NCBI GenBank assembly: GCA_049643885.1
Contig: JBARQV010000029.1
Location: forward strand, 24,997 to 88,996
Origin: Candidatus Omnitrophota bacterium
Lineage (GTDB): Bacteria; Omnitrophota; Gorgyraeia; Tantalellales; Tantalellaceae
Direction: 5' to 3'
DNA: 64,000 nt
The notes below the pieces were generated by a model. The model had not been told where the DNA came from and did no database searches. It saw only the letters and a program-made list of their open reading frames with translations. The translations under genes were made by a program, and so were the position numbers. This document shows, piece after piece, positions 1 through 64,000 of the stretch (position 1 is its first letter; each line of letters opens with the position of its first letter).

Positions 1-58
1 TCATCGCCCCATTGGGCTCCTACAAGTACCGTTACCTGATCCATAAGCTCTTTTCTTC

Positions 59-799
59 CTATCTCCTTTGCGGTTGCGGCGGCAGAGGCGGAGGCTTTGG
101 CGGAGTATATACTTTCGGCGGTTCCGGCGGCGGAGAAGGAGGCTGCACGGGTTGCTGCGGCGGACGGGGTATGCTCCGTATACTCCTCATCAACTGTTCC
201 TGCTGCTGAATCTGCCTTACAAGCCTTTCCGTGTGTATCCTCGTCGCTTCGTGATTCACTCTTACGAACAACTTATATAATGTGTCCTTGTCCAGGTCCT
301 TCAGATCTACAAGGACACCTTCCGAAGAAGCATGATAATACCTCGGTTCACCTTCTTCTGTATCTTCTCCTCTTGAAAGAGACGGAATGATATCTATTAT
401 CTGAGGGTAAACCTTTAACCGCCGTTCAATGTTTTCCAACATTTTCGCTTTTGGAAGCATAGGCCTTGTTTTCTTCTCGGGAGGAGCAACTCTCTTCGGC
501 CTCTTTTCCGGTACTCTTTCAGGAGCCTTTTCCGGAACCTCCTCCGGTGCTTCCTCGGGGATCTCTTCCGGCGCAATTTCCTGAACCGGCGGCGTTTTCT
601 CCTCGATCATCCTGGCGGGTTCTTTAACCGCAACCGGTACCTTTGTCTTGGGCGCTTTTTCCTTCGCGAAACGCGCAGAAAACCTTTCCCAAAATCTTAT
701 AAGAACACCTTTTGGTCTTTCCGCATAGGCGGGAGTAGATAAGATGAGAGCCGCGCTGATCAAAAGTAAAATCAATGGATCCCTGCGGCCTCGTCTCAT
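59..799 (-). CDS. Proline-rich secreted hypothetical protein. It has an N-terminal signal peptide, PE/EEAPEE-type low-complexity repeats and a PPPPLPPQP C-terminal tail.
   Basis: 246-aa ORF. The N-terminus MRRGRRDPLILLLISAALILSTPAYA is signal-peptide-like and the rest is Pro/Glu/Lys rich. I recognise no homology. Confidence 0.45.
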   Translation of the reverse strand: MRRGRRDPLILLLISAALILSTPAYAERPKGVLIRFWERFSARFAKEKAPKTKVPVAVKEPARMIEEKTPPVQEIAPEEIPEEAPEEVPEKAPERVPEKRPKRVAPPEKKTRPMLPKAKMLENIERRLKVYPQIIDIIPSLSRGEDTEEGEPRYYHASSEGVLVDLKDLDKDTLYKLFVRVNHEATRIHTERLVRQIQQQEQLMRSIRSIPRPPQQPVQPPSPPPEPPKVYTPPKPPPLPPQPQRR

Positions 800-823
800 G
801 TTTCCAACCGATCTTCAATCATC

Positions 824-2092
824 CTATCTCTTGCCCACATCGGCCAAAGGCGACATGGTAAATATCTTCCCGGCTATGTCGGGGTATTTGGCAATGAACA
901 AAAGCTCCTCACGGATCAAAGGTTTCTGGGTATGGACGTTCGCGTAACGGACCAGCTCCAGTATCTTCACCGCTTCTTTCTCGTTCTTGAATTTGACTTC
1001 CAGCTTGTTGTAAACGTTCCTGAATCCCCTGATCCCGCTGTATTCACCGGCAGTGATATCTCTCCCTGTCTCGATGATCTCCGGATCGCCCCTTCCAAGC
1101 TCTTCGAAATCGTAAAGCTCATAGTTCCTTCTATCTTTCAGCGCGCCGTCCGCGTGTATCCCGGATTCATGCGCGAACGCGTTTGCCCCCACGCCGACCT
1201 GGTTGACCGGGATCGGTATCCCGAAAGCATAGGAAGCGTATTTGGCTATCTTCCAGGCTATTTTGAGGTTGATACGCGGGTCAAGTTTGTATTTCGGGTT
1301 GTTCGCAAAACCGCTGGAATATTTTACGGCCAGGATACAGCTGACCAGGTCCGCGTTGCCGGCCCTTTCCCCTAAACCGTTGATGGTAGTGTTGATATAA
1401 GCGTCGGCCCCGTTGTCAACGGCGGCTTTAGCGCCTGCCACTGACACAGCCACTACCATCCCCAGGTCGTTGTGACAATGGAGTTCGATAGGTATTTTTA
1501 CCGCACTGGCTATCGCGGAGACCCTGTCATAGATAGTGAAAGGATCGTCATAACCTAATGTGTCGCAATATCTGAAACGCGCCGCTCCCGCTGCTTTAGC
1601 CGCTTGGGCGAACTCTATCAGGTAACCCAGATCGCTCCTGGACGCGTCTTCCGCGTTGACCCCGGTGGCCTTAATACCTCTCTTTTTAGCCAGTTTGATC
1701 GCCTTGACAACGGAATTTATGATATCAGCCTTGCTGAGCTTCCCGCCGAACTTGTGTTTGATCATCTGGTCCGACGTCGAAATGGACATATTGAGATACT
1801 CGACATTCGTAAGCTTGGTGGCCGTCTCAACGTCCTTCTCGATAGCCCTTATCCAGCCGGAAAGCCTCATCGGGTAGATGACCTTCTTCTTTGCCAATTC
1901 AAGATTGGCATTAAGGTAATTGATCTCGTGATGAGTGAACGGAAAACCGAATTCAGACTGGAAAACACCCATCTTGTTGAGATAGATATTGACCATGGTC
2001 TTCTGGAGTTTTGACAGGCCCAGCTTGGAGGTCTGGACCCCGTCACGGTTAGTAACATCGATGATCCTGATCATATTTTTCTTCTGTGCCAT
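824..2092 (-). CDS. HMGL-like (DRE-TIM) alpha-ketoacid/acetyl-CoA condensing enzyme, short form: homocitrate, citramalate or 2-isopropylmalate synthase family.
   Basis: N-terminal motif IDVTNRDGVQ (compare DTTLRDGEQ) and an HCHNDLGM metal site. At 422 aa it has no LeuA-type C-terminal regulatory domain. Confidence 0.75.
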   Translation of the reverse strand: MAQKKNMIRIIDVTNRDGVQTSKLGLSKLQKTMVNIYLNKMGVFQSEFGFPFTHHEINYLNANLELAKKKVIYPMRLSGWIRAIEKDVETATKLTNVEYLNMSISTSDQMIKHKFGGKLSKADIINSVVKAIKLAKKRGIKATGVNAEDASRSDLGYLIEFAQAAKAAGAARFRYCDTLGYDDPFTIYDRVSAIASAVKIPIELHCHNDLGMVVAVSVAGAKAAVDNGADAYINTTINGLGERAGNADLVSCILAVKYSSGFANNPKYKLDPRINLKIAWKIAKYASYAFGIPIPVNQVGVGANAFAHESGIHADGALKDRRNYELYDFEELGRGDPEIIETGRDITAGEYSGIRGFRNVYNKLEVKFKNEKEAVKILELVRYANVHTQKPLIREELLFIAKYPDIAGKIFTMSPLADVGKR

Positions 2093-2105
2093 TCGATCGC
2101 CTCCT

Positions 2106-3701
2106 TCAGACTACGACCCTGACCTGCTTTACGCCATTTATATCTTTATACTGTAAAAGCTTTTTTATTACGCTCTTCGGGACCTCGCTGTCCACGTTCA
2201 GCAAGCTGATCGCCTGCCCCTTTTTCTTCTCCCTTCCGAAACTCATTTCGGCGATGTTGATATTATGCTTGCCCAAGATCGTCCCGATCTTACCCACGAC
2301 CCCGGGGGTGTCTTTATTTGACACTATCAGCATGTAACCCTCGGGGATGGCTTCCACGTAATACTTATCTATTTTGATTATCCTGGGTTCTTTATTGGCA
2401 AAAAGCGTTCCCATGATGAAATGCTTTTTCTTCCCGGTATCGAGCTCGACGCTTATCAGGTTCGCGAAATCGGTGATCTTTGAAGTCTTTTTCTCGATGA
2501 TCTTTATACCTCTTTCCTCCGCTATCAAAAGTGAGTTAACGTAATTTACCTGTTCCTCCAGGATCGGGTTGAAGATCCCCTTCATCAGCGCCCTGGTGAT
2601 AACAGCGACATCCACATCGGCGACCTCTCCTATGTAATTCACCTTTATGGTCTTTATGGGCTCGTCGACAAGCTGCGACTGGATAGAGCCCAGTCTTTCG
2701 GCCAGATTGACATAGGGCTGAATGGTCTCCACGGCTTCCGCTTCAACGGCCGGAACGTTCGCGGCATTGCGGTAACCCCTGCCTAGCAGAGCGTCAGACA
2801 CTGATCTGGCTATGTCTATGGCCACGTTGACCTGGGCTTCCTCTGTCGACGCTCCCAGGTGCGGCGTAGTAATGACGTTCTCCATCTTATAGACCGGGCT
2901 GTCGAGCGGAGGTTTGGCCTTCGTCTCGTAAACATCAAGCGCGGCCCCTGCAACTTTGCCCGACTTGATGTACTTGGCCAGGGCTTTTTCGTCCACGATC
3001 CCTCCCCTGGCGGCATTTACGATCCTGACCCCTGTTTTCATCTTCTGGAAGGCTTTTTCGTCGAGAAGGTGGCGGGTCTCTTCGGTAAGAGGCGTATGGA
3101 TCGTTATGAAATCTGACATTTTCAGCAAAGTATTAAAATCAACCGGCTCCGCGTTCAGGGATTTCGCTTTCTCCCCTGAAAGAAACGGGTCGTACGCGAC
3201 GACTTTCATCCCGAAGCTGAGAGCCCTTTTTGCGAATTCCGCGCCTATGCGGCCGAGCCCGATGATCCCCAGGACCTTGCCGTAAAGCTCGACTCCCATG
3301 AACTTTTTCCTGTCCCAATTTCCCTGTTTTACCGAATCGTTAGCTTGGGGAATGCTCCTTGCCAGGGACAGCATGAGGCTGAACGCGTGTTCAGCGGTCG
3401 ACATGGTATTGCCGGCAGGAGCGTTCATTACCACGATGCCTTTCTTGGACGCGGCTTTCACATCCACGTTATCAAGCCCTACACCGGCCCTTCCGACAAC
3501 CTTCAGCTTATCTGCCGCATCGATTATCTTCTTCGTGACCGTAGTTCCGCTGCGTATGATAAGAGCGTCGTATCTTTTTATTTTTTTTGCTAGTTCGCTT
3601 TCGGAAAGCTCGGATACTTCATCGACCTTGAACTTGTTATCTTTTAAGATAGCAACTCCTTCTTTCGATAATGGATCGCTTACCAGGACTTTGATGACCA
3701 T
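2106..3701 (-). CDS. serA: D-3-phosphoglycerate dehydrogenase with C-terminal ACT domain
   Basis: 531 aa with a 2-hydroxyacid dehydrogenase NAD-binding motif (GIIGLGRIG), a catalytic region and a C-terminal ACT region. Confidence 0.9.
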   Translation of the reverse strand: MVIKVLVSDPLSKEGVAILKDNKFKVDEVSELSESELAKKIKRYDALIIRSGTTVTKKIIDAADKLKVVGRAGVGLDNVDVKAASKKGIVVMNAPAGNTMSTAEHAFSLMLSLARSIPQANDSVKQGNWDRKKFMGVELYGKVLGIIGLGRIGAEFAKRALSFGMKVVAYDPFLSGEKAKSLNAEPVDFNTLLKMSDFITIHTPLTEETRHLLDEKAFQKMKTGVRIVNAARGGIVDEKALAKYIKSGKVAGAALDVYETKAKPPLDSPVYKMENVITTPHLGASTEEAQVNVAIDIARSVSDALLGRGYRNAANVPAVEAEAVETIQPYVNLAERLGSIQSQLVDEPIKTIKVNYIGEVADVDVAVITRALMKGIFNPILEEQVNYVNSLLIAEERGIKIIEKKTSKITDFANLISVELDTGKKKHFIMGTLFANKEPRIIKIDKYYVEAIPEGYMLIVSNKDTPGVVGKIGTILGKHNINIAEMSFGREKKKGQAISLLNVDSEVPKSVIKKLLQYKDINGVKQVRVVV

Positions 3702-3729
3702 ATCCGCCTTCCTTTCTATTCGGTGTTCC

Positions 3730-4860
3730 TTATTTAAAAAGTTCCTGGGCTTTTCCTACGCCCTTGCCTAACTCTACCTTATACCCCAACTGATCAAGGA
3801 CTATCTCCACTCCGGCTATGGCGGAGATGGTATCATACTCATCCATATAGCCGAGATGGGCGATCCTGAATATCTTGCCCTTGACCGAACCCTGGCCCCC
3901 GGCTATCGTCACGCTCTGTTCATCACGCATCTTTTTCACCAGCGCGGCCCCGTCCACGCCTTCGGGCACCTTCACAGCGGTAACCGCGTTCGAAGGGCGC
4001 TTTGCGAAAAGTTCCAGGCCCAGCTTCTTCATCGCTTCGCGGGTGGCTTTCGCCAGCCTGGCATGCCTGGCTAAAATATTATCCAGACCTTCACCCAGCA
4101 TCATGTCCAAAACGCCATTAAGCCCGATTATAAGCGAAATGGCCGGCGTCCACGGAGTATCATTTTTTTCATAAGCCTTTAAGGCCGCTTTCAGATCAAA
4201 ATAGTATTTCGGAAGGTCCGATTTCTCCGCGAGTTTCCTGGCCTTCTGGCTGACGCTCATGAAGCTGAGCCCCGGCGGGAGCATCAGCCCTTTCTGGGAA
4301 CCAACGACTACCACATCCACGCCCCACTCGTCGGGTTTAAGCTCATCCGCCGACAATCCGCTGACCGCGTCGACCACCAGGATCGTCCCGGTGCCCGAAA
4401 CGACTTTTGCTATTGCCTTGATATCATTCACTATCCCGGTAGACGTCTCGCATAACGTGCTGTAAACCACTTTGACGTCCGGATTTTCCTTTAAAAGCTT
4501 CTCGACGACCGAAGGGTCGGCAGCCTCGCCCCATGTAATATCATAATCTACAGTTCCGACGCCGTAAACCTGGCATATCTCGGCGAACCTCTCGCCGAAC
4601 TTACCGCCTTTGATGACAAGGGCTTTGTCATTTTTGGAAAGGAAATTCACGACAGAAGCTTCCATGGCCCCTGAACCGCTCGAAGCGAATATCAAGACCG
4701 GATTATCCGTGTTAAAGACTTTTTTAAGCTTCTCGTTGACATCCTTTATGACCGCCTGGAACTGAGGCGTCCGGTGGTGAATAATAGTATCTGCCATTTT
4801 CAATAATACTTTTTCCGGCACCGGCGTGGGCCCGGGTGACATCAATCTATACTTTCTCAT
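3730..4860 (-). CDS. Class V aminotransferase: AGXT-type phosphoserine or serine-pyruvate aminotransferase
   Basis: PLP-lysine motif GSQKGLMLPPG, and it lies immediately downstream of serA. Confidence 0.8.
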   Translation of the reverse strand: MRKYRLMSPGPTPVPEKVLLKMADTIIHHRTPQFQAVIKDVNEKLKKVFNTDNPVLIFASSGSGAMEASVVNFLSKNDKALVIKGGKFGERFAEICQVYGVGTVDYDITWGEAADPSVVEKLLKENPDVKVVYSTLCETSTGIVNDIKAIAKVVSGTGTILVVDAVSGLSADELKPDEWGVDVVVVGSQKGLMLPPGLSFMSVSQKARKLAEKSDLPKYYFDLKAALKAYEKNDTPWTPAISLIIGLNGVLDMMLGEGLDNILARHARLAKATREAMKKLGLELFAKRPSNAVTAVKVPEGVDGAALVKKMRDEQSVTIAGGQGSVKGKIFRIAHLGYMDEYDTISAIAGVEIVLDQLGYKVELGKGVGKAQELFK

Positions 4861-4884
4861 CTTTCATCCCTTTCCGCTTAAATA

Positions 4885-5478
4885 TTATTTTTTCGGAATA
4901 TTCTCTATAACGTGATCGACAATACCGTATTTTTTCGCTTCTTCCGCGGTCATGAAAAAATCCCTGTCAGTATCGGTTTTTACGCGGTCATGAGGCTGCC
5001 CGGTGTGCTTTACCAGGATCTGCTCGAGTTCTTCTTTTATCCTAATGATCTCCCTGGCCTGGATATTGATATCAATGGCCGCTCCCTGAACGCCTCCCCA
5101 GGGCTGATGCAGCATGATCCTGGAATGAGGCAAGGCGTAACGTTTGCCTTTAGTCCCCGCGGACAAAAGCACCGCGCCCATACTGGAGGCCTGGCCAACA
5201 CAATAAGTATTCACGTCCGATTTGACGAACTGCATCGTGTCATAGATCGAAAGGCCGCTTGTCACGTTCCCGCCGGGAGTATTTATATAAACGTCGATAT
5301 CCTTGTCCGGGTCTTCCATCTGAAGGAACAACAGTTCAGCGATAATAATATTCGCCACGTTGTCGTCGATCGGGGAACCTATAAAAACTATCCTGTCCTT
5401 GAGTAGCCGCGAATAAATGTCATAAGCCCTTTCGACCCTGCCTTCTTTTTCAATGACCATCGGTATTACGCTCATCAT
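4885..5478 (-). CDS. clpP: ATP-dependent Clp protease proteolytic subunit
   Basis: 197 aa with typical ClpP motifs (GxASSMGA, MIHQP). Confidence 0.95.
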
Positions 5479-5485
5479 CCCCTCC

Positions 5486-6763
5486 CTAGTCTTTTTCTGT
5501 TACTGCCGCTTCTGAAAGCAAAAAATCAAGGGTCTTCTCTTCCCTGAGTTGTTCCCTTAAACCGTCTATCAGATCTTTTTCTTCGTAATATTTCTTCACG
5601 TCCTCGAATTTTTGCCCGTAAGCCCCAGCCAGAGATCTCAACCAGTTCTCGATCTCTTCCTCTCCAACGGATATTTTTTCTTCGTCCGCGATCCGGCCCA
5701 GTATGAAATACAGTTTGACTTTATTCTCGGCATCAGCCCGCAGGCTTTGTTCCAGTTTGCTCTTTTCCGACTCTATATTTTCGGGGGCGACCCCTTTCTG
5801 TGCCAATTCGTTCCCGGCCCTCTCGACAAGAACAGCAAGCTGCCTTTTGACCATGGATTCGGGAGCAGCAAAGTCATGGTTTTTGAGCAATTGTTCCATG
5901 ATCTGGTTCATCATGTTGACTTTCTCATGGTGTTCTTTTTTTCGCTTTAACTGGTCGCGGATCTCGCCCCGGACTTCATCCATATTGCTTTTTTCCATTT
6001 TCTTAGCCAGATCCTCGCCCACCTCGGGCAGTTTTTTCTGGCGCACCTCTTTGACCTCGACATTGAACGTGGCATCCTTACCGGCATACTTCTTGTCCGG
6101 ATAGTTTTCCGGAAGCTTAACATCTATATCCTTGCCGTCGCCTTTTTTCATGCCGCAAAGTTCTTCACCCAGCCCCAGCAAAGAAGATTCCTTATCGGCC
6201 TCGATCCACATGTTCATGTGTTTTTTGCTGATCGATACGCCGGCGACGAAGGCTTCCACGTCGCAGATCCCGAAATCGCCTTTCTCTATGGAGCTGTCTT
6301 TTTCGGTATATTCGGCGTGTATATTTCGCATATGTCCAAGCGCTTCCTCGACTTCCTTGTCGCTGACATCCATTTTCCGGCCTATGACCTTCAAACCCTT
6401 ATACTTGCGCAGCTTGATCTCCGGGAAAATATCCACCTTGGCTACGAAGGTCATGCCCACGGACGGATCCAGGGAAATGTCCGATACCTCCGGATAACTT
6501 ACAGTTGAAAGGTCATGTTCCGCCAGCGCTTGCTGATAAGCGTCAGGGATCAGGCGCTTTTTTGCCTCGTCCAAAGCTTCTTTCTCATACTTCTTCCGGA
6601 TAATGTCAAGCGGGGCCTTGCCTTCCCTGAAACCGTTTATCTTAGCATTTTTTCTTATCCCTTCCAGGGTCTCATTAAGAACTGTGCTTACTTCCTCGGA
6701 AGTAAGCACCACCTCCAGCTGTCTCGCCGTGCCTCCCAGTTTCTTTAACTTGCTTTTCATCAA
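5486..6763 (-). CDS. tig: Trigger factor
   Basis: 425 aa with N-terminal ribosome-binding, PPIase and C-terminal domains, in the classic tig-clpP arrangement. Confidence 0.9.
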
Positions 6764-6782
6764 ATTCAGCCTTCCGCCTTTG

Positions 6783-7328
6783 TTAAAATTTGGGTTCGAT
6801 CAACCCGTAATTACCGTCGTTTTTCTTATACAGGACATTAACTTCTCCCGTATCAGCGTTTTTGAACATGACAAAAACCGCCTTTATGACATCCAGTTCC
6901 ATTTTTGCTTCTTCCGGCAGCATCGGTTTGGGAGCGAAAGCGCTCATCTTAATGATCACTCCTCCCTGATCCGGACTGCTCTCTTCGGATTCCCGGAAAC
7001 GGATGACCGGACCAATGATCCTGTCAAACACGGCCTTCCGCCTCCTGGACTGAAGCTTACCCCTTAATCTCCTTAACTGCTTTTTGACATTCTCTGCGGC
7101 ATTGTCGATAGAAGCGTAGATGTCCGGGGAACTTTCCCTGGCCACTATCCTTGTCTTTTTAAGGTGCAGGATAACTTCCGCTTCCTGCCTGATCTTCGCC
7201 TGTTCCAGTATGACCTCACAACTGTTTATCCGGCTGTAGATACGCCCCAGCTTATTCATCCTTTTATTTACATAATCTTTTAATGTGTCTGTCAGCTCAA
7301 TGTTTCTTCCCGTGATCGTAATTTCCAT
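6783..7328 (-). CDS. hpf: Ribosome hibernation promoting factor, long form
   Basis: 181 aa. The N-terminus MEITITGRNIELTDTLKDYV is the hallmark of RaiA/HPF, and a C-terminal dimerisation domain is present. Confidence 0.9.
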   Translation of the reverse strand: MEITITGRNIELTDTLKDYVNKRMNKLGRIYSRINSCEVILEQAKIRQEAEVILHLKKTRIVARESSPDIYASIDNAAENVKKQLRRLRGKLQSRRRKAVFDRIIGPVIRFRESEESSPDQGGVIIKMSAFAPKPMLPEEAKMELDVIKAVFVMFKNADTGEVNVLYKKNDGNYGLIEPKF

Positions 7329-7378
7329 TTTCCGGCTCCTTTGCTTACAACATCAGAACTACAAATTTAGAAGGTAAC

Positions 7379-7407
7379 AATATACCATTACGAATTTCTT
7401 TTTGCAA
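7379..7407 (-). promoter_or_regulatory. Sigma-70-like promoter for hpf: TTGCAA-N17-TATATT, read on the minus strand.
   Basis: Seen directly in the sequence. The spacing to the AAGGAG RBS and the hpf ATG at 7328 is appropriate. Confidence 0.45.
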
Positions 7408-7414
7408 TGTATTT

Positions 7415-7430
7415 TGTGAATTTTTTCACA
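7415..7430. promoter_or_regulatory. Perfect TGTGA-N6-TCACA palindrome, a CRP/FNR-family-type site, just upstream of the hpf -35.
   Basis: The exact string tgtgaattttttcaca. Whether it functions is an inference. Confidence 0.3.
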
Positions 7431-7434
7431 AACT

Positions 7435-8157
7435 TTACATAGAGAATCTCTCACCCAGATATATCTCTCGTGCCTTGGGATCGTTAATGAGCTCATCCCT
7501 TGTCCCGGCTATGAGTACCTGGCCCTCATACATTATATAGGCCCTGTCGGTTATGCTCAGGGTCTCCCTTACGTTATGGTCTGTCAGCAAGATCCCCAGG
7601 CCTATTTTCTTAAGGTCCTTTATCATTTCCTGGCAATCAAATACCGCGATCGGGTCGATCCCGCTGAACGGTTCGTCTAGCAAAATGAACATGGGGTTGG
7701 TCACCATCGACCTGGTGATCTCGAGCCTCCTTCTTTCCCCGCCCGACAGCGTATATGCTTTGTTCTTGCGCAGATGTGATATCTTGAGCTGGTTGAGCAG
7801 GATATCCAGCTGCCTCTTGCGCTCACTGCGCGGAAAATCCAGTGTCTCCATTACAGCCATGATATTCTCTTCCACTGTAAGCTTCCGGAAAATAGACGGT
7901 TCCTGGGACAGGTAACCTATCCCGGCACGGGCTCTCTGGTGTATCGGTAATTTAGTGATGTCTTTCTTATCGAATATTATGTGCCCTCTGTCCGGCCTTA
8001 CTATCCCTGTGACCATATAGAACGTAGTGGTCTTCCCAGCTCCATTCGGGCCTAAAAGACCGACGACTTCGCCTTTTCCCACGTTTATACTTACATCCCT
8101 TACTACTTTTCTGCCCCCGTATTCCTTGACCAGGTTCCTGGTTTCAAGTAAATGCAT
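7435..8157 (-). CDS. lptB: LPS export ABC transporter ATP-binding protein
   Basis: 240 aa with Walker A GPNGAGKTT and an ABC signature. A GAGGAGG RBS lies upstream. Confidence 0.9.
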   Translation of the reverse strand: MHLLETRNLVKEYGGRKVVRDVSINVGKGEVVGLLGPNGAGKTTTFYMVTGIVRPDRGHIIFDKKDITKLPIHQRARAGIGYLSQEPSIFRKLTVEENIMAVMETLDFPRSERKRQLDILLNQLKISHLRKNKAYTLSGGERRRLEITRSMVTNPMFILLDEPFSGIDPIAVFDCQEMIKDLKKIGLGILLTDHNVRETLSITDRAYIMYEGQVLIAGTRDELINDPKAREIYLGERFSM

Positions 8158-8168
8158 ATGCCTCCTCG

Positions 8169-9035
8169 CTATCTTCCCACACTCATGCCGTCAAGGTCCG
8201 CCAGTTCTTCCGGATCGATGATTATCCTGGGCCTGCCGCTGAGCTTCGCGCTTTTCGTGCTTTCGGTATAAACAGCTTTTTCGCTGATGGTATAACTTTT
8301 CCCCCTCTTGACCTTGACGTTACCTTCCGCCACTACTTCGGCGATCTTATGGGTGTCCGGGTTGAAATGGACCGTAAGCTTATCCGCAAACATGCGGCCG
8401 TCTTTGTCCTCGACCATGACATTGTCGTTGAAAACCGCCACGTTCTTATCATGGTCGACGACCAGGGGGCCGTCCGATCTTACCTTAGTATCAGGTTTTA
8501 TTTCGACCCTCACGTCTTTTTTAAGCGTCGCCTTCTTCTGCGCCGAATTTGCCTCCCCGCCTTCACCCGTTGCGATCATGTTCTCGCGTTCTATACGTAT
8601 CAGCGCATCGGAACATATCTCCTTGGTGTTCTGCGACCAGGTCGCTTTCTCCGTGGTCAGGACCGCACCTTCGCCCGAAACCACCCTGACGCTGCCGATA
8701 AGGGTCACTTCGCCTTTGTTCTTATTGTAAATACCCGTATCCGAAGTCAAATTGACTGAACCTTCTTCACTATAAGCGACAGCCTTGAGGTCATTGAAAT
8801 GGACTTTCTCTTCGATCATCTCAGCCGATGTCCCTTCAAGATGCCATTGTTTGACGCCCTTTGAGGTCCGCCCGTCAATACTGAATGATGTAAGCTTTTG
8901 TTCGAGCTCTTTCAGGTTTTCAGTGTCCTTATTACCGCCGGCCCTTACTGCTTCCGGGTTATCGCCCCGGACCCAGTAAAAGGTCAACGCAGCTGCGGCG
9001 ACGACAATGCTTAAAAAGAATATCTTCCTTTTCAT
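8169..9035 (-). CDS. OstA-like LPS transport protein, either an LptC/LptA-type single protein or a long LptC, with an N-terminal TM anchor.
   Basis: The start is probably MKRKIFFLSIVV (the ORF track begins 36 nt upstream at 9071). OstA-like beta-jellyroll sequence repeats are present, and the position between lpxL and lptB fits. Confidence 0.6.
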   Translation of the reverse strand: MKRKIFFLSIVVAAAALTFYWVRGDNPEAVRAGGNKDTENLKELEQKLTSFSIDGRTSKGVKQWHLEGTSAEMIEEKVHFNDLKAVAYSEEGSVNLTSDTGIYNKNKGEVTLIGSVRVVSGEGAVLTTEKATWSQNTKEICSDALIRIERENMIATGEGGEANSAQKKATLKKDVRVEIKPDTKVRSDGPLVVDHDKNVAVFNDNVMVEDKDGRMFADKLTVHFNPDTHKIAEVVAEGNVKVKRGKSYTISEKAVYTESTKSAKLSGRPRIIIDPEELADLDGMSVGR

Positions 9036-9919
9036 TTTTGCGTCTTCCACCTCCGGTGGACCCATACCCATTGTTCAGGATATTCTCTCACGTACTTTTC
9101 CAACAGACCCGTCCAGGCCTGGGTGTATTTCTTCACGTCCTCTTCCGTCCCGCTGCCGGCCGTGACATCTATAGGTTTTTCAACTACAAGCTTATGGGTG
9201 TCGTCTTTCTTTCTCACCACGAACACAGGAACTATCTTTGTCCTGGCCGCCATGGCCAGTTTTACCGGCGCCACCGGCGTGAACGCGGGCTTGCCAAAGA
9301 AATCCACGAATACGCCATCGACGCTTTCAACGTCCTGGTCGGGCACTATGCCGAGGATACTGCCATCCTTCAGGACTTTCAGCATCTTCCTGGGCGACTC
9401 GTCCCGATAGATGACCTTCGCGTCAAACCTGTGGCGCATCCTCGTTATGAATTTGTCGTATTTGTGGAAATATATCCTTCTCCCCACAAGTTTACCCGGA
9501 TAGCCCTTCCTCCTTAGATAAACGCCCAGGAGTTCCCAGTTCCCAAAATGGAATCCCAGGACCAGCGCGCCTTTCCCCTCGGCAAGAACACTATCCAGGT
9601 ATTCCAGCCCTTCATTTTCAGTCACAATATCATCCAGATCTTCAGGTTTCATCGAGTAAAGCTTTATCCACTCAGCACCGTTCTTCGCAAAGTTAGAGAA
9701 AACCTTTCTCGCTATTTTCACATTGGCTTCGTGATCATCGCTGAAAACTTCATCCAGATTAGATATGGCGATCTCACGGTACTTGCGAATGAACGCGAAC
9801 CCGGCTTTCCCGAAAAAATCCGCCATAGCCAGGCTTACTTTTAGCGGAATAAAGCTCATGAAAAAGAACAGGATCTTCAGCAAATAATAAACGTAATATC
9901 TCCTGTATTTTATCTTCAT
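9032..9919 (-). CDS. lpxL: Lipid A biosynthesis late (lauroyl/myristoyl) acyltransferase
   Basis: 295 aa with a C-terminal EQWVWVHRRWK motif typical of the HtrB/LpxL family and an N-terminal membrane anchor. Confidence 0.85.
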   Translation of the reverse strand: MKIKYRRYYVYYLLKILFFFMSFIPLKVSLAMADFFGKAGFAFIRKYREIAISNLDEVFSDDHEANVKIARKVFSNFAKNGAEWIKLYSMKPEDLDDIVTENEGLEYLDSVLAEGKGALVLGFHFGNWELLGVYLRRKGYPGKLVGRRIYFHKYDKFITRMRHRFDAKVIYRDESPRKMLKVLKDGSILGIVPDQDVESVDGVFVDFFGKPAFTPVAPVKLAMAARTKIVPVFVVRKKDDTHKLVVEKPIDVTAGSGTEEDVKKYTQAWTGLLEKYVREYPEQWVWVHRRWKTQK

Positions 9920-10308
9920 CCTCGACGATATTCAGCTTCCACCGATGTGGTTATGCCGCCTCTGACGTTAAAAATACCTTTTACTTTTATCCAGTGCGGC
10001 TTGCAGCTCTTTACCAGGTCATCAAGCATCCTGTTGACGACATGTTCATGAAAAATACCGATACTCCTGAAAGCGACAAGATATTCTTTAAAGGATTTTA
10101 ATTCAACGCATGAAGCGTCCGGCGAATATTCGATGAATATACGCGCGAAATCAGGGAGTCCGGTCTTCGGGCATATGCAGGTGAATTCGGGCGTGTCGAA
10201 TCTTACTACATAATCCTTGTCCTTATATTTATTCTCCCAGGTATCTATTTTAGGAAGCTTGATCTTCCTGATATTTTCCTGCAGTCCTTTGTAACTTTTC
10301 TTTTTCAT
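9916..10308 (-). CDS. queF: NADPH-dependent 7-cyano-7-deazaguanine (preQ0) reductase, type I
   Basis: EFTCICPKTGLPDFA motif. The start is probably MKKKSYKG at 10308, which is preceded by GGAGG (the ORF track extends to 10356). Confidence 0.9.
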   Translation of the reverse strand: MKKKSYKGLQENIRKIKLPKIDTWENKYKDKDYVVRFDTPEFTCICPKTGLPDFARIFIEYSPDASCVELKSFKEYLVAFRSIGIFHEHVVNRMLDDLVKSCKPHWIKVKGIFNVRGGITTSVEAEYRRG

Positions 10309-10322
10309 GCTTCCGCTTTCCT

Positions 10323-10370
10323 CCACACTCTCCCGAGTGTGGTATCCATTCCCCACACGGAGGGGTGGGG
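10323..10370. repeat. Bipartite hairpin element, family 3 copy a: a variable 8-bp stem hairpin followed by GTATCCATTCCCCAC-loop-GTGGGG.
   Basis: The same architecture and conserved GTATCCATTCCCC core appear at 23913-23960. Both copies sit a few nt upstream of a start codon and overlap its SD. Confidence 0.6.
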
Positions 10371-11057
10371 TTATTTGATCCCCAGATCCTTATGAACCTG
10401 TCCAAGAACGATGACATCCCTGGCGGTCTCTTTTTTTATATAATCCCTGAAATATCCCGTCATCTCTTCATCTGGTTCCCTGACTCGGCCATCGACCGGA
10501 GTAACCGGCTGCAAGACCACGGTGACCTTCCCTTTAAGACGCCCGATTATCGATCCCATCCGTTTCACGTCGTCCATGGTAGTGCTGTCGGTAATGACGG
10601 CTTTAGTTATCAGTTCCTTCCGCGACGCTATTTCGGCGAACCTTCGATGCTCGTCCCACAGGGCTCTATTGCCGGTCGAGGACGGGAGTTTAAAATCCAT
10701 GGCTACTACATCCACTTTGTCGACGAGTTGCTCCATCTCGTCCGGTAGCGACCCGTTGGTCTCCAGATAAACGGGTTTGGGCCTGTGGGCCTTATAAAGG
10801 GAAATAAAGCCCTCCAGGAACTCACGGTATAACAACGGTTCCCCGCCGGTGAGGGCCAGTTCACTGTAATCATCACCGAAATCCAGGACCCGGCTGAAAA
10901 GCCCCTCCCGGGTAAGCGACTTATAGCTTTCCAGGATGGTATCGCAAAAAACACAACTTAAGTTGCAGCCGAAAAACCTCACAAAGAGCTGACGGCTCCC
11001 CACATACGGGCCTTCACCCTGGCATGACAAAAAAATCTCAGAAACTTTAGCCTGCAT
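10371..11057 (-). CDS. queE: 7-carboxy-7-deazaguanine synthase (radical SAM)
   Basis: N-terminus FLSCQGEG with a CxxxCxxC-type cluster motif FGCNLSCVFCDT. Confidence 0.9.
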   Translation of the reverse strand: MQAKVSEIFLSCQGEGPYVGSRQLFVRFFGCNLSCVFCDTILESYKSLTREGLFSRVLDFGDDYSELALTGGEPLLYREFLEGFISLYKAHRPKPVYLETNGSLPDEMEQLVDKVDVVAMDFKLPSSTGNRALWDEHRRFAEIASRKELITKAVITDSTTMDDVKRMGSIIGRLKGKVTVVLQPVTPVDGRVREPDEEMTGYFRDYIKKETARDVIVLGQVHKDLGIK

Positions 11058-11742
11058 TTTCGCCGGTCGTCGGTTGTCGGTCGTCGGTCGTTAAAGGATC
11101 GGGGACTCCTGCTTCCTTAAACGCTTTGGACCGGAACTGGCACGATTCACAAGTCCCGCAGGGGGCTTTACCGCCGCGGTAACAGGACCACGTGTACTCA
11201 AAAGGAACGCCCAGGGCCTGCCCTGTCTCGATTATCTCCCTTTTTGTCTTATCCAGTATCGGCGTCATGATCATGATCTCACGGCCTTCACTGCCGGATC
11301 TTGTCCCCTTCCGGACCGTTTCCCGGAAAGTTTCGAAAAAAGACCCGCGGCAATCCGGATAATTCGAAAAATCCAGCTGGTGGGCGCCGATGAACACCGC
11401 CTCTGCCCCGATGGATTCGGCCAGTGACACCCCGTAACTCAGGAAAATCATGTTCCTGGCCGGGACATATGTCGAAGGAATGTCTCCTCCCTGACTAACA
11501 GAGCCTTCGGGCACTTCCAAACTTTCATCTAAAAGAGCACTGCCCTTCCAGGGCAAAGATATCTTCAGGACATGATGATCACAGCCCGTTTTCTCGACTA
11601 TTTTTTTCGCGCATTCGATCTCTTTCGAAGCTTTCTGCCCATAGTCGAATATGAGAGCCCTGCACTCGTAGTCCTGTTTTGCGCTATAAAGCGTAACCGC
11701 GGAATCCATTCCGCCGGATAATAACACTACTGCTTTCTTCAT
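11047..11742 (-). CDS. queC: 7-cyano-7-deazaguanine synthase
   Basis: SGGMDS PP-loop motif and a C-terminal Zn-binding cysteine cluster. Confidence 0.9.
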   Translation of the reverse strand: MKKAVVLLSGGMDSAVTLYSAKQDYECRALIFDYGQKASKEIECAKKIVEKTGCDHHVLKISLPWKGSALLDESLEVPEGSVSQGGDIPSTYVPARNMIFLSYGVSLAESIGAEAVFIGAHQLDFSNYPDCRGSFFETFRETVRKGTRSGSEGREIMIMTPILDKTKREIIETGQALGVPFEYTWSCYRGGKAPCGTCESCQFRSKAFKEAGVPDPLTTDDRQPTTGENAG

Positions 11743-11745
11743 ATT

Positions 11746-12123
11746 CTAGTGTTCAGTGTAAGTCGCGGAAGAGGTATCCGTCTCCCAGACGGTCACCTCT
11801 TCAAGGTCCAGCCCAGGTCTTTTCCCCGACATTTTCTCATAAACATACCGGGCCAGGTTCTCTGACGTCGGGTTGACTTGCTTAAAAGGCTCTACCTCGT
11901 TTAAATATTTATGATCAAACTCAGCCAACGCTTCATTAAGCAGTTGCTTGAGTTCTTTGAAGTCCAGGACCATGCCCTGGCCATCAAGGTCTTCGGCACG
12001 CGCCACGGCTTCGACGCGCCAGTTATGGCCGTGCAGATCCTCGCACTTTCCCTTGTATCCTCTAAGATTGTGGGCGCTGCTGAAGCGTCCCTGGACTTTT
12101 ATCCTGTACATGGTTTTATTCAA
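11746..12123 (-). CDS. queD: 6-carboxy-5,6,7,8-tetrahydropterin synthase
   Basis: 125 aa with a CEDLHGHNW motif. Confidence 0.9.
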   Translation of the reverse strand: MNKTMYRIKVQGRFSSAHNLRGYKGKCEDLHGHNWRVEAVARAEDLDGQGMVLDFKELKQLLNEALAEFDHKYLNEVEPFKQVNPTSENLARYVYEKMSGKRPGLDLEEVTVWETDTSSATYTEH

Positions 12124-12652
12124 AATACTTTGAGGTCACGGCGTCCCACTTACCCTGCGCTTTCAGGAGAAAATCGCAGACTTCCCTGACAGCTCCCCGG
12201 CCGCCGTTTTTTTCCGTTACTAAATGAACGTAGGATTTGACATCGGCCATGGCATTAGGCGGGCATATCGCAAGACCCACGCGCTTCAAGACCGGGATGT
12301 CTATAACGTCATCTCCCACAAAGCAAATGGCCTCGTCGTCCACTTTGAACCTTTTTTTGATCATATTGAGGGCCTTGAACTTGTAATGAAAATTATGATA
12401 AACTTTATCGATCCTGAGGGCCCTCGCCCGGTTAATAACTGCCTGAGAAGCCTTTGCCGTAAGTATGACGCATTTCAGGCCGGCCCGCTTCACAAGGGTT
12501 ATTCCCAGGCCGTCATTGACATCAAAATTCTTAAACTCCTCCCCGTAATCACCGTACACCAGCCTGCCGTCTGTCAGGACGCCGTCCACGTCCAGTACAA
12601 GGAGTTTTATCTTCTTCGCCCGTTCTATGATCTCAGGTAGATTCTTACCCAT
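12116..12652 (-). CDS. kdsC: 3-deoxy-D-manno-octulosonate 8-phosphate phosphatase (HAD)
   Basis: 178 aa with the LVLDVDGVLTDG HAD motif, within the kds cluster. Confidence 0.85.
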   Translation of the reverse strand: MGKNLPEIIERAKKIKLLVLDVDGVLTDGRLVYGDYGEEFKNFDVNDGLGITLVKRAGLKCVILTAKASQAVINRARALRIDKVYHNFHYKFKALNMIKKRFKVDDEAICFVGDDVIDIPVLKRVGLAICPPNAMADVKSYVHLVTEKNGGRGAVREVCDFLLKAQGKWDAVTSKYFE

Positions 12653-12702
12653 TTGTAACCCTTCCTAGTATCAAAGTATCATCAAATTCTGACACCCTGA
12701 CG

Positions 12703-13662
12703 CTACACCAGTCCCGCCTTGAGTATATCCTGGACATCCAGCAGTCCGATCGGCCGCCCTTTCCTGTCAACAACAGGGATCTCGTCGATCTTCCTGTCCC
12801 TTAGCATCTCAAAAGCTTCCGCCGCGAGGCGGTCTCCTGTAATAGATACCGGGGTCTTGGTCATGACATCACTTACCTTCCGGTTAAGAAGATCTCCACC
12901 TTCTTTAAAATGCCTCCGCAGGTCACCGTCGGTAAAGATCCCTATCAGTTTGCCTTTCAAGTCGACTACAGTCGCGCTGCCGGCACGGAATCTTGTTATC
13001 TTGAGAAGCACGTCTTTTACCTTCGCGCTTTCCCTGATGATCGGCGTCTTTGTCTTGGGCCTCATGATGTCTTCGACCTTTAAAAGAAGCCTTTTCCCGA
13101 GCGTGCCGCCGGGATGGAATAACGCAAAATCCTTAGGCTGAAACTTCTTCTTCTCAAGAAGAGCTATTGCCAACGCGTCGCCGAGAGCCAGCATTACCGT
13201 GGTCGATGTTGTCGGCGCCAGGCCCATCGGGCACGCCTCCCTGTCGACCGAACTGTCTAGGACATAATCGCTGTTCCTTGCCAGGGCGGAATTTTTGTTC
13301 CCGGTCACCGCTATAAGTTTGGCCCCTATCTTTTTGATTATTGGTATCAGCTTCACTACTTCTTCCGTCTCCCCGCTGTTTGAAAGAGCAAGGATGACAT
13401 CGTCTTTGGTCACCCGCCCAAGGTCGCCGTGAAGCGCCTCGGCCGGATGTAGATAAAGCGAAGGGGTCCCCGTTGAGGACATAGTGGCGGATATCTTCTG
13501 CGCAATGAACCCGGGTTTTCCCATTCCGGTAACGATGACCCGGCCATCGTTCTTGGCCAGGAGCCTGACGACCCTGGCAAAGGTCCCGTCCACTCGGCCG
13601 GCAAGTTTTGCGATGGCTTTGCTTTCGTTGATCAGAACTCTTTTGGCACTGGAAATACTCAT
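12703..13662 (-). CDS. kdsD: Arabinose-5-phosphate isomerase (SIS plus tandem CBS)
   Basis: 319 aa with an SIS domain (VTGMGKPGFIAQK) and C-terminal CBS pairs. Confidence 0.9.
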   Translation of the reverse strand: MSISSAKRVLINESKAIAKLAGRVDGTFARVVRLLAKNDGRVIVTGMGKPGFIAQKISATMSSTGTPSLYLHPAEALHGDLGRVTKDDVILALSNSGETEEVVKLIPIIKKIGAKLIAVTGNKNSALARNSDYVLDSSVDREACPMGLAPTTSTTVMLALGDALAIALLEKKKFQPKDFALFHPGGTLGKRLLLKVEDIMRPKTKTPIIRESAKVKDVLLKITRFRAGSATVVDLKGKLIGIFTDGDLRRHFKEGGDLLNRKVSDVMTKTPVSITGDRLAAEAFEMLRDRKIDEIPVVDRKGRPIGLLDVQDILKAGLV

Positions 13663-13664
13663 GG

Positions 13665-14525
13665 CTACCTTGCCACCTTCTCAAGTTTTTTGACCTGGAC
13701 TATAAGATCTTCCAGTTCATTTAATCCGAGCATATTAGGCCCGTCACTCATGGCCTTGCCCGGATCTTCGTGCACTTCCACGAATAGCGCATCCGATCCG
13801 CATGCTACCGCGGCTTTTGAAAGAGGCAGGATATACTGCGCTTCTCCTCCGCTGGAGGTGCCCCTGCCGCCGGGTTTCTGGACTGAATGCGTCGCATCAT
13901 ACACGACAGGGTAACCCGTCTCTCCCATTATGACTATCGACCTGAAATCAGTTACCAGCGTGTTATATCCAAAACTCGTGCCCCTTTCGGTAAGGAGAAT
14001 GCTGCGGTTTCCGGTCGACTCTATCTTCTCGATGACATTGCTCATCTCATCAGGCGACATAAATTGCCCCTTCTTAACGTTCACCGGTTTGCCGGTAGAA
14101 GCAGCTTTAACGATAAGATCGGTCTGCCGGCATAAAAAAGCCGGGATCTGCAGGCAATCCAGGACTTCCGCGGCTCTCTCCACCTCTTCCACGGAATGGA
14201 CGTCGCTCAAGACCGGCACGCCCAGCTCCTCGCGTACTCCCGACAGGATCTTGAGTCCTTTTTTTAGTCCGGGTCCCCTGTAAGATCCTATTGAAGAACG
14301 GTTGGCTTTATCATAACTGGATTTATAGATGAAGGGAATGCCCAGCTTGCCGGTTATTTCCTTCAATCTTCTGGCATGCTCCAGAGCGCTTTCCTCAGAC
14401 TCGATAACGCAAGGACCGGCTATTAAAGCCAGTGGCTTTCCCTTCCCGATCGTTACGTTCCCTATCTTTACCGTTTTTCCTTCCATCCTATCCTCCAGCA
14501 TCCAGTATCTAACTACCCTCGCCAC
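13665..14525 (-). CDS. kdsA: 2-dehydro-3-deoxyphosphooctonate aldolase (KDO8P synthase)
   Basis: GPCVIESEE motif. The true start may be MEGKTVKIGNV, 39 nt downstream of the ORF-track start. Confidence 0.9.
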   Translation of the reverse strand: MARVVRYWMLEDRMEGKTVKIGNVTIGKGKPLALIAGPCVIESEESALEHARRLKEITGKLGIPFIYKSSYDKANRSSIGSYRGPGLKKGLKILSGVREELGVPVLSDVHSVEEVERAAEVLDCLQIPAFLCRQTDLIVKAASTGKPVNVKKGQFMSPDEMSNVIEKIESTGNRSILLTERGTSFGYNTLVTDFRSIVIMGETGYPVVYDATHSVQKPGGRGTSSGGEAQYILPLSKAAVACGSDALFVEVHEDPGKAMSDGPNMLGLNELEDLIVQVKKLEKVAR

Positions 14526-15291
14526 TCGTGCGCATTATCTCCTTTACCTTCTCCAGATCCTCCGGGGTATCGACACCGATGGTATCATATCTCGTTTCAA
14601 CAGTCCTTATCTTATACCCGTGTTCCAGTACGCGCAGCTGCTCCAAACCTTCTTCTACTTCCAGCGTGGATTTCGGAAAATTGGTGAAGGTCAGAAGAAA
14701 ATCCTTCGTGTACGCGTAAAGGCCTATGTGCTTGAAATAACTCCCGCTGACATTTTCAAGATCGGCGGAAAAAGCTTCGCCCTCAGGTTCTTTCTCGCTG
14801 CGCCTGATAAAAGGTATCGAGCTTCTTGAAAAATATATAGCAAATCCTTTCCTGTCTATGACGACTTTTACTACATTAGGATCGGTGATCTCTTCTTTAT
14901 TGTGGATCCTCTTTATCAAAGTAGCCATCTGGACATTGCGTTCATACTCAAAGACCTGTGCCAGTTCGTCGATCATCATGGGGTGGATCAGAGGTTCATC
15001 TGCCTGGACATTGATGAACACGTCAGCGTCTATCGACCTTGCGACCTCAGCCACTCTATCGGTCCCGGAAGGTTCTTCCTGAGAAGTAAAAACCGCTTTT
15101 CCACCAAAAGCCTCAACGGCCTTGAAAACCTTCTCTTTGTCCACGGCCACGATAACATCATCGACGTCATGAGCCTGCCTGACCCTTTCCCAGACATGCT
15201 GGACCATGGGCTTCCCGTTTATGTCCGCCAGGACCTTGCCTTTAAACCTGGTTGAATCCCATCTTGCCGGTATGACCGCGATGATCTTCAT
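14509..15291 (-). CDS. kdsB: 3-deoxy-manno-octulosonate cytidylyltransferase (CMP-Kdo synthetase)
   Basis: N-terminus MKIIAVIPARWDSTRFKGK. Confidence 0.9.
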   Translation of the reverse strand: MKIIAVIPARWDSTRFKGKVLADINGKPMVQHVWERVRQAHDVDDVIVAVDKEKVFKAVEAFGGKAVFTSQEEPSGTDRVAEVARSIDADVFINVQADEPLIHPMMIDELAQVFEYERNVQMATLIKRIHNKEEITDPNVVKVVIDRKGFAIYFSRSSIPFIRRSEKEPEGEAFSADLENVSGSYFKHIGLYAYTKDFLLTFTNFPKSTLEVEEGLEQLRVLEHGYKIRTVETRYDTIGVDTPEDLEKVKEIMRTSGEGS

Positions 15292-16295
15292 TTTTTCACC
15301 CTTCCCGTCTCTTGCTTTAATTTGCTTAAAAGCTCGCTTTTATTCACTACCGCGGTGCCGACCCTGCCGACAACGATTCCCGCGGCGCAATTCGCGATGT
15401 GAGCGGCAAGAAGAGGCGAACCGCCGCTTACGACCGACAACGCATATGTGGCAATGACGGTATCGCCTGCACCGGAAACATCAAACACTTCCTGGGCTAC
15501 CGTGGGGATCTTGTAGGGTTTTTTCTCTTTTTCAAAAAGCATCATACCTTCTTCTCCCAAGGTGATAAGGACCACATCGGACTTTAGTTTCTTGAGAAGT
15601 TTTTCTCCCGCCTTTTTTATGGCTTGATCGCTGCTAAGCGGAAAACCCACGACTTTCTCGGCTTCGTGGCGGTTAGGCGTGACTACGCTGACCTTCTTGT
15701 AATAGGAAAAATGGTTCTCTTTCGGGTCGACCGCTACAACCTTACCATGCCTCTTGGCCAGAGGTATGATCTTTCCAAGCAATGGCGCGGTAATAAGCCC
15801 TTTCCCGTAGTCTTCGATGATCAACCCGTCGATATCGTGTATCTTCTGCCTGACATGATCTTCGATCTTTCCGGCGATGTTCCAGGAAAGAGCATCGATG
15901 CTTTCCCTGTCGATCCTCACCACCTGCTGGTGATGGCCGATAACCCGGGTCTTGAGGGTGGTGGGCCTTCTCTTGTCAGAAATGACCCCGCCCGTATCGA
16001 TATTCCTTTCCTTGAGCAGGTCCATCAACTTGTCAGCCTTCTCGTCCTCACCTACGATCCCGACGATCGAGACCCGGGCGTCCAGAGCCGCCAGGTTATT
16101 GGCAACGTTACAGGCGCCGCCCGGCATGAAATCTTCTCTTTTTACCCATACCACGGGAACCGGCGCTTCAGGCGAAATGCGGGAAACCTCGCCCCAGATG
16201 AACTGGTCCAAAAGAAGGTCCCCGATCACCATAACCCTTTTCCCGGAAAACCTTTTTACAATATTCGCTAAAGTGGAATAATTAAACCGCTTCAC
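15288..16295 (-). CDS. hldE: D-glycero-beta-D-manno-heptose-7-phosphate kinase (RfaE domain I only, PfkB fold). GTG start.
   Basis: Ribokinase-like GAGD motif with RfaE1-type sequence, and no adenylyltransferase domain. The start is GTG, preceded by GGGAGGGG. Confidence 0.8.
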   Translation of the reverse strand: MKRFNYSTLANIVKRFSGKRVMVIGDLLLDQFIWGEVSRISPEAPVPVVWVKREDFMPGGACNVANNLAALDARVSIVGIVGEDEKADKLMDLLKERNIDTGGVISDKRRPTTLKTRVIGHHQQVVRIDRESIDALSWNIAGKIEDHVRQKIHDIDGLIIEDYGKGLITAPLLGKIIPLAKRHGKVVAVDPKENHFSYYKKVSVVTPNRHEAEKVVGFPLSSDQAIKKAGEKLLKKLKSDVVLITLGEEGMMLFEKEKKPYKIPTVAQEVFDVSGAGDTVIATYALSVVSGGSPLLAAHIANCAAGIVVGRVGTAVVNKSELLSKLKQETGRVKK

Positions 16296-16377
16296 CGGTT
16301 ACACCCCTCCCATATTATGTTTGTTTATGCCATAACATATAGCAAGCGGGTATTTTATCACGCATTCAAACATGATG

Positions 16378-16698
16378 TCAAAGATGTTTTTCCATCTTGG
16401 AAACAAGATCCGCTTTGGGGACCGCTCCCGTTATTTTTTCCACGATTTCGCCGTTCTTGAAGATCGCCAGCGTCGGTATGCTCATGACCTGGTACAGAGA
16501 AGCCGTGAGCCTGGCTTCGTCAACGTTCAGCTTGCAGACCTTGAACTTGCCGTTATATTCTTCGGCTATCTCCCCTATGACAGGGGCGATCATGCGGCAG
16601 GGCATGCACCAATCCGCCCAAAAATCCACCAGAACAGGAACTTCCGCTTCCAGCACTTCCTGTTTGAAATTCGTATCATCGACTATTACTTCCGACAT
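16378..16698 (-). CDS. trxA: Thioredoxin with the variant active site WCMPC
   Basis: 106 aa with a thioredoxin fold. I read the active site [14 protein letters not shown] directly from the codons. Confidence 0.85.
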
Positions 16699-16720
16699 CC
16701 TACTCTCCTTCTGTTCGAGA

Positions 16721-17752
16721 TTATTTTTCCATTATTTTTGATACTGCCTCTACGGCATCCTCGACGGAAACCGCGCTGAGGCATTTGAAACCTTTGTCGC
16801 AATAATGCGCTAGGCATTTTTCACAGCCAACGTCTTTATGCAAAACCACGTCCCTGTCCCCCATCGGCCCCCACCTTTTCGGCGAAAGTCCTGGATCTTT
16901 CCTGCCGAATATGACAACGACCGGGGTATTCACGGCCACACTTACATGCACCGGACCGGAATCATTGGATATGAACACACTGCACCTGGAAAGAAGCTCG
17001 GCAAGTTCCCCTATCCTCAGCATCCCGGTCAGGTCCACAGCTTTGCTTCTCATGTTAGATAAGACCGACTTGCTGAACTCCTCGGTCTGGTCACCCCCGA
17101 CAATGACTATGCGGCAACCGTACTTACCGGCGAGAACATCCGCGACTTCGGCGAATCTTTCCGGCATCCACCTTTTTGAAGGACAACTGGCACCAGGGTG
17201 TATGGCAATAAGCGTCCCGTTTATGCCGGAATCCCTGAAAACCGAATCTACAAGACGCTTATCGCTTTCGGACATGGTCATATACGGCTTGCGGACCGCT
17301 CCCGAAACATCGAACCCGGCTTTTTCTAAAAGGTCAAAATTATAATCTACTTCGTGCCTTGCGCCACCCTGTTTGATGTGTCCGATCCGCCGGGTCAGCA
17401 TCCATCCCAGTTTCCGGTCGTAACCTATCCTTACCGGGATGCCGGCCAGAAGCATCATCACATGGACCCTGTTGGTCGGGTGAAGGGCTATACCGATATC
17501 GAACTTTTTCTTCCGGAGTTGCAGCGCGAATTTTACCGTGCTCCAGAAACTCTTCTGCAGTCCGTATTTATCATACAATATCACTTCGTCAAGATGGGGA
17601 TTATTAGCGACCAGATCCCTGTTTTCAGGCCTTACCATGAATGCTATGTGCGCGCCGGGAAACAACTTACGCATATGGCGTATCACTGGCGTGGAGAGAA
17701 CGACGTCCCCTAACCTGTCAGTCCTTGTGATCAATATCTTTTTCGGCTTCAT
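16721..17752 (-). CDS. ADP-heptose:LPS heptosyltransferase (GT9)
   Basis: GT9 family, as in WaaC/WaaF/WaaQ. The start is probably MMKPKKILI. The ORF track extends 21 nt into the upstream repeat, to 17773. Confidence 0.8.
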
Positions 17753-17776
17753 CATAAACTTAACATCCAGCATCCA

Positions 17777-17866
17777 GTGTGCGGGTCCTGTCGCTCAGTG
17801 CCCTGCGCGCCTCCGCGCCACTGGCTTGTGCGATGCTCGGACACTGTAGCGCCACCCGCCCCCACG
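17777..17866. repeat. GC-rich structured element, family 1 copy 1 (about 90 bp), in the 5' leader of a GT9 gene.
   Basis: About 90% identical to 19578-19665. It has an imperfect long dyad (GCGGGT...CAGTG/CACTG...ACCCGC) around an internal GCGCG-GAG-GCGCGC stem. Confidence 0.7.
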
Positions 17867-17873
17867 AATCCAA

Positions 17874-17902
17874 ATTCTAAACAATACCAAATTTCTATAC
17901 AA
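17874..17902 (-). promoter_or_regulatory. Candidate sigma-70 promoter TTGTAT-N17-TAGAAT, read on the minus strand, that would transcribe repeat copy 1 as the 5' leader of the GT9 gene.
   Basis: Hexamers and spacing read from the sequence. I have no expression evidence. Confidence 0.35.
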
Positions 17903-18069
17903 AGGTCATCAGGGAATCAGATTACCAGGAAGCAGGATTCTGGATATCAGGCAAGAATTCTTCCTAATAAACTGATCATCTGATATCCTGCCCCCTGATA
18001 CACTGTTAACCTGATATCCCATTTTATATCCAATATCCGCTATCTGTCTTCTGCCTTCTGTCTTCTGAA
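17903..18069. promoter_or_regulatory. Repeat-rich noncoding region: three CCTGATATCC/GGATATCAGG motifs, an AAGAATTCTT palindrome, and the direct repeat CAGAAGACAGA x2 when read on the minus strand.
   Basis: Seen in the sequence. A noncoding gap of about 165 bp is large for this compact region. Confidence 0.3.
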
Positions 18070-18582
18070 CTACTCACTCCTTGTCAACTCCTCGTATACT
18101 TTCAGGTACACGTGATAATCGCTTTCACTGAAACATATATACCTGATCTCGTTAAAATCTTTCTGGAACCTCAACCCTTCTTCAAGAGCTATCCACGTAG
18201 CTTTCTCTACCGGGTACCCGTACACGCCCGTGCTTATCGCCGGAAAAGCAATGGTCCTGAGGCCGTGCTTTATCGCGAGTTTAAAACTGTTTGAATAACA
18301 GTTCGCCAGACTCTCCGCCTCGCCATGTTCCCCTCCCTGCCAAACCGGACCGGGAGTATGGATCACTTTTTTAGCTTTAAGGTTTCCCGCGTTTGTGATC
18401 ACAGCATGGCCGGTGATGCAGCCCCCTATATCCATACACTCTTTGAGCAGGGGAGGACCGGCCGCCCGGTGGACCGCACCGTCGACTCCGCCTCCTCCGC
18501 GAAGACTGGTATTGGCGGCGTTAACTATCACATCAACGTCTTCTTTCGTAATATCGCCCCGCGTGATAATTATTTTGCCCAT
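18070..18582 (-). CDS. Macro domain protein (MacroD/YmdB-like ADP-ribose or O-acetyl-ADP-ribose hydrolase)
   Basis: 170 aa with NAANTSLRGGGGVDGAVHRAAG and a G(I/V)YGYP motif. Confidence 0.85.
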   Translation of the reverse strand: MGKIIITRGDITKEDVDVIVNAANTSLRGGGGVDGAVHRAAGPPLLKECMDIGGCITGHAVITNAGNLKAKKVIHTPGPVWQGGEHGEAESLANCYSNSFKLAIKHGLRTIAFPAISTGVYGYPVEKATWIALEEGLRFQKDFNEIRYICFSESDYHVYLKVYEELTRSE

Positions 18583-18583
18583 C

Positions 18584-19558
18584 TTATCCCCCCAACAGCT
18601 CTTTCGCTGCTTTAAAAACTTCCTCGACAGTAATCCGACTTATGCATCCCTCGTCGGGGCCAATAGAACATAATGCCTTCCCGCAAGGACGGCATGATAG
18701 CAATGGTTTGATGACCTTGCTTTTCTCAGATAAAGGTCCGTACCTTTCTTCGTCAGAAGGTCCGAAAATAGCTACCGTTGCAACGTTGGCCATGCTGGCC
18801 ATATGCAGCGGGGCGCTGTCGTTAGTTATAACCAGGTCGCAGCGCCTCATGATCTCAAAAAGACTGCCCAGGGTCGTCCTGCAACAAAGATCCTGCACCT
18901 TACTTTTAACGGAACTTACCACCTTCCGGACAGTTTCCCTGTCATCCTCATTTCCGCAAACCAGAACATCGCAATCAAGTTCACTCACAAGCCTGTCCGC
19001 AAGAGCGGCGAACTTACCGGAATCCCATCTTTTAAGGTGGCTCTTGGCGCCGGGATTCAAAGTCACAGTTTTCTTTTTGCGTCCGGAAGATAAAACCTGG
19101 TCAGCGAAACGCCTGTCTTCGTCCAAAACGGGGAGAAAAAACCTTATCCTGGAAAAAGGCTCGATCCCGAGCCCCGCGAGTTTCGCAAGATGTTCCTTGC
19201 TTTTATGGCGTCTTCTATTTGAAAGATCGAAAATACCCGTCCTGAAACGGGCGCCGGAAAGATACGGGATAAGTGAATTTTTCAGATCGACCACCATATC
19301 GTATTTCTTACGCCGTATTTCAAGGATATTCTTCAATCTATCTGCTAATGATGAACGTTTTTTGTGCACTTTGACCTCGCGGACCTTGGGATGCGCTGCA
19401 AATATATCCCGTCCCGGGGAACCTGTGATAATGTCAACGCTTGCCCCGGGAAACTCATCACAAAGTTTCTCCAAAACCGGAGTAGTGAGCAGGATATCGC
19501 CGAGATTGCTCAGTGTAATGAATAGAATCGATTTCACGTTGTTTTTATCGGGTTTCAT
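18584..19558 (-). CDS. ADP-heptose:LPS heptosyltransferase family glycosyltransferase (GT9)
   Basis: GT9 fold. The start is probably MKPDKNNVKSILFI. The ORF-track N-terminus (to 19675) is read-through of repeat copy 2. Confidence 0.8.
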   Translation of the reverse strand: MKPDKNNVKSILFITLSNLGDILLTTPVLEKLCDEFPGASVDIITGSPGRDIFAAHPKVREVKVHKKRSSLADRLKNILEIRRKKYDMVVDLKNSLIPYLSGARFRTGIFDLSNRRRHKSKEHLAKLAGLGIEPFSRIRFFLPVLDEDRRFADQVLSSGRKKKTVTLNPGAKSHLKRWDSGKFAALADRLVSELDCDVLVCGNEDDRETVRKVVSSVKSKVQDLCCRTTLGSLFEIMRRCDLVITNDSAPLHMASMANVATVAIFGPSDEERYGPLSEKSKVIKPLLSCRPCGKALCSIGPDEGCISRITVEEVFKAAKELLGG

Positions 19559-19577
19559 GTCTAATCCAGTCTCAATT

Positions 19578-19665
19578 GGGCGGGGCCTGTCGCTCAGTGT
19601 CCTGCGCGCCTCCGCGCCACTGGCTTGTGCGGTGCTCGGACACTGCCGCGCCACCCGCCCCCCCC
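19578..19665. repeat. GC-rich structured element, family 1 copy 2, in the 5' leader of a second GT9 gene.
   Basis: About 90% identity to 17777-17866, including the flanking TTGGAT. Confidence 0.7.
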
Positions 19666-19682
19666 AATGATCCAACTACAAA

Positions 19683-20699
19683 CTACTTTAGTACTTTTCT
19701 CACCGCGTCCAGCACTTTCTCCACCGTTATCTTTCTCATGCAAATATAATCTTTATCGCAATTCTCCACATAACAGGGCACTTCACAATCAACATCCTCG
19801 GCAATGACAATGTTACTTCCTCTTCCCCTGGGACCGGTGATATTGTAAGAGGTCGGCCCAAAAAGTCCGATGGTAGAAACACCTACAGCCGAAGCTAGAT
19901 GAAGCGGGCCGGAATCAGCGCTGATAACAAGGTCACTCTTCTTAAAAAGAACGGCCAGCTCGTTAAGTCTTGTTCTGCCGGCAGTCGTATAACATTTGTC
20001 ATTCCCGACCTTCTCTACGATATTATTACAAAGTTCGACATCTTTGGCGGCCCCCGATATCATGACTTCGACGTCTTCAAAAGAAGCCAGGATCTTTTTT
20101 GCCAGGGCAACAAAATTATCCGCGGGCCATCTCTTAGGCTCCCAGTTGGCGCCCGGGTTGATCGTCACTGTCCGGTACTGGCCTCCTCCAAGCTCATGAA
20201 GCAAGGCGTCCGCCCGCTCCCTGTCCTCGACGCTGGTGAAATATTCGTATGTACCGTCCGCCCGCGTCACGTCCGCTGGACCGGCCAGTGCCAGGATCTG
20301 GTCCACGCGGTGCAGGTTCCCTGAAGGCATTTCAACTTCTTCGGTCAACGGAGCCTTTTTCCCTGCGAACCCTATACGTTCAGGGATCCCGGCCAAAAGA
20401 GCCATTACCGTTTTTGTCGCCGAGGGTTTAAGAAAAAAACACGTATCGTAATCTTCTTTCCGGATCATGCTGATAAACGCAAGCTTCTCTCCCAATGAAG
20501 TGACGCGGTTATCATCCGAAAGCGCATGGACGCAATTTACCCAGGGGTTATTAGCCAGCAGCTCAACATACCGGGGCACTACAACGCAGGATATATAGGC
20601 ATCCGGGAATGCTTTCCTGATAGCCCGTATGAACGGAAATGAAAACAGGATATCACCCATCCAGTTAAGCTCAAAAATAAGTATCCTCTTACCGATCAT
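19683..20699 (-). CDS. ADP-heptose:LPS heptosyltransferase family glycosyltransferase (GT9)
   Basis: 338 aa of GT9 type, including a CEVPCYVENC-like C-terminal motif. Confidence 0.8.
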   Translation of the reverse strand: MIGKRILIFELNWMGDILFSFPFIRAIRKAFPDAYISCVVVPRYVELLANNPWVNCVHALSDDNRVTSLGEKLAFISMIRKEDYDTCFFLKPSATKTVMALLAGIPERIGFAGKKAPLTEEVEMPSGNLHRVDQILALAGPADVTRADGTYEYFTSVEDRERADALLHELGGGQYRTVTINPGANWEPKRWPADNFVALAKKILASFEDVEVMISGAAKDVELCNNIVEKVGNDKCYTTAGRTRLNELAVLFKKSDLVISADSGPLHLASAVGVSTIGLFGPTSYNITGPRGRGSNIVIAEDVDCEVPCYVENCDKDYICMRKITVEKVLDAVRKVLK

Positions 20700-20715
20700 A
20701 ACCGATTTCTAATTT

Positions 20716-21819
20716 CTATTTTGTAACTACTTTCTCATACACATTGATCGTCTTCCTCACGCTGTCTTCTATCGAAAATTCGCTCAACGCCTTTTTGCGC
20801 GCTTCCTGCCCGATCCGTTTCCGGAGCTGGTCGTCTTCCGCCAGTCTCATTATACCCCGGCTTAAAGCCTCCGGGTCCTTCGGCGGAACCAATATCCCGT
20901 CCTCTTCCGGAGTGATCAGTTCAACCGGTCCGCCGATACTACTGGCAACGCAAGCCCGGCCGGCAGCCATGGCTTCCATCAGCGATAGTCCCAGCCCCTC
21001 GGATACGGAAGGCAAGCAAAAAATATCCATAAGTAATAAAAATTTTCCCAGCGGCGCTTCTTTTCCACTGGCAAAAAATACATTATCGGAGACGCCTTCG
21101 CGCAAGACTTGCTCTTCCAGAGACGCTTTTTCAGGCCCCTCCCCCACGAGAAGAAGCTGCATCCGTGAATCCCTGTCCATCGCCTTTTTAAAAGCACTGA
21201 CAAGATAATTCAACCCCTTCACAGGGGAAAGCCGTCCGACCGCTCCCACCAGAAGAACTTCCTTTGACAACCCGATGTTCCTTAAAAGCCTGTCGTCTTT
21301 TTCGCCGATATCTGAATAACGGCCTGTTTCTACGCCGTTATATACCAGTTGGACCCTGTCGCCGGGAAGACGAAAATCCCCGATAAGATGCTTGCGCACG
21401 CTATCACTTATGGCTATCACTTTCCGTCCCCAGCACGGGAAAAGCTTTCTTCCCAGCCTGTGGTGTTTGAAAAAACCGTGGCATGTTGAGATAAAAGGAA
21501 CGCCGGTTTTACGCTCCACGAGGCAGCCAAGAACCTGCGCGACCCTGGTCTGCGCGTGGACAATATCGAACCCCTCCGCTTTCACCATTCGGGATAAAAG
21601 ATGAGAAGCCTTCCAGACCTTCAAGCCGAATTCAGACTTGGTCTTTATGTCTAGGGTCAGGTGGGGAATGATGTTATCCACTAATACCTTTTTCATGTCC
21701 CCGCCGCCGGATGCGACGGTTACATCCACTCCAGCCTTTTTCAGATACCTGGCCAGGCTCACGGTGTAAACGGCTATGCCGCCGGTATTCAAATGCGTGG
21801 TCAGAAGCAATACCTTCAT
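20716..21819 (-). CDS. Glycosyltransferase family 4 (RfaG/WaaG-like)
   Basis: 367 aa, GT4 GT-B fold, with an EGLGLSLMEAMAAG motif. Confidence 0.8.
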   Translation of the reverse strand: MKVLLLTTHLNTGGIAVYTVSLARYLKKAGVDVTVASGGGDMKKVLVDNIIPHLTLDIKTKSEFGLKVWKASHLLSRMVKAEGFDIVHAQTRVAQVLGCLVERKTGVPFISTCHGFFKHHRLGRKLFPCWGRKVIAISDSVRKHLIGDFRLPGDRVQLVYNGVETGRYSDIGEKDDRLLRNIGLSKEVLLVGAVGRLSPVKGLNYLVSAFKKAMDRDSRMQLLLVGEGPEKASLEEQVLREGVSDNVFFASGKEAPLGKFLLLMDIFCLPSVSEGLGLSLMEAMAAGRACVASSIGGPVELITPEEDGILVPPKDPEALSRGIMRLAEDDQLRKRIGQEARKKALSEFSIEDSVRKTINVYEKVVTK

Positions 21820-23909
21820 CTCATCACTTCCATTACCGCGTTAAAAACTTCCTGCGGCTCAACTGAACTTATACACTTCACTCCCTTGCGGCACACCGGC
21901 TTGTAACAGGGCGAGCACTTTATCTTTTTATATATGACCCTGCATTTTTTCGCCGGCGGGAGGTGCTTGTCAGGATCAGTCGGACCGAAAATGGCCACGA
22001 ACGGCGTCCCGGTCGCTATCGCGACATGCATGGGAGAACTGTCACCTGTCACCAGCGCGTTGCACCGTTTAACAAGACTCACCAGCCGCGCAATATTCGT
22101 CTTGCCCACGGCGTTGATGGGTTTGGCCGTGGTCATCTTCATGAATTCCTGCGCTTTCCTCTCATCGTCTTTTGTCCCGAGAAGGACGACCCGCGTCCCT
22201 TCCTTCTCGGCAAGAAGTTCTGTCAGCTCTACCATCTTTTCCGGTTCCCAGTTCTTCGTCTTCCACCTTCGACTGGCGGAAAGACTGAGGGCTACCAGCT
22301 TCTGGTCTTTTTTTAGCCAGTTATCTCTCAAGAAACTTTCCGCCCAGACCCCGCTTTTGCTGTCTTCCCATAACTCGAGATCATGTTCCAGGTTCATTAT
22401 GCCCAAAAGCCCCAAAACGCGGGCCTGATGTTTTATCGGTTCCACCGACTTATCAGGCAGGCTGATCTTATGATTCAAAAGAAAACTCAGCTTACGGTTA
22501 TCATACCCATATCTTCCGGGGATGCCGCTCAAAAAAGCCAGCAAATGGCTTTTCCGGTTATTCTGCAGATCTATGGAGATATCGAATTCTTCCGAGCACA
22601 ACCTTCTGGCCAGGGCCAGGAACCCGGGGCCCCGGTCCCGTCCCCTGAAATCACAGGTCAGAACATCGTCTATGTACGGACAATGATCGAGGACCTCCCT
22701 GAACCTGACATCTACCAGGACTTTTATCTCGGCTTTCTTGAATTTGTTCCTCATGGCTTTGAGCGAAGGAATACTCAGGATCACGTCTCCGAGGGCGCTT
22801 ATCTTGAACACAAGTATTCTCTTTGTCTCCAGGACCTGTCTATACGTCTCCAGGGTCATGTCCATTACTTTGGATAATGAAAAATTTTCCTCGACGCGTT
22901 TCCTGGCATTCTGGGCTATTTTCTGCATCAGCCCGGGATCATCCAGGTAACCCATGATCTTTTCCGCCATATCACTCGGGTTGCCTGGTTCGCATAAAAG
23001 GCCGGTAACGCCGTCATCAATGTTCTCCGCCGCGCCGCCGACCCGGGTAGCGACAACCGGGACTCCTCTGGCCATGGCTTCTATTATCGACCGGCCGAAT
23101 GCTTCCTGCTCCTTGTTCGCTGAAACAAGGATGTCGACTTCCTTAAGGACCTCTGCCACGTCTTTGCCGCTTTCAATGAACTTTACGTTCCCTTCAAGCG
23201 TAAAACGCCGTATGGCAAAGTCGATCTTCTTCATGTAATCACTGCCGGCAGAATACCGGTCCCCCATAAGTATTATTTCGACGTTGTTCTTCTTCCTTAA
23301 AACACGGGAAGCAGCCTTCAGGAAGTCAAGGTGCCCTTTCAGCGGGACAAAACGTGATATCATGGCTACCCGGAAAACCTTGTCTTTTCTGCTTGAGGGA
23401 GAGATGAAAGAATACTTTTCCAGGTCCACTCCTCTCGGAATGATCTTCATCTTCCCCGGCTGGACACCAAAATTATCTTTCATGTGCCGGGCCATCATTT
23501 CGCCGGCCACGATGACTACCCTGCCCCATCCCATCACCCGGCTGATAAGATGCTTCTTGTAATGCCCGTGCGCAGTGGTCACGAACTTCCTCCGCGTGGA
23601 ACGAGCGGCAAAATACCCGGTAAGGGCGGGAATCCTGCTCCTAGCATGGACTATATCGATATTCTCCCGCCTGATTATTCCGCGTAATTTAAAATAGCAA
23701 TAGACCATGGTGAAAGGATTCTTGCGGCCTACCGGCAGAATATACTGCCGCGCGCCGATGGCGGCAAGATCCCGTTCCAATCTTCCTCCCCCGGAAACGA
23801 CCACGGCCTTATGGCCGTTTAATGCGAGGTGCCTGGCGACTTCGACAGTGCTCTTCTCAACACCGCCGATATCCAGTTTTGGAACTAATTGTAATACGTT
23901 CATAGCCAT
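21816..23909 (-). CDS. Bifunctional glycosyltransferase: N-terminal GT4 domain fused to a C-terminal GT9 heptosyltransferase-like domain.
   Basis: 697 aa. Residues 1 to about 350 are GT4-like (EAFGRSIIEAMARGVPVV). Residues from about 355 to 697 are GT9-like (ILVFKISALGDVILSIP ... CSPCYKPVC). Confidence 0.75.
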   Translation of the reverse strand: MAMNVLQLVPKLDIGGVEKSTVEVARHLALNGHKAVVVSGGGRLERDLAAIGARQYILPVGRKNPFTMVYCYFKLRGIIRRENIDIVHARSRIPALTGYFAARSTRRKFVTTAHGHYKKHLISRVMGWGRVVIVAGEMMARHMKDNFGVQPGKMKIIPRGVDLEKYSFISPSSRKDKVFRVAMISRFVPLKGHLDFLKAASRVLRKKNNVEIILMGDRYSAGSDYMKKIDFAIRRFTLEGNVKFIESGKDVAEVLKEVDILVSANKEQEAFGRSIIEAMARGVPVVATRVGGAAENIDDGVTGLLCEPGNPSDMAEKIMGYLDDPGLMQKIAQNARKRVEENFSLSKVMDMTLETYRQVLETKRILVFKISALGDVILSIPSLKAMRNKFKKAEIKVLVDVRFREVLDHCPYIDDVLTCDFRGRDRGPGFLALARRLCSEEFDISIDLQNNRKSHLLAFLSGIPGRYGYDNRKLSFLLNHKISLPDKSVEPIKHQARVLGLLGIMNLEHDLELWEDSKSGVWAESFLRDNWLKKDQKLVALSLSASRRWKTKNWEPEKMVELTELLAEKEGTRVVLLGTKDDERKAQEFMKMTTAKPINAVGKTNIARLVSLVKRCNALVTGDSSPMHVAIATGTPFVAIFGPTDPDKHLPPAKKCRVIYKKIKCSPCYKPVCRKGVKCISSVEPQEVFNAVMEVMR

Positions 23910-23912
23910 CCT

Positions 23913-23960
23913 CTACAGGCTTACGCCTGTAGTATCCATTCCCCCCACGAAAGTGTGGGG
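23913..23960. repeat. Bipartite hairpin element, family 3 copy b: CTACAGGC-TTAC-GCCTGTAG followed by GTATCCATTCCCCCCAC-GAAAGT-GTGGGG.
   Basis: It shares the GTATCCATTCCCC core and the two-hairpin layout with 10323-10370, and sits directly upstream of the ATG of the GT4-GT9 gene. Confidence 0.6.
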
Positions 23961-25901
23961 TCAAAATAGTTTGTACATTTTTTCCAGAATACGTTTGTCG
24001 TCTTCCGGCAAAACGTGTTCGATCTTGCCATTAATATAATTTTCCGCCGCTTCGGGTATACGCTCGGGATCGACGACTTTAAGATACTTCTTCTTCTCAA
24101 GACCCCTGACAAACCTTTCGTACTTTGTCAGGCGGCTCTTTTTCTTGTCCGGCATGAACACCAGAACCGGCTTACCGGAAGAGACGGCTTCCGAGACCAT
24201 TGAAATACTCTCACCCGAAACAACTACCACGTCGCTGAAAGCAAGTATCTTTTCCACGGTGTGCTTGTCCGGGTCATCCTTACCGGAAACAAACTTTAGA
24301 CAACGGGGGTAACCTCCGAAAGTTTCCTTGATAACAGCCTCGGCCGCGTCAGGTGTTCTCCTGGAGGTCGTCACGTAAAAAAACCCGTCCACCCGTTCGC
24401 CTGCTCCTTTGATGCCAGAGACCACCGAGCGCATAAGCCCTTCCCCGAAACTGAAATACTGATTGTCTCCTCCGAGCAGCACCCCTATGCGCGCTCCCTC
24501 CTTCGCTTCTTGCTCTTGCCCGGACCGGGTGCCCCATGAAGCGATCTCATCGGGCTCAATGGAATTCGGAGCAAGGTCCGTCATAATGACATTCTCTCCC
24601 TTGATCTTCCTGGCAAGACAATCGTGCCTGGGGATCACTACAAGGTCGAATTTCCTGCGGCTCCAGGCCCCGGGATCCAGGACAGCAAGGTTACGGGCGT
24701 TGTTTTCTATCTTCAAGAACAGATTCACTCCGGACAAGGTCGAACCGCAGCTGATAACGACATCCGCGTAACGGCCCACCGCCTCCTCGTAGCTTTTTCT
24801 TTCCAGAAACCAGGAAAGACGTCTTGCCTCGCCCTGGCAATCAAAGGTAAAAAGCGGATTCAAAAGATTGAACACGGCCTTGGCGAACTTGTTCTTGAAT
24901 CTGATCTCGACGATATCCACCTGGGTCTGGTCGGGTGAAAAACCTTCGTTTTCGCGATAACGCTTAAGCTGCTTTACCACCGCGAGAGACTGTTTCAGGT
25001 GCCCTTTCTTTCCGTCATCGAGGACCAGTATCTTTTTCACTGGGGTAAGCTTCCACTTCTTATGCATCCAGAACCATTGCTCCGGATGTTCTCTGACGTG
25101 CTTTTCAAGAAGACGGTGGTATTCTTCCATATAAGGCACAATGTCTTCTTTTTTGCCTATTATCATCGGTTTTTCCAGGATTATCTTTTGATATGGGCCT
25201 TTGATCCTGTGAATAAAAGCCGGTACGACCCAGGCCCCGCTTGACTGGGCGAAACGGAAAGGACCCACGGCAGTTGACGCGGGACGGTCGAAAAGTTCCA
25301 AAAGTTTACCGTTTTGGCCTGCATTCTGGTCTCCCAATAACCCCACGCCGCCTCCATTTCGCAGGATACGGAAAACATTTTTTATATCCATACCTTTCCG
25401 AATAACAAAATTGCCTTTTGACTCGCGCAATAAGTTAAAAAGCTCATTAAGGCGTTTCATCTTCTGATCCCTTGCCACAAGATGAAGTGGATACCCGTTC
25501 ATCACGCTTTCCACGCACATCAGCTCCCAGTTACCAAAATGCGCAGAAATTAGCAGCATCCCGTTCGGGTTTTTTGCCGCCTGATCAATATACTCCCTGT
25601 TTTGAGTTTCGATGTATTTGTCAAGATAAGCTTTATCCACTTTCGTCATTGAAATCAATTCAATCAAAGTCTGGCCCGCGTTCCTGTAAACTTCCTTTGT
25701 AAGGCGTTTTATTTCCAGCGGGCTTTTCCCCCGCCAAAAAGCAGCCTTGAGATTGGCATAAGTTATTCTTTTCCTTTTGCCGTTCAGGTAATACGCAAGA
25801 TTTCCGAGGTTGCGTCCAACCCAAAGGTTAAACCTCATCGGCATCAGATGAAAAATTTTATTAGCCCCTATCGCCAGATATGACGCTATTAAGTCTATCA
25901 A
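23961..25901 (-). CDS. Lipid A late acyltransferase (LpxL/HtrB family, N-terminal about 300 aa) fused to an uncharacterised C-terminal domain of about 340 aa, possibly a GT-B-like ELM1/DUF1022-like domain.
   Basis: The N-terminal half has the LpxL hallmarks HFGNWE and EQWFWMHKKWK. The C-terminal half begins ILVLDDGKKGHLKQSLAVV, has Rossmann-like segments (VVVVSGESISMVSEAVSSGKPVLVF) and no P-loop. The ELM1-like assignment is from memory, so its confidence is moderate. Confidence 0.65.
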   Translation of the reverse strand: MIDLIASYLAIGANKIFHLMPMRFNLWVGRNLGNLAYYLNGKRKRITYANLKAAFWRGKSPLEIKRLTKEVYRNAGQTLIELISMTKVDKAYLDKYIETQNREYIDQAAKNPNGMLLISAHFGNWELMCVESVMNGYPLHLVARDQKMKRLNELFNLLRESKGNFVIRKGMDIKNVFRILRNGGGVGLLGDQNAGQNGKLLELFDRPASTAVGPFRFAQSSGAWVVPAFIHRIKGPYQKIILEKPMIIGKKEDIVPYMEEYHRLLEKHVREHPEQWFWMHKKWKLTPVKKILVLDDGKKGHLKQSLAVVKQLKRYRENEGFSPDQTQVDIVEIRFKNKFAKAVFNLLNPLFTFDCQGEARRLSWFLERKSYEEAVGRYADVVISCGSTLSGVNLFLKIENNARNLAVLDPGAWSRRKFDLVVIPRHDCLARKIKGENVIMTDLAPNSIEPDEIASWGTRSGQEQEAKEGARIGVLLGGDNQYFSFGEGLMRSVVSGIKGAGERVDGFFYVTTSRRTPDAAEAVIKETFGGYPRCLKFVSGKDDPDKHTVEKILAFSDVVVVSGESISMVSEAVSSGKPVLVFMPDKKKSRLTKYERFVRGLEKKKYLKVVDPERIPEAAENYINGKIEHVLPEDDKRILEKMYKLF

Positions 25902-26916
25902 CTAAAGCCTCCTTGCCTTCGACAATATCCATCTCGATGTCCAAAACGAGCAATCTTTCTTCGATAGCTGAAAGGTCTAATGCCCGCATTTTTACATAAT
26001 CCTTTTTTGTGGTGACTATGCTGTCGATCCCGCTGTTGCGGCAATCGGCGCTGATCCTGTCGATATCTTTCTGATTATAACTATGATGGTCGGCATAATC
26101 ATGCCGCAGGACCGGCAATGCCCCGAGATCCTCTACGGCGCGGACAAAATATCCAGGGTCCGCTATGCCGCTTATCAGGCATGCTTTCTGTCCTTTCAGG
26201 GTTTCCGCGGAATAGACCGCCCCCGTCACATCGTTCAGAAAGGTCGGCCTGTGCCTGGCAGTAACGATCAGCTTCCCCGGAAAGCTGTTCTGCAGCTTCC
26301 GGATGATATCATTTTTCCCCTTATCGTCCATCTTATCTATTTTCGACAAGACCAGGATATCAGCCCGCTTTAAAGAAGATACCGGCTCCCTCAATATCCC
26401 CCTGGGGAAAAGATACCCATCACCGAAAACCGAACCGCTGTCAAGCATCACGATACTCAGGTCTCGGCCGATCCTCCGGTGCTGGAACCCGTCATCAAGA
26501 ACGAGAATGTCTCTTCCGTCCCTGGCGGCCGCTAAAGCACTGGCCACCCTGTCCTGTCCCGAGAAAACCGGCACTTCCGGCATCTCGTCTCGGAGCATCC
26601 TTCTCTCGTCATCCCCGTATCCTCTTATAAGCACAGCGGGCTTTTTTCCGGAAGACGAAAGATAATTCGCAAGAAATATCGTAAAGGGAGTCTTGCCGGT
26701 CCCGCCCAGGGTGATATTGCCCACACTGATGACGGGGATATTTTTTATCTTGTGAACGCGCCTTAACCCTGACCGGTAAGCCCAGTCCACGATCCTTATC
26801 GCCAGAGCATAGACCCAGGACAAGACGCGCAGCACTGACCTTAAAAGTGCGGCGACAAAACCCTTCTTCTGGCCCCTCATGACAGACAGCATGTACATTT
26901 TAAATGCGGAACTCAT
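25861..26916 (-). CDS. lpxK: Tetraacyldisaccharide 4'-kinase
   Basis: P-loop VGNITLGGTGKTP with an N-terminal membrane helix. Confidence 0.85.
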   Translation of the reverse strand: MSSAFKMYMLSVMRGQKKGFVAALLRSVLRVLSWVYALAIRIVDWAYRSGLRRVHKIKNIPVISVGNITLGGTGKTPFTIFLANYLSSSGKKPAVLIRGYGDDERRMLRDEMPEVPVFSGQDRVASALAAARDGRDILVLDDGFQHRRIGRDLSIVMLDSGSVFGDGYLFPRGILREPVSSLKRADILVLSKIDKMDDKGKNDIIRKLQNSFPGKLIVTARHRPTFLNDVTGAVYSAETLKGQKACLISGIADPGYFVRAVEDLGALPVLRHDYADHHSYNQKDIDRISADCRNSGIDSIVTTKKDYVKMRALDLSAIEERLLVLDIEMDIVEGKEALVDRLNSVISGDRG

Positions 26917-28184
26917 GACAGGTATTTTCCTATTTTGTCCATGGTCTTTTCGAGCGCCCCGGAATTTTGATCGATGATCTTTTTTGCGTTGACGGACATA
27001 TTTTCCCTTTTATCCGTGTCTTCCAAGAGGTCCTCCAGCACTGATTTTAGTTCATTCTTGTCTTTTACGGCTACCGCACCGCCGCCTTCGGTGAATATGC
27101 CCGCTACTTCCCTGAAATTGAACATGTGAGGCCCGAAAACCACGGCCTTTCCCCACCGGGCTCCCTCGATCGGGTTCTGCCCTCCTTTTCTGGCCAGGCT
27201 GCCTCCCACGAAGATCAGGGTAGCGACGCTATAGATATCCTTAAGGTGTCCGATCGTATCCACAAGGATGACATCTTTACCCGGGGGCCGTATCTTCTTG
27301 CCGGATAAGATATCCGAAAAACGCTGGTACCCGATACCGGCTTTTTCGATATATGATCCTACAGTGTCCACTCTCTCGATGTGCCTGGGAGCAAGGACCA
27401 GCTTCAGGCCGCTCCGTTTCTTCCTGAGTTCCCTGTAAACGTCGACTATCGTTTCCTCCTCCGGAGAATGGGTGCTGCCCGCAACAAGGATCTCGTCTTT
27501 CTCGCCGAAACCGAAATCCTCCTTCCGGAACGCGCCTGATACCGGGAAATCGCCTGTCTGGTCGAACTTGATATTCCCGGTCACAAAAACTTTTTCCGCA
27601 GGGGCGCCCAGCTGCTTTATCCTCAGGGCGTCTTTTTCCGACTGCATGCAGAAACGCTCTACGTCCTTCAGTATCCGCCTGGTAATAAACCCTATTCTTC
27701 TGTAATTCACGAAAGAAGAATCGGATATCCTGCCGTTCACAAGGACCACCGGAACACCTCTTGAAGATAACTCTTCCAGAAGATTAGGCCATAGTTCCGT
27801 CTCTACCATCAGGTAAAGGCGGGGGTCGATACTCCTGACGACCCGGGACACCACGGCCCTAAAATCGACAGGGAAATAAAAAACCGCGTCTACCGCTCCG
27901 GGCTTGAATTTGCGGGCCATATCATTGCCTGTCCTGGTCGTGGTCGAGATTACTACAGGCACGCCCGGGAAACGCTTTTTGATCACTCCTGAAAGTTTTC
28001 CCGCCAGGGCCGCCTCCCCGACGCTTACCGCGTGTATCCACACGGGTCTCTCAAGACCCGTAACTTCGTCAGGCAAAAACGAGAACCTCTGTAAAAAATC
28101 TTTATGTGCCTTCCTCTTGACCAGTAGATAAGGCAGGTAAACAACGCTGAAAATTAGAAAAAATAGATCGTATATGAGTCTCAT
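26913..28184 (-). CDS. waaA: 3-deoxy-D-manno-octulosonic acid (Kdo) transferase
   Basis: 423 aa, KdtA family. Confidence 0.9.
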   Translation of the reverse strand: MRLIYDLFFLIFSVVYLPYLLVKRKAHKDFLQRFSFLPDEVTGLERPVWIHAVSVGEAALAGKLSGVIKKRFPGVPVVISTTTRTGNDMARKFKPGAVDAVFYFPVDFRAVVSRVVRSIDPRLYLMVETELWPNLLEELSSRGVPVVLVNGRISDSSFVNYRRIGFITRRILKDVERFCMQSEKDALRIKQLGAPAEKVFVTGNIKFDQTGDFPVSGAFRKEDFGFGEKDEILVAGSTHSPEEETIVDVYRELRKKRSGLKLVLAPRHIERVDTVGSYIEKAGIGYQRFSDILSGKKIRPPGKDVILVDTIGHLKDIYSVATLIFVGGSLARKGGQNPIEGARWGKAVVFGPHMFNFREVAGIFTEGGGAVAVKDKNELKSVLEDLLEDTDKRENMSVNAKKIIDQNSGALEKTMDKIGKYLS

Positions 28185-28192
28185 GTTTTATT

Positions 28193-28231
28193 TGATCCCG
28201 GATCCCGCTTTTGGCGGGTCCGGGATGACAT
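28193..28231. repeat. Palindromic hairpin element, family 2 copy D: TGATCCCGGATCCCGC-TTTTG-GCGGGTCCGGGATGACAT.
   Basis: The conserved termini GATCCCGG / CCGGGATGACAT recur at five or more sites. The inner stem varies with compensatory changes. Confidence 0.7.
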
Positions 28232-28264
28232 ATTTTTATTTTTCGACGAATTATGTGATCCTTC

Positions 28265-29137
28265 TCATGCTCTGGGGTGCGCCTTAATATACATCTCCTT
28301 GATCTTTTGCGTTCCAAGATGCGTGTAGATCTGCGTGGTCGACAGATTCTTATGTCCCAACAGTTCTTGGACGCTTCTCAGGTCGGCTCCGTTATTAAGC
28401 AAATGGGTCGCGAAAGAATGCCGGATCGAATGGGGGGATATTTTCTGTTCTATACTGCACTGCCGTATATATTTGTCCACAATACGACGGACGCTCCTGT
28501 CCGTAAGCCGGGTCCCCAATTTGTTCAGGAAAAGCGCGTTTGGCTTATGATGACCGGCCCGCTGTCTTTCCTTCATATAGCCGTCAAGTGCGCGCTGGGC
28601 CTCCTTCCCCAGCAGGGTAATCCTTTCTTTTTTCCCTTTTCCCCTGACCTTAGCCACGCCGGATATGTGGTCGACATCCTCCTGATTCAGGCCGACCAGC
28701 TCGCTTACCCGCATGCCCGTTGAATACAATATCTCCAAGATAGCCCTGTCCCTCAAGCTTTTGATGTCATCCCCGGCCGGGGCCGTTATAAGTCTTATGA
28801 TCTTCTCGGAATCAAGAAATTCCGGAAGTTTCTTGTCAAGTTTAGGAGTAAAAACACTGTCGGTCGGGTTGGTCTTTATATATTTTTCCCTGGAAAGGAA
28901 ACGGAAGAAAGACCGTATAGCCCCGAGCTTCCTCACCACCGTGCGCTTGGCGTATTTTTTCTGCTTGAGTTCAGCCAGATAACGTCTCAGGTGAAGGTGC
29001 GTTACGCTTTTGGGGCCCTTGTTCTGCAAAAAAAGGGCCAGTTCTTTCAGGTCTGACCTGTAGCATCTCACGGTGTGTTCCGAGTAATTTTTCTCTATCT
29101 TCAGGTAGTTCGAGAATTTCTCGATGAAGCGTTCCAT
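28265..29137 (-). CDS. Tyrosine recombinase XerC/XerD
   Basis: 290 aa with the conserved recombinase residues (R...HxxR...Y). Confidence 0.85.
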   Translation of the reverse strand: MERFIEKFSNYLKIEKNYSEHTVRCYRSDLKELALFLQNKGPKSVTHLHLRRYLAELKQKKYAKRTVVRKLGAIRSFFRFLSREKYIKTNPTDSVFTPKLDKKLPEFLDSEKIIRLITAPAGDDIKSLRDRAILEILYSTGMRVSELVGLNQEDVDHISGVAKVRGKGKKERITLLGKEAQRALDGYMKERQRAGHHKPNALFLNKLGTRLTDRSVRRIVDKYIRQCSIEQKISPHSIRHSFATHLLNNGADLRSVQELLGHKNLSTTQIYTHLGTQKIKEMYIKAHPRA

Positions 29138-29139
29138 CT

Positions 29140-31209
29140 TTAATCTTCTTTATCCTCCGCCGCGCCCGTGTTGCTCTCAAGCTCTTCGACGTCCCGGGGG
29201 AGCTTCTTGGAGGTATATGTACATTTCGGATACTTGGTGCACCCGTAAAAATTACCTCTCCTTGACTTGCGTTCGACTAATTCGCCGCCACACCCTTCTA
29301 TCGGGCATGGTACACCGGTCGTTATGGGTTCAGCGTACCTGCATGACGGAAAACCGGAACAACTCAGGAACTTGCCGCGGGACCCCCATTTAATGACCAT
29401 TTTCCTGCCGCATTTCTTGCAGGTCTTGTCGGTCTCTATGGCCTGCTTCTTCACGCTCTTCATTTTTTCTTTCGCCGTTTCCATCTGATCCTTGAACGAA
29501 GAGTAAAACTCATCCATTACCTTTTCCCATTGCATCTTCCCTTCTTCGATCTCGTCCAGTTCGTTCTCCATATTCGCGGTAAAGGCTACGCCGATGATAT
29601 CGGGGAAATTCTCCACAAGCAGGGCGTTGACCAGTTCACCCAGCTCGGTGGGATGAAAATACCGGCTGACGCGTTTGACATAATTGCGATTGATGATAGT
29701 CCTTATAATAGGGGCGTAAGTCGACGGACGGCCTATGCCTTTTTCCTCGAGAATCTTGACCAGGGAAGCATCCGAATAACGCGGAGGCGGCTTGGTAAAA
29801 CACTGCTGCGGTTTCAACTCCACAAGATCCACCACTTCTCCGGTTTCGAGCGGCGGTATCGGGAGCATCTCCTCCTGCTGTTTCCTGTCCCCGGCGTAAA
29901 CCCGCAGAAAACCGTCGAATATAAGAGTCCCCCCTCCGGCCCTGAACCTGTATTCGCCGGCGTCGATATTTATCGTCAAAACGTTGTACACCGCGCTTTC
30001 CATCTGACTGGAAACGAACCTCTTCCATATCAGGCTATATAGTTTGAATTCATCCGGGCTCAAATATTTCTCAACCTGGCTGGGATCACGCAGGGGCAGG
30101 GTGGGCCTGATCGCCTCATGGGCCTCCTGCGCGCTCTTTCTGGATTTATATTTCACCGGCGATTTGGGCAGGTATTTATCCCCGTACTCGTTCTGGATAT
30201 GCTGGCGGAGCTCCTTCAGGGCGTCTCCGGATACGCGAACGGAGTCGGTACGCATGTAAGTAATAAGACCCACGCTGCCTTCTTCGCCCAGTTCGATGCC
30301 TTCATAAAGTTCCTGAGCTATCTTCATGGTCTTGCTGGCGGAAAAATTCAGTTTATTGAACGCGTCCTGCTGCAAGAGCGAAGTGGTATAAGGCGAACGG
30401 GGATAACTCTTTTTTTCTTTTTCCGATATATCTTTTATTACATACTTTTCCTTCTCAAGCTCGGAAAGGACCTTATCCGCGATCTTTTTGTCGGAGATAT
30501 GTATTTTCTCACCCTTGTGTTTCACAAGCTTGGAGATGAATGTCCTTTCCTCCTCCGGAAGCGGGCCGCCTTTCTTTCTTAACAGCGCTTCTATGTTCCA
30601 GTATTCCTGGGACTTGAACTTGCGTATCTCCTCTTCTCTTTCGACGATCAACCTGACGGCCACGGACTGGACCCTGCCGGCGCTCAGTCCCCTGGTGATC
30701 TTGGACCACAACAGCGGGCTGAGAGAGTACCCTACGATCCTGTCAAGGACCCTTCTGGCCTGCTGGGCGTTGACTTTGTTCATGTCCAGCGGCGCCGGAT
30801 GCTCAAAAGCTTCCCGCACGGCTTTTTCAGTGATCTCTTCAAAACTTACACGGGACATCTCGGCGCCCTCCTTCTGGAGCTGATTGCTGATATGCCAGCA
30901 AATAGCCTCTCCTTCACGGTCGGGGTCGGCGGCCAGGTATATGGCCTTGGTCCCTTTTGCGTCTTTTTTCAAATTGCTTAAATATTTATTCCGGCCTTTG
31001 ATAATGACATATTCAGGCTTGAATTCGTTATCAAAATCGATGCCCATCCGGTCTGGAGGAAGATCCACAATATGACCCATACTGGCCACGACTTTATAAT
31101 CTTTCCCCAGGATCTTATTGATGGTCTTCGCCTTTGCCGGTGATTCGACGATCACCAGGTATTTAACTCCGGATGTTTCCATTTTTTTCTTGCTCTTCTT
31201 GGTCGGCAT
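29140..31209 (-). CDS. topA: DNA topoisomerase I with C-terminal zinc ribbons
   Basis: 689 aa with a TOPRIM N-terminus (LVIVESPAKAKTI) and a C4 zinc ribbon. Confidence 0.9.
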   Translation of the reverse strand: MPTKKSKKKMETSGVKYLVIVESPAKAKTINKILGKDYKVVASMGHIVDLPPDRMGIDFDNEFKPEYVIIKGRNKYLSNLKKDAKGTKAIYLAADPDREGEAICWHISNQLQKEGAEMSRVSFEEITEKAVREAFEHPAPLDMNKVNAQQARRVLDRIVGYSLSPLLWSKITRGLSAGRVQSVAVRLIVEREEEIRKFKSQEYWNIEALLRKKGGPLPEEERTFISKLVKHKGEKIHISDKKIADKVLSELEKEKYVIKDISEKEKKSYPRSPYTTSLLQQDAFNKLNFSASKTMKIAQELYEGIELGEEGSVGLITYMRTDSVRVSGDALKELRQHIQNEYGDKYLPKSPVKYKSRKSAQEAHEAIRPTLPLRDPSQVEKYLSPDEFKLYSLIWKRFVSSQMESAVYNVLTINIDAGEYRFRAGGGTLIFDGFLRVYAGDRKQQEEMLPIPPLETGEVVDLVELKPQQCFTKPPPRYSDASLVKILEEKGIGRPSTYAPIIRTIINRNYVKRVSRYFHPTELGELVNALLVENFPDIIGVAFTANMENELDEIEEGKMQWEKVMDEFYSSFKDQMETAKEKMKSVKKQAIETDKTCKKCGRKMVIKWGSRGKFLSCSGFPSCRYAEPITTGVPCPIEGCGGELVERKSRRGNFYGCTKYPKCTYTSKKLPRDVEELESNTGAAEDKED

Positions 31210-31219
31210 GATCCTCCCT

Positions 31220-32245
31220 TTATCTTGTCTTCAATGTGTACCTGCCCCCGGCGCGCGCTTCAACAAGCCCTTTAAGCTCTAATTTGAGCAGAACACCCGC
31301 CAAGTCCGGAAAATCTATCCCTGTCCGGCTCGAGATCTGGTCGACATGCACCGGTCTCCCCTTTCCTATAGCTTCCAATATTTCACTGTGTTCTTCGGCC
31401 GGCATCTCTTCAGCTATCGCTTTTTCTTTCTTTTCCGGGCATATATCCAGTTCTTCCAGTATATCGTCTACACCGGTCACAAGCTTCGCGCCGTCCTGAA
31501 GAAGCTTGTTTGTGCCGATCGATGAGTGACTGTCTATCCTCCCGGGAACGGCGAACACTTCCTTGCCCTGTTCCAGGGCATAATCGACTGTTATCAGGGC
31601 CCCGCTTCTCGCTGCCGCTTCTACCGCTACAACTCCCTTGACCAGACCGCTGATGATCCTGTTCCGCCTGGGAAAGTTCCCCTTCGCGGGCTCGATCCCT
31701 GATAAATACTCGGTCAAAACCGCCCCGCTGCCCATAATCCGGGAAGCCAGCTTCACGGCCTGAGGCGGATATATATGCCTGAACCCGCTGCCCATAACAG
31801 CTACGGTGCGTCCCTTCGCTCTCAAGGCGCCCCGGTGGGCAGCCGTATCTATTCCGTTGGCCATACCGCTTACGACAACCACGCCTCTTTCGGCAAGGTC
31901 GAACGCTATTCTTTCGGCTACCTGCAGCCCATACGGGGTGCACCGCCTGGACCCTACAATGGCCACGGCGTTCGTGTCCCGGGGGCAAAGTTCGCCTTTA
32001 TAAAAAAGGACCGGCGGCGGATCATATATATTTTTCAAAGCTTCCGGGTAATCCTCATCAAGACAACTGACAGGCCTTATCCCTTCTTTCTCCAAGTATT
32101 CCAGCTCTTCGGCGAAATCCGGCGACGTCATGACAGGTTCTATCTCATCGTCTTTTATGCCTTCTTTCACCCTGGCCATGATCTTTCTCGGCCCCATACC
32201 GGGAACCATGCTCAAAGCTATGATCTTGCGGCAGAATTCATTCAT
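31220..32245 (-). CDS. dprA: DNA processing protein A (Smf)
   Basis: Rossmann-fold core VVSGMANGIDTAAHRGAL with a C-terminal wHTH-like domain. Confidence 0.9.
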   Translation of the reverse strand: MNEFCRKIIALSMVPGMGPRKIMARVKEGIKDDEIEPVMTSPDFAEELEYLEKEGIRPVSCLDEDYPEALKNIYDPPPVLFYKGELCPRDTNAVAIVGSRRCTPYGLQVAERIAFDLAERGVVVVSGMANGIDTAAHRGALRAKGRTVAVMGSGFRHIYPPQAVKLASRIMGSGAVLTEYLSGIEPAKGNFPRRNRIISGLVKGVVAVEAAARSGALITVDYALEQGKEVFAVPGRIDSHSSIGTNKLLQDGAKLVTGVDDILEELDICPEKKEKAIAEEMPAEEHSEILEAIGKGRPVHVDQISSRTGIDFPDLAGVLLKLELKGLVEARAGGRYTLKTR

Positions 32246-33257
32246 GACTCTTCTTTTTCGATCTTTTTTTCCTTACCATATCGATGAATTTACCGGTAAG
32301 ATCAGGATCGAATTTTCTTCCTTTTTCCGCTTCGATGATGGCCACGGCTTCCGCTTTGGCAAACGCCTTTCGGTAGGGACGATCCGAGGTCAACGCCTCG
32401 AAAACATCAGCAAGGCTGAGTATTCTTGCTTCAAGAGGTATTTTCTCGCCCTTTATGCCGTGCGGATAACCGGTCCCATCATAGTTTTCGTGATGGCTCT
32501 GGATTATAAAAATAATATCCCTCAAAAAATATAGCGGCCGGATCATCTCGACCCCTTTGAGGGGGTGGCTCTTGATCCTCTCATATTCTTTTTTTGTAAG
32601 CGGGCCTTTTTTGTTCAATATGGTATCGCTTATGGCCAACTTCCCTATATCGTGGAGATAAGAAGCTATTTTCAATCTTTCTACGTTTTTCTTGGTCATT
32701 TTCAGCCTTTTAGCCAATTCTACTGCCAGAGAAGTCACCCTCACCGAATGCTCCGCGATGTCGGGATCTATGATCTTTGAGATGACAAAGATCATAGCGA
32801 TCGCTTCCGCGTAAGTCGCTTTCGCGGTAGTAGTGGGAATACACTTTCTCGAGGGCCCGATATTCACGGCCGGTTTTCCGATATAGGTCAGAAAAAATTC
32901 TTTGTCCTTTTCAAGAAGGATACCCAGCCACTGGAGAAGTTTTATCCGCCTCCTGGCCACTTTTACGGCGGCGTTGAATTTGAAACAGCTGGTCCCCTTC
33001 TTCTTGGCTGCACAGAACATCTTACGCGCCGCCTCGCGTTCATCGTCTGGCATGAAATCCTCGATCCAGTTCTTCCCTATCAGGATCTGTCCGGGCATGC
33101 CGAAATACTCCCGGTAACTGTTATTGACGAAAATTATGCTGCCTTCCTTATCGGTCACTACGACCGGCAGCAAAGCTTTTTTGAGCATCTTATTGAAAAA
33201 CAATTCCCAAACCGCGAACCTTTTTCCGGATGCTGTCTTTTTCTCCTGAGTTTTCAT
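32238..33257 (-). CDS. PAS-domain HD-GYP phosphodiesterase (predicted c-di-GMP phosphodiesterase)
   Basis: N-terminal PAS-like region and an HD-GYP signature HHENYDGTGYP. Confidence 0.8.
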   Translation of the reverse strand: MKTQEKKTASGKRFAVWELFFNKMLKKALLPVVVTDKEGSIIFVNNSYREYFGMPGQILIGKNWIEDFMPDDEREAARKMFCAAKKKGTSCFKFNAAVKVARRRIKLLQWLGILLEKDKEFFLTYIGKPAVNIGPSRKCIPTTTAKATYAEAIAMIFVISKIIDPDIAEHSVRVTSLAVELAKRLKMTKKNVERLKIASYLHDIGKLAISDTILNKKGPLTKKEYERIKSHPLKGVEMIRPLYFLRDIIFIIQSHHENYDGTGYPHGIKGEKIPLEARILSLADVFEALTSDRPYRKAFAKAEAVAIIEAEKGRKFDPDLTGKFIDMVRKKRSKKKSHE

Positions 33258-33769
33258 GAGTTCCCTTTTCTGTCGACTATTCTTTTTATCTCTTCCACTA
33301 TGCTTCCTATGTCCCCGGTGCTGGTGTCCACATGGAAGTCGGCCTTTTCGTAAAAAGGCCTTCTGTGATCTAAAAGTTCCGTTATGCGTTTTTTCGGGTC
33401 TTCAACGTCAAGAAGAGGACGGTGCTTGTATTTTTTAGTCCGCTCACATATCGTATCCGGGTCGGCCCAGAGACATATTACTATGCCTGTCATTCTCAGA
33501 TTCTCCATGTTCTCCGGGTCCAGGACAACCCCTCCCCCGGCGTCTATGACCTGATCAGCCTGGCGGCTTGCTTCCTTTATGACCTCCTTTTCGACTTTCC
33601 GGAAGTACGCCTCGCCGTCATCTTTGAAAACATCGTTAATACTTTTCTTTTCTCTTGATTCTATAAGATCGTCAGTATTGACATACTTCTTTCCCAGGCT
33701 TCTGGCCAGGACCTTGGCTATCGTCGTCTTGCCGGTACCCATAAAACCTACCAGCACTATGTTCTTCAT
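33254..33769 (-). CDS. aroK: Shikimate kinase
   Basis: 171 aa with P-loop GFMGTGKTT. Confidence 0.9.
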   Translation of the reverse strand: MKNIVLVGFMGTGKTTIAKVLARSLGKKYVNTDDLIESREKKSINDVFKDDGEAYFRKVEKEVIKEASRQADQVIDAGGGVVLDPENMENLRMTGIVICLWADPDTICERTKKYKHRPLLDVEDPKKRITELLDHRRPFYEKADFHVDTSTGDIGSIVEEIKRIVDRKGNS

Positions 33770-33773
33770 GCGT

Positions 33774-34901
33774 TCACATCTCCTTCAGGTGTTTCGTGTA
33801 GGCGCTGGAATTCCTGTATACTTCGGCCATGGAATCCCCGCCGAACTTATCCAGCAACGCAGAAGCCAACTCAAAAGCCACAGCGGATTCAGCGACCACC
33901 CCGCAGGCGGCTACCGCGGTTATGTCGGCGCGTTCCCTGGAAGCGCAGGCTTTCTTCTTGGTGTCGATGTCCACTGACATGAGCGGTTTACCCAGCGTCG
34001 CGATCGGTTTCATGAACCCTTTCACGATCACCGGCGCTCCATTGGTCATCCCGCCTTCCAGCCCCCCGGCATTGTTCGAAAGTCTCGTGAACGTTTTTCC
34101 GATCTTGTCATAGGCTATCGCGTCATGGGTCTCGGACCCTCTTCTGCCGGCACACTCTATGCCTTTGCCGACCGACACGGCCTTGACCGCCGGTATCGAC
34201 ATTACCGAACGGGCCAGGGCGCCGTCCAGTCTCATGTCCCACTGGGCGTAGCTGCCAAGCCCGGGAGGAACGCCGATGGCTATGACTTCAAAAGAACCCC
34301 CGAGGGTGTCTCCCTCTTCTTTGGCTCTGTCTATTTCTTCGCACATCTTTTTCGAGGCGATTTTGTCCGCGCATCTTACCTCAGACTTTTCGGCGATCTT
34401 CAGGATCTCCCCGAAGGAGAGTCCTTCCGTCCGGGCTTCGACCGGTCCTATACTCGTAACGTGGCTCAGTATCTTTATGCTGAACTCTGCGAGAATAAGC
34501 TTGGCGACGGATCCTACGGCCACGCGCGCCACTGTTTCCCTGGCACTCGCCCTTTCCAGGACATCACGGGCGTCCTTCAGGCCGTATTTCATTATCCCCG
34601 CCAGGTCGGCATGACCCGGCCTGGGGTTTTTTACGCCCGGCAATTTGTCGATCTTGAAATCCTTATTGGCGATCACCATTCCTATAGGACTGCCGATCGT
34701 AACGTCCTTGCGGCAACCTGCCGCGATCTCGACCTTGTCCTTCTCGATGCTCATCCGTTTGCCGCGGCCATACCCCACCATCCTGCGGGCAAGTTCCTTA
34801 TTGATGAAGTTCCTGTCCATCTTCAGTCCTGCGGGAACCCCGTCTAAGATGGCCATCATGGCCTTTCCATGCGACTCACCTGCGGTCATGTATCGCAACA
34901 T
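33774..34901 (-). CDS. aroC: Chorismate synthase
   Basis: 375 aa with N-terminus MLRYMTAGESHG. Confidence 0.95.
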   Translation of the reverse strand: MLRYMTAGESHGKAMMAILDGVPAGLKMDRNFINKELARRMVGYGRGKRMSIEKDKVEIAAGCRKDVTIGSPIGMVIANKDFKIDKLPGVKNPRPGHADLAGIMKYGLKDARDVLERASARETVARVAVGSVAKLILAEFSIKILSHVTSIGPVEARTEGLSFGEILKIAEKSEVRCADKIASKKMCEEIDRAKEEGDTLGGSFEVIAIGVPPGLGSYAQWDMRLDGALARSVMSIPAVKAVSVGKGIECAGRRGSETHDAIAYDKIGKTFTRLSNNAGGLEGGMTNGAPVIVKGFMKPIATLGKPLMSVDIDTKKKACASRERADITAVAACGVVAESAVAFELASALLDKFGGDSMAEVYRNSSAYTKHLKEM

Positions 34902-34914
34902 CTCTCACCTCACT

Positions 34915-35685
34915 TTACATGGTAAAAAATAAATATTTTAGGATCTTATCCCCGTATAACAAACTGATAAACGCGCCGAGCGAAAGATACGGCGCGTAAG
35001 GGATCATTTCCCTTTTCTTGAAAAGTTTCATGTACAATCCAAATCCCAGGCCCAGGACCGGCGCCATGAAAAAAGCCAAAATAACGAGTTTCCAGCCCAG
35101 AAATGCCCCGACCATGGCCATGAGCTTTACGTCTCCGCCTCCCAGGCTTTCCTTCCTGAATATCATCTCTCCCATGAAACCCAGCAGGAACATGCTACCT
35201 CCCCCAGCTACCACGCCGGTCAGGGAGTTCAAAAGAGCTTTCCAGACCACCCCGCCGGATAGAAAAGCGGAAACGCCCACCAATATGATCCCGAGAGGGA
35301 TACCCGGCAGGCTGAGGACATCCGGCACCTCCTGCTTTTCTATGTCTACGAACACGATGATGATCAAAATATACGTCAAGATCAAGTAAGCAAAAAACTG
35401 GGCGGAAAGCGAAAAATAATATAAAAGAACGATCGTGCTCAGGGCGGAAACCATCTCCACCAGAAAATATCTCAGCGATATCCTTATGCCGCAATAATGG
35501 CACTTGGCTCCCAGGACAATGTAGCTTACCAAGGGTACGTTATCATACCACCGGATCGGGTTCCTGCATTCCGGACAGTATGAACGGGGTTTGACTATAG
35601 ACCTACCCCTCGGTATACGGTAGATGCACACGTTCAGGAAACTGCCTATTATTGCACCGAATATAAACGCTATTACGTATTCCAT
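34915..35685 (-). CDS. pilD: Prepilin (type IV leader) peptidase / N-methyltransferase, A24 family
   Basis: 256 aa with a zinc-binding CPxC...CxxC N-terminus and multiple TM helices. Confidence 0.85.
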   Translation of the reverse strand: MEYVIAFIFGAIIGSFLNVCIYRIPRGRSIVKPRSYCPECRNPIRWYDNVPLVSYIVLGAKCHYCGIRISLRYFLVEMVSALSTIVLLYYFSLSAQFFAYLILTYILIIIVFVDIEKQEVPDVLSLPGIPLGIILVGVSAFLSGGVVWKALLNSLTGVVAGGGSMFLLGFMGEMIFRKESLGGGDVKLMAMVGAFLGWKLVILAFFMAPVLGLGFGLYMKLFKKREMIPYAPYLSLGAFISLLYGDKILKYLFFTM

Positions 35686-35695
35686 AACCAGACAT

Positions 35696-35840
35696 ATGTC
35701 ATCCCGGACGAGCCCGGAAATAATATGTCATCCCGGAATCGCGCCAAAGGCGCGATATCCGGGACCAAGTAAAATTATTATTTGATCCCCGCTTTCGCGG
35801 GGATGACATACTTCTAAATCGGCGAATTCCGGGATGACAT
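35696..35840. repeat. Composite palindromic element, family 2 copy A (about 145 bp), with four GTCATCCCGG/CCGGGATGACAT termini and nested hairpins.
   Basis: It shares ATCCGGGACCAAGTAAAATTATTAT(T/G)TGATCCC with copy B at 45279-45375, and fills the pilD-aroE intergenic gap up to the aroE stop. Confidence 0.7.
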
Positions 35841-36730
35841 CAAATGTTTATTCCCTCTTCCTTCAGGGCCTGTCGCATTATTTTTTTTGTCTCTTCAAGA
35901 GGTTTTTCCGTCCAGATGTTGAATGCCACAGCGCCCTGATTTACCAGCATTCCTAAACCGTTCGCGGCGACAAATCCTTTGGCTCTCGCGAACCTGACCA
36001 ATTCGGTCTCCCTGCAATAGACCAGATCATAGACCACCGTGCCGTCGCGAAGATCAGCCAGGGAAACGGGCATCCTGTCACCCTCTTTTGCGCCGATCGG
36101 CGTGGCGTTCACAAACAGGTCGCACCCCGCGATCTTGTCCGTTAGGTCGTTCGGACCGGCAGGAACGAATTTTCCGAACGGAAAATTCTCGTCGAAAGCG
36201 GTTTTCAAGGATGATAATTTCTTTTTATCTATATCATAAGCGCTTATCTCCCACGGCGCTTTACCCGAAAGGGATGCCATGAACAAACAGATCGCCCTTG
36301 CGGCGCCGCCGGCGCCTAGAACAAAGACTTTTTTGCCGCGGGGATCGAATCCCGTATCATCAAGAAGCGCCTCATAAAATCCCCTGCCATCGGTATTGTA
36401 CCCGACCAGACCTTCTCCCTCGGCCTTTACCGTATTCACCGCACCCAACACCTTTGCGCTGCCTTTAACGGAACAGCCGGGAAGCTTTTCTATCATCTCC
36501 TTTATCTTTACCTTGTACGGCACGGTCACGTTTATGCCGCACACCTTCCCGCCCAATACCGTGTCATGGAAGAATTCGTCGAGTCCGCGCTCTTCTATAT
36601 CGAAAAGCTTATATTCGGCAGGGATGCCAAAATGCCTGAAAGCGGCATTGTGCATTACGGGAGAAAGGGAATAGCTTATATTCCGTCCTAGAAGACCGTA
36701 AGTTTTCCTGTTTTCTTTTACATCTGCCAT
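35840..36730 (-). CDS. aroE: Shikimate dehydrogenase
   Basis: 296 aa with substrate-site motif SLSPVMHNAAF. Confidence 0.85.
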   Translation of the reverse strand: MADVKENRKTYGLLGRNISYSLSPVMHNAAFRHFGIPAEYKLFDIEERGLDEFFHDTVLGGKVCGINVTVPYKVKIKEMIEKLPGCSVKGSAKVLGAVNTVKAEGEGLVGYNTDGRGFYEALLDDTGFDPRGKKVFVLGAGGAARAICLFMASLSGKAPWEISAYDIDKKKLSSLKTAFDENFPFGKFVPAGPNDLTDKIAGCDLFVNATPIGAKEGDRMPVSLADLRDGTVVYDLVYCRETELVRFARAKGFVAANGLGMLVNQGAVAFNIWTEKPLEETKKIMRQALKEEGINI

Positions 36731-36776
36731 AATGATCTAAGTGAAAAAACATCGCGCCAAGCCGGGAACAAATTGC

Positions 36777-38330
36777 TTATTTTTTAGTTTTCCTGCTTTT
36801 CTGGAACAAACGATTAATAGCCTTAAGATAGGCCAGGACGCTGGCTTCAATAACATCGGTGCTTGTCCCTCTTCCAATAACTACATCACCGGTAAAATCG
36901 ACCTTTACGTAGGCCTCTCCAAGGGCATCCTTGCCCCTTGTGACGGCGTTCACCTTGTAATCGACAAGCTTCCCTTTCCGGCCGATGGCTTTATCGATCG
37001 TCTTGAAACACGCGTCTATGGGGCCGTCCCCTGTCGCGGTAGCGCTCAGTTTCTCTCCTCCCTTCTCCAGGTCTACTGTCGCCGAGGGGGAGATCCTGTT
37101 CCCACTTATCACCTGGAAGTTCTCAAGCTTGTACTTCTCCGGGATCGTGGCCAGTTCGTCCTCGACTATGGCCGCAAGGTCCTCATCATAGATCTTCGCT
37201 TTTTTATCCGCCAGGGCCTTGAACTTTGAAAACGCCTGCTCCAGTTCTTCTTTCGAAAGGTCATACCCAAGCTCCTTGAGCCTGTTCGAAAAAGCGTGGC
37301 GTCCGGAGAGCTTGCCGAGGACCAGCGTGCTACCTTTAAAACCCACGTCCTGCGGTTTTATTATTTCATAGGTGACCCTCTTCTTTAATATGCCGTCCTG
37401 GTGGATCCCCGCTTCATGGCTGAACGCGTTATCACCTATAATGGCCTTGTTAGGCTGGATCACTATACCCGTAAGCTTACTGACCAGACGGCTTGTCTTG
37501 TACAGGCCCTGTGTCTTTATGTTCGTGTCGATATTCCTGAAGATGTCCTTTCTCAACCTGATCCCCATAACGATCTCTTCAAGGGAAGCGTTCCCCGCCC
37601 TCTCACCAAGGCCGTTCATGGTGCACTCCACCTGTCTGGCGCCGTTCAGTACAGCTGCCAGTGAATTACTGACCCCGAGACCCAGATCATTATGACAATG
37701 GACGCTTATAACCGCTTTATTGATATTATCGACATTTTCCATGAGATGTTTTATTACATTCCCGAATTCCGCCGGAACAGAATATCCCACCGTATCAGGG
37801 ATATTCACGGTATTCGCGCCGGCATTTATCACAGCTTCCACGACCTGGGTAAGAAAATCCAGTTCGGTGCGCGAAGCGTCTTCCGGAGAGAACTCGATAT
37901 CAGACATCTTTTTCTTGGCGTACTTTACAGCCTCGACGGCGGTTTTCAGTATCTCTTCCTTGGCCTTTTTGAGCTTGTACTTCATGTGTATCTTGGAAGT
38001 GGCCAGGAAGACATGGATCCGCGGCTGCCTAGCTTTCTTGAGCGCTTCATAGGCGTCATCGATATCTTTTTTCACCGCCCTTGCCAAGCCGCAAATAACC
38101 GGCCTTTTGACATGCCTGGCCACGGTCTTTACCGCCTCCAAATCACCCGGGCTTGTCCTGGGGAAACCGGCTTCGATTATATCTACGCCGAGCTTGTCCA
38201 ACTGCAGAGCTATCTTTACTTTTTCATTCACGTTGAGGCTTGCCCCGGGAGTCTGCTCCCCGTCCCTTAACGTGGTATCGAATATGAGTATTTTATCTTT
38301 CTTCATCTTGTCCTCACTCACTCTAGCCAA
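36777..38330 (-). CDS. 2-isopropylmalate synthase or (R)-citramalate synthase, long form with C-terminal LeuA-dimer regulatory domain
   Basis: 517 aa with [10 protein letters not shown] and HCHNDLG motifs, at the end of the ilvBNC operon. Confidence 0.85.
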
Positions 38331-39307
38331 GGCATCATTTTCCGGAGGGTCTCCCCGATCTTTTCCACCGGATGCTGTTTTTCTTCTTCGGTGATCTTGT
38401 TATAGTTCGGCCTTCCTTCCTTGTTTTCCTTTATCCATTCTTCGGCGAACTTACCGGACTGTATCTCCTCAAGTATCCTCTTCATTTCCTGGCGTGTTTC
38501 CTGGTTGATGACCCGCTTACCCCTGGTGATATCACCGTACTCGGCAGTATCCGAAACCCTTTTCCGCATGCCGTAGATGCCGTACTTGTATATGAGATCA
38601 GTAATGAGTTTCAGTTCATGCAGGCATTCGAAATAAGCGATCTCCGGCTGGTATCCCGCGTTGACAAGGGTGTCGAAACCCGCTTTTATAAGTTCAGATG
38701 CACCGCCGCAAAGAACGGCCTGTTCACCGAAAAGATCCGTCTCTGTCTCTTCTTTGAAAGTCGTTTCGATCACGCCCGCTCTCGTCCCTCCGATACCTTT
38801 GGCGTAAGCCAGGGCCTTATCCTTGGCTTTTCCCGAAAAGTCCTGGAACACGGCTATGAGGCAGGGAACGCCTTTGCCCTGCTCGTACATCTCCCTGACC
38901 AGGGATCCCGGGCCTTTCGGCGCCACCATGAATACGTCCACGTTCTTGGGCGGCACTATTTGTTTAAAATGAATGTTGAAACCATGTGAAAAGACAAGCG
39001 ACTTGCCTTCGGCAAGGTTGGCCTCGATGGATCTCTTGTAGACGTCGGCCTGCACATGGTCCTGGGTCAGTATCTGGATGATACCGGCCTGTTTCGACGC
39101 GTCTTCCGCCGGAACAACATTGAAACCGTCTTCTACGGCTTTATCGTGATTCGGTGTGCCTTCCAGTTCGCTGACCAGGACATCGATCCCGCTGTCTCTC
39201 AGATTCAAAGCCTGCCCGCGGCCCTGTATGCCGTAACCTATGATAGCTACCTTTTCTGTTTTGATAACGTCCAAGTTGGCATCTTTATCGTAATACATTT
39301 TCGCCAT
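38318..39307 (-). CDS. ilvC: Ketol-acid reductoisomerase
   Basis: 329 aa with [17 protein letters not shown]. Confidence 0.95.
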
Positions 39308-39341
39308 GATCTTCCTCCCCTTACTAACTATCCACTATCCA

Positions 39342-39830
39342 TTAAACATCTGACTGTAACGCGATCTTCCCGGTTCTTGCTATCTCAAGGATCCCGTACG
39401 GCCTCAAAAGCTCGACAAGAGCTTTGATCTTATGCTCATCTCCTGTTTCCTCTATGGTGATGGTCTTTTTCCCAATATCGATCACTTCGGCTCCGGTCGA
39501 GTCGACGATCTGTATTATTTTTTCGCGGATCTTTACGTTTTCGGCCTTGACCTTGATAAGGATAAGCTGCACATCGACATATTTTCCGTGAGTGAAATCC
39601 TGCACCCTTATAACGTCAATGAGCTTGTTCAACTGTTTCTTCACCTGTTCAAGGATCTTCTCATCAGCGTCGACCACTATGGTCATCCTTGAAACAGTCG
39701 GATCTTCGGTCTCTCCGACAGCAAGTGAATCGATGTTGAAACCGCGCGCGCTGAAAAGGCCCGCCACCCTGGCAAGAACACCGAACTTATTCTCGACTAA
39801 AACCGACAAAACAAATTTCTCCATCCCCAT
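39342..39830 (-). CDS. ilvN: Acetolactate synthase small (regulatory) subunit
   Basis: 162 aa with ACT domain VLSVLVENKFGVLARV. Confidence 0.9.
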   Translation of the reverse strand: MGMEKFVLSVLVENKFGVLARVAGLFSARGFNIDSLAVGETEDPTVSRMTIVVDADEKILEQVKKQLNKLIDVIRVQDFTHGKYVDVQLILIKVKAENVKIREKIIQIVDSTGAEVIDIGKKTITIEETGDEHKIKALVELLRPYGILEIARTGKIALQSDV

Positions 39831-39851
39831 CTCCTCTGTCTGAAGTCTGAA

Positions 39852-41546
39852 CTACGCGAGCCCATGTATCATGCGATCGATAGCTTCGCCGGCCGGAACC
39901 ATGGGAAACACGTTCTCTTCTCTTTCGATAAGAAAATCTACGACTACCGGGCCTTTTGTATTTAACGCCGTCCCAATGGCTTTCTTTACTTCGCTTTTCT
40001 TTGTGACCCTTATGCCCTTGGCACCGTAACTTTCGGCAAGCTTCACGAAATCAGGGCATATCGTGCAGCCCTTGTTAGCCAGTTTGGTGAAAGCATACCT
40101 TTTTTGGTAAAAGAGCTCCTGCCACTGGCGCACCATACCGAGATACCCGTTATTGAGTATCATTATCTTTACCGGTATCTTCTCTATAACGGCTGTCGCG
40201 AGTTCCTGTATGTTCATCTGGATGCTTCCGTCGCCTGCTATATCAATGACTATACTTTCGGGCTTGCCTACCTGCGCTCCGATAGCCGCGGGGAAACCAT
40301 ACCCCATAGTCCCGAGCCCGCCTGAAGATATCCAGGTCCTCGGCTTAGTATAGGCGTAGAATTGCGCGGCCCACATCTGGTTCTGTCCCACCTCGGTAGC
40401 AATGATCGCATCTTTATCTTTCGTCGCCTCGTTTATCTCTTCTATGATGTATTGAGGACGCAGATGTTCATCTTTTTTATATTTGAGCGGCAGCTCCTTC
40501 TTCCACTTGCTTATCGTTTTATGCCAGGCAGAGTAATCGCCTTTTTTCACCATCTTATTAAGTTCTTTCAGGACCATCTTGGCATCCCCGATAACAGGGA
40601 TATCTACCCTAACGTTTTTACCCACGCTTGAAGGGTCGATATCTATATGAGCTATGGTAGCGTTGGGCGCAAAATCTTCTACCCTACCGGTCACCCTGTC
40701 ATCAAACCTCGCGCCGACAGCTATAATAAGATCGGCGGCCTGGACCGCGTGATTCGCGTAAGCCGTCCCGTGCATCCCCAGCATGCCCAGACTGAGCGGG
40801 TCATCCCCGGGAAAAGCCCCCAGACCCATCATGGTCATTGTCACGGGTATATTCGTTTTCCTGACAAGCATGCTAAGCTCATCGCTTGCCTCCGAGAGTA
40901 TAACTCCTCCGCCGACATACAGGAGCGGTTTCTTGCTTCTTTCAATCGCTTTTGCTATTCTTTTTATCTGGCCGATATGACCTTTGTAAGTCGGCTTGTA
41001 CCCTCTTATATCTATCGATTTCGGGTATTTGAATTCCGCTTCATGCAGCTGGACATCGACCGGAAGATCGATAAGGACCGGGCCAGGCCTTCCTGTCCTA
41101 GCGATATGGAACGCTTCTTTTACGGTCCTGGCGAGTTCTTTCACGTCCTTTACAAGATAATTATGCTTGGTAATAGGACGGCTGATACCAACCATATCGG
41201 CTTCCTGGAAAGCATCGTTGCCTATGAGAGTAGACCTTACTTGTCCTGTTATGGCGACTATCGGCACGGAATCCATATAAGCCGTAGCTATACCCGTAAC
41301 CAGGTTTGTCGCTCCGGGACCGGATGTAGCCATGCAAACGCCGACCTTTCCGGTTGCGCGCGCGTATCCATCCGCCGCGTGCGCGGCACCCTGTTCATGT
41401 CTGGTCAATATGAATTTAAGTTTTTTTTCGCCGTAAAGCTTGTCAGTCAGAGGGATGACCGAACCGCCGGGATATCCAAAAATATGCGTCACGCCCTCTT
41501 CCAAAAGACTCTTGATCAATATCTCGGATCCTGTAATTTTCGCCAT
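39852..41546 (-). CDS. ilvB: Acetolactate synthase large subunit (ThDP-dependent)
   Basis: 564 aa with a ThDP motif (GDGS...NN) and an SD GGAGA 8 nt before the ATG. Confidence 0.9.
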
Positions 41547-41616
41547 TATGCAGTCTCCTACCCTATATTATTCTAGGTTATAATAGATAAAACTTCTATT
41601 CCTCATATGTCTAAAT

Positions 41617-41645
41617 AGTATATCCATATAGCAAAATTTTGTCAA
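41617..41645 (-). promoter_or_regulatory. Sigma-70 promoter TTGACA-N17-TATACT for the ilvBNC-leuA operon, read on the minus strand.
   Basis: Consensus -35, 17-nt spacer and a near-consensus -10, leaving about 70 nt of leader to the ilvB ATG. Confidence 0.5.
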
Positions 41646-41658
41646 GTGAAGTGAGACC

Positions 41659-41691
41659 CAGACTTAGCGAACGCCAGTGAAGCTAAGTCTG
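41659..41691. terminator. Perfect 10-bp-stem hairpin CAGACTTAGC-N13-GCTAAGTCTG downstream of alr. It could be an alr terminator or an insulator placed ahead of the ilv promoter.
   Basis: The inverted repeat is seen directly. The 3' flank on the minus strand is only weakly U-rich. Confidence 0.3.
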
Positions 41692-41700
41692 CCGGCCGAA

Positions 41701-41740
41701 CTTCATCCCGGGCGAGGCCGTTAGGCCGAGTCCCGGGATC
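41701..41740. repeat. Family 2 hairpin element, copy E, in inverted orientation: CTTCATCCCGGGCGAGGCCGTTAGGCCGAGTCCCGGGATC.
   Basis: Its reverse complement matches copy B's GATCCCGGATCTCGGCCTACGGCCTCGCCCGGGATGACAT. Confidence 0.6.
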
Positions 41741-41783
41741 TCTCCTATACATAAAGACAACTTATGAGGACGGGATTCTTCCA

Positions 41784-42923
41784 TCATTTGTAAATGCGGG
41801 GGACTCTGTCCGTTATGGACGATACGATCTCATAAGGTATGGTACCGGCAAGTCTTGCGACTTTCTCTACAGGGACATAAGACTTGCCCTGCCTTCCGAT
41901 CAACACCACTTCATCGCCTATCTTGACGTCTTTGACATGCCCTACGTCCAGGAGCGCCTGGTCCATGGTGACCACCCCTACTACCTTAACATGCTTACCC
42001 TTCACCAGGGCTTCGGCTTTATTCGAAAGTATGCGTCCATAACCGTCGGCATAGCCGATCGGGATAGTGGCGATCTTTGTATCTTTCCGGGTAATATGTG
42101 TTCTCCCGTAACTTATCGATCTGCCCGCCGGCGTGTCTTTGAGATAGACTATCCTGGTCTTAAGGTTCATTACCGGTTTGAGCTTGAACTTCATCCGGAA
42201 ACTTTCTTTCGGATATATACCATAAATAAGTATCCCCGGCCTTACCAGGTTCAGGTGCGATCCTTTCCAGTCGACTACCGCGATACTGTTAGCTGCGTGT
42301 TTATGTTTGACCCGGATGTCCTCTTTTTCCAGTTTTTCGATAATTTTTTCAAAATGATTGATCTGTGAACGGGTAAAGGATTTATCCCTGCCGGCGGAAG
42401 AAAAATGCGTATAAATACCTTCCAGCTCTATCGCTTTTTTCCCGCTGACTTTCTTTATAAATTCAAGAGCTTCCTCGTGCCATATACCTATCCGTCCCAT
42501 TCCGGTATCGATCTTTATATGAACTTTCGGACGTCTTTTTAACTTTTTGGCTATGGCCATAAGGTCCTTTAGCAACCTCTCATCGGCTAGCGTAAGTGTG
42601 ATCCCGCGCTTCACGGCCGCTTCGGCTTCGTCTTTAAGCACCGACCCCATGGCCAGTATGGGAACTTTTATGCCTGAAGCCCGCAGCTTAAGCGCTTCAT
42701 CGACTGTAGCTACCCCGAGGTAAGTTATCCCGTTCTCGACAAGGACCTTGCTTACCCGGCATATACCATGACCGTAAGCGTTAGCTTTGACTACCGCCAT
42801 TATCCCAACGTCCCCGCTCAACAGCTCACGGATACGGTCCAGGTTATAGCTGATCGCCTTCAGATCTATTTCCGCCCACGTAGGCCTGTAACTTCCGTTC
42901 TTCATATCCATTACCCATTCCAT
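41784..42923 (-). CDS. alr: Alanine racemase
   Basis: 379 aa with PLP-lysine motif AVVKANAYGHG. The true start may be 12 to 18 nt inside, at MDMKNG. Confidence 0.9.
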   Translation of the reverse strand: MEWVMDMKNGSYRPTWAEIDLKAISYNLDRIRELLSGDVGIMAVVKANAYGHGICRVSKVLVENGITYLGVATVDEALKLRASGIKVPILAMGSVLKDEAEAAVKRGITLTLADERLLKDLMAIAKKLKRRPKVHIKIDTGMGRIGIWHEEALEFIKKVSGKKAIELEGIYTHFSSAGRDKSFTRSQINHFEKIIEKLEKEDIRVKHKHAANSIAVVDWKGSHLNLVRPGILIYGIYPKESFRMKFKLKPVMNLKTRIVYLKDTPAGRSISYGRTHITRKDTKIATIPIGYADGYGRILSNKAEALVKGKHVKVVGVVTMDQALLDVGHVKDVKIGDEVVLIGRQGKSYVPVEKVARLAGTIPYEIVSSITDRVPRIYK

Positions 42924-42924
42924 T

Positions 42925-43067
42925 GTGCGGGTCCTGTCGCGAGGTGTCCTGCGCGCATCCGCATTTCATTTGTGCTGTACCCGGGTGCAAGCTATACAGT
43001 GCAGTATATTCCCTACCAGGGCCCCTCCGCCCGGTGTGGATCCTCCCTGTACGGGAACATACTGCAC
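42925..43067. repeat. Family 1 copy 3 in the alr leader: the first 39 bp or so match copies 1 and 2 (GTGCGGGTCCTGTCGC.AGGTGTCCTGCGCGC.TCCGC), followed by a unique highly structured segment.
   Basis: Shared core as stated. The unique part has inverted repeats GTGCAGTATATTCCC / GGGAACATACTGCAC and CTGTA...TACAG. Confidence 0.55.
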
Positions 43068-43120
43068 TATACTCTTTACTCCTTTATGTATGCACTCGAT
43101 CATCGAATACCCAACATCCA

Positions 43121-43798
43121 CTATCTTCTATCTCCCGTGATATTGCATTCCTTCGCATGCAAATATAACGGCTCTATCGTTTCCGGGTCATCTTTCATAT
43201 AACACGACCGTTTAAGCCCTATCCTCCCGATATGAGATGCCTTCGGGTACCAGTCAACGTTCTTATCGTAACTGACCAAAGGATGCCCCGCCAGCTTATC
43301 CTCGTACCTGTCCACACCATCGCCAAAAAACACCACTTCTTCTTCAAGGCTTTCCAATAGTTCCTCGACTGTCACCAAAAGGTAGTCGGTGATCCTCCTC
43401 GCCCCTTCGCCGGAACGGTCGTAAATGCAGGAATAAACTTTACCCTTGCGCGCGTCAAGCAAGGGAGCGATATTTTTTTCACTGGACGGAAAGTTCAAGG
43501 CCATCGCGTCCATCGAAGGGACACCCACTAATTTATTCTTAATGACCGCTGCCAAACCTTTGACCGTCGCTACCGCTATGCGCAGTCCGGTAAAAGAACC
43601 CGGCCCGATCCCAACGCACACCAGGTCTATGCCGGTGATCTTCCAGTCGAGTTTTTCCAATAGACCCTTAAAGGTCGGCACCAGGATCTCACTGTGCCCG
43701 ATGCCGACATCTTTATGAAATTCGGCTTTGACTTCCTCCCCTTCAAGGCAGGCAATGGTCAAATATTTCGTCGATGTATCAAAAGCAAGCGTCTTCAT
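43121..43798 (-). CDS. tsaB: tRNA threonylcarbamoyladenosine biosynthesis protein TsaB (YeaZ)
   Basis: 225 aa, a Kae1/YeaZ fold without the metal-binding HH. It overlaps tsaE by 4 nt. Confidence 0.85.
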   Translation of the reverse strand: MKTLAFDTSTKYLTIACLEGEEVKAEFHKDVGIGHSEILVPTFKGLLEKLDWKITGIDLVCVGIGPGSFTGLRIAVATVKGLAAVIKNKLVGVPSMDAMALNFPSSEKNIAPLLDARKGKVYSCIYDRSGEGARRITDYLLVTVEELLESLEEEVVFFGDGVDRYEDKLAGHPLVSYDKNVDWYPKASHIGRIGLKRSCYMKDDPETIEPLYLHAKECNITGDRR

Positions 43799-44250
43799 AA
43801 TCTTTCAATAACCGCTCTATACCGTTCTCCTACCGGATTGAACTCAAAGCGCCGTTTGGTCATATCTTCATGCGTGATCCTGATCTCCAAATACTCTTCC
43901 GGAAGAAGATCTTTTATCTTTTCGGCCCATTCGATGACCACGATGCCTTCATCATAAAAATAACGTTCATAGTCCAGCGTATCACTGAAACTACTCCGTT
44001 CCAGACGGTAGACATCAAAGTGATACAGTTTCTTCCTTCCGGAATATTCCTTCACGATGACAAAGGAAGGACTGTTCACGTAAAGATGATCCCCGACATC
44101 CAGCCCCTTAGCCAGGCCTTTCACGAACATGGTCTTTCCGGTCCCGAGATCGCCTATCAAGGCTATCACGTCACCGTTCTCCAGGCTGCCGGCTAGCCTG
44201 GCAGCTATGTCGATCGTCTCTTCAGGTGAATTCGTCGTTAACGTCTTCAT
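43795..44250 (-). CDS. tsaE: tRNA threonylcarbamoyladenosine biosynthesis ATPase TsaE (YjeE)
   Basis: P-loop GDLGTGKT. The start is probably MKTLTT, and the ORF-track extension to 44292 reads through the repeat. Confidence 0.8.
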   Translation of the reverse strand: MKTLTTNSPEETIDIAARLAGSLENGDVIALIGDLGTGKTMFVKGLAKGLDVGDHLYVNSPSFVIVKEYSGRKKLYHFDVYRLERSSFSDTLDYERYFYDEGIVVIEWAEKIKDLLPEEYLEIRITHEDMTKRRFEFNPVGERYRAVIERL

Positions 44251-44264
44251 ATCAATTTGGATGT

Positions 44265-44345
44265 ATGTCATCCCCGCGAAAGCGGGGATCACATAATAAT
44301 CTTACTTGATCCCGGATCCCGCCTGAGGCGGGTCCGGGATGACAT
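44265..44345. repeat. Family 2 element copy C: ATGTCATCCCCGCGAAAGCGGGGATCACAT ... TGATCCCGGATCCCGC-CTGAG-GCGGGTCCGGGATGACAT.
   Basis: Two hairpin modules with the conserved termini, in the tsaE-thiL intergenic region. Confidence 0.7.
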
Positions 44346-44368
44346 ATTTTCATTTCCTTCCAACTTCC

Positions 44369-45268
44369 TCAAAAGTGCCTAAACCCCTCGGCCCTAAGTT
44401 TGCTTACTTTCCCCTCTTTACCAACAAGAACAAGACCTTCTCGCTTGGGCCTTATTTCACCAATAATAAAATAATTCATCCTCCTGTTTTTCTGCAATTT
44501 CATATCAATAAAGAGCTTACGGGCTTCTCCAACCCTCATAGTGAAAAGCAGTTCAAAACTTTCCCCGTAGTAAAGTGCGTCTTCAAGTGAAAGCCCTTTT
44601 GAAAGAGGAACAGCCCCGCTATAAACAACACCGCCTGTTCCGCTTTCCTCGCATATGTGCCCCAGATCGGGACCGATACCATCGGAGACGTCTATCATCG
44701 AATTGATCTTATAATTTTTAGTAAGAAAACGGGCTTCCTCAAGCCGTGGAATAAAGGTCAGGTGCGTTTTTCTTCCATCTCTGACCGGCCCGGTCACCAG
44801 CACCAGATCTCCCGCCTTTGCGCCGGAACGCTCGACCAGGCGTTTCTTTTCCACTAAACCCATGATAGAGACGTCAATGACAAGTTTTTTTGACCTGTCG
44901 GTATCGCCGCCTATTATCTTGATGCCGTACTCCGAACATATATCAAAAACGCCGTCGCAGACAGCACGGATCGACCCCTGGCTCATCCCCGGGGGGATCC
45001 CCAAGGTCATCGAAATGTATTTCGGCACACCCCCCATCGCCGCAATATCGCTGACATTGACCGCGACCGCTTTCCTTCCTATTCTTTTACAGCCGTCTTT
45101 CTTTATGTTAAAATGCGTGCCTTCCACAAGCATGTCCGTACCCCAGAGAAGATATTTCTCTTTATTATATTCAAGGACGGCACAATCGTCTCCGATACCT
45201 GATTTTACAGGTTTTCCGGGCTTTCCCGCCCTTTTCTTTATCTCCGCGATCAGATCTCGTTCCCTCAT
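44369..45268 (-). CDS. thiL: Thiamine-monophosphate kinase
   Basis: AIR synthase-related fold with motif GDDCAVLEY. The start is probably MRERDLIAEIKK; the ORF track continues 18 nt further into repeat B, to 45286. Confidence 0.85.
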   Translation of the reverse strand: MRERDLIAEIKKRAGKPGKPVKSGIGDDCAVLEYNKEKYLLWGTDMLVEGTHFNIKKDGCKRIGRKAVAVNVSDIAAMGGVPKYISMTLGIPPGMSQGSIRAVCDGVFDICSEYGIKIIGGDTDRSKKLVIDVSIMGLVEKKRLVERSGAKAGDLVLVTGPVRDGRKTHLTFIPRLEEARFLTKNYKINSMIDVSDGIGPDLGHICEESGTGGVVYSGAVPLSKGLSLEDALYYGESFELLFTMRVGEARKLFIDMKLQKNRRMNYFIIGEIRPKREGLVLVGKEGKVSKLRAEGFRHF

Positions 45269-45278
45269 ATCTCCACTA

Positions 45279-45375
45279 GATGTCATCCCGGACGAGCCCG
45301 AAGGGCTCGATCCGGGACCAAGTAAAATTATTATGTGATCCCGGATCTCGGCCTACGGCCTCGCCCGGGATGACA
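45279..45375. repeat. Family 2 composite element, copy B (about 97 bp).
   Basis: ATGTCATCCCGGACGAGCCC-GAA-GGGCTCGATCCGGGACCAAGTAAAATTATTATGTGATCCCGGATCTCGGCCTACGGCCTCGCCCGGGATGACAT. It overlaps the mtnA 3' end and the thiL ORF-track start. Confidence 0.7.
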
Positions 45376-46398
45376 TGCTTTACGTATCTTCTCCCTGTCC
45401 GGTTTCCTGATTGTCCCCCGCTCCGTGATGATCGCCGTGATCAATTTCGCCGGTGTCACGTCGAACGCGGGATTCTTTACATCCACATTTTTCGGCATTA
45501 TGTATTCTTTTCCTATTTTCCTGACCTCAGATGCAGGGCGCTCTTCGATGGGTATCGCCGAGCCGCCGGGCAACGCGAGGTCAAATGTAGAAACAGGAGC
45601 CGCGACGTAAAATGGTATCTTGTGATAAGCGGCCAATACGGCCAGGTTGTACGTGCCTATTTTGTTCGCCGTGTCACCGTTAGCGGCGATGCGGTCTGCC
45701 CCCACTATGACGGCATCGAATTCTCTCTTACCCATCAAAGAAGCCGCCATGTTATCGCATATAACCGTTACCGGCACGCCCTCTTTCATCAGTTCCCACG
45801 CGGTAAGTCTGGCCCCCTGCAGCCTTGGCCGCGTCTCGTCGACGTAAACCCTGCGAACCTTCTTTCCGGCAGAGAAAACCACGCCCAGGGCCGTGCCGTA
45901 TCCGCCCGTGGCCAGCCCTCCCGCGTTGCAGTGAGTCAGGACAACCGCTCCTTCCGGTATCAACTTTTTGCCGTATTCTCCTATCCTGCGGCAGACCCGC
46001 GTATCTTCTCGAAGTATCGAATGGGCTTCTTCCAGAATGATCTTCTTGATCCGCTCTACCTTCTTTTCCCTGTTCCTGACAACTACACTGGCCACGCGTT
46101 CAAGGGCCCAAAAAAGATTACGCGCGGTCGGCCGGGCGCCGGCAAGATATTTTATCGTTCTATCCAGGTCCCTGCTAAAAGCGGAAAAAGTCTTCGCCCT
46201 GCTTTTCCTCGCGCCCAAGTATACCCCGTACGCGCCGGCTATGCCGATCGCCGGCGCTCCACGGACCTTCATCTCCCTTATGGCTTCGAACACGTCTTTC
46301 ACATTTCTGCAGGCGATATAACTGGTCTTGCCGGGAAGGAGCCTCTGGTCTATCAACTCTAATTTTGCGTTTTTCCAGCGGATCGGTTCAACCTTCAT
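45331..46398 (-). CDS. mtnA: S-methyl-5-thioribose-1-phosphate isomerase (eIF-2B alpha/beta/delta-like)
   Basis: 355 aa with motif GAPAIGIAGAYG. The last approximately 15 codons run through repeat B. Confidence 0.8.
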   Translation of the reverse strand: MKVEPIRWKNAKLELIDQRLLPGKTSYIACRNVKDVFEAIREMKVRGAPAIGIAGAYGVYLGARKSRAKTFSAFSRDLDRTIKYLAGARPTARNLFWALERVASVVVRNREKKVERIKKIILEEAHSILREDTRVCRRIGEYGKKLIPEGAVVLTHCNAGGLATGGYGTALGVVFSAGKKVRRVYVDETRPRLQGARLTAWELMKEGVPVTVICDNMAASLMGKREFDAVIVGADRIAANGDTANKIGTYNLAVLAAYHKIPFYVAAPVSTFDLALPGGSAIPIEERPASEVRKIGKEYIMPKNVDVKNPAFDVTPAKLITAIITERGTIRKPDREKIRKACHPGRGRRPRSGIT

Positions 46399-46411
46399 GC
46401 ATTTTCCTTGT

Positions 46412-47509
46412 CTAAGTCCCTATACTCCTGGCAAGAAACACCAGGATGACCATTCCTATGTTATGAGCGATATGCACCGACATGCAGGAAATAAGCGAAC
46501 CCGTCTTCTCATACAAAAAGGCCAGGAGAAGCCCCAGCATCATGATCGGTAAAAATCCAACAACGTGAGTATGTAAAATTGAAAAAACAGCCGATGTAAT
46601 GATCATCGCCCAGAATATACCAAAAGTCTTCTTAATAGCGCCGTACATGAACCCGCGGAAAAAGATCTCCTCGGCGATAGGGCCGAATATAGCCGCGAAA
46701 AGCGTGGACATCAAGAGGATGGTAGGTTCCTTCTCTTTCATAAAGATCTCCACGATAGGCTGGACCGGCGGTTCGTAGGCGAACCATTTGATCACGAAAT
46801 ACGTGACCAGCATTATGCCCAGGAGGATAGGGACAAGCGTCACGTAACCGATCATAGCGTAAAAGACGTTTTTCGCAAACCCTTTCAGGGTAAGGCCGAT
46901 AGCGTTTATACTCTGCCTGTACTTCTTTACGATAAAATAGAATATGACGCTTATCCCGACTACGTTCATCATAGCCGTGTCGAATACCATCCGGAAATTT
47001 TCGTTCTTCAGGATCGGGATCCACCGGGCTATCATAGCCTGGAGGATCACGAAAACATACCCGAAAGACAGGAATATCAAGGTGACCCGGACGACATCGG
47101 CTACCGTCCACTTCGCGGATTCCGGCCTGTTAGTCCCGATATCAAGAGGTTTACGGCGCAGCCATCTGCCGAGGAAATATCCATCCAAAAGAAGGCCCAT
47201 GAATATCACAAAAAGTATGAAAAGGTTAAGTACAGCTACGAAAAAGTATAACCGCGGATCCGTCTTGGCCAGTTCTTCTATTCTTTTCTCCCTTTCCTTG
47301 GACGCTTCATCGGAATAGTAGTCTTTTTCTTCCTGGGGAGCAGGCTTCTCTTCGACCTGCTGCTGTACGACCGTCGGCTCCTCAATGCTCTCATCAGACT
47401 CTTTGCCCACAAAAACCGCCGTGTTTATCAATATGATAAACACGACCAGAACGGCGTATAATTTGTTTTTCCTTATTATTCCCAAGATCTTTCTAAGAAA
47501 CATATTCAA
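46412..47509 (-). CDS. CPBP family (CAAX/Abi) intramembrane glutamic metalloprotease
   Basis: Motifs EExxFRG, FxxxH and HxxxN (AEEIFFRGF, FSILHT, HIAHN) across multiple TM helices. Confidence 0.8.
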   Translation of the reverse strand: MNMFLRKILGIIRKNKLYAVLVVFIILINTAVFVGKESDESIEEPTVVQQQVEEKPAPQEEKDYYSDEASKEREKRIEELAKTDPRLYFFVAVLNLFILFVIFMGLLLDGYFLGRWLRRKPLDIGTNRPESAKWTVADVVRVTLIFLSFGYVFVILQAMIARWIPILKNENFRMVFDTAMMNVVGISVIFYFIVKKYRQSINAIGLTLKGFAKNVFYAMIGYVTLVPILLGIMLVTYFVIKWFAYEPPVQPIVEIFMKEKEPTILLMSTLFAAIFGPIAEEIFFRGFMYGAIKKTFGIFWAMIITSAVFSILHTHVVGFLPIMMLGLLLAFLYEKTGSLISCMSVHIAHNIGMVILVFLARSIGT

Positions 47510-47510
47510 A

Positions 47511-48884
47511 CTACCCCACTACATTAAAATGTCTCAGCCGGAAACTCGCGCCAAGCTCTTCGGCTATACGGCGGCACCCGCTGACACCCTCCCCCGCCAG
47601 GTCGAGGCACGTCACTTCTACACCGATGCCCTCTTTTCTGCAGCCCTGGATGAACTCAAGGATGGCATCATACGCGTTTTCCCCGAAAACCGACCGGCAA
47701 AGCCTATCATATGCCGCGGCGTCGGGGGCGTTCAAGCTGACGGATACATCGTCGATCAGCCCGGCCAGTTCTGATATTATCGGCCTCCGGGCGATCAAGC
47801 TCCCTTCGCCGTTCGTCACCATCCGTACCTTAACGCCCTTTTCTTTAACGTAAGAAGCTATTTTTTTAACGGCGCCCAATCGAAGTGTCGGTTCGCCGAA
47901 ACCGCAGAACGTAACTTCATCATAACCGGAAATATCACCCATGGCCGCGATTATTTCTTCAACAGAAGGTTCCTTCTCGAGTTTGAGGTTATGTCCTTTG
48001 ACAAAATTCGATATGTAACGGGTGCAGAACGTGCACCCGTTGGTGCACCTGTTGGTAATGTTCAGGTATAGAGAATTTCTTATCGCGTAAGCCGCCTTGC
48101 TCTTTTCCTCGATCCCGAGCCTGAACAGGTAATTGGCGTTATGAGTGGTGATCCTTGCTATGTCTTCCGCCGTAAGGTTGTACAGGCCGGAGTAGACTTC
48201 GAGAAGGTGCCGGACATTCCCAGGTTCGTTCCTTTTTCCCCTGGCCGGTTCGGGTGAAATATACGGGGAATCCGTCTCCAGCATCAGCCGTTCCACCGGC
48301 ACAGACTTGACCAGATCTCTAATATCTCCGGCTTTATCAAACGTTATGTTCCCGGCGAACGAGACGAACATCCCGAGCTCCAGTATCTCCTCTAAAAACT
48401 TATTGTCCCCTGAAAAACAATGGACGACCCCGCGTATCCCGGAGAACTCGGCTTCTTTCAAAATGGACAAAAAGTCCTTACCGGCCGCACGGTTATGCAG
48501 GATCACCGGCAGGCCAAGTTCTTTCGCGACAGACAAACATCCCCTGAACAGCTTCTTCTGGTTTTCGGGGCTGGAATATTTCCTGTAATAATCAAGGCCT
48601 ATCTCACCGATAGCAATTATCTTATCCTTACCGATAGCGATATCGCGCAGCCTGGATATATCGTCATCGCCAGTCTTGTCGGCATCATGAGGATGTATCC
48701 CGGCGGCAGCGAACACCGCGGGATATTTTCCGGCCAGTTCCGCCGACCTCTCGGTGCTGGCAACGTTCGTCCCCGGGGATATCACGCGGACAACACCCGC
48801 CTCTTCGCACCTTTTAAGGACGTCGGTAAGGTCTTCTTTGAAATCCGGAAAATCAAGATGACAATGTGTATCGACTAAACGCAT
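47511..48884 (-). CDS. TatD-family metal-dependent hydrolase (N-terminal about 260 aa) fused to a radical-SAM domain (C-terminal about 200 aa, CTNGCTFCT cluster).
   Basis: The N-terminus is MRLVDTHCHLDFPDF (TatD). The C-terminal part has a CxxxCxxC motif and resembles the TatD-associated radical SAM family, which is normally a separate gene. The ORF track runs to 49031, overlapping ogt. Confidence 0.7.
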   Translation of the reverse strand: MRLVDTHCHLDFPDFKEDLTDVLKRCEEAGVVRVISPGTNVASTERSAELAGKYPAVFAAAGIHPHDADKTGDDDISRLRDIAIGKDKIIAIGEIGLDYYRKYSSPENQKKLFRGCLSVAKELGLPVILHNRAAGKDFLSILKEAEFSGIRGVVHCFSGDNKFLEEILELGMFVSFAGNITFDKAGDIRDLVKSVPVERLMLETDSPYISPEPARGKRNEPGNVRHLLEVYSGLYNLTAEDIARITTHNANYLFRLGIEEKSKAAYAIRNSLYLNITNRCTNGCTFCTRYISNFVKGHNLKLEKEPSVEEIIAAMGDISGYDEVTFCGFGEPTLRLGAVKKIASYVKEKGVKVRMVTNGEGSLIARRPIISELAGLIDDVSVSLNAPDAAAYDRLCRSVFGENAYDAILEFIQGCRKEGIGVEVTCLDLAGEGVSGCRRIAEELGASFRLRHFNVVG

Positions 48885-49180
48885 CTTATGCCTTCTTTTT
48901 CCAGCAGTTGTCTTTTTTTCTTTATCCCTTCCGAGTAACCCCCGATCGTACCATCGGCTAATATGACCCTGTGGCACGGCACGTGAGGAGCATAAGGATT
49001 CTTTCCCAGCGCCTGCCCCACAGCCCGGCAAGCCCCCGACGACCCCGCCTTTTCAGCTACCCAGGAATAGGAACGCACCTTGCCTTCGGGAATATCCAGG
49101 ACCGTTTTGAGAACTTTCTTCTGAAATAGCGTAAGGCCGGGATCCTTATCGATCTTTACGCGGAAAAAACTTTTCTTCAT
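48875..49180 (-). CDS. ogt: Methylated-DNA-protein-cysteine methyltransferase family protein (DNA-binding domain, PCHRV active site)
   Basis: About 100 aa from MKKSFF, with motifs PCHRV and YSWVAEKAG. Confidence 0.75.
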   Translation of the reverse strand: MKKSFFRVKIDKDPGLTLFQKKVLKTVLDIPEGKVRSYSWVAEKAGSSGACRAVGQALGKNPYAPHVPCHRVILADGTIGGYSEGIKKKRQLLEKEGIRCV

Positions 49181-50772
49181 TTGATTCTCATGAACAGAGG
49201 CTCGCCTTTGGCCACCTTTATGCCGGGCGGGAAATCTTTCCAAAATGCTTTATCCTTTCTCTGCTGGACTTCTTCCACTATTTCTTCACCGATCTCTGTT
49301 TGTCCCGCATCTTTGAACAGCGATCCCAGTCCGAGCTGTTTCCACATTTTCGCGGCCGTAGAGGGCATGAACGGTGAAATACATAAGGCAGTGACTCTCA
49401 AAACTTCCAAAAGGTCCGATATGACGAGTTTGATCGCTTCGATATTGCCCTTTTTCGAATGTTCCCACGGGGCCGACTCCTCGATGTATTTATTGGCCTT
49501 CCCGACGGCCAGCATGATGGATTCCAGGGCTTCCTTGAGCATCAGCCTGGGACTGGCCAGGTTCTTGTCGACCCAGTTGAACGTCTGCTCGACCACGGAA
49601 CGCAGTTCGTTGCTGAGTTCTTTCTGCCTGAAGTCGTCGACATCTTCCCTGGTTTCCGGTGAAACACCGTCAAAATATTTTTCTACCATGGTAAGGGTCC
49701 TGTTCAAAAGGTTACCGAGATCATTCGCGAGATCGCTGTTATACATGGCGACCAGAGCATCTTCCGTGAACGATCCGTCCATCCCGAAATTTATGGCTTT
49801 CAGGACAAAATAGCGAAGAGGATCTTCCCCGTACTTTTCTTTAAGCTTTATCGGATCAACAATATTTCCTTTGGATTTTGACATCTTCTCTTCGCCCATC
49901 TTCCACCACCCGTGGGCGAATATTGTCTTTGGTAATTCCATGCCGGCGCTTTTAAGCATTATCGGCCAGTAGACGGCGTGGTGCCTCAAGATATCTTTTG
50001 CTATCACGTGGAAATCCGCCGGCCACATCTTCTCAAATATACCGTTCTTCTTGGGCCCGGATGTATAATTAATAAGGGCATCATACCAGACATAGACAAC
50101 ATAACCCTTATCGAACGGGAGCTCTATGCCCCAAGACAACCTCTCTTTGGGCCGCGATATGCAAAGATCGTTAAGTTTCTCCCGTAAAAAACCCAGCACC
50201 TCATTACGGCGGAAATCAGGCATAACAAACGACGGGTTCCTATCTATGTACTCGATCAGCCAATCCTGGTATTTGCTCATCTGGAAAAAATAATTCTTCT
50301 CTTTAAGTCTCTCCACGGGCCGCTTGCATTCCGGGCATACGCCTTCTTCGGCCTGGGTATCGGTCCAGAAAGTCTCGCACGGCGTGCAGAACCACCCGTC
50401 ATATTCACCCGGGTAAATATCTCCGCTGTCATACATTTTCTGGAGAAAATCCTGAACTTCCTTCTCGTGCTCCTTGTCGGTCGTGCGTATAAAATCGTCA
50501 TATTTTATATTAAGTACTTCCCATGCCTTTTTGAAATTCGGAACGATCGTATCAACGAATTTTTTCTCTTCACCCTTTTTGAAACCGGCCTTTATGCATG
50601 CTTCCTCTATCTTTTCACCGTGTTCGTCCGTGCCGGTGAGAAAGAACACTTCATCACCCAGCATCTTGTGATATCTGGCTACCGCGTCGACCGCTATCTG
50701 CGTGTAAGCGTGCCCTATATGAGGGTTGGCGTTGACATAATATATGGGAGTAGTGATGTAAAATTTCCCCAT
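49177..50772 (-). CDS. metG: Methionyl-tRNA synthetase (short form, no C-terminal tRNA-binding domain)
   Basis: 531 aa with PYVNANPHIGHAY (HIGH) and KMSKS motifs. Confidence 0.95.
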   Translation of the reverse strand: MGKFYITTPIYYVNANPHIGHAYTQIAVDAVARYHKMLGDEVFFLTGTDEHGEKIEEACIKAGFKKGEEKKFVDTIVPNFKKAWEVLNIKYDDFIRTTDKEHEKEVQDFLQKMYDSGDIYPGEYDGWFCTPCETFWTDTQAEEGVCPECKRPVERLKEKNYFFQMSKYQDWLIEYIDRNPSFVMPDFRRNEVLGFLREKLNDLCISRPKERLSWGIELPFDKGYVVYVWYDALINYTSGPKKNGIFEKMWPADFHVIAKDILRHHAVYWPIMLKSAGMELPKTIFAHGWWKMGEEKMSKSKGNIVDPIKLKEKYGEDPLRYFVLKAINFGMDGSFTEDALVAMYNSDLANDLGNLLNRTLTMVEKYFDGVSPETREDVDDFRQKELSNELRSVVEQTFNWVDKNLASPRLMLKEALESIMLAVGKANKYIEESAPWEHSKKGNIEAIKLVISDLLEVLRVTALCISPFMPSTAAKMWKQLGLGSLFKDAGQTEIGEEIVEEVQQRKDKAFWKDFPPGIKVAKGEPLFMRIK

Positions 50773-50778
50773 AACCCG

Positions 50779-51585
50779 TTACTTCGCCTCCTTTTCTTCT
50801 ACTACCATGTCCTTTATCCTTCCTTCCCCGAGGTCTACCGTTACCATCCTTTTCAGGGGATTGACGGCAATGATCCTACCCTTTCCCATTTCGGTCTTTA
50901 TCTCCCTGCCTATCTTGGGCATCCCCTTGTAAAGCTCCCTGTAACATTTGGATTCGTACCCCAGGCAGCACATGAGCCTGCCGCAGAGACCCGATATCTT
51001 AGAGGGGTTCAAGGGCAGATTCTGTATCTTGGCCATCTTTATCGTCACAGGGTTGAAGTTCCTCAAAAACGACATGCAGCATAGCTGGCGGCCGCAAGGG
51101 CCGAAACCGCCGAGCAAACGCGCCTCGTCCCTTACCCCGATCTGCCTCAACTCGATCCTTACCCTGAAAATACTGGCCAGGTTCTTTACCAGATCACGAA
51201 AATCGACGCGGCCCTCCGACGTGAAATAAAAAATGATCTTGGACCGGTCAAAAGAATATTCCGCATCGACCAGTTTCATGGGAAGATTATGTTCCTTGAT
51301 CTTCTGTTCACATATATTCATAAGGTCCTTTGTCTTTGCCTTGTTCTTGGCGATCTGTTTCTCATCCCAGGGGTTGGCTTTCCTTATGATCTTCCGCAAA
51401 GGCCTTTCGATGGAACTTACATCGGTGACCTTCTCGGCATGTGACGCGACTTCTCCGCACTCAAGGCCCCTGTCGGCCTCGACTATGACCTTGTCTCCCG
51501 TATTGAACTTCATGCTGCCGGTCAGGAAATACTTCACCTCTCCGGCAGTCCTTAGCTGCACCAGAACGACTTCTTGCGCATGCAT
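50779..51585 (-). CDS. PSP1 C-terminal domain protein (YaaT/RicT-like)
   Basis: 268 aa with PSP1 domain cysteines (CGRQLCC, CGRLMCC), located downstream of holB as in Firmicutes. Confidence 0.8.
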   Translation of the reverse strand: MHAQEVVLVQLRTAGEVKYFLTGSMKFNTGDKVIVEADRGLECGEVASHAEKVTDVSSIERPLRKIIRKANPWDEKQIAKNKAKTKDLMNICEQKIKEHNLPMKLVDAEYSFDRSKIIFYFTSEGRVDFRDLVKNLASIFRVRIELRQIGVRDEARLLGGFGPCGRQLCCMSFLRNFNPVTIKMAKIQNLPLNPSKISGLCGRLMCCLGYESKCYRELYKGMPKIGREIKTEMGKGRIIAVNPLKRMVTVDLGEGRIKDMVVEEKEAK

Positions 51586-51641
51586 GTTTCACCTCTATAT
51601 GTTTATCAAAAGACAGAAAAATCTGTCCTCTGTTTTCTGGA

Positions 51642-52634
51642 CTATCGCAGCACTCCAGGCAACACCTGGGCGACAAGCTTTGGATTGGCGTTTCCCATGA
51701 GTGCCCATTTAAGTTCTATCAGTTTTTCGACTACTTCCGATATCCTCGATACCGGGTACTTTTCATAGAACCGGCACATGTCTCTGTCTACCAGTTCTTT
51801 GTCCAGGACCAGTTCTTTCAGTCCTTCCTTCTCAAGAGCGACATCCCGGAAAAACATGATCAAAAGTTCAATGTCCTCCAGAAGGGCGTCCTTGCCTTCC
51901 TTGTCCCATCCCAGGCAGGCCGCGTTTTCTTCCAACGCTATTCTCTCCAGCATATCCGCTATATCCTGCCTTCTTTTCAGGATCCCTTCGTCGATCACTT
52001 CCAGGGCGCGCCCCGGAGACCCTTCCGTAAAACCGGCCAGGAAAAAAGCGGATTTCTCATCGATGTCGGAAGAATTCATTATGATGTCCTTCGTTTGCAC
52101 CAGGGAAAGGGAATTGAATTTCACCTCCGCGCACCGTGATATGACAGTCGGGAGCAAAAGTTCCTTTTTGCCTGATATAAGGATCAGCAAAGACTGCGCC
52201 GGGGGCTCTTCCAGTATCTTTAAAAGCGCGTTCGAAGCTTCCACCGTCATCATGTGCGCGTCCTCTATGACGCAAGCATTCACCGGGGCCTCGTAAGGTT
52301 TCAGGTTGAGTACGTTCCTGGCCTTGCGGATCTCTTCGATCTTTATCTTCCTGTTCCTGCCTGGTTTTATCCACATGATATCCGGGTGGGCAAGCCCCTC
52401 CACCCTCCGGCAGGAATGGCACCGGCCGCACGCCTTATCGGGCTCGCCTTCTTCTCTGCAAACGAGAGCCATGAGAAAAGCTTTCGCGGTCAATGCCCGA
52501 CCAACCCCTTCCGGACCGTAAAACAAATAACCATTGGCCCTTCTTCCCGAAGAAAGGCTTTTGGAAAGATATTTGACGGCGTTACCCTGTCCCTGTATAT
52601 CGTTCAATAAGACCATAAACCGCTTCCCGGACAA
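51642..52634 (-). CDS. holB: DNA polymerase III delta' subunit
   Basis: AAA+ clamp-loader fold with motif GPEGVGR and a Zn module CGRCHSC. Confidence 0.85.
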   Translation of the reverse strand: MSGKRFMVLLNDIQGQGNAVKYLSKSLSSGRRANGYLFYGPEGVGRALTAKAFLMALVCREEGEPDKACGRCHSCRRVEGLAHPDIMWIKPGRNRKIKIEEIRKARNVLNLKPYEAPVNACVIEDAHMMTVEASNALLKILEEPPAQSLLILISGKKELLLPTVISRCAEVKFNSLSLVQTKDIIMNSSDIDEKSAFFLAGFTEGSPGRALEVIDEGILKRRQDIADMLERIALEENAACLGWDKEGKDALLEDIELLIMFFRDVALEKEGLKELVLDKELVDRDMCRFYEKYPVSRISEVVEKLIELKWALMGNANPKLVAQVLPGVLR

Positions 52635-53241
52635 GCTCGTAAGTCTTGTCTTTATCGTCCTTCACTTCTATTACGCTTATCCTGTCGGAAAATCTTTTCG
52701 CCAGTTCAAGGTAACCCTGCCGGACCTTCACATGAAACTCGTTTCCCCGTTTTTCCATCTTATCGGCGGGGTGGTTAGCCGTGGCGCGGGCCAGGCCCGT
52801 AGCCGTGTCGATATCCATTAAAAGCGTCAGGTCGGGTTCGAGGCCCCCCGTGGCCATGCTGTCTATTTCTTCGATCTTTTTCAGGTCCATCCCGAGACCG
52901 TATCCCTGGTAGGCGAAAGTAGCGACATTGAAGCGGTCACAAAGGACTATTTTCTTAGCCTCAAGAGCCGGCAATATCACTTCCGCCACGTGCTGTGCGC
53001 GGTCGGCTTCAAAGAGAAGAAGTTCCGCTTTTTGTACTACACTTATGGGGGCGGCACCGTATCCAAGCAGTATACCCCTCAACTTCTCACCAAGGTTCGT
53101 CCCTCCGGGTTCAGCAGTATGGATAACATCGTATCCCTGGGATAAAAGGTCCTCGTGTATCCGGCGGGAGTGCGTGCTTTTGCCGCTTCCTTCAGGGCCT
53201 TCAAACGCTATAAAAATACCTTTGGTCAGCTTTTTCGCCAC
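52582..53241 (-). CDS. tmk: Thymidylate kinase
   Basis: P-loop FEGPEGSGKST. Confidence 0.9.
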   Translation of the reverse strand: MAKKLTKGIFIAFEGPEGSGKSTHSRRIHEDLLSQGYDVIHTAEPGGTNLGEKLRGILLGYGAAPISVVQKAELLLFEADRAQHVAEVILPALEAKKIVLCDRFNVATFAYQGYGLGMDLKKIEEIDSMATGGLEPDLTLLMDIDTATGLARATANHPADKMEKRGNEFHVKVRQGYLELAKRFSDRISVIEVKDDKDKTYELVREAVYGLIERYTGTG

Positions 53242-54698
53242 ACAGGGCCTTCCGGGGTATCCTCTACGACCACCCCTTTTTCCATAAGTTCAGTCCGCAA
53301 TTTATCAGCGGCAGAATAATCCTTATTTTTCCTGGCCTCTTCCCTGCGCTCCACGAGTTCCTCGATCTGGGCGGTCTCTTTTTCATCAAGCCTGACCTGC
53401 CTGAGCGATAAGCCCAGCAGGTTGCAGAACCGCAATATAAAATTTTTCATGACACCGGCCCGATGAGTCTTTTCCGCCGGCTGCATTTTCTCGTCCGCCA
53501 TAAAATCGTTTCCCATGTGAACCGCTTCAAATATAACGGAAAGCGCCGAGGAAGTATTGAAATCGTCATCCATGGCGTTCTCAAATCTCTCCTGCAGTTC
53601 ATTCACTGTCCTCTGGGCCTTATCCATCACTTCCAGGTCTACATATCCTTCCGGAATGGCGTAATTCTCAGATATCCTTAACGCTTTATCGATGAATATC
53701 ATTATCCGTTCCTTTGAACGGCGGGCCTCTTCTATCTTCTCATCGCTGTAGTCCACCGGGCTGCGGTAATGGCTGCTAAGAAAAAATATCTTTAAAAGGT
53801 CCGGATCCTTATACTTGTCAAGGAAACCGGAGATGGTGATAAAGTTCCCGAGCGACTTCGACATCTTCTCACCGTCCACGCTCAAGAGACCGTTATGCAT
53901 CCAGTAGTTGGCGAATTTCATGCCGGTAGCCGCCTCGGCCTGGGCGATCTCGTTCTCGTGATGAGGAAAAATAAGATCAAGGCCTCCGCCGTGTATATCG
54001 AATTCGGACCCGAGCAACCCCGTGCTCATCACGGAACATTCTATGTGCCAGCCGGGCCTCCCTTTTCCCCAGGGGCTGTCCCAACAAGGTTCGTCTTCTT
54101 TGGATTCTTTCCACAATGCGAAATCAAGGGGATGCTCTTTCCTTTCGTCAGGGCTGATCCTGACGCCATGCATCATCTGTTCCTTGTCCTGCCTTGAAAG
54201 TTTCCCGTATTCCTTGAATTTCTCAACACTGAAATAAACGCTGTCTCCGACCACGTACGCGTATCCCTTCTCGATCAAGGTTTCGATGAATTTGATCATA
54301 TCATTTATGTTCTCGGTCGCCCTGGGTTCGACGCTCGGGGGCCGGATACCCAGCATGTCTATTTCCCGGTGATAGATATCAAGGTACCTGGCCGCTACAT
54401 CTTTCACTCTTTCCCTGAGCTGGGCCGCTGAATATCCTTTACTTATCTCCTGCAGCTCGTCTGAAGCCTTTTTTATGATCTTGTCATCCACGTCGGTGAC
54501 GTTCCTCACAAAAAATATCTCATACCCGGCATGTTCGAAATATCTTGTTATGACATCGAAAACGAACGCGCTCCTGGCATGACCGATATGGGGGACATCA
54601 TATACAGTCGGGCCGCAGACATACATTTTGACCTTTCCTTTTTCCAAGGGCGTGAATTCTTCCTTCTCCCTGGTAAGGGTGTTATACAGATGGATCAT
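53226..54698 (-). CDS. cysS: Cysteinyl-tRNA synthetase
   Basis: 490 aa with HIGH and KMSKS motifs. Confidence 0.95.
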   Translation of the reverse strand: MIHLYNTLTREKEEFTPLEKGKVKMYVCGPTVYDVPHIGHARSAFVFDVITRYFEHAGYEIFFVRNVTDVDDKIIKKASDELQEISKGYSAAQLRERVKDVAARYLDIYHREIDMLGIRPPSVEPRATENINDMIKFIETLIEKGYAYVVGDSVYFSVEKFKEYGKLSRQDKEQMMHGVRISPDERKEHPLDFALWKESKEDEPCWDSPWGKGRPGWHIECSVMSTGLLGSEFDIHGGGLDLIFPHHENEIAQAEAATGMKFANYWMHNGLLSVDGEKMSKSLGNFITISGFLDKYKDPDLLKIFFLSSHYRSPVDYSDEKIEEARRSKERIMIFIDKALRISENYAIPEGYVDLEVMDKAQRTVNELQERFENAMDDDFNTSSALSVIFEAVHMGNDFMADEKMQPAEKTHRAGVMKNFILRFCNLLGLSLRQVRLDEKETAQIEELVERREEARKNKDYSAADKLRTELMEKGVVVEDTPEGPVWRKS

Positions 54699-55426
54699 TC
54701 GCTCTTTTCCTTTTTCTTCTCGTGATATTCGCCTATCTCGTGTTCGATATGATCGATCTCGTGCTGCAGCCTTTCCAGTGCCTGTTGAAGAGGGTCAGGC
54801 AGCGATGAATGGTCCAGATTTATACCGGCCGGGAGGCGCTCACCGCGCTTTTTAGCGACCCGTCCGGGAACGCCTACCACCGTCGAATCATCCGGGATAT
54901 CGCGGATCACAACGGCATTCGCCCCTACCATGACATCGTTCCCTACAGTGATATTGCCGAGGATCTTAGCCCCCGCGCCTACGACCACATTATCCTTGAG
55001 CGTAGGATGGCGCTTGCCTTTTTCCTTCCCGGTCCCGCCAAGGGTGACCCCCTGGAACAGGGTAACGTTCTCCCCGATAATGGTAGTCTCCCCGATGACC
55101 ACACCCATGCCGTGATCGATGAAAAAGCCCTTGCCGATCTCGGCGCCGGGATGGATCTCTATACCGGTTATCCACTTGCCGAACTGGGATAAGAAACGCG
55201 GCATAAAAGGAACTTTCCATTTTCTCAAAGTATGAGCGGCCTTGTAGAACATAAGGGCGTGCAGACCGGAATACGTGAAAATGACTTCCGCGTAATTTGA
55301 AGCCGCCGGATCTCTTTCCATGGCCGCCTTGATCTCATCCTGGAAAAACACGCAGGCGGTCAAATAAAAGATCAACCCCAGCGCTAAAAGAACAAAGATT
55401 ATCATAATAAAGGTTACCATTATCAC
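54695..55426 (-). CDS. cysE: Serine O-acetyltransferase (left-handed beta-helix hexapeptide repeats)
   Basis: Hexapeptide repeat core GAEIGKGFFIDHGMGVVIGE. The N-terminal hydrophobic extension may not be translated. Confidence 0.85.
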   Translation of the reverse strand: MIMVTFIMIIFVLLALGLIFYLTACVFFQDEIKAAMERDPAASNYAEVIFTYSGLHALMFYKAAHTLRKWKVPFMPRFLSQFGKWITGIEIHPGAEIGKGFFIDHGMGVVIGETTIIGENVTLFQGVTLGGTGKEKGKRHPTLKDNVVVGAGAKILGNITVGNDVMVGANAVVIRDIPDDSTVVGVPGRVAKKRGERLPAGINLDHSSLPDPLQQALERLQHEIDHIEHEIGEYHEKKKEKSE

Positions 55427-55441
55427 TCCTTCCGGATGATA

Positions 55442-55915
55442 CTAAATTTCTTCCAGTAAAACTACCGCATATGAAGCGATAGCTTTCCCTTCGCCGATCT
55501 CGCCGACCTTTTCGGCCGTTTTGGCTTTTATGTTGATCCTGTCCGTCGGGATATCCAGTATATCGCTGATCTCCCCGCTAATGCTTTCACGATAAGGCCC
55601 GATCTTCGGTTCTTCAGCAATAATAACGCAATCCAGGTTCCCGACGGTAAACCCACCAGCATCCATCAGGCCTTTTACGTCCTTTAAAAGCTTCTTGCTC
55701 GAGATATCCTTGTATTTCGGGTCCGTATCCGGATATCTCATGCCTGTATCTCCGCTTCCCAGGGCTCCCAGGATAGCGTCGCATATGGCATGGAGAAGCG
55801 CGTCAGCGTCGGAATGCCCTTCCAAGCCCCGGGGGTATGGGATGTTCACTCCTCCCAGAACAAGAGGCCTGCCTTCAACCAGCCTGTGTATATCGTATCC
55901 AATCCCTATCTTCAT
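55442..55915 (-). CDS. ispF: 2-C-methyl-D-erythritol 2,4-cyclodiphosphate synthase
   Basis: 157 aa with GIGYDIHRL and GHSDADALLHA motifs. Confidence 0.95.
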   Translation of the reverse strand: MKIGIGYDIHRLVEGRPLVLGGVNIPYPRGLEGHSDADALLHAICDAILGALGSGDTGMRYPDTDPKYKDISSKKLLKDVKGLMDAGGFTVGNLDCVIIAEEPKIGPYRESISGEISDILDIPTDRINIKAKTAEKVGEIGEGKAIASYAVVLLEEI

Positions 55916-55938
55916 CTCAAATATCTAACATCCAACAT

Positions 55939-56625
55939 CTAACTTCCAATATCCAATATCGCCTCAGCCAGAGCCAAATCCTCAGGTACCGTCACCTTGA
56001 TATTCTTCTTGTCACCCGGAACTATGCGGACTTCCGCACCCAGACGTTCCACAAAACTGGAGTCATCAGTCGCATCCGACTCCTCAAACCTTTCATAAGC
56101 CTTTCTGATGATCCCGTACCTGAACGCCTGAGGGGTCTGGGCTTCCCAGAGAGCACTCCTGTCAACGGTCCCTTCGATAATACCTCCGTTTGCCACTTTC
56201 TTTACCGTAGATGTACAGGGAATACCCAATATAGCGGCCCCGGACCTGCGGGCCTCTTCCACCACTGACCGTATCGATTTTTCCGTCAAGAAAGGACGTG
56301 CCCCGTCGTGTATCAGGATGATATCGTCATCAGCGGCCTTTATTTTTTTCAGGCCGTTGACAACGGACTTTGTCCTTGTCGCACCGCCGGGAACTATACC
56401 AGTGACCTTTTTCAACCCGTATTTATCGACCGCTTGCTGCGCTTCCCGGATATATTTTTCTTTGACGACCAGGATCACGTCATCGATAAGGCCGGACTTC
56501 TCCAGCGATGACAAAGCGTAAAAAATAAGCGGCCTGTTCTTAAGTTCTAAAAAGGGCTTATCGTCCCTCTTGTTAGACATTCTCCGACCGGAACCCGCTG
56601 AGGGGATTATAGCTCTGACTCTCAT
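55939..56625 (-). CDS. ispD: 2-C-methyl-D-erythritol 4-phosphate cytidylyltransferase
   Basis: 228 aa with IIPSAGSGRRM. Confidence 0.9.
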   Translation of the reverse strand: MRVRAIIPSAGSGRRMSNKRDDKPFLELKNRPLIFYALSSLEKSGLIDDVILVVKEKYIREAQQAVDKYGLKKVTGIVPGGATRTKSVVNGLKKIKAADDDIILIHDGARPFLTEKSIRSVVEEARRSGAAILGIPCTSTVKKVANGGIIEGTVDRSALWEAQTPQAFRYGIIRKAYERFEESDATDDSSFVERLGAEVRIVPGDKKNIKVTVPEDLALAEAILDIGS

Positions 56626-56640
56626 ATCATCGACCTGTTA

Positions 56641-57861
56641 TCAAGACTGCTGATGTTTTTGCCCGGGTTGCTGGTCTCTTTGCCCTGGCTGCTGGTCTCT
56701 TTGCCCTGGCTGCTGGTCTCTTTGCCCTGGCTGCTGGCCTCTTTGACCTGGCTGCTGGCCTCTTTGCCCTGGCTGCTGGCCTCTTTGCCCTGGCTGCTGG
56801 CCTCTTTGACCTGGCTGCTGGCCTCTTTGCCCTGGCTGCTGGCCTCTTTGAACGGGTCCTTCGACCAGGTTGGCGAATATCATTCTGCCCGCAGAGGTCT
56901 GGAGCACGCTCGTCACGGTCACATCGACGTTTTTCCCGATGAGCCTCTTGGCATTATCTATTACGATCATTGTCCCATCATTCAGAAAGGCCAGGCCCTG
57001 ATTTTTTTCCTTACCCTCTTTCCTTATAGAGACGGTCATCTGCTCCCCCGGAAGGACTACAGGCCGCAGTGCGTTGGCCAGGTCGTTGATGTTAAGGACC
57101 GAGACCCCTTCAAGCTTTGCGACCTTGTTCAGATTGAAATCGTTAGTCAATACCGGGCAATCCAGGACTTTCGACAACCGCACGAGTTTTGCGTCCACTT
57201 CCCTGATCTCGGGGAAAGATTCGTCATGTATTATAACTTCAGAACCGGGGATTTGTTTCAGCCTGTTCAGCATGTCCAACCCCCTGCGTCCCCTGGCTCT
57301 TTTTGACTCATCGGAGCTGTCCGCGACTTGCTGCAGCTCCTGGAGTATAAAACGGGGGACGACAAGTTTCCCTAACAGGAACCCCGTTTCGCAGATGGAC
57401 GCGATCCTCCCGTCTATGATGACGCTGGTATCGAGCAGAAAGAACTGTTCCCTCTGGTCTTCCCGCGAAAACCTCACGTAAGGAATGATGAGGTTGAATT
57501 CGTCTTTGCCCTTTATCGAAATGATCATTCCCAGATAGCAGAACACGACGGTGAAAATTATCTGAAAGGTAGAATAAATACTTTCCTCCATCGGTATCAG
57601 GCGTATGATACGGGTCAACATCCAGGCGATAAAAAAACCGAATACCAGGCCGAACACCGTGACCGAAAGGTTCCTCAGCGAAACACGCCTTAATTTCACT
57701 TCAACAAATATGATGCACATCGCCACGAAAAAACCTATACCGGCGCCGAGCATGGCGCCTTTAGAGGTAAGGTCCGTAAGGACATACCCCAGGTAATACC
57801 CGCATACAACGCTAAGAATTGTGAAAAATATCCGTAAAAATGTGATTGTAAACACTTTCAC
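56641..57861 (-). CDS. Membrane-anchored PIN plus TRAM domain protein (YacL-like) with a C-terminal 9x heptapeptide repeat QRGQQPG.
   Basis: N-terminal TM helices, a PIN core (FLLDTSVIIDGRI) and a TRAM-like beta-barrel segment. It sits upstream of ispD-ispF, as yacL does in Bacillus. Confidence 0.75.
   Translation of the reverse strand: MKVFTITFLRIFFTILSVVCGYYLGYVLTDLTSKGAMLGAGIGFFVAMCIIFVEVKLRRVSLRNLSVTVFGLVFGFFIAWMLTRIIRLIPMEESIYSTFQIIFTVVFCYLGMIISIKGKDEFNLIIPYVRFSREDQREQFFLLDTSVIIDGRIASICETGFLLGKLVVPRFILQELQQVADSSDESKRARGRRGLDMLNRLKQIPGSEVIIHDESFPEIREVDAKLVRLSKVLDCPVLTNDFNLNKVAKLEGVSVLNINDLANALRPVVLPGEQMTVSIRKEGKEKNQGLAFLNDGTMIVIDNAKRLIGKNVDVTVTSVLQTSAGRMIFANLVEGPVQRGQQPGQRGQQPGQRGQQPGQRGQQPGQRGQQPGQRGQQPGQRDQQPGQRDQQPGQRDQQPGQKHQQS
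56662..56850. repeat. Nine tandem copies of a 21-bp coding repeat (consensus CCCTGGCTGCTGGCCTCTTTG), encoding (QRGQQPG)9 on the minus strand.
   Basis: Seen directly. The units differ by 1 or 2 nt. Confidence 0.9.
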
Positions 57862-57887
57862 CTCCTTCTGTTAAATAAAAAAATAAA

Positions 57888-58574
57888 TCATTTCTTCTTT
57901 GGTTTTTGGAACAATTTCCAGGGATGTGCCTTGATATCGGCTATAAAATCTTCCAGTTGATTATAAAGACCGTCATCTGTCAGAAGTTTCCCTATAGTTC
58001 CTTCTCCGTTCCTTATTTTCCCGAAAATGGCTTTCCAGTCTTCGTAAAGGGCGTCATCCGTGAGAAGCTTCCCGAACGTACCTTCGCCCCTGTCAAGACG
58101 TCCCAGAACTTTTTCGATGTAGTTGGCTATCTTGTGAAGTTCCTCCATCTGCTGCCCGACTTTCATAGGATTCCGGCCGACCATGATCTCTTCCGGTTTA
58201 AAAAATCGATTTTCCGTGCCGGGATCTATTTCCAGATACCGTTCTCCCAATAGACCCAAAGTATTGATCCTGGCTATGGCGTCTTTTTCGATCTGGACAT
58301 CTTTCCTGATCCGCAAGTTCAGCGCGACCCGGGTTATCTTTGCCTCATCGTCATAGAACAGGTCGATGTTTTTGACCTCGCCGACGTCAACGCCGGCAAA
58401 CCTCACCGGAGCGTCCTTTGTTATCCCGTTCACATAGTCAAAGACCACTTTGAGGTTATACCCTTTTTCGAACGGATAGAGGTCGCCTATGGAAAAAACT
58501 ATCAAAAACATCAGGAATAATCCGATCCCGATGAATATCCCGACCTTCATCTCCAGTTTTTCGTCCCTGAACAT
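57888..58574 (-). CDS. mlaD: MCE-domain phospholipid transport substrate-binding protein
   Basis: 228 aa with an N-terminal TM helix and an MCE domain. Confidence 0.85.
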   Translation of the reverse strand: MFRDEKLEMKVGIFIGIGLFLMFLIVFSIGDLYPFEKGYNLKVVFDYVNGITKDAPVRFAGVDVGEVKNIDLFYDDEAKITRVALNLRIRKDVQIEKDAIARINTLGLLGERYLEIDPGTENRFFKPEEIMVGRNPMKVGQQMEELHKIANYIEKVLGRLDRGEGTFGKLLTDDALYEDWKAIFGKIRNGEGTIGKLLTDDGLYNQLEDFIADIKAHPWKLFQKPKKK

Positions 58575-58619
58575 ATATAAATCCTCCTTTTCAAAAAACG
58601 GTTAGTAGTTCGCAATTTG

Positions 58620-59366
58620 TCATATTTTCGTAATGGGTCCTTTTGCGTTTCCTGTTATAAACTGCTGAACGATCGCATTCTCGCAATTTTTCATCTCTTC
58701 CGGAGAACCGACCTCGATTATGCTCTTGTCATAAAGCATGGCTATACGGTCAGCGATCTTATACGCGCTTTTCATGTCATGAGTGACGGTTATCGAGGTC
58801 ACGTTCAGTGATTCATGCAAGTGTCTGATCAAGTCGTTGATTATGTCACCCATTATAGGGTCCACACCGGTGGTCGGCTCATCAAATAATATTATTTTCG
58901 GGTCCATGCATATCGCCCGGGCTAACCCTACTCTCTTTTTCATACCCCCGGAAAGTTCCGCCGGTTTGACATACTCGATATTTTCAAGCCCCACCATCTT
59001 GAGCCTTTCCGCGACGCACTGCTTTATATCATCCAGGCTTCTGTCCGTGTATTCAATAAGCTGGAACCCCACGTTCTCAAGCACGTTCAGCGAGTCAAAA
59101 AGCGCCGCCCCCTGGAAAAGCATTCCGAAATCCATACGTATCTTATTCAGTTCTTTGGAATTCAGCTCGGTTATATCCGTCCCGTCGATGATAACGCTGC
59201 CGGAATTTGGCCTCATTATCCCGATAATATGCTTCAGGAGCACGCTCTTACCGCACCCGGACCTGCCGATAATGACCATGGATTCCCCTGTATTGATCGT
59301 CAGGTTAAGGTCCTTAAGGACCTGGAGACCGTTGAAAGATTTACACAAATTCTTAAGCTCTATCAT
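58620..59366 (-). CDS. mlaF: Phospholipid ABC transporter ATP-binding protein
   Basis: Walker A GRSGCGKS. Confidence 0.9.
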   Translation of the reverse strand: MIELKNLCKSFNGLQVLKDLNLTINTGESMVIIGRSGCGKSVLLKHIIGIMRPNSGSVIIDGTDITELNSKELNKIRMDFGMLFQGAALFDSLNVLENVGFQLIEYTDRSLDDIKQCVAERLKMVGLENIEYVKPAELSGGMKKRVGLARAICMDPKIILFDEPTTGVDPIMGDIINDLIRHLHESLNVTSITVTHDMKSAYKIADRIAMLYDKSIIEVGSPEEMKNCENAIVQQFITGNAKGPITKI

Positions 59367-59404
59367 GTCTTTTCTTCAGAAATTAGTTATTAGTTTTTAG
59401 TTGT

Positions 59405-60205
59405 TTATTTCATTACAAAATAAAACAGCGCCGTGAAAAAACAATCGGCTACAATGATCAATATAAAACTCCTGACCACGCTAGCCGTCGTTGCCCGGCC
59501 GACCCCCTCGGCTCCGCCCTCGGTCCTCATGCCTTCATAGCAGGATATAACGCAGATTATCACCGCGAACGAAATGCTCTTGATGAGACCGGTCGCGATA
59601 TCCTTGATCTTCAAGGGATCGAACGTCATTTTTACGTACATAAAATGGGAAATGTTCAGCTTTCCGACCCCTATCAGGTATCCTCCAAGCATACCGAAGA
59701 AATCAGCGTAGATCGTCAAAAGCGGAACCATGATCAAAAGCGCGAAGAAACGCGGAACGACCAGGTATTTGACCGGATTGGCCGAGAGCGTCTCCAGGGC
59801 GTCGACCTGCTCGGTGACCTTCATCGTCCCCACTTCAGCGGTTATCGCCGCACCGCACCTTCCCGCAATGATCAAAGCCGTCAATACCGGACCCAGCTCG
59901 CGCGTCAGGGAAAGCGCGACCAGCGACGCGATATACATCTCGGCCGCCACCTTCTGCATCTGGTAGGCGCTTTGCAAGGCCAGCACTATACCCGTAAACA
60001 AACTTATCAAGAGCACTATCGGGAAACTTGCCACGCCTATCTTGTTCATCTGGTCAAGCGTCTGCCATCTCCTGAAAGGAGGAATGAATGTCCAGAAAAC
60101 GGTCTTTCCGAGCAGGACAGCCAGTCCTCCGATATACGAGAAGAAATTTACCACTTTCCGCTTAGTATAAAGAGCTGTTCTTCTTCCGATCTGTTTCAAA
60201 CGCAT
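59405..60205 (-). CDS. mlaE: Phospholipid ABC transporter permease
   Basis: 266 aa polytopic permease of the MlaE/YrbE family. Confidence 0.9.
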   Translation of the reverse strand: MRLKQIGRRTALYTKRKVVNFFSYIGGLAVLLGKTVFWTFIPPFRRWQTLDQMNKIGVASFPIVLLISLFTGIVLALQSAYQMQKVAAEMYIASLVALSLTRELGPVLTALIIAGRCGAAITAEVGTMKVTEQVDALETLSANPVKYLVVPRFFALLIMVPLLTIYADFFGMLGGYLIGVGKLNISHFMYVKMTFDPLKIKDIATGLIKSISFAVIICVISCYEGMRTEGGAEGVGRATTASVVRSFILIIVADCFFTALFYFVMK

Positions 60206-60215
60206 GTTGCCCTTT

Positions 60216-62684
60216 CTACGCCATGTTAGCCCGCGCTTGGCTTGACTTAAACGCGAGTTCTTCTTTTTCCTTGAAATGTGTCACCTTGATCTTCGTCCCG
60301 TCTTTGAACGCGCCGGCCAGGATCTCCTCGGCCAGGGGATTCTCAAGATACCTCTGGATGGTCCTCTTGAGCGGGCGTGCCCCGAAGACCTTGTCAAATC
60401 CCTTGGTTATCAAGAAATCTTTGGCTAACTTATCTAGAGTGATATCTATATTCTTTTCTTTAAGCCTCTCTTCGACCTCTTTCACTTCTATTTCCACTAC
60501 CTTCTGGAGGTCCGCCCTGTTCAATGCCCGGAAGACAATAACTTCATCTACCCTGTTAAGAAATTCCGGTTTGAAAGTCTTTTTCACTTCGTCCAGAAGA
60601 CGCGCTTTCATATCCTTATATGTCTCCTCTTCCTGCTGTGACTTGAAACCTATGGCGCCCTGTTTTTTAAGAAGGTTCGCCCCTATGTTAGACGTCATGA
60701 TAAGAACGGTGTTCTTGAAATCCACCTTCCGGCCATAGGAATCGGTAAGGCGCCCTTCATCGAGAACCTGCAGAAGTATATTGAAAACATCGGGGTGGGC
60801 CTTCTCTATTTCATCCAGGAGGACGACCGAATAAGGCCTTCTTCTGACCTTTTCCGTAAGCTGCCCACCTTCCTCATATCCGACATAACCCGGAGGCGCT
60901 CCCACGAGCCTGGATACATTGAATTTCTCCATATATTCCGACATGTCGATCTGTATGATCGCGTCCTCATTACCGAACAAAACCTCGGCCAGTTTCCGCC
61001 CCAACAGCGTTTTGCCGACGCCCGTGGGCCCCATGAAGATGAACGTCCCTATCGGGCGATTGGGCGATTTTATCCCCGCCCGGGACCTTCTCACCGCGTG
61101 AGCTATGGCGTTTATGGCTTCTTCCTGGCCTATGACCCGCTCACTGAGATGTTCATCCAGTTTCAGGTATTTTTTCGAGTCTTCTTCCTCTACCCTCACC
61201 AGGGGAATACCTGTCCAGTCGGACACGATATTGGCGATATCGTCCTCGTCGACGATGACCTTTTTCTTGCGCTGGCTGCTTTTCCATTCCTCCATCTTCT
61301 TTTCCTGATCTTCTTTCGCTTTTCTCTCCGCGTCCCTAAACCGGGCTGCTTTCTCGAAATCCTGGTCTTTTACCGCTACTTCCTTTTCTTTACGGTATTC
61401 CTCTATCCTTTTTCCTTCGTCCTTCAATTCCAGAGGCAGGATCATAGTGGATAGCCTTGCCCTTGAACCGGCTTCATCTATCAGGTCGATCGCCTTATCA
61501 GGAAGAAAACGCCCGCTGATATAACGGTTCGAAAGCTTGGACGCCGCTTCGAGCGCCTTGTCTGTGAACTCGACCCCGTGATGGGCCTCGTATTTATCTC
61601 TCAGGCCCTTCAGGATATCGATAGTCTGCTCGACCGTCGGGGGATCGACGATAACGGGCTGAAAACGTCTTTCAAGGGCCGCGTCTTTCTCGATGGTCTT
61701 GCGATATTCGTCAAGCGTCGTCGCACCTATGCACTGGAACTCACCGTGCTGTAAAGAAGGTTTCAATATGTTGGAAGCGTCTATAGCTCCTTCAGCGCCG
61801 CCGGCGCCCACAAGGGTATGGATCTCATCGATAAAGACGATAACATCCGGAGATTCCTTGATCTCCTTCATGACCGCTTTTATGCGTTCCTCGAACTGCC
61901 CGCGGTACTTAGTGCCGGCTATCATCCCCGCCAGGTCGAGGATCAACAATCTCCTGTCTTTGAGTAACTCGGGGATATCACCGGTTTCGATCTTATGCGC
62001 CAGCCCTTCGACAATGGCGGTCTTGCCCACGCCGGCTTCTCCTATCAGAACGGGGTTGTTCTTCTTGCGCCTGGAAAGGATCTGGATCACCCTCTGGATC
62101 TCTTTGTCGCGACCGATCACGGGATCCAGTTTATCCTGGCTGGACATTTCGGTCAGGTTGGTGGCAAACGAATCCAGCGCCGGGGTCTTTGTCTTCTTCT
62201 TGCGTTTGCTGTTACCCATTGAAATGCCGTATCCCGGGACAGAAGATCCCAGCAGATTCAACACCTCGTCGCGGACCGTCTTCAGGTCCAGTCCCATGTT
62301 GATAAGGACCTGACTCGCGACCCCTTCCCCTTCCCGGATAAGTCCAAGTAGGATATGTTCCGTCCCTATATAGTTGTGTCCCAAGTTCCTGGCCTCATCC
62401 ATGGCCAGTTCTATTACTTTTTTCGCCCTGGGCGTAAAAGGTATGTCCCCCCCGATAGGGGCGCCCGCGCCCGGCTGGACGAGCCTCTCGGTTTCCTGCC
62501 TTATGCTTTCGAACTCAAGGCCGAGACTGGTCAGGACCGCTGCTGCCACGCCTTCGCCTTCCTTGACCAGCCCCAAAAGCAGATGCTCGGTGCCTATGTA
62601 ATCGTGATTGAACCTTTTTGCCGCTTCCTTGGCTAAAAGGATCACTTTCCTAGCTCGTTCGGTAAATCTGTCAAACCCTGGCAT
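60216..62684 (-). CDS. clpC: ATP-dependent Clp protease ATP-binding subunit ClpC (Clp_N repeats, two AAA+ modules, UVR-like middle domain)
   Basis: 822 aa with N-terminus MPGFDRFTERARKV, two Walker A motifs and a UVR-like segment between D1 and D2. Confidence 0.9.
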   Translation of the reverse strand: MPGFDRFTERARKVILLAKEAAKRFNHDYIGTEHLLLGLVKEGEGVAAAVLTSLGLEFESIRQETERLVQPGAGAPIGGDIPFTPRAKKVIELAMDEARNLGHNYIGTEHILLGLIREGEGVASQVLINMGLDLKTVRDEVLNLLGSSVPGYGISMGNSKRKKKTKTPALDSFATNLTEMSSQDKLDPVIGRDKEIQRVIQILSRRKKNNPVLIGEAGVGKTAIVEGLAHKIETGDIPELLKDRRLLILDLAGMIAGTKYRGQFEERIKAVMKEIKESPDVIVFIDEIHTLVGAGGAEGAIDASNILKPSLQHGEFQCIGATTLDEYRKTIEKDAALERRFQPVIVDPPTVEQTIDILKGLRDKYEAHHGVEFTDKALEAASKLSNRYISGRFLPDKAIDLIDEAGSRARLSTMILPLELKDEGKRIEEYRKEKEVAVKDQDFEKAARFRDAERKAKEDQEKKMEEWKSSQRKKKVIVDEDDIANIVSDWTGIPLVRVEEEDSKKYLKLDEHLSERVIGQEEAINAIAHAVRRSRAGIKSPNRPIGTFIFMGPTGVGKTLLGRKLAEVLFGNEDAIIQIDMSEYMEKFNVSRLVGAPPGYVGYEEGGQLTEKVRRRPYSVVLLDEIEKAHPDVFNILLQVLDEGRLTDSYGRKVDFKNTVLIMTSNIGANLLKKQGAIGFKSQQEEETYKDMKARLLDEVKKTFKPEFLNRVDEVIVFRALNRADLQKVVEIEVKEVEERLKEKNIDITLDKLAKDFLITKGFDKVFGARPLKRTIQRYLENPLAEEILAGAFKDGTKIKVTHFKEKEELAFKSSQARANMA

Positions 62685-62717
62685 TTTATTTCCTCCCTGC
62701 CGTTCCCTGCTACGGCA

Positions 62718-63770
62718 TTATTTTTCACAAAATTTTTCGCGTATAAAATCAGCTCGTTTTACGTCCCTCTCATTCGGGTTCAGCTTTTTCCCGAAGATCT
62801 TCTGGAGATGCGCGGGTTGGCTGAGCAAAATGACCTCATTGACCAATGCAGTATCGATATCCTTGATCAACCCGAGATCCGTCCCCAGCCTTACCGCGGA
62901 CAAAAGCTTGATGGTCTCGGCCGATGTTATTATCCTCGCGCTTTTCAGAGTCCCATACGACCTGAACACCTGGTCCGAGACTTCCTGTTTCCTTTTCTTC
63001 ACCAACATATCCCTGGTAGATTCCTCTTTTGAAATAACTTTGTTTATGATCTTTTCCAGGTTATCCAGAATATCCGGTTCGGAATGCCCCAGGGCTACCT
63101 GATTGGATATCTGGAAAAAATCTCCCGAGGCTTCGGTACCTTCGCCGTAAAACCCCCTTATGGTCAGCCCGAGCTTTGATATCGCTTCGTACACATTCTT
63201 CACCTGCCCGGTGATGACCAGCGCCGGTAAATGCAGCATCACCGAAGCCCTGAGCCCGGTCCCTGTATTAGTTGGACATGATGTAAGATACCCGAACCGG
63301 TCGGAAAAATCAAACGTAAGATGCTGCTCTAGATCTGAATCGATATCATCTACGATCCTCCAGGCTTCCATGATGTTAAAGCCCGGTTGTAACACCTGGA
63401 GCCTCATGTGATCCTCTTCATTTATCATCACGCTGACCATTTCAGTTTCTTCTACCGCCAGCCCCTTATGTTTCACGTCCGTCATGTGCTCCCGGCTCAT
63501 CAGGTAACGTTCGACCAGAAAACACCTGTCTATTTCGTCGGTGTTTTTCATCCTCAGGAAAAGAGCCTTTTTCAGGAACTTCGTATCTTTCAGCGCCGAC
63601 TCGACCACCTTCAGGGTCTCTTCTTTCTGCGTATCGCTTGCCCATTCAAAGAACAAATGACCTTTCACGTTCCTGGCCACCCTCACCCTGGACGATATCA
63701 CGATATTGGATTTCGGGCCTTCGCCTTTAAGCCACACGCTCTTTTTGTGAACAAAATTATCCAGTTTCAT
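62718..63770 (-). CDS. mcsB: Protein arginine kinase (ATP:guanido phosphotransferase)
   Basis: Phosphagen-kinase-like C-terminal domain. The start is probably MKLDNF at 63770, and the ORF track offers an alternative at 63842. It overlaps the mcsA stop by 14 nt. Confidence 0.8.
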   Translation of the reverse strand: MKLDNFVHKKSVWLKGEGPKSNIVISSRVRVARNVKGHLFFEWASDTQKEETLKVVESALKDTKFLKKALFLRMKNTDEIDRCFLVERYLMSREHMTDVKHKGLAVEETEMVSVMINEEDHMRLQVLQPGFNIMEAWRIVDDIDSDLEQHLTFDFSDRFGYLTSCPTNTGTGLRASVMLHLPALVITGQVKNVYEAISKLGLTIRGFYGEGTEASGDFFQISNQVALGHSEPDILDNLEKIINKVISKEESTRDMLVKKRKQEVSDQVFRSYGTLKSARIITSAETIKLLSAVRLGTDLGLIKDIDTALVNEVILLSQPAHLQKIFGKKLNPNERDVKRADFIREKFCEK

Positions 63771-64000
63771 TTGTCGTATTTTTCCTGCCCAGTTTATCCT
63801 CAAGGTCACGTATTCTGTCCCTGAGCACTGCGGCTTTTTCAAATTCTTCTTTTTTCACGAGTTCCCCGAGCTCCTTCCTCATGCGCTCAAGATCCTCCTG
63901 GTTCCGGTACGCCTTCTCCCCCTTGAAAGGAACCTTGCCAACGTGCCGGTCCGATCCATGGATCTTTTTGAGTAAGTCCGCAAGATTTTTACCGAAGGCC
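63757..64000 (-). CDS. mcsA: McsA (activator of McsB, UVR-domain protein), 5'-partial because it runs off the window end.
   Basis: I translated the minus strand myself: ...HVGKVPFKG...EDLERMRKELGELVKKEEFEKAAVLRDRIRDLEDKLGRKNTTNETG*, with a UVR-like EEFEKAA motif. It is not in the ORF track because it is truncated. Confidence 0.6.
   Translation of the reverse strand, partial: AFGKNLADLLKKIHGSDRHVGKVPFKGEKAYRNQEDLERMRKELGELVKKEEFEKAAVLRDRIRDLEDKLGRKNTTNETG

Follow-up and report, generated by a model that had tools for sequence, protein, structure and literature searches.

Oriented hairpin repeats inserted at gene junctions of an Omnitrophota bacterium look like NTS/SRM-type elements associated with Ssn-like GIY-YIG genes

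Here we describe a family of oriented hairpin repeats in a Candidatus Omnitrophota bacterium, of which the window (the whole stretch of DNA that was analysed, 64 kb in length) holds approximately ten copies of one unit at five intergenic sites. Judged by their sequence, these repeats look like members of an already known kind, the NTS/SRM class. Units of the same structure occur across many phyla and are associated with small Ssn-like ORFs of the GIY-YIG type, and the copies in the window are insertions into very short or overlapping gene junctions. Taking these lines of evidence together, it is probable that the units are single-stranded DNA (ssDNA) hairpins of the NTS/SRM type for an Ssn nuclease, that they arrived as insertions, and that the inverted doublets among them are gene-less derivatives of a unit-ssn-unit module. 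New aspects are the phylum, a sequence variant not matched by the published search string, the two-tier hairpin of the long form and its bulged A, the doublets with a conserved linker and the empty-site evidence for insertion.

The five sites are located at 28189-28232 (site 1), 35696-35840 (site 2), 44265-44345 (site 3), 45280-45376 (site 4) and 41700-41742 (site 5), all of them within 18 kb among the ~74 kb of DNA readable for the species, and all within the ~2.4 kb of intergenic DNA of a tightly packed single-strand gene array. An earlier note on this DNA had placed a common motif at five intergenic sites, had named their neighbours as xerC/waaA, aroE/pilD, thiL/tsaE, mtnA/thiL and alr/ilvB (sites 1 to 5, respectively), and had described the elements as structured intergenic repeats of a REP/BIME-like or MITE-like kind. 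All of this was borne out, with every site lying between minus-strand genes and with counts far above shuffle expectation: GGGATGACAT occurs ten times in the window as an exact match and, when one mismatch is tolerated, 16 times compared with 4.1 expected (16 or more in 0 of 100 shuffles), TCCCGGA-N(6-36)-TCCGGGA occurs four times compared with 0.06 expected in shuffles, and the linker CAAGTAARATTATTAT three times compared with none expected. A scan of the whole window yielded no further convincing members. Two look-alikes were set aside, namely an exact copy of the 10-mer at 28764 inside xerC, which forms no stable hairpin (z = 0.0), and GTCATCCTGG...CCAGGA at 46426-46450, which is coding and has no 3' TC flank.

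On its own strand, the unit runs from (T)ATGTCA through an outer stem, a top part and the complementary outer stem to (T/C)CA(A/C)(A/G)T, with the outer stem pairing as TCCCGGA/TCCGGGA or as TCCCCGC/GCGGGGA. It is this 7-bp outer stem together with its flanks (GTC-A on the 5' side and (T/C)-C on the 3' side) that stays constant. GTC stands directly 5' of the palindrome in all complete units, which read ATGTCA followed by the stem, and the diverged copy of site 5 reads CTTCA at this position; the C directly 3' of the palindrome is kept, all units ending in ...GGGA(T/C)-C-A or ...GGGAT-C-T. In shorthand, the units can be denoted as ATGTCATCCC(C/G)G. Two forms can be distinguished: a short form, ATGTCATCCCCGCGAAAGCGGGGATCA, which is found at sites 2 and 3, and a long form, in which the 7-bp outer stem TCCCGGA/TCCGGGA encloses an inner stem-loop that varies between copies, with one A bulging out on the 3' side. 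The termini had previously been regarded as conserved at all five sites, which needs to be qualified for the copy at 41700, as it is diverged (ACTTCAT...GGGATCTC).

Site 1, between the xerC stop and the waaA start, consists of a single long-form unit on the minus strand (28189-28232, TATGTCA-TCCCGGA-CCCGC(CAAAA)GCGGG-A-TCCGGGA-TCAAAT) with a DNA fold of -15.1 kcal/mol (z -5.4), and it is identical in seven assemblies of the species. Sites 2, 3 and 4 are inverted doublets with the ATGTCAT ends facing outward and the A+T-rich linker in the centre. Site 2 is a composite, in which a complete doublet (35725-35809) is nested between two partial arms. This doublet comprises a long-form unit on the plus strand (35725-35765, ATGTCA-TCCCGGA-ATCGCGCC(AAA)GGCGCGAT-A-TCCGGGA-CC; inner stem z -9.8), the linker CAAGTAAAATTATTAT (35766-35781, plus strand) and a short-form unit on the minus strand (35781-35809, ATGTCA-TCCCCGC(GAAA)GCGGGGA-TCAAAT), the latter being the copy closest to the NTS of Neisseria. 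The outer left arm (35696-35724, plus strand, ATGTCATCCCGGACGAGCCCGGAAATAAT) is a partial unit without the 3' half of the hairpin and pairs, in the fold of the whole site, with the outer right arm (35810-35840, minus strand, ATGTCATCCCGGAATTCGCCGATTTAGAAGT), likewise a partial unit, whose first base overlaps the aroE stop codon. At site 3, a short-form unit on the plus strand (44265-44294, ATGTCATCCCCGCGAAAGCGGGGATCACAT) is connected by a linker (44293-44308, minus strand, CAAGTAAGATTATTAT) to a long-form unit on the minus strand (44306-44345, ATGTCA-TCCCGGA-CCCGCC(TCA)GGCGGG-A-TCCGGGA-TCAAGT), and the whole site folds with -29.2 kcal/mol (z -7.0). Site 4 combines a long-form unit on the plus strand (45280-45318, ATGTCA-TCCCGGA-CGAGCCC(GAA)GGGCTCG-A-TCCGGGA-CC), the linker CAAGTAAAATTATTAT (45319-45334, plus strand) and a long-form unit with an imperfect inner stem on the minus strand (45333-45376, ATGTCA-TCCCGGG-CGAGGCC(GTA)GGCCGAG-A-TCCGGGA-TCACAT), and its 46-nt arms show 80% complementarity. 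The linker of this doublet holds the present mtnA stop codon (TAA, minus strand, 45331-45333), and the minus-strand unit encodes the last 14 residues of MtnA (CHPGRGRRPRSGIT). Site 5 is a diverged single unit on the plus strand, upstream of the ilvB promoter (41700-41742, ACTTCA-TCCCGGG-CGAGGCC(GTTA)GGCCGAG-T-CCCGGGA-TCTC). The shared linker proposed in the earlier note does exist and is present in all three doublets, with a length of 16 nt (25 nt together with the adjacent stem) and not of 35.

Folding as ssDNA, compared with shuffled sequences, resulted in z-scores of -5.4 to -9.7 for sites 1 to 4 and of -2.9 for the diverged site 5, with DNA fold energies across the sites ranging from -13 to -46 kcal/mol. 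The inner stem had been supposed to vary by compensatory substitutions while remaining paired, and the pairing is supported by the fold z-scores: for 96 distinct inner segments (between TCCCGG and CCGGGA, all loci) the median z is -3.3 and 64% have z < -2, so the segments are mostly self-folding although their sequences are unrelated. The way in which they vary, in contrast, is more reminiscent of a replacement of modules, or of templated rewriting, than of compensatory mutations accumulating step by step. The three doublets are approximately 95% identical to each other outside the inner stems, whereas the inner stems of, e.g., the doublets at 35725-35809 and 44345-44265 are unrelated and differ in length. 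The inner stem TCGGCC../..GGCCTCG, which had been listed as a compensated pair, is not fully complementary and is composed of a GGCC/GGCC stem with two flanking non-Watson-Crick positions, which we read as tandem G.A pairs. Several inner parts are mini-hairpins of the GCGAAGC/GCGAAAGC type or contain tandem G.A mismatches. Mini-hairpins of the GCGAAGC type and tandem G.A mismatches are especially stable in DNA, and inner parts of this kind therefore fit a role at the DNA level.

The repeat dRS3 became known more than two decades ago, and such hairpins are often found beside small GIY-YIG genes. The assumption that the consensus represents an undescribed family was not confirmed, as the units are of the NTS/dRS3 type that belongs to the "Ssn-related motifs" (SRM), a broader class defined by Chenal et al., and the Neisseria NTS consensus CGTCATTCCCGCGMAVGCGGGAATCYRG is an oriented version of dRS3 (Chenal et al., Nat Commun 2025, PMC11893778). 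SsnA, a 94-aa single-domain GIY-YIG protein, binds its motif solely as ssDNA and on one strand only, does not bind RNA, and cuts a few nucleotides upstream of the motif; according to mutagenesis, cutting depends most on the three bases 5' of the palindrome, and binding on the C just 3' of it (PMC11893778). With this class the repeats of the window share the oriented hairpin composed of GTCAT, a G+C-rich palindrome, a GAAA/GAAG-type loop and a C just 3', as well as the occurrence in many phyla. The published motifs are present in many copies per genome, nearly always between genes; in the ~74 kb of the present species, approximately ten units at five sites were seen, all of them intergenic. The short form TGTCATCCCCGCGAAAGCGGGGATCA is one compensated stem pair and the 3' flank apart from CGTCATTCCCGCGMAVGCGGGAATCYRG. 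It also has the same type of palindromic core as dRS3 (ATCCCC-N8-GGGGAT in the window, ATTCCC-N8-GGGAAT in dRS3); however, dRS3 is a bare 20-bp palindrome without orientation, whereas the window units always carry oriented GTC/C flanks and are therefore NTS-like.

Differences from the published SRM concern the 3' flank, which is TCA/CCA in the window and not TCY, the nested variable inner hairpin and bulged A of the long forms, which go beyond the 0-5 nt loop of the published string, the fixed inverted doublets with a conserved linker, and the phylum itself, as Omnitrophota are absent from the main text of the SRM study (PMC11893778). The string HGTCWYN(0-2)YYVSBRHN(0-5)WNVSBRGN(0-2)RNCYNB, which is an operational search tool and not a functional definition, accordingly matches nowhere in the window (0.2 matches expected). 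If its last three positions are dropped, and only then, it finds the two short forms; the nested inner hairpin keeps the long forms from matching. We assign the repeats to the NTS/SRM class because of their architecture, the conservation of the critical bases and the presence of the same variant beside ssn genes elsewhere. Considering that, for the Neisseria enzyme, an altered palindrome sequence abolishes activity even if the structure is kept (PMC11893778), recognition of the window variant by some Ssn is an extrapolation.

The wider distribution was investigated by scanning one genome per species with a degenerate pattern and by a second scan of metagenomes using the 3' YCA flank typical of the lineage. 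In the species scan, nearly every match listed is a perfect hairpin of the form GTCA-stem-loop-stem-TCC, from many phyla. Among the matches listed, near-perfect GTCA-hairpin-TC(C/T/A) units are found in Alpha-, Beta- and Gammaproteobacteria, Fibrobacter, Omnitrophota and Planctomycetota, and also in CPR groups, Bacteroidota, Chloroflexota and Rickettsia. Many of the 8-kb loci contain several units with differing stems (TCCCCGC, TTCCCGC, TCCCGGG, TGCCGG).

In the unit-centred loci (1.67 Mb), an HMM search based on three seed ORFs detected 11 Ssn-like ORFs, ten of them with scores of 103-177 bits and one weak at 43 bits. The three Ssn-like ORFs scanned against Pfam all match PF01541, and the only match of an Ssn ORF in a PDB sequence search was a weak one, to 1zg2 (E 0.0085), a UPF0213 protein. 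Furthermore, in an unbiased clustering of ORFs of at least 70 aa by all-against-all blastp (~10,000 ORFs around 500 units in 240 loci), no cluster other than a low-complexity artefact recurred as widely as that of the Ssn-like ORFs (11 loci), which was also the only recurrent small family. Eight of the 11 members are located 200 bp or less from a unit, compared with 17% of all ORFs (binomial ~1e-4). In these loci, the same units flank single-domain GIY-YIG genes of ~95 aa in a unit-ssn-unit layout, with unit arrays on both sides; in most of them, the nearest upstream unit has the orientation of the gene and the nearest downstream unit is inverted, so that the GTCAT ends point outward, which is the polarity also seen in the window doublets. 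At locus L157, ATGTCATCCCCGCGAAGGCGGGGATCA lies 38 bp from the Ssn ORF and is almost the window short form, TCA flank included, and units with a 3' TCA flank are likewise found beside Ssn ORFs at L134 and L219. An Omnitrophota MAG (L019) carries an ssn gene with nine units in 8 kb, and the very large size of the family is evident from a homologue search with its Ssn, in which more than 7,500 clusters reached E <= 1e-20. An ssnA homologue is present in 81% of SRM-rich genomes (PMC11893778). No ssn gene was found in the 64-kb window and the other readable DNA of the species, ~74 kb in all, nor in loci L001, L002 and L243-L257, and the 10 kb beyond one window end contain neither units nor ssn.

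The earlier note had instead pointed to a REP-associated tyrosine transposase (RAYT) as the possible partner, i.e., the repeats would be REP/BIME-type REPINs spread by an enzyme of the IS200/IS605 Y1 family. Both kinds of repeat are intergenic imperfect palindromes, often arranged as inverted doublets able to form one long hairpin, and in particular the 46-nt arms with 80% complementarity resemble REPINs. Moreover, the bulged hairpins, the absence of target duplication, the presumed action as ssDNA and the presumed non-autonomous copies far from the enzyme gene are in line with such a system, and the parallel with REP/BIME-RAYT is drawn in the Ssn paper itself (PMC11893778). The ORF clustering, however, contains no transposase-like cluster (Y1 included) among the ~10,000 ORFs around 500 units, where the GIY-YIG family does recur, and the tables of called genes around the window list no RAYT-type gene. 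In REPs, the base of the hairpin carries a conserved tetranucleotide of the GTAG type. Here the foot reads GTCA(T) 5' of the hairpin and TC(A/C/T) 3' of it, an oriented GTCAT...TC flank in place of such a tetranucleotide. As both the conserved flank and the associated enzyme differ (GIY-YIG here, an HUH/Y1 transposase there), we consider spreading by a RAYT very unlikely. A related likeness exists to IS200/IS605 elements and PATEs, which have subterminal bulged hairpins recognised on one strand, no duplication and miniature derivatives keeping only the ends; the repeats differ from these in that there is no TnpA/TnpB here and in that the ends are inverted copies of one unit, not distinct left and right ends.

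The insertion status is evident from relatives. Via homologues of ThiL, syntenic contigs were located in three related Omnitrophota (ThiL 66-69% identical). In one of them (L249), mtnA/thiL, thiL/tsaE and aroE/pilD overlap and 11 kb contain 0 units, and the alr-ilvB spacer aligns across the conserved promoter and is without a block of ~94 nt that holds site 5. Removal of the 97-bp doublet at 45280-45376 in silico joins ...AAAGC to CTAGTGG and restores the MtnA stop, so that MtnA ends with ...PDREKIRKA; a Shine-Dalgarno-like GGAG comes next, and then the ThiL start as annotated. This excised version is in line with the MtnA C-termini of relatives, which end with ...PDRKKIRKTCGK and ...PDRRKIAKLVGG directly before the stop, which means that the last 14 residues of the 355-aa MtnA derive from the element. 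The earlier suggestion that elements extend into gene ends thus applies to the MtnA C-terminus, whereas the supposed N-terminal read-through of thiL and tsaE is a longest-ORF artefact (the deposited ThiL has 299 aa, and TsaE is called at 151-158 aa). Because the junctions of L249 overlap or abut and excision restores the MtnA stop, the elements are insertions without target duplication into very short or overlapping gene junctions. Reading of the flanks revealed no target-site duplication at any site, and the two flanks of each doublet differ from one another (GTAAAGC..CTAGTGG, GAAAAT..ACATCC and AGAAGT..ATTATT). These junctions have been struck independently in different lineages: a second relative (L250) carries a different SRM-type doublet (GTCATCCTGAGCGAAGCGAAGGATCTC plus its inverse) at the same mtnA-thiL junction, and a third (L251) an unrelated hairpin family. 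In the strain comparison, sites 1, 3 and 4 are identical in all assemblies of the species; the elements are thus fixed and show no sign of current activity.

Inserted doublets of this kind, with terminal inverted repeats, a short A+T-rich interior and ~95% identity outside the inner stems, might also be expected of MITEs derived from a conventional DDE-transposase insertion sequence, for which ATGTCATCCCGG... would serve as terminal inverted repeat. Such an origin is hardly credible, considering that a target-site duplication is absent at every site, that the units of sites 1 and 5 are solitary, that every "terminal repeat" forms a hairpin on its own and is conserved in this stand-alone form across phyla, and that no transposase family recurs near the units.

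The location of every copy between co-directional genes could also indicate RNA-level elements in polycistronic mRNA that are kept by selection, e.g., as 3' stabilisers, processing sites, terminators or insulators. The hairpins would form in RNA too, site 5 has the alr stop on one side and, on the other, a strong and conserved promoter of ilvB (TTGACA-17-TATACT), and REPs of E. coli stabilise the upstream mRNA. Nevertheless, we regard this explanation as unlikely. No unit is followed by a T/U tail on either strand, and 0 units were called by a terminator scan; an intrinsic-terminator role is therefore without support. The orientation relative to transcription is mixed (site 1 sense, site 5 antisense, doublets both), an Rfam scan returned no match to the elements and a tRNA scan was likewise empty. 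Since the relative L249 has overlapping genes and no element, these junctions do not need the elements, and the conserved asymmetric flanks point to DNA, as does the association with a nuclease that acts on DNA and shows no binding of RNA. Stabilisation of mRNA or insulation is possible as a side effect, and nothing marks either as the origin of the elements.

By analogy with SsnA, the NTS/SRM reading suggests the following course of events. The hairpin would form on the unit strand when this is single-stranded, e.g., during replication, DNA uptake or cruciform extrusion, and would be bound by a single-domain GIY-YIG nuclease of the Ssn family (~95 aa), which would read the outer stem, the GTC on its 5' side and the C on its 3' side, and would then cut a few nucleotides upstream of the unit. 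The units may have entered the gene junctions as mobile or copy-prone DNA. The doublets would correspond to the layout of two units converging on ssn, with the gene missing, and would thus be non-autonomous, MITE/REPIN-like derivatives propagated in trans by an Ssn encoded elsewhere; their central A+T-rich linker within a long inverted repeat would presumably favour local melting or extrusion. We infer from the SsnA precedent that an Ssn of this organism may bind and cut these units, and may cause their spread; transposition by Ssn was raised by the authors of the SRM study as a hypothesis only (PMC11893778).

More tentatively, the inverted doublets could be non-autonomous transposons that are copied or moved via an ssDNA intermediate, with Ssn cutting just outside the outward GTCAT ends. 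Over a fixed base for protein recognition, their inner stem would be rewritten in a templated, self-complementing manner, by fold-back or by template switching. We see this as a possibility rather than a probable course, and templated rewriting of this kind would explain how doublets that are ~95% identical come to have unrelated inner stems.

The first description of the Ssn/SRM system dates only from 2025. The locus analysed here places SRM-type repeats in the Omnitrophota, a phylum known from MAGs that does not appear in the text of the original description (PMC11893778), and illustrates that the published SRM string misses real relatives, namely those with a 3' TCA flank and with nested hairpins. 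For genome annotation it is important to point out that the units create spurious ORF extensions, and they probably break MAG contigs. The empty-site evidence, in which an element with exact boundaries separates genes that overlap each other in a relative and in which one copy rewrites the C-terminus of a protein, is the kind of insertion evidence needed to test the mobility of SRM and the IS-like behaviour of unit-ssn-unit modules. If true, Ssn-driven movement of doublets would constitute a mechanism of DNA transposition without described precedent.

All long ORFs of the window (1-64000) lie on the minus strand and the plus-strand GC skew is negative throughout, ranging from -0.09 to -0.20; the entire window appears to belong to one replichore, with its genes co-oriented with replication. 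The largest gaps free of long ORFs, at 16296-16720 (425 nt) and 17774-18069 (296 nt), gave no Rfam matches at the gathering threshold.

On the antisense strand of xerC, ATGTCATCCCCGGCCGGGGCC (28762-28785) consists of an exact 10-mer of the Ssn-type unit family followed by a loop-less palindrome, and this match is probably due to chance, because the sequence shows no stable fold (z 0.0) and XerC is of normal length. Towards its 3' end, the CPBP-protease gene carries GTCA-TCCTGG...CCAGGA on the minus strand (46426-46450); this sequence has no TC flank and probably does not belong to the family. The 197-bp alr/tsaB spacer carries an inverted repeat at 42995-43071 with 27-nt arms that are 81% complementary and separated by 23 nt, which falls outside the family.

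In the alr-ilvB spacer, the diverged unit of site 5 (41700-41742) is directly flanked by another hairpin that is unrelated to it, AGACTTAGC-13 nt-GCTAAGTCT (41656-41692). Immediately downstream of this second hairpin lies the conserved ilvB promoter (TTGACA-17-TATACT, 41645-41617). Hairpin and unit share one block of about 94 nt, which is absent in the related contig L249.

Beyond the window's species, long-form units closely resembling those of the window, with the TCCCGGA outer stem, the bulged A and the TCACAT flank, were found in one metagenome lineage represented by nine loci (L129, L135, L144, L150, L182, L183, L214, L227 and L235; JGI contigs Ga0163203_*, Ga0208325_* and others), where they also form doublets with an A+T-rich linker of about 25 nt and exhibit many differing inner stems. 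A Rickettsia endosymbiont of Polydrusus tereticollis (L028) harbors 10 GTCA-hairpin-TCCAG units within 8 kb, mostly ATGTCATTCCCGCGAAGGCGGGAATCCAGAAA, and this very high density is consistent with the remark on symbionts in the paper describing Ssn/SRM elements (PMC11893778).

Within the window's species, contigs of several assemblies (L244, L245, L256 and L257) terminate no more than approximately 100-250 bp from elements; scaffold_24 of ERZ23498717, for instance, begins 90 bp from the site-1 unit (28189-28232, xerC/waaA). The repeats may break up metagenome-assembled genomes of this species.

Syntenic contigs of related Omnitrophota carry other repeats at the same junctions. In L251 (GCA_043822245.1), a different, CCCCCTTTGAAAAAGGGGG-like hairpin repeat occupies both mtnA-thiL (9850-10000) and thiL-tsaE (10900-11025). 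The mtnA-thiL junction of L250 (GCA_030617085.1) contains an inverted doublet with 24-bp arms (9915-9986), built from a different Ssn-type unit, GTCATCCTGAGCGAAGCGAAGGATCTC; since this doublet of another unit sits at the very same junction, it suggests that mtnA-thiL was struck independently by another unit variant in this relative.
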